From an uncultured archaeon (lineage in GTDB: Archaea > Asgardarchaeota > Thorarchaeia > Thorarchaeales > CAZPUN01), in assembly GCA_964589775.1 (NCBI GenBank), contig CAZPUN010000028.1:1-15042 (forward strand): a stretch of DNA of 15,042 nt. The letters run 5' to 3'. A model generated the notes under the pieces. It did not search any database and had not been told where the DNA came from. It was given only the letters and a program-made list of their open reading frames with translations. Positions 1-15,042 of this stretch are shown here, piece after piece (positions within the stretch are counted from its first letter, which is position 1; every line of letters begins with the position of its first letter). The position numbers and the translations under genes are program-made.

Positions 1-1
1 T

Positions 2-268
2 CAGAGGACAGATATTAAACACGTATATCGGCAATTTGAGTCTGTCGGTAGTATGTTTAAGGGATATGAGCCGATATATATAATTGTAGCACCAAAAGTT
101 CAAGAATCAATTTTTGAAATGATTGAGGAGATCACCACAGAGAATACCAAGAAGCATAGAATCTATTTCATAACTGGAGAATCGTTGCAGAAGATTTTAG
201 GCGACTCGGTTTTTGAAATGTTCGAAGAGTTCCGTACCCTCGCCACAAAAAATAGAGAACTGTTATAA
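2..268 (+). CDS. 5'-truncated CDS, C-terminal part; possibly a restriction-endonuclease-like (PD-(D/E)xK) fold tail as found on archaeal ATPase-nuclease proteins
   Basis: The frame is open from base 2 (QRTDIKHVYRQFESVGSMFKGYEPIYIIVAPKV...HRIYFITGESLQKIL...), so ATG53 is probably internal. The helix/strand 'YIIVAP'/helix/strand 'IYFITGE' pattern resembles the end of Mrr/DUF234-like domains. Catalytic residues would lie outside the window. Confidence 0.5.
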   Translation, partial: QRTDIKHVYRQFESVGSMFKGYEPIYIIVAPKVQESIFEMIEEITTENTKKHRIYFITGESLQKILGDSVFEMFEEFRTLATKNRELL

Positions 269-287
269 TTGAGGCTCAGAAGATCCA

Positions 288-302
288 TAATAAAAAAAGA
301 GG
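288..302 (-). terminator. T-tract terminator of the P-type ATPase gene
   Basis: The minus strand reads CTCTTTTTTTATTAT immediately after the stop at 306, in a short convergent intergenic gap. Confidence 0.45.
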
Positions 303-305
303 GAT

Positions 306-3275
306 TTAGAAGAATTCGCCTTTCTTCAACAGTCTGATTTTGTATGCTTCTAATAAGCCAATTGGAACAGCAGCGGCTGCAAAACATATTAATAAGTCCG
401 TAAACGAAAGGCGAATTACTTCGAGATTGATTCCTGTGTATTGTATTAGTAAGTATTGATATTCGGGGTTAAACATTAAGAGAAAGTGCGCGAATGGTAT
501 CAATAAGACCATAAGCCAGACAAACCAGAAGTTGTCCTCTTTAAGTGATTTTGTAAGTGGCTTATTTATTCTTCTAATGGACAGAACAAGTGTAATTTCA
601 ACAAGGAAGATAACCGTATGGAGCATAGTTCTTGCCTTAGCTTGCTCCCAATTCATGGGTTTAAATCGGTTCGTATCTGAGTACCATTCAAGTGGAATGA
701 AGCCTTGGAAGTTTTCAGAATTTAACGGAATTATTCCATAATATGAACCGAAATAGACGAAATATAATACGAGTGCAAAGGAAACTGCAAACAACCCAAG
801 AGCTTTCCACAAGTACTTATTAAATATAGCTTCTGTATCACGCGGTTTCTCTTTCATGACGCCTTTATCTATTCGGTCGAAAACTATTCCCAGAGGTGGT
901 AACGAATGAGCGGTCATAAATATATAGATCTGCTGCCATGTGTCTAACAGATAAAATCCGGGAATAAATGAACTACCAAAATAAACAAGAGCTTCCGCCA
1001 GATTTACAGCAATGTAGAAGAATATCATGACACGAATTTTTTGGAACAGGCCACGACCTTCTCGAACGCCAACTACAATTGAATTAAACGAATCGTCAGC
1101 TATGACAATATCAGATGCCTGCTTAGCGACATCTGTTCCAGTAATACCCATTGCAATACCTACATCCGCCATTGATAGTGCCAGAGCGTCATTAACACCA
1201 TCACCAGTCATAGCAACAACTCGCTCTTTCTTTTGATAGCGGTCTACAATAACGCTTTTGTGATCTGGCGAGACTCGTGCAAAAACACGCACCTTTTCAA
1301 AATTCTCATCGTCCAGATAAGGAATCTGTCTGCCTTCAACGGCAATACTATTCTCATCAGCAATATCAACTTGGCGAGCGATACTTAGAGCAGTTTCTGG
1401 GCTATCTCCAGTTATCATTACTGGTGTAATACCTGCGTTTTTTGCTTCACGTACTGAATCACGAACACCTTCTCTAGGCGGATCCATGATCGCAACCATA
1501 CCGAGATAGACCAAATTCTGTTCAATAAATTTGCGTTCATTATCATCTCTAGGTGGTAAATCACGCATTTTTCGATATGCCAATGAAATAACACGATAGC
1601 CCATACTGGAGAATTCAGCAGCTTTCTTAAGAATTCGATCTCTATATTCTTGATTGATTGGAACAGCATTTTCCATTTTATCTACGGAAACATAGCTACA
1701 TAATGGAACCATAACTTCAGTAGCACCTTTTGTAAAAACGTAATAGATATCACCTTTCTTGTAAATTTTGGACATTCTCTTTATATTCGAATCAAATGGA
1801 AATTCACGAACAAGTTCATATTCTCGTTTAATCTCAAGTTCATCTAATCCTGATTTTCTAAATAATGTTAGAATTGAAGCATCAGTAGCATCACCAATCG
1901 CCTTATATAAAGTCTGGCCTCTTGGACCTGAGGGATCTTCTACTATTTCACTATCATTATTAAGCAAGCCACAGATTAAAAGCCCAGTGAGTGTTGAATC
2001 CTTTTCCGGTGGCTTTAAAATTGAGCCTTGAATCTTGTTATCAGGTCCCTCTTTTATAATAGTGTCCGTTATGCTATTTTGATTTGGTAGATATATATCA
2101 CCTTTGGGTTCGAATCCGGTACCTGTAACCGCATATAATTGCTCACCACCTGCTGCTGGCGTACAGATCCATTTGACTGTCATTTGGTTTTTAGTTATGG
2201 TTCCAGTTTTATCTGATGCAATTATTGAAATTCGTCCGAGACTTTCAACGGCATTCAAGTTTCTCACAATAACTTTATGTTTTGCCATTGCGAGAACGCC
2301 TGTAAGAAGTACAATTGTAGTCAGGAGTGGAATGTTAATTGGCATAATACTCATACCAGTGACTAAACTTCCAACAAGCTCCGCGATAAACACATCGACA
2401 TTCAATACGCCGCCTATGAATAATTGACCAATTCTCCATAAATAGTAGGTACGATATAAAATTGAGGCAACAAGATATATTACAACACCAATTCCGAGAT
2501 ATTTAGCAAGCTTATTAACCTTCTGTCGTAGAGGAATCTCACCTGTATTTAATTCCTGCAGCTTGCCTGATATTTTACCCATTTCTGTGTTGGCACCAGT
2601 ATGAACAACTACGACTCGTGCTGAACCCGTAGCAACATACGTACCATAAAACACCATATTCGTACGCTGAGATATGGGTGTATCCGGAGGTTTCGCTTCA
2701 CCAATCTCATCTTTCTTTACAGTCTCAGATTCTCCAGTCAAAGACGCTTCATTAACGCTCAAGTTTGCAGACTTGATGATTCTGGCATCTGCAGATACTT
2801 TATCGCCTTCAGATAGCTCAACGATATCTCCCGGGACCAATGCTGTCGTATCAATCTCCTGGAGCTGCCCATTTCGTATTACACGAGATTTAGGAGCGCT
2901 AAGACTTTCAAGAGCTTCCAACTTGGATTGTGCTCGTACTTGCTGAAAGATCGCAATAAAAGCATTTACCGCAATTACAGCTAACCATTGCGTAACCTGA
3001 CCCCACACACTCGGCTGCCACATTGCAAGAATAATTAGAATAGCACAGACTATTAGGTATATATTAATCAACCAGTTTAATAATGGTGCAATGTAGACCT
3101 TGAAAATGCTGCCTTTTACTTTTGGCAACTTATTAGGGCCATATTCTTTCTGACGCCGTATGGCTTCCTCATTATTAAGTCCATTTTCCGGGTCAGTTTT
3201 TAATCTAGAAATAATTTCCTCTAATGGAAGTGTATAAACTTCCTCTTCCCTGATTAAAGCATGTTCGTTCGTCAA
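306..3275 (-). CDS. P-type ATPase, P2 (SERCA/PacL-like) architecture, with a non-canonical transmembrane transport site
   Basis: 989 aa. Motifs: YGPNKLP, LVPGDIV, LTGES (A domain), DKTGTIT (phospho-Asp355), FPFDSNIKRMS, KGATE, DPPR, MITGD, VFARVSP, TGDGVNDALAL. About 10 TM segments. TTG start with GAGG 8 nt upstream. Confidence 0.96.
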   Translation of the reverse strand: MTNEHALIREEEVYTLPLEEIISRLKTDPENGLNNEEAIRRQKEYGPNKLPKVKGSIFKVYIAPLLNWLINIYLIVCAILIILAMWQPSVWGQVTQWLAVIAVNAFIAIFQQVRAQSKLEALESLSAPKSRVIRNGQLQEIDTTALVPGDIVELSEGDKVSADARIIKSANLSVNEASLTGESETVKKDEIGEAKPPDTPISQRTNMVFYGTYVATGSARVVVVHTGANTEMGKISGKLQELNTGEIPLRQKVNKLAKYLGIGVVIYLVASILYRTYYLWRIGQLFIGGVLNVDVFIAELVGSLVTGMSIMPINIPLLTTIVLLTGVLAMAKHKVIVRNLNAVESLGRISIIASDKTGTITKNQMTVKWICTPAAGGEQLYAVTGTGFEPKGDIYLPNQNSITDTIIKEGPDNKIQGSILKPPEKDSTLTGLLICGLLNNDSEIVEDPSGPRGQTLYKAIGDATDASILTLFRKSGLDELEIKREYELVREFPFDSNIKRMSKIYKKGDIYYVFTKGATEVMVPLCSYVSVDKMENAVPINQEYRDRILKKAAEFSSMGYRVISLAYRKMRDLPPRDDNERKFIEQNLVYLGMVAIMDPPREGVRDSVREAKNAGITPVMITGDSPETALSIARQVDIADENSIAVEGRQIPYLDDENFEKVRVFARVSPDHKSVIVDRYQKKERVVAMTGDGVNDALALSMADVGIAMGITGTDVAKQASDIVIADDSFNSIVVGVREGRGLFQKIRVMIFFYIAVNLAEALVYFGSSFIPGFYLLDTWQQIYIFMTAHSLPPLGIVFDRIDKGVMKEKPRDTEAIFNKYLWKALGLFAVSFALVLYFVYFGSYYGIIPLNSENFQGFIPLEWYSDTNRFKPMNWEQAKARTMLHTVIFLVEITLVLSIRRINKPLTKSLKEDNFWFVWLMVLLIPFAHFLLMFNPEYQYLLIQYTGINLEVIRLSFTDLLICFAAAAVPIGLLEAYKIRLLKKGEFF

Positions 3276-3451
3276 TTGGTCTGCCTCAATTAAGTCATAC
3301 CTACATTGTAACTGTTCGTCATACCTTCCCTTTAAAGATTTGGGAGATAATTAAAAAATATTGTGTAAAAATGATATATATAGATTTCTAAGATATTTAG
3401 ATTTTTATTACTTTAATACTTTTATGTATGAATTTACCCTTTATTTTTTGC

Positions 3452-3469
3452 TGTAAATAATAATTCACA
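3452..3469. promoter_or_regulatory. Imperfect palindrome TGTAAA-N6-TTCACA, candidate transcription-factor site
   Basis: One mismatch from the perfect TGTAAA-N6-TTTACA site at 7513-7530. Lies in the intergenic region upstream of the ATPase. Confidence 0.25.
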
Positions 3470-3533
3470 ATTTATTATGATATTTGTTTATTTTTTCACT
3501 AAATTTTCTTGAATATTATTTAAAATTTTCTAT

Positions 3534-3550
3534 AAAAAAGAAAGAAAAAG
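3534..3550 (-). terminator. T-rich terminator after the MFS gene
   Basis: The minus strand reads CTTTTTCTTTCTTTTTT about 14-30 nt after the stop at 3564. Confidence 0.5.
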
Positions 3551-3563
3551 TGAATTTATATTA

Positions 3564-4922
3564 TTATGATACAACGGGCAAATCGTCTTCAAGGTGTATT
3601 TCGATCTTACCGATATCTTCCGGTGCCTTTACGGGTATAAGAATCAACATTGCTAAAACGAAGAATATTGTAAGTGTTAATATTGCCATTCTTTGTCCTG
3701 CTAGAAGCGAAACTACACCGAAAACAAATGGTCCGAGAATTGCAGCAAACTTGCCTGTGAGTGCATAGAATCCGAACATTTCGCTCTTCTTTTCTTCAGG
3801 AATATAACCTGAGAACATTGCTCGTGCTGTCGATTGAGAGCTGCCCATTCCGACTCCCGCAAGCATTGCAACATAGAAGAATGTCATCTTATCGTATGAT
3901 AGATATCCACCGATACAAACTACAATCCAGATCATTAATGTAATAATGAGTGTCTTTTTCGTTCCTATGTGATCAGCGATATATCCGAAGGTAAATGCAC
4001 CTGGAATTGCTGCAAATTGCGTTACGACAAATAGAATCAAAACCTCCATGGTATTATATGCCAAAGTTGTAGTAGCGAAAATAGCCGCAAAGTAGATTAC
4101 GGTTGTAATTGCATCACTGAACAGAAAATACGCAAGTAGGAACTTAGGCAGGCTTGGAAACTTCTTCATTAATCTAAATGAACGGCGAACTCTTGCGAAT
4201 CCAATAGATACGTAACTCTTGCCTTCTTCTTCTGGTCTTTTCTTTGGTGGTCTGGATTTTAAAAGCATAATTGCCGGAACTCCAAATACCAAGAAGAATA
4301 ATGCCGATGAAACAAAAGCTAATCGCACTCCAAAATCGCCGTAGGTGCTCGCAGGAAACATGATTGTGATTATCATTGCTATAATGACTGAGATCATGGC
4401 ACCAACATACCCAAATGCAAAGCCCCAACCACTGATTTTTCCTGTATTTTCAGGAGTGGATATTTCGGGCAGCCATGCATTGTAAAATGGAAGTGCACCT
4501 TGAAATCCAATGTTTGCAATTATAAATAGAATTGCACCCCATATATATGCAGGGATTCCAAATATGTTCAGACTCGGCGTTACAAAATATAATAGCGCCG
4601 TGAATATAATACACAAGAATGTGTAAAACCAGACAAAAGCCTTCTTTTTACCAGAATAATCGGCAATCGCACCAAGTATCGGGGATGTTAATGCAATTAT
4701 AAGCATTGTAATACTACCTGCTAATCCCCAGATATAGTCTCCAAAGTTAGGAATACCGGTCAAAGAATTTGCCATGTCTTTCAAATAAACAGAATATAGG
4801 GCGGTAACTATAATTACCGAAAATGATGTATTCGCAAAATCGTACAACATCCAGCCAAAAACCTCTTTGCGGTCCGGCTTCAGACTCTCATCTTCGACAA
4901 TTTTTTCCTCCGTCTCACTCAT
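3564..4922 (-). CDS. MFS transporter, UMF1 / vacuole effluxer Atg22-like family
   Basis: 452 aa, about 12 TMs. Family motifs WMLYDFANTSF, SPILGAIAD, FYNAWLP, GKISGWGFAFGYVG, FLFSDAITT, QSTARAMFS, EMFGFYALTGKFAAILGP. GGTG SD upstream of the ATG. Confidence 0.92.
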   Translation of the reverse strand: MSETEEKIVEDESLKPDRKEVFGWMLYDFANTSFSVIIVTALYSVYLKDMANSLTGIPNFGDYIWGLAGSITMLIIALTSPILGAIADYSGKKKAFVWFYTFLCIIFTALLYFVTPSLNIFGIPAYIWGAILFIIANIGFQGALPFYNAWLPEISTPENTGKISGWGFAFGYVGAMISVIIAMIITIMFPASTYGDFGVRLAFVSSALFFLVFGVPAIMLLKSRPPKKRPEEEGKSYVSIGFARVRRSFRLMKKFPSLPKFLLAYFLFSDAITTVIYFAAIFATTTLAYNTMEVLILFVVTQFAAIPGAFTFGYIADHIGTKKTLIITLMIWIVVCIGGYLSYDKMTFFYVAMLAGVGMGSSQSTARAMFSGYIPEEKKSEMFGFYALTGKFAAILGPFVFGVVSLLAGQRMAILTLTIFFVLAMLILIPVKAPEDIGKIEIHLEDDLPVVS

Positions 4923-5186
4923 CTTATTTCAGCACCATCAATTTTTGGGATTAATAAGCTATTAATAACTCCTTAAAAACTATTTCGTATATTTTTTATG
5001 AAAAATTTTTATGAATTATTCATATACTATTATTTTTTTATAATAATTCTAACGAATTCCTTTGTGCTTTCCTAGAAGTAATTGTCTAATTATGAACCAT
5101 TAAGCGAATTTAATAAAATAATACATATACCCAACCAATAATTATAAAAAATCTAAATGGCGTGTGGAACCACGGAGCTGATGGCT

Positions 5187-5579
5187 ATGAATATTAAATT
5201 TGAAAAAGAAACATATGAGCTAAATTTCATAGTTAAAAATGAAGATTCAGCAGCATTTCTGGGTAGTGGCGATGTAGGAGTATTATCAACACCTGCAATG
5301 ATAAACATGATGGAAAATACAGCACGCATTTTCACACAGGAATATCTTACAGGCGAATGGACAACAGTTGGCACTCAAGTCTGTATTAAGCACCTGAGAC
5401 CTGCCCCGATCGGAGCAAAAATCCGAGTTGTTGCAAAGATTCTTGAAGTAGATGGTAAGCGTCTCAATTTCCATGTCGAAGCATATTGGAATGATAAACT
5501 CTTAGGCGAAGGAACACACGAACGATACATCGTTGATAAGGTCAAGTTTCTTGAAAAATTGAAGCAACAAATCTCATAA
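5187..5579 (+). CDS. Hot-dog fold thioesterase, fluoroacetyl-CoA thioesterase (FlK) family
   Basis: SAAFLGSG-x-VLSTPAMINMMEN, TTVGTQVCIKHLRPAPIG and GEGTHERYIV carry the FlK Thr/Glu/His triad. Start placed at ATG5187 from GGAG spacing; ATG5181 and ATG5157 are alternatives. Confidence 0.9.
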   Translation: MNIKFEKETYELNFIVKNEDSAAFLGSGDVGVLSTPAMINMMENTARIFTQEYLTGEWTTVGTQVCIKHLRPAPIGAKIRVVAKILEVDGKRLNFHVEAYWNDKLLGEGTHERYIVDKVKFLEKLKQQIS

Positions 5580-5608
5580 AATATAAAATCAAATATATGT
5601 AATTTGCC

Positions 5609-5637
5609 TTCTATTTTCATTTCTATTTTTCATTTCT
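5609..5637 (+). terminator. T-rich terminator built from an imperfect tandem repeat (TTCTATTTT[T]CAT)x2
   Basis: ttctattttcat-ttctatttttcat-ttct, 30 nt downstream of the thioesterase stop. Confidence 0.4.
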
Positions 5638-5707
5638 CAAACACGTATGAAATATCTAAATTCGAGTGTACAATTCAGACGTAGCATTATTTGATGAGCC
5701 CATAGGA

Positions 5708-5838
5708 CTATGGAACTACTTTTAAAATTCTAACGTTTGTACTTCCACATTTTGGGCATTGTGGACTATAGGATCGTTTGCATCCATATCGAAAACATGA
5801 CCACAAGTATTACACTTAAAAATAATATATCCCGGCAT
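5708..5838 (-). pseudogene. Small CxxC...CxxC zinc-ribbon protein (about 43 aa; FmdB/HypA-C-terminal-like) interrupted by a one-base frameshift
   Basis: SD GGTGA, then ATG5838: MPGYIIFKCNTCGHVFDMDANDP. After one missing base near 5768-5772 the -1 frame gives SPQCPKCGSTNVRILKVVP* (TAG at 5708). The span is 131 nt, i.e. 44 codons minus 1 nt. Confidence 0.8.
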
Positions 5839-6040
5839 ATGTATCACCACCCACTAACTCCAATATCTTTTGTCTATGTTATCATTGTTGTGAATATACT
5901 ATACTATTATAGAAGGAAATTAATAATTTTTCTTTCATAAAATGTATATCGAAATATAAATCTCAATTGAAGAAACACATGAACAATACACATTATAAAC
6001 TAAGTTTCTCGAAAAATCGAAGTAAAAATCGCATAATGAT

Positions 6041-6649
6041 CTAAATAAAATACGTAATCTGTCTTCCTTTTGTTTTCTTGCCGATCTTTCCACTATCGAA
6101 CAGTTCCTTTAGGAGTTTTGATGCCATACTCTTTGATATGTTTAAACGTTCTGCCAATTGGTTTATCTGTATCTCTTTCATCTCAAGAATTATCAAAGCA
6201 ATCTTACGAAGATTCTCAGGCAATTCCACAAGAGAGATTGCATCCAATGGTTCTTGCGGATTAATTATCTCTTCTTTTTCACCAATTGGTATTAGGCGGT
6301 CAAGTTCCTTGCTAAAATCATCGAAATGTTTAGGGCGGTCTTTATTATCATCAAGTTCAGTAGCATATTTGCTCAAGAATTTAATTGCAATTGTATCCAA
6401 AAGATTGTCTTCAACATCTTCTGCGTTATCCGAAATAGTTACTACGAGAATAGATTCAAAATCTGCAATCTTTAAAATCAGATTATGCGAATCAATAGAT
6501 TTAACGCCTTTGCCTGTGGTCTCATGACTGAACGAATTAATTGCAGTTATAAAGCTGCTAACCAGAATCGGATCTGAAAGAGATGGATCAAAGTTTTTCA
6601 TAAATATTGGAACCCCGCTGTCTTGAAGTATATAAACTGCCCGTATCAA
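6041..6649 (-). CDS. Longin-like domain fused to a C-terminal winged helix-turn-helix (putative transcriptional regulator)
   Basis: The N-terminal about 120 aa has a longin pattern (IRAVYILQDSGVPIFMKNF..DPILVSSFITAINSFSHET..VKSI..ILVVTIS..IAIKFLSKY..FDDFSKELDRLI). The C-terminus is MarR/TrmB-like wHTH (LPENLRKIALIIL..INQLAERLNISKSMASKLLKELFDSGKIGKKTKGRQITYF). TTG start 6 nt after the MinD stop, with SD AGGAG. Confidence 0.8.
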   Translation of the reverse strand: MIRAVYILQDSGVPIFMKNFDPSLSDPILVSSFITAINSFSHETTGKGVKSIDSHNLILKIADFESILVVTISDNAEDVEDNLLDTIAIKFLSKYATELDDNKDRPKHFDDFSKELDRLIPIGEKEEIINPQEPLDAISLVELPENLRKIALIILEMKEIQINQLAERLNISKSMASKLLKELFDSGKIGKKTKGRQITYFI

Positions 6650-6655
6650 CGTGAA

Positions 6656-7450
6656 TTACTCCTTTTCAATTTTTGCTGCTAGCTCCTTAATCTTATCTGT
6701 AGTCTTTTTTACTTCTTGAACAAAAGGCAATTCCGGCTGGGTAATTGCAAAAATCTCACTACCCATACCCAATGGAACAGTACAATAACACGGGATAAAT
6801 CCAATAATCTCGGAACGGTCTTTGAATGTTTCATCAATGATCTGCATCATGTTTGAGTAATTGGGCTCTTGGAATAGTGGCATTACAACTTTATTAAATA
6901 GAATATATGTTTTTTTATCAAGTGTCTTATATAGATCATCAATTATCTTTACAATTCCGTCGAAATCAAAATTGTCTACTTTTGATACAAGTATAGTGAA
7001 ATCTGAAATGACAATTGCGTTTACACTTCCATAGTGGATTCCCGGAGCCGAATCTAATATCAAATAGTCGATGTTACGAGATTCAAGTTCCTTTTTCAAT
7101 ACAAGCAATTGAGAGAGTGCCTTCATCTGCCACTTGCGGTCCTTCGATAACTGTTCTCGAATAACTCCAACATTCGGATTTGAAAAACTGATTAATAATT
7201 TCGACTTTAGGCCTAGTGTAGGTGCTACGTTAATCAAAATATCTGAAACCTTTGCCTTGTTATCTATATAATCGTTCAAGTATGCTTTATTATCGCTGAT
7301 TCCAAATAGAGTATGCAAACTAGGTGCTGTAAAGTCCATGTCTAGCAATGCTACGTTATGGCCTGCTTGCGCTAATATCACTGCGATGTTTGCAGCTAAT
7401 GTGGTTTTTCCAGTTCCTCCCTTATAACTATGAAATGTGATGCTTTTCAT
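6656..7450 (-). CDS. MinD/ParA-family (SIMIBI) ATPase
   Basis: Deviant Walker A HSYKGGTGKTT, LLDMDFTAPSLHTLFG, Walker B YLILDSAPG, ILFNKV, IGFIP. ATG7450 preferred; GTG7459 is an alternative. Confidence 0.92.
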   Translation of the reverse strand: MKSITFHSYKGGTGKTTLAANIAVILAQAGHNVALLDMDFTAPSLHTLFGISDNKAYLNDYIDNKAKVSDILINVAPTLGLKSKLLISFSNPNVGVIREQLSKDRKWQMKALSQLLVLKKELESRNIDYLILDSAPGIHYGSVNAIVISDFTILVSKVDNFDFDGIVKIIDDLYKTLDKKTYILFNKVVMPLFQEPNYSNMMQIIDETFKDRSEIIGFIPCYCTVPLGMGSEIFAITQPELPFVQEVKKTTDKIKELAAKIEKE

Positions 7451-7481
7451 GAAGACCACTCGCTATTCTATTTTATTTATC

Positions 7482-7489
7482 TTTATATA
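7482..7489 (-). promoter_or_regulatory. Putative TATA box of the minD-longin/wHTH operon
   Basis: The minus strand reads TATATAAA, 32-39 nt upstream of ATG7450. Confidence 0.4.
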
Positions 7490-7508
7490 CGCTCTAGTCT
7501 AAAAACTC

Positions 7509-7543
7509 TTTTTGTAAAGTATAATTTACACAAATTACAAAAA
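7509..7543. promoter_or_regulatory. Nested inverted repeats: TGTAAA-N6-TTTACA (7513-7530) and TTTTTGTAA-N17-TTACAAAAA (7509-7543); candidate operator
   Basis: Directly visible, just upstream of the putative TATA box of the minD operon. Confidence 0.4.
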
Positions 7544-7603
7544 ATATAGATAAAAAAATCAATTAAAAAATGCAGGGTTTGCCGAAAATTATTGAAATAT
7601 GAT

Positions 7604-9238
7604 TTATGCCTGAACACGACGAGATACAAGTTCAATATACGAGCGGATATCCTCACTCAATATCTCCTTTGGCTTTTGTTTATCTTTTACCTTTGCATAT
7701 CCAGTTGATGCAGCGTAATATGCGTTGAGAATTGGCTTTACGGTATCCACGAGTTTCAAAATTCGTGTAAAATGTTGATTATTAGCCGAGTCATATATAT
7801 TGTTTAACAAATTTTGAGATTCCTTGTTTTTTCCTTGTAATGCATATACTAGCGACTTCACGACCCCTATTTCCATTTTCATAATTTGATTTTTTGTTTT
7901 CTCAGCTATTTCTTCAGCATGGTCAAGTACCTCTACAGTGGCATCAAATGCATTATTTCTCAATAGGATCTTCAGTTTGATATTGTATGCAAAAATCAAT
8001 GGTTGTACATTATTTGTTTTTTGTGCGATGTCTATGGCTCGTTCTATGAATTGCTCGACATTTTCATCTTTTGAATCTATATTTAGCAATGCTTTTAGTG
8101 AGTATACATATGGATTCTCGGTTTCATTTATGAATTTCAGATATTCCTCAAATGAGCGCATAGCTTCTTTTGAATATCCCGCACTAAACTCACGAGATAC
8201 TAACTTCGAAAAGACAACATCCGCCCTATTTTTGATATTTTTATCTAAGATTAAGCTTTTTGCATTTCGGATATATTCGATGGATTTTTCGAGATTATTT
8301 TCAATATATTCTATGTCCGAAAGAAGGCACAATGTGTCAATATAGGAATCTATTATCTGCGCATTTTTTACAAACGGAAAAATTTCATTCTGAACAAGTG
8401 TCTTGGCATCTTGGAACTTTCCAGAATTTATGTATACATTTGCTATATTTCCCTCCGCCATCACAAAATTATACGTTAACTTGTTTTGTTTAGATACCTT
8501 AGCAGCCTCTCGCCACGTATCAATTGCGAGATCAACTTTGCCGGAATATGCATAATAGTTTCCCAGATTAATCATGTCTGGAACAAAAAGTGATGGATCA
8601 TTGTTGTCTCGTCCTATCTGGATAGATCTTTTAGAAAACTTTATGGCTTCATCAAGATTTCCAAGTTTAGCGTAGCATCGAGAAGCAATAGATAGAAATG
8701 TTATTTGATTGCTGGGTTCTCCATAATCTAGCAGTTCTAGTCCGACTTTAATCTTCTCTTCTACGTTTTCCATGTCTGAATATAGATACATATACGTCAT
8801 GTCTGATACAATGGTCATTAGCCAAAGTTTTAGTACATTTTCTGCTTTCTTATCATGTTTTGCAAGTTTTCCCAACTTTTCTATTAGTATTGATCGGTCC
8901 CGGATTTTATTATTCTGTAATATAGAATTGATATAATTATTCATACGCATTTCCATTTCGGGTCGAGCATATTGAATAAGTTCTCTATTTCCCGCAATTG
9001 CACCAAAATACGTAGCCCGAGCTAAGAAAAATATAGAACGAAACTCATCGCCGACCTTTCTGAATTCCTTAGATTGTTCAAGAGCATAATTCGCCGCATC
9101 ATTAAATTTTCCTGCTTGTGTAAATTTATCTAATTGCTTCAATACGGCATCAACATTAATTTCCTTTCTCTTGCGATTAAATATATATAATATAACGATG
9201 ATATCAAAAACAAGAAACATCAAAATAAATTCAAGCAT
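7604..9238 (-). CDS. Membrane-anchored tetratricopeptide-repeat (TPR) protein
   Basis: 544 aa. N-terminal hydrophobic anchor (FILMFLVFDIIVILYIF) followed by RKRK. Repeated TPR motifs (CYAKLGNLDEAIKFSKRSI, NLGNYYAYSGKVDLAIDTWREAA, NIANVYINSGKFQDAKT, VYALQGKNKESQNLL). GGTGA SD. Confidence 0.85.
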   Translation of the reverse strand: MLEFILMFLVFDIIVILYIFNRKRKEINVDAVLKQLDKFTQAGKFNDAANYALEQSKEFRKVGDEFRSIFFLARATYFGAIAGNRELIQYARPEMEMRMNNYINSILQNNKIRDRSILIEKLGKLAKHDKKAENVLKLWLMTIVSDMTYMYLYSDMENVEEKIKVGLELLDYGEPSNQITFLSIASRCYAKLGNLDEAIKFSKRSIQIGRDNNDPSLFVPDMINLGNYYAYSGKVDLAIDTWREAAKVSKQNKLTYNFVMAEGNIANVYINSGKFQDAKTLVQNEIFPFVKNAQIIDSYIDTLCLLSDIEYIENNLEKSIEYIRNAKSLILDKNIKNRADVVFSKLVSREFSAGYSKEAMRSFEEYLKFINETENPYVYSLKALLNIDSKDENVEQFIERAIDIAQKTNNVQPLIFAYNIKLKILLRNNAFDATVEVLDHAEEIAEKTKNQIMKMEIGVVKSLVYALQGKNKESQNLLNNIYDSANNQHFTRILKLVDTVKPILNAYYAASTGYAKVKDKQKPKEILSEDIRSYIELVSRRVQA

Positions 9239-9255
9239 CAGAAATTCACCAACCT

Positions 9256-9278
9256 CTCTTCTAATAAATATAGAAGAG
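9256..9278. promoter_or_regulatory. Perfect 8-bp inverted repeat CTCTTCTA-N7-TAGAAGAG between the TATA-like element and the TPR start codon
   Basis: Directly visible. A TATA-like AAATATATA lies on the minus strand at about 9284-9292, so the repeat covers the expected transcription start. Confidence 0.45.
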
Positions 9279-9368
9279 TCTTGTATATATTTATTTTTTG
9301 CATCCGTTTGAAAGATAAGAGGAAAATAGACGCACGCAATAGGAGGTACTGTATTATATTTCCAAGGT

Positions 9369-10040
9369 TCAATCGAAGAATCGACTCAGAGCAAAATCGA
9401 TTATTTTATTACCGTTATGCAAAGCTGGAGACATATGACCCGATAGAATTATTTCAATGTCCAAATCGCTTAGCTTCAAAAGTGATTCATTTAGCATCGT
9501 CTTATCGCCCGTTATGAAATCCCATCGTCCGACACTACCATTTGAAAAAATCGTATCACCGGATATTAAAACCCTATTCTTAGATTCATATAATACTGTA
9601 CTTCCAATTGTATGTCCGGGAGTATGAATCACATTTAATTCAATATTTCCCACACGTATTATGTCACCATCACTAACTGGATTAGTAATTTTTGTTCCAT
9701 CAAATACAATTCCATAAAAAGGACAATACATGTGCTTATAATCTCCAGAATTTACGAGATTAAATTCAGCTTCATGCAAGTATGAAACAAGTTCATCATT
9801 TGCTCGTTTATATATGAATGAATAACCACCAATATGGTCACAATGTGAATGCGTAAAATAATAGTGGGCCTTCTGAAAATCAATTCCAAATTGCGATAAA
9901 GCGTTCAGTAGCATATTAATATTGTTTCCAGTACCAAGATCAATTAGCAAAACATCGTCAAGAGACTTTACCATAATTGTATTTGAATCGCGATAGACAC
10001 CCTCGTAAAAATAGATATTATCCGTAATTTTCTTGAACAT
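9369..10040 (-). CDS. Metallo-beta-lactamase-fold hydrolase (glyoxalase II / YcbL-like)
   Basis: LLIDLG, THSHCDHIGG (HxHxDH), HTPGHT, LISGDT and LSGH metal ligands. Start at ATG10040 with SD GGTGG. Confidence 0.92.
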   Translation of the reverse strand: MFKKITDNIYFYEGVYRDSNTIMVKSLDDVLLIDLGTGNNINMLLNALSQFGIDFQKAHYYFTHSHCDHIGGYSFIYKRANDELVSYLHEAEFNLVNSGDYKHMYCPFYGIVFDGTKITNPVSDGDIIRVGNIELNVIHTPGHTIGSTVLYESKNRVLISGDTIFSNGSVGRWDFITGDKTMLNESLLKLSDLDIEIILSGHMSPALHNGNKIIDFALSRFFD

Positions 10041-10100
10041 GTCAAATCCACCGAAATAGGGTTGATAAATCAAGAAAAAAAGATTTGTGATGGCGGATTT

Positions 10101-11255
10101 TTAGATATCAATCTGATACATTCTCCAAGTTTTATATCTAACTCCACCCCACTTTTCAGCAGATTTTTGAGAGGGAATATTCTCTTCAAGGATCCACCCA
10201 TAATCAACATCTGTGTAGCCGCGTTCTCGCATCGTCTTAAGTGCAAGATAATTCATGTAAGTTCCATAGCCTTTTCCACGATGTTCTTTCTTTAATGCCA
10301 TGCCCATGGACTTTCCGCGAGTTATGCTACGCTTATAGAACAAGAATCTGATATAATCAATTGCTCCAAAGTTTGGACCGATCCTTCGCATTATCTGGCC
10401 ATAATCTGGAACCATTAAGCGGTAACCTATCGTCTCGCCATCTTTCTTGATCATAAAGAATAATTCGCGGTCTATCAAGATTTTCAAGTCATGCATTAAA
10501 TATTCGAGTTCCTCGATACTTTCTCTGCTGAATCCCCAATGCCCTCGAAATGCTTCGAGCGTAATTTCTGCCCATTCTCTAACATTCTTATCGAAATCCC
10601 CTGCCATTACATAACTTATTGAAATAGAATCGTCGTTCTCAATGCGTTTGACAGTCTCCATTACGCGTTCTGGAATTGGTTTGGTTAGATCTATCTTGTA
10701 TCCATAGAGATCCTTAAACTTTTCAAACCCATACTGTTCTGTTAATCGCTTATAGTATGGTAGATGATATCCTGAGAATGCTCTTTGCTCGACATCATAT
10801 GCATTTTGTAAGAACCCTGCAGGATTCTCGATAGTCAAATCTAATGGACCAATCATTGTGGTTATGTTTTGTGTTGAAAGCCATTCCTTACAAGCATCAT
10901 ATAAAGCCTTGAATACATCATAATCGTTTATAGCTTCAAAGAGACCAAAGAAGCCATTTCGCGCATTCTCAATTCGATTCATGTTATGATCGATAAATAC
11001 AACTGCTCTCCCCACATAATGACCGTTTCGTTCTGCAAGTAATAGATGTGCCTCTGCATAGTTCCAGAAGGGATATCGCTCACTGAATAGAGATTCATCA
11101 TAACCGGGTAATGGTGGTGCCCAGTATGGATTTCCCTCATATATTTTAACGGGTACTTGCTTAAATTTCTTAAAAAGGCTCTTATTAGTAACCTCTTTTA
11201 TTTCAACGTCTCCTGATTTGAAAGAAAAATTAAGCACAGACTTATTGAATATCAT
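10101..11255 (-). CDS. Tandem-GNAT N-acyltransferase, YghO / bacterial ceramide synthase (bCerS)-like family
   Basis: Family motifs IYEGNPYWAPPL, VGRAVVFID, GFFGLFEAIND, MIGPLDL, YHLPYYKRL..GFEKFKDLYGY, GHWGF, acyl-CoA loop EHRGKGYG, GWILEEN, GGVRYKTWRMY. Strong GGAGGT SD. Confidence 0.82.
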   Translation of the reverse strand: MIFNKSVLNFSFKSGDVEIKEVTNKSLFKKFKQVPVKIYEGNPYWAPPLPGYDESLFSERYPFWNYAEAHLLLAERNGHYVGRAVVFIDHNMNRIENARNGFFGLFEAINDYDVFKALYDACKEWLSTQNITTMIGPLDLTIENPAGFLQNAYDVEQRAFSGYHLPYYKRLTEQYGFEKFKDLYGYKIDLTKPIPERVMETVKRIENDDSISISYVMAGDFDKNVREWAEITLEAFRGHWGFSRESIEELEYLMHDLKILIDRELFFMIKKDGETIGYRLMVPDYGQIMRRIGPNFGAIDYIRFLFYKRSITRGKSMGMALKKEHRGKGYGTYMNYLALKTMRERGYTDVDYGWILEENIPSQKSAEKWGGVRYKTWRMYQIDI

Positions 11256-11290
11256 TATTTAACCTCCAAATAAAAATATGACAAAAAATT

Positions 11291-11298
11291 TTTATAAA
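11291..11298 (-). promoter_or_regulatory. Putative TATA box of the GNAT-MBL genes
   Basis: TTTATAAA 36-43 nt upstream of ATG11255, with an A-rich BRE-like stretch upstream. Confidence 0.4.
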
Positions 11299-11569
11299 GT
11301 TTAGTATTTTTTATTTATAAAAATAAATCCAATATCTACGAAATTTTCTCTCATAATAAATATCATATGAATTTTTATTTAAAAAATGCAAGAATTATTA
11401 TATTTTTTATTAATTCTTAAAATTTAGCTTTTTTCGATATTCGGAAATTTTGATAACAAAAATAGAAACAAAAATCACATACAAAAAATTCATATAAACA
11501 TTCTAAATAAAAATATCATTTAGAAATACTTTAATCGATAATAATTAAAACTATTATAACTAATGAGGA

Positions 11570-12376
11570 TTGATAAATATTAACGAAATTAATGATGAAT
11601 TATTGGAAATACATGAAAATATATTATGCCCGAAATGTGGTGAGGAAATCAAGTTAGATATTGAAATATCAATTAACGAGTTTAAAAAATTTCCAATAAT
11701 GAACTTTTTCATTCCTCATAAGAATTATGAAAAGATACTACAAGTAGGAATTGATAAGGATAAGAACATAAAGATCAATAGGTGCTTTGAGCTTTCTTAT
11801 CAAAATGATGATAATGTTAATTTTCGAGATATTTTTAATAACATTATCTTTAATCCAATAAACGGAATTGATAAGGTGATACGTGCGATAATTCTAGGAG
11901 AAAAAATCTATATAAAAGGCGAGCAGAGACTAGTATCAAATTTCTTGAGAGGTCTGCGATATTTTACAGAATCAGCTGAAAAGCAGATAGCACTTCAAAC
12001 ATATACTCATGAAAATCCCGTTCTAGTAGATTTAGATCGAAGAAAGATAAAAAATGGTCATGAGTGCAAGTTTCTAAAAACTATTTTGAAGCGTCTGGAA
12101 ACATATCCCCTACTGAATTTGGATCAGATAGTTACGTCTCTCGTGCAGCGACTGTATTCAGAGATATACACAATTAATGCTGCGATTAAAAATCAAAAAT
12201 TGAACTCCAAGCTTGTTTATTTGATAGCAAATCACTTGTATGAACTGTATTCTTATTATGAAGCTCTTCTTATTTTAGATGCCACTGTATCGCGATTTCC
12301 CGAATATACTCGATTTATCGATTCTGTAAAAGCCATCTTGAAAAAGAAAACATTTGAAGATCTTTTCAGAATCTGA
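11570..12376 (+). CDS. Hypothetical protein: N-terminal CPxC Zn-finger-like domain plus DENN-like (c/d-DENN) region
   Basis: 268 aa. LCPKCG...PH....ILQVGID, followed by IDKVIRAIILGEKIYIKG..LVSNFLRGLRYF..PVLVDLDRRKI..KFLKTIL, which resembles DENN core motifs. The start codon is uncertain (TTG abuts the GAGG). Confidence 0.6.
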   Translation: MININEINDELLEIHENILCPKCGEEIKLDIEISINEFKKFPIMNFFIPHKNYEKILQVGIDKDKNIKINRCFELSYQNDDNVNFRDIFNNIIFNPINGIDKVIRAIILGEKIYIKGEQRLVSNFLRGLRYFTESAEKQIALQTYTHENPVLVDLDRRKIKNGHECKFLKTILKRLETYPLLNLDQIVTSLVQRLYSEIYTINAAIKNQKLNSKLVYLIANHLYELYSYYEALLILDATVSRFPEYTRFIDSVKAILKKKTFEDLFRI

Positions 12377-12504
12377 TTCTTAGAATCCACGAGAAAAGCA
12401 CAAGTTTAAAATAAGCATATTATAAATATGTGTTATTCAATTGACATATACATAATCGAGCTTAAGCATTTAGTATAACGAGATTAAATTTGAGGTTGAA
12501 AAGC

Positions 12505-13419
12505 GTGTCCGTACAATCCGATGAGGCATACACAATCTTAGTTCATGGATTCCAAGTAGCATATGATTCAGACCGTGGAATAAAGCAGATGGAGCCAATT
12601 GCAGAATACCTACGGCAAAATGGGCACTCCAATACTTTGATTTTTCCGCTGTATCATAATGCGGATTTAACAACACCTATTGCAGGGGATTCCGTAGTTA
12701 TCCGCAGTGGATTTAGAGTACGTCGTATCTTCTGGGACAAAGATACATCTCTTGCAAAACGACTTGAATTTTTCATTCAGCAAAATGTTCCAGATGGTAG
12801 CCCCATCAACTTTGTTGCCCATTCAATGGGGGGACTTGTAGTCAGATCGTTGATAAAATATTTCTCAAGTGAAGGCGTAGTCAATGGAGAACATAAAATC
12901 AAAAACGCAATACTAATCGCAACACCCAATAAAGGAACTGAAATCACAAAATTCATGCAGGAGCTTTCAGACCTCAGAAATAATAATAGTCTTACATATA
13001 CGATTTTCCGAGAAGTCATTGAAAGGTTAATTGGAATCGATCTCGACATGCTAACAAATCTCGTTATTTCACTAAAAGATGGCGATCCATATCAGACAGC
13101 GATTCAAGTCTGGGAAATTATGACTGAAAAGGAAATTCAACACTACAAGGAAGAAGGAATCGACTGGAATCACTCGTTTTCATATCGCTTAAACGAAGGC
13201 GGTGAAGCTCTATATGATATTGCATATTATACAATTTCTGGGACCAAAGGATCTATCGTAAGCCCATTACTACATGGCAAAGATGATGGTGTGGTTCCAT
13301 TAGATAGCACATACTTGAAAGGTTCAAAAGGGCATTGGGAATTCGAACTTAATCATGATGAACTCTTAAATGACAAACAAGTCCATGATATTATTCTCGA
13401 AATTTTGAATTCTCACTAA
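12505..13419 (+). CDS. Alpha/beta-fold lipase/esterase (PGAP1/lipase-like)
   Basis: Oxyanion motif ILVHGF, nucleophile elbow VAHSMGG, IATPNKGT, catalytic Asp in DDGVVP, His in NHDEL. GTG12505 lies 8 nt after GAGGT; TTG12490 is an alternative start. Confidence 0.9.
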   Translation: MSVQSDEAYTILVHGFQVAYDSDRGIKQMEPIAEYLRQNGHSNTLIFPLYHNADLTTPIAGDSVVIRSGFRVRRIFWDKDTSLAKRLEFFIQQNVPDGSPINFVAHSMGGLVVRSLIKYFSSEGVVNGEHKIKNAILIATPNKGTEITKFMQELSDLRNNNSLTYTIFREVIERLIGIDLDMLTNLVISLKDGDPYQTAIQVWEIMTEKEIQHYKEEGIDWNHSFSYRLNEGGEALYDIAYYTISGTKGSIVSPLLHGKDDGVVPLDSTYLKGSKGHWEFELNHDELLNDKQVHDIILEILNSH

Positions 13420-13477
13420 ATGAAAAACTAAAACAACAATACATATTTTTGTAATTAAAAAAGTAAAGAATCATGAA

Positions 13478-14017
13478 TCAAATTTCATAGATTATGTACT
13501 CGTTATACGGATCCCCTTTCGCCTCGCATTTTGTTTCTTCGACTGTCAATTCCTTTTTTATCCCGGCTTGCTCTAACCAGCCTTTGATCAAGGACATAAC
13601 CGATGTGATAAAGTAACATTTGGATTCTGTAGCGTCCTTATGATATGTATCCGTAATGTAAGCATCCTTCACGCGTATCATAATCTTCAGCGGCTCTTCC
13701 TGATAATCATACTCAATTATGTTTCCCCAGCCACGAATCTCCAATGAAAATATGTAATTCTTTATCTTCTCCTCCAATGAACTCTCTTGCTGGAATGAAT
13801 CAAATATTTGATTACCCAAAATTTTTCCAGCTTCCTCAGAGGAATTTTGTATCACAACATACGTTCCTTCAGCCCCAATAATATTCTCCATATTCTTTTG
13901 AATTTGACCTAACCAAAGCGATGGCACAATTAATAATCGTACGCCATTATATAGAATCTTACCGTCTTTATATTCCAGATGATTTAAGAAATCTCTAAAT
14001 TGATCTTCAGATAACAT
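13478..14017 (-). CDS. Stand-alone V4R-domain protein (XylR-N/V4R; Bet3/H-NOX fold superfamily)
   Basis: DGKILYNGVRLLIVP, RGWG, KCYF, VEETKCEAKGDPYNEY. GGAG SD. Confidence 0.88.
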   Translation of the reverse strand: MLSEDQFRDFLNHLEYKDGKILYNGVRLLIVPSLWLGQIQKNMENIIGAEGTYVVIQNSSEEAGKILGNQIFDSFQQESSLEEKIKNYIFSLEIRGWGNIIEYDYQEEPLKIMIRVKDAYITDTYHKDATESKCYFITSVMSLIKGWLEQAGIKKELTVEETKCEAKGDPYNEYIIYEI

Positions 14018-14189
14018 ATACCCACACTCCTTTTAATTTTGAATTTTGTGAAATTGAAAATTATTTTAAAATTTTTTGAAATATGCTTTTAAATAAATTA
14101 CAAAAATACAAATATTTATCTAATCCATAATAAAATAATAAAAAGATTAAAATCTTCATATAAAATTTTTATATATAGCATACTCACAT

Positions 14190-14555
14190 CATTGGGATTC
14201 GCGGCTCTGCCTATATACTGCTATGGGATAGGCATTTCACGCATACATCTGCCTTGTTTCGATGAGGAATCTTGCAGGTAGTTCTAATTTTTCCGAGAAT
14301 GATTCTAGATGCGATATATTCGACTAGCACTACATTCTAAATCCCCACTTGTTGTATATGACCCGATATTCCTATCCTCTCGCTCCATCCGCTTGATGAA
14401 TTTCTGCAAGAACCGGGTTTTTCTGTTCCCGGAGCTTGCGTGATGCGTATGGTTCGTTCAACTGTATCTCCTATGCGAGCTTCTAATTCCTTTTCCAAAT
14501 ACTTCATAGCAGCCTCGCGGTCCACAAAAACGTTGTTGATCTTTGCTCTCGCCAT
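14190..14555 (-). pseudogene. Frameshifted, truncated archaeal P-loop ATPase (ATPase_2/AAA_16-type N-terminus)
   Basis: ATG14555: MARAKINNVFVDREAAMKYLEKEL...TIRITQAPGT. Restoring one G at about 14423 gives Walker A APGTGKT then RFLQKFIKRMERED, with a stop at 14305. Coding-like sequence fades into AT-rich DNA near 14180-14190, so that end is approximate. Confidence 0.78.
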
Positions 14556-14622
14556 ACGCCCACTTACCACACCTAATAATAGATTTGAATGTATTTAAAC
14601 AATTTGAAAAAAGAGAGCGGCA

Positions 14623-15040
14623 CTATGAAGAACAAATTAAAATCTGCTGAGGATAACGATTACTTTTTAGGTCTATATTTTGTAGATTCTCTTGCAGCAT
14701 TTTCTGAAGTCGCCCCGGTAGCTATTGCTCCGGTATTTTCGTGAGTGTTACGGGTTTTTCAGTTCTAACTGTTCAGCAGATTCAAACATTAGAAATTACT
14801 TTTCAAATATTGTATGAGAGCCTCTTTGTTGTACGTTATACAGTATAAAGCTATTGCAGTCATATCCGTATCAAGCAGGAGCGTTGCTACATCAATATAC
14901 CACCATGCCACCATATAATCCCAGAGATCTGATACAGTATGCCGAATTCCTTCCACAAGGATCTTGAAACATTTACGCATAGATTGCTCATCGCGAAATA
15001 CTATACAACGAGGCCATATACGCTTACAGTCCCATCGTCT
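14623..15040 (-). pseudogene. Probable decayed or 5'-truncated gene of unknown function
   Basis: The frame is open from 15040 to TAA14789 (...MRKCFKILVEG...EALIQYLKSNF). Coding-like fragments continue in shifted frames (MFESAEQLELK; PVTLTKIPEQ*LPGRLQKMLQENLQNIDLK). No recognisable motif. Confidence 0.35.
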
Positions 15041-15042
15041 GA

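Follow-up and report, generated by a model that had tools for sequence, protein, structure and literature searches.

A conserved P2-type ATPase of Asgard archaea with a rebuilt transport site, a candidate non-Ca2+ small-cation pump

Closest described pumps and the archaeal gene

P-type ATPase subfamilies track their substrates closely, and the transport site of the pump described here fits no characterised subfamily despite its normal type II motor. The closest described systems are the P2A Ca2+-ATPases (LMCA1, SERCA1/2, SPCA1/PMR1), which have the same five-domain, ten-helix build and align with it without gaps from TM4 to TM6. They are defined by the TM4 motif PEGLP with the gating Glu E309 and by N796 and D800 in TM6. 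In the P3A pumps (AHA2, Pma1 and the archaeal pumps of TIGR01647) a hydrophobic residue follows the TM4 Pro (PIAMP/PVALP), and their transport site holds few charges: a single carboxylate paired with an Asn, and a positive counter-charge supplied by the protein itself (PMC10654040). The P4 flippases (ATP8A1/2, Drs2p) also have a hydrophobic residue at this place, Ile followed by a small polar residue in PISL. Finally, the transport site of P1B-4 pumps (sCoaT type) contains an intramembrane His, which has been proposed to serve as an internal counter-ion (PMC10654040).

We analysed a window of 15,042 nucleotides, by which we mean the whole stretch of DNA under study, from an uncultured archaeon (GCA_964589775.1, contig CAZPUN010000028.1). 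The original prediction, made from the sequence alone, that its host was probably an Asgard archaeon is supported. The ATPase gene of this window (Table 1) encodes all five domains expected of such a pump in Pfam (Cation_ATPase_N, E1-E2_ATPase, Cation_ATPase, Hydrolase and Cation_ATPase_C) and belongs to the P-type ATPase superfamily (HAD-IC) by its match to TIGR01494, whose cut-off of 62.3 bits it exceeds with a score of 260.9. A scripted motif check placed TGES at residue 180, D355 at the head of DKTGT, KGA at 516, TGD at 622 and GDGVND at 691, which bears out the earlier claim that the catalytic motifs are all intact; with the open reading frame undamaged and the motor motifs present, the expectation that the pump should cycle is supported as well. 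The AF2 model (pLDDT 86.8, pTM 0.81) has ten TM helices, and a Foldseek search with it returned SERCA1a, SERCA2b, SPCA1 and LMCA1 as best matches (about 1e-58), an architecture of type II (P2). By sequence the closest match is LMCA1 (E=3e-122); SPCA1 and SERCA come next. Judging from these sequence features, the gene product is probably a functional P2-type ATPase that spans the membrane ten times and has an unchanged ATP-driven motor.

Table 1. Features of the ATPase gene and its upstream region, in window coordinates
Feature	Position	Strand	Basis and remarks
P2-type P-type ATPase gene (P0001), complete	306..3275	minus	ORF call: TTG start, 989 aa, zero internal stops
TM8 E893, SERCA E908 equivalent	597..599	minus	profile alignment pairs E893 with SPCA1 TM8 Asp
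TM6 segment F786-M-T-A-H790-S791	903..920	minus	Phe at N796, Ala at T799, His at D800 position
TM5 segment N758-L-A-E761, retained site-I ligands	993..1004	minus	E761: sole buried carboxylate that is invariant
Phospho-Asp D355 of DKTGT	2211..2213	minus	D355-T359 invariant in homolog alignment
TM4 motif P312-I313-N314-I315-P316, replacing PEGLP	2328..2342	minus	scripted position; canonical ion site, unwound part of TM4
A-domain dephosphorylation motif T180-G-E-S183	2727..2738	minus	four residues invariant; type II/III form, not P4 DGET
Q111-Q112, cytoplasmic end of TM2	2940..2945	minus	Q112 at SERCA E109 position
AT-rich intergenic region, 288 bp, upstream of the ATPase gene	3276..3563	minus	sequence reading

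The rebuilt transport site and its conservation

Ligands were mapped through gapless HMMER alignments to LMCA1 and SPCA1, which pair PINI with PEAL/PEGL and F-M-T-A-H with N-L-V-N-D; the SERCA numbers (E309, N768, E771, N796, T799, D800, E908 and E109) are those that we take to belong to the mapped positions. A phmmer search of the PDB with the C-terminal 130 residues alone gave zero matches, and a family profile was used instead to align E893. The pump shares with P2A enzymes the TGES motif, the residues N768, E771 and E908 of site I and, past the site residue of TM6, the P2-type LP. By contrast, five P2A ligand positions have changed, E309 to Ile, G310 to Asn, N796 to Phe, T799 to Ala and D800 to His, and further differences are a Gln for E109 and a Pro for a TM1 Gln. 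The alignments thereby confirm the earlier reading of F786, A789 and H790 at the positions of N796, T799 and D800, with N758 and E761 kept, and the change from QE to QQ in TM2 was found at Q111-Q112. The spacing of 42 residues between I313 and the phospho-Asp was reproduced by script. In the AF2 model, the TM4 helix breaks at 311-313 and TM6 is unwound at 788-791, coinciding with PINIP and TAHS, respectively. Two other statements held in part: PINIP does occupy the interval given for MPINIP, but the preceding Met falls outside it, and the TM8 Glu is kept in this pump but not in the whole family.

The signature is strongly conserved. Among 120 close homologs (46-88% identity, mean column identity of 48%), P312, I313, I315, E761, H790 and P793 are invariant, while N314 occurs in 113 and N758 in 117; PISIP takes the place of PINIP in six. 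E893 is present in 102 of these homologs and in 38 of 40 representatives of the wider clade, and one sub-lineage (17/120) has Ile-Pro there. These 40 representatives, whose identity goes down to about 37%, were contrasted with 49 other P2/P3 pumps. Position 313 is hydrophobic in all 40 and Glu in 46 of the 49, and position 790 is His in 39 of the 40 and Asp in 45 of the 49. Q112 occurs in 34/40, against Glu in every one of the 49 other type II/III pumps. N314 and E761 are found in 37/40 and 40/40 clade members; the other pumps have mainly E, G and D at 313, 314 and 790. Since the substitutions are invariant or nearly so across the 120 homologs, and hold in the distant representatives too, they do not reflect drift. 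The possibility of a drifting gene or pseudogene is ruled out by the intact reading frame together with the invariant signature. As judged from this conservation, the PINIP/TM6-His signature is kept by selection, far beyond chance.

Class membership, phylogeny and distribution

On the P2A models the pump scores 395.5 bits (TIGR01116, cut-off 703.4) and 450.9 bits (TIGR01522, cut-off 798.3). Ordinary Asgard pumps with PEGLP reach 544-677 bits on P2A models, also below the cut-offs and yet above the clade pump, which lacks PEGLP with its gating Glu and the TM6 N796/D800. The likeness to P3A pumps is the hydrophobic residue past the TM4 Pro, and the score on TIGR01647 is 332.5 bits against a cut-off of 615.5. 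TM6 contains H790 and no Asp, and TM5 contains N758 and E761 with no Arg in the helix core, so that the TM6-Asp/TM5-Arg pair of P3A is missing. In fact, the P3A arrangement is reversed in the clade pump, where the carboxylate stands on TM5 and a positive residue, the His, on TM6, its positions being matched to the AHA2 residues to which they presumably correspond. The membrane His recalls P1B-4 pumps, but these are type I, with 6-8 helices and SPC in TM4, and the similarity is distant (about 150-220 bits on P1B models).

The clade has a support of 100 both in FastTree (90 rows) and in IQ-TREE under LG+C20 (42 rows), and in both trees it lies apart from the clade of P3A and P3B pumps (support 98-100), whose members were labelled by NCBIfam. 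In the IQ-TREE analysis it joins a subset of PEGLP pumps with an SH-aLRT of 82 on a very short branch, in a tree of prokaryotic, biochemically uncharacterised sequences. FastTree leaves the backbone unresolved, in a tree of prokaryotic P2 and P3 pumps; for the comparison with P4 and P5, profile scores took the place of a tree. On these trees, the clade probably lies among prokaryotic P2A-like pumps.

Of the 151 Asgard genomes sampled, 95 have an ortholog, as do 55 of the 72 of high quality. Members also occur in Bathyarchaeia, Nitrososphaeria and the bacterial Dehalogenimonas, hence the clade is not specific to Asgard archaea. The genome of the window also encodes a canonical PEGLP/N..D Ca2+-type pump and CopA, and most relatives likewise carry the canonical pump. 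Because a Ca2+-type pump coexists in the genome, the clade pump is not by default the Ca2+ pump of the cell. True P3A pumps were detected in 26 genomes, 23 of which have the clade pump as well; this absence of a complementary distribution gives no pattern hinting that the clade pump replaces a H+ pump. The window was also compared with five ortholog loci (Dehalogenimonas, Atabeyarchaeia, Nitrososphaeria, Thorarchaeota and one further 599-kb contig). No neighbour is shared between the window and these loci nor among the loci themselves, and the surroundings thus offer no clue to the substrate.

The original prediction raised a proto-flippase that could help to explain where eukaryotic P4/P5 pumps come from, an idea for which the Asgard host is suggestive. 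The TM4 sequence P-I-(N/S/T)-I has the Ile and the small polar residue of P4 flippases, and PISIP comes near to PISL, but the resemblance is limited to two or three residues that are also common to P3A. On the P4 model (TIGR01652) the pump scores 120.8 bits and clade members 105-126, which is 10-40 bits above ordinary Asgard Ca2+-type pumps (84-99) but far under the cut-off of 431.25, and these scores are dwarfed by P2A scores of 408-541. On the P5 model (TIGR01657) it reaches 230.3 bits and the clade 198-236, no better than the 238-244 of ordinary Ca2+-type pumps (cut-off 618.25), and PINIP stands where P5 pumps have PP(E/A)LP. The clade consists of prokaryotic pumps, some of them bacterial, and has retained buried Glu residues (E761 invariant, E893 usual) that are typical of ion pumps, with TGES in place of DGET. 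Neither a Cdc50-like nor any other partner gene is conserved nearby in the window and the five ortholog loci. Identity in structure-based alignments is 29-31% with P2A, 19% with P5 and lowest, 16-17%, with P4. Thus, neither the proto-flippase nor the bearing on P4/P5 origin finds support, and the present evidence says nothing on where eukaryotic flippases come from. On the side of the flippase reading, an earlier motif classifier mistakenly put certain IIA-like pumps of prokaryotes in class IV (PMC3896382). Whole-structure Z-scores were tried as a test of class and rejected, with representatives of P2, P3, P4 and P5 all at Z 25-32, an overlap that is probably due to the conformational state dominating the comparison.

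The clade pump falls short of the defining features of P2A, P3A, P4 and P5, and the view that it is neither a canonical Ca2+ pump, nor a P3A H+ pump, nor a P4 flippase is supported. The proposal of a new pump class stands as far as a conserved and apparently uncharacterised subfamily is concerned, but "class" is too strong a word: the clade amounts to a new type II subfamily or variant. Defined by a hydrophobic TM4 residue and a TM6 His, it is a conserved, experimentally uncharacterised group, and we consider it fairly probable that this group arose from prokaryotic P2A-like ancestors. In the literature on Asgard P-type ATPases, FUPA families and P4 origin, as far as it was covered outside the TCDB FUPA listing of Chan et al. 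(2010), we found no description of the signature; the clade may have a TCDB number as an uncharacterised family.

Proposed mechanism and competing substrates

We propose, with a probability of about 0.6, that the clade pump is a non-Ca2+ small-cation pump with a Glu-His site. The changes at E309, N796 and D800 would abolish Ca2+ site II, and the Gln at E109 would neutralise the acidic residue of the cytoplasmic entry funnel. What would be left is a remnant of site I, with E761 (TM5) and H790 (TM6) as its invariant core and N314, N758 and, in most members, E893 at its flanks; from the homology with SERCA we infer the contacts between E761, H790, N314 and E893 and the site geometry. Such a site would move one small cation other than Ca2+ per cycle, with H+ or Na+ as the first choice. 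In it, E761 would bind the cation or become protonated, with H790 as a gating partner or a built-in counter-ion, as Arg655 is for Asp684 in P3A pumps. Built-in counter-ions have precedents in the P3A Arg and the P1B-4 His (PMC10654040), and the P3A site is the closest analogy for how the clade pump may work; which ion is moved and what part the His plays are likewise inferred. A Glu/His-based site for H+ or a small cation is in this sense a live idea; the original prediction had put forward H+ moved via a Glu/His pair. As to the substrate, H+ or a monovalent cation has somewhat less than an even chance of being the right answer, and a divalent transition metal or Mg2+ is a clearly weaker candidate, at a little under one in three. 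Ca2+ is improbable, and an organic or lipid substrate a shade more so. Glu/Glu/His/Asn ligands would suit a divalent transition metal as well, and a His gives less of a fixed counter-charge than an Arg or a Lys would.

The alternative that survives best, although we regard it as unlikely, is a type II transition-metal pump (Zn2+, Fe2+, Mn2+, Co2+ or Ni2+) with E761, E893, H790, N758 and N314 as its site, the clade having converged on the exporter role of P1B-2/P1B-4 pumps. The hard oxygen ligands E309, N796 and D800 have given way to a single invariant imidazole, and 38/40 representatives still have two carboxylates; this would move the ligand set toward borderline metals. Sites for such metals use His/Asp in CDF and ZIP transporters and HEGxT in P1B-4 pumps. 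Moreover, beyond the clade pump and the Ca2+-type pump, the only P-type ATPase in the genome is CopA, a P1B of the CPC type. However, the pump has no N- or C-terminal metal-binding domain and its site has no Cys, and in the sub-lineage with Ile at E893 one carboxylate and one His would be all that is left. Two of the five ortholog loci have a Fur gene at a distance of 5-6 kb, but this gene is not adjacent to the pump and is missing from the other loci. No riboswitch or other RNA was found near the pump genes, a metal riboswitch included, the sole match in 94 kb being the TPP riboswitch of thiC in L021. Also, the neutralised entry acid would be unexpected for the uptake of a divalent cation by the pump.

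A Ca2+ (or Mg2+) pump working on site I alone, through N758, E761 and E893, would match the database annotation, and we hold it to be improbable. The pump keeps three of the five ligands that make up site I in SERCA, the nearest solved relatives are Ca2+ pumps and the homologs are named "Ca2+-transporting ATPase" in their source databases; these names, however, come from automatic annotation. Single-site Ca2+ pumps are known (LMCA1, SPCA), and they work via site II. Against this reading, D800, which is common to both Ca2+ sites, is now a His throughout the close homologs, the position of the gating E309 is always hydrophobic, the entry-funnel Glu has become Gln and the same genome, like most relatives, has a canonical pump.

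A giant-substrate pump (lipid, polyamine or organic cation) in which the TM4 Ile would form a hydrophobic gate like that of P4 flippases, possibly as kin of a P4/P5 ancestor, is very improbable on the profile scores, motifs and placement given above. We give equally little credence to a substrate class new to type II (organic cation, lipid head group or ammonium), handled by an Ile-Asn gate and a Glu-His recognition site; if true, the archaeal lineage nearest to eukaryotes would hold a prokaryotic instance, or even a forerunner, of P-type pumps for giant substrates.

The non-Ca2+ small-cation reading concerns a large, strongly conserved clade, widespread in Asgard archaea, whose members carry a Ca2+ label in the databases. 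Identifying its ion would correct a systematic misannotation, add a Glu-His design with site II erased to the known ion sites of P-type ATPases and supply a missing piece of Asgard ion physiology.

Regarding the expression of the gene, an Rfam search at the gathering threshold found no family in the region upstream of the ATPase, which probably contains the gene's own promoter. A GAGG is read 8 nt ahead of the start codon, and an Atg22-like MFS gene lies upstream of the ATPase in the window.

Gene, motifs and conservation of the membrane site

The ATPase gene has a GAGG 8 nt upstream of its start codon, and its product displays the full type II layout in Pfam (Cation_ATPase_N, E1-E2_ATPase, Cation_ATPase, Hydrolase and Cation_ATPase_C). 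A script check confirmed every motif position in the original prediction, these being TGES180, D355KTGT, KGA516, TGD622 and GDGVND691 together with the membrane positions PINIP312-316, N758/E761, TAHS788-791, E893 and Q111-Q112, and also the spacing of 42 residues from I313 to D355. With HMMER, the alignment to LMCA1 and SPCA1 is gapless through TM4-TM6, PINI falling on PEAL/PEGL and F-M-T-A-H on N-L-V-N-D, and E893 is aligned with the TM8 Asp of SPCA1. For the translation of the site positions into SERCA numbers we assume E309, N796, T799, D800, E908 and E109.

Coordinates of the pump gene, its surroundings and related loci (G000, genome of the window; other G, sampled genomes; C, contigs; L, loci cut from genomes)
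Feature	Position	Strand	Remarks
P-type ATPase gene	306-3275	-	uninterrupted ORF, 989 codons, TTG start
PINIP312-316 (TM4)	2328-2342	-	script check
Atg22-like major-facilitator transporter	3564-4922	-	PF11700, E=1.5e-60
Rest of window	6041-7459	-	
Rest of window	10101-11255	-	
Rest of window	11570-12376	+	
Other P-type ATPase	G000:C3:24073-26346 (L010)		
Other P-type ATPase	G000:C55:28590-30113 (L009)		
TPP riboswitch	L021:5651-5759	-	RF00059, 61.8 bits
PINIP-type pair	L042:601-6579 (G161:C12)		44-45% mutual identity
PINIP-type pair	L043:623-6601 (G076:C32)		44-45% mutual identity
PINIP-type pair	L044:548-6893 (G063:C86)		68% mutual identity
Pump apparently split	G028:C3, ~500.6-503.1 kb		two open frames, 483 and 466 aa

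Among the 120 best homologs (46-88% identity to the query, mean column identity 48%), P312, I313, I315, E761, H790 and P793 are invariant, and N758 is found in 117, N314 in 113 (S or T in the others) and Q112 in 113. E893 is present in only 102 because in one sub-lineage of 17 sequences Ile-Pro stands there; the named members of this sub-lineage carry the labels Hodarchaeales/Hodarchaeota or Promethearchaeota. When 1.84 billion representatives were searched exhaustively, the signature was found to be kept down to about 37% identity, with the TM4 variants PINLP, PINIV, PVNFP, PFNFP and PWNFP in the wider clade, and an abrupt switch to PEGLP with TM6 N..D among matches below about 500 bits. The homologs do share the PINIP-type signature, and drift as the source of the substitutions is ruled out by this invariance and persistence. 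The pump is under strong purifying selection with its motor intact. Clade-wide comparison with other pumps also brought out two changes in the entry funnel, E109->Q and a TM1 Q->P.

Site positions in 40 clade representatives and 49 other type II/III pumps
Position	Clade	Other pumps
64 (TM1)	P 36/40	Q 42/49
112	Q 34/40	E 49/49
313	hydrophobic 40/40	E 46/49
314	N 37/40	G 38/49
761	E 40/40	E 35/49
786	F, Y or aliphatic	N 43/49
790	H 39/40	D 45/49

Placement among type II pumps

The family is a real and conserved variant of the type II P-type ATPases, uncharacterised so far, whose ion site has been rebuilt. Its best NCBIfam scores are against type II models, none of the P-type models reaching its equivalog cut-off. 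Ordinary Asgard PEGLP pumps, likewise under these cut-offs, score 544-677 bits, therefore the PINIP clade is more divergent. Basal members (PFNFP, PWSFP) score 514-541 bits on P2A models versus 408-451 bits for the PINIP core, which fits descent from a P2A-like ancestor.

NCBIfam scores of the window's ATPase (P0001)
Model	Type	Bits
TIGR01522	PMR1-type P2A	451
IID	fungal type	405
IIB	PMCA type	396
TIGR01116	SERCA-type P2A	395
TIGR01647	IIIA	332
IIIB	MgtA type	304
TIGR01657	V	230
TIGR01652	IV	121

Trees were built from representatives of the clade, PEGLP representatives and NCBIfam-labelled P-type ATPases from related genomes; among the latter, L032 scores 1029 bits as a true P3A and L025 scores 759 bits as a true P3B. 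Within this set the clade proved distinct, with support of 100 both in FastTree (90 rows) and in IQ-TREE LG+C20 (42 rows), stem lengths of 0.33 and 0.54 respectively, and a strongly supported P3A+P3B clade apart from it in both. In IQ-TREE it falls next to some of the prokaryotic PEGLP pumps, a weak placement (82) that rests on a very short branch.

The AF2 model (pLDDT 86.8, pTM 0.81) has ten TM helices, TM4 and TM6 being unwound exactly at PINIP and TAHS, and Foldseek ranked SERCA, SPCA1 and LMCA1 at the top. An independent structural search returned every P2-P5 class at Z 25-32, hence without discrimination. Structure-based identity was 29-31% to P2A, 27% to P2B, 24-25% to P2C and PfATP4 (a P2-type Na+ pump), 22-23% to P3, and lowest to P5B (19%) and P4 (16-17%).

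No description of the PINIP/TM6-His signature was found in the literature searched, the TCDB family paper not being covered, and an Asgard transportome survey mentions only 'orthologs of a putative Ca2+ ATPase' (PMC7997004).

Ion site and possible substrates

Judged by homology with SERCA, Ca2+ site II (E309, N796, D800 and TM4 carbonyls) is destroyed, and an acidic side chain in the funnel for entry from the cytoplasm is neutralised. The positions of site I are still there, occupied by N758, E761, H790 and in most members E893, and the unwound TM4 contributes a new Asn (N314). Of these residues, strict invariance holds for E761 and H790 alone. The window's genome encodes just two further P-type ATPases, a canonical PEGLP / N..D Ca2+-type pump and a CPC-type CopA with an N-terminal heavy-metal-binding domain. 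Since a canonical Ca2+-type pump is present, the PINIP pump represents an additional function and not the cell's Ca2+ pump. P3A H+ pumps rely on a single essential carboxylate, partnered by an Asn and close to a positive or titratable residue (Asp684, Asn106, Arg655), and for a P1B-4 pump a His has been proposed to serve as the built-in counter-ion (PMC10654040). By analogy with both, we favour a pump for one small cation other than Ca2+, most likely H+ or Na+, in which E761 would carry the ion and H790 would act as gate or counter-ion. P3A pumps are found together with the PINIP pump and not in its place, a slight argument against simple redundancy of H+ pumps.

The foremost competing reading is a transition-metal pump, as two carboxylates, one His and one Asn make a good metal site as well; neither the gene neighbourhoods, which have nothing in common, nor the search for an upstream riboswitch tells it apart from the H+/Na+ one.

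The original prediction was right in its observation and went further, to a candidate proto-flippase that could bear on the origin of eukaryotic P4/P5 pumps, and this more ambitious interpretation is unsupported. What resembles P4 is only the TM4 run Pro-Ile-(small polar), also seen in P3A pumps. The clade is very unlikely to be of that kind: TGES is invariant whereas P4 pumps have DGET, the invariant buried Glu counts against a flippase, and no conserved partner gene lies nearby in the window or the ortholog loci. On the P4 model the clade reaches 105-126 bits (cut-off, 431; ordinary Ca2+ pumps, 84-99 bits), and on the P5 model it does not surpass ordinary Ca2+ pumps. The structure-based identities, lowest to P4 and P5, likewise speak against a flippase. 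The occurrence of the family in bacteria and TACK archaea too counts against a role in eukaryogenesis. A 2014 motif classifier had mistaken some prokaryotic IIA-like pumps for class IV, and these were judged a specialised class IIA (PMC3896382).

Distribution and genomic surroundings

The host is an Asgard archaeon, as originally supposed, and the taxonomic range of the named homologs covers Asgard lineages (Odin-, Thor-, Heimdall-, Hod-, Njord-, Atabey- and Promethearchaeota) plus Bathyarchaeia, Nitrososphaeria and the bacterium Dehalogenimonas. At ortholog level (E<=1e-150), 95 of the 151 genomes sampled across the phylum carry the pump, as do 55 of the 72 high-quality ones; in this census it is near-universal in some families and none was found in others.

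The Atg22-like gene lies directly upstream on the same strand, across an AT-rich spacer of 288 bp. None of the five ortholog loci examined keeps this pairing, and no neighbour genes are common to these loci and the window. No riboswitch was found upstream of the PINIP pump. A TPP riboswitch about 250 bp from a pump ortholog, on a 599-kb contig, lies upstream of thiC and is assigned to that gene, not to the pump. Elsewhere in the window there are genes for a MinD/ParA-type ATPase beside a longin-wHTH protein, for a tandem-GNAT protein and for a 268-aa protein without Pfam match.

Some Asgard families have adjacent, same-strand PINIP-type pairs that keep the signature: both copies of all three tabulated pairs have PIN(I/L)P, Glu in TM5 and His in TM6. 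They look like an old tandem duplication, with possible sub-functionalisation.

Genomes of the host's Asgard order are rich in other P-type pumps (L025-L032 and L040, from relatives G007, G028, G029, G032 and G040). Among these are several P3B paralogs of MgtA type, in some of which PELLP is replaced by PSMLP or PQLLP; a true P3A H+-ATPase homolog with PVALP, which scores 1029 bits on TIGR01647; a P2C-like pump with PEGLQ; and a group with PEELP/PEEFP.
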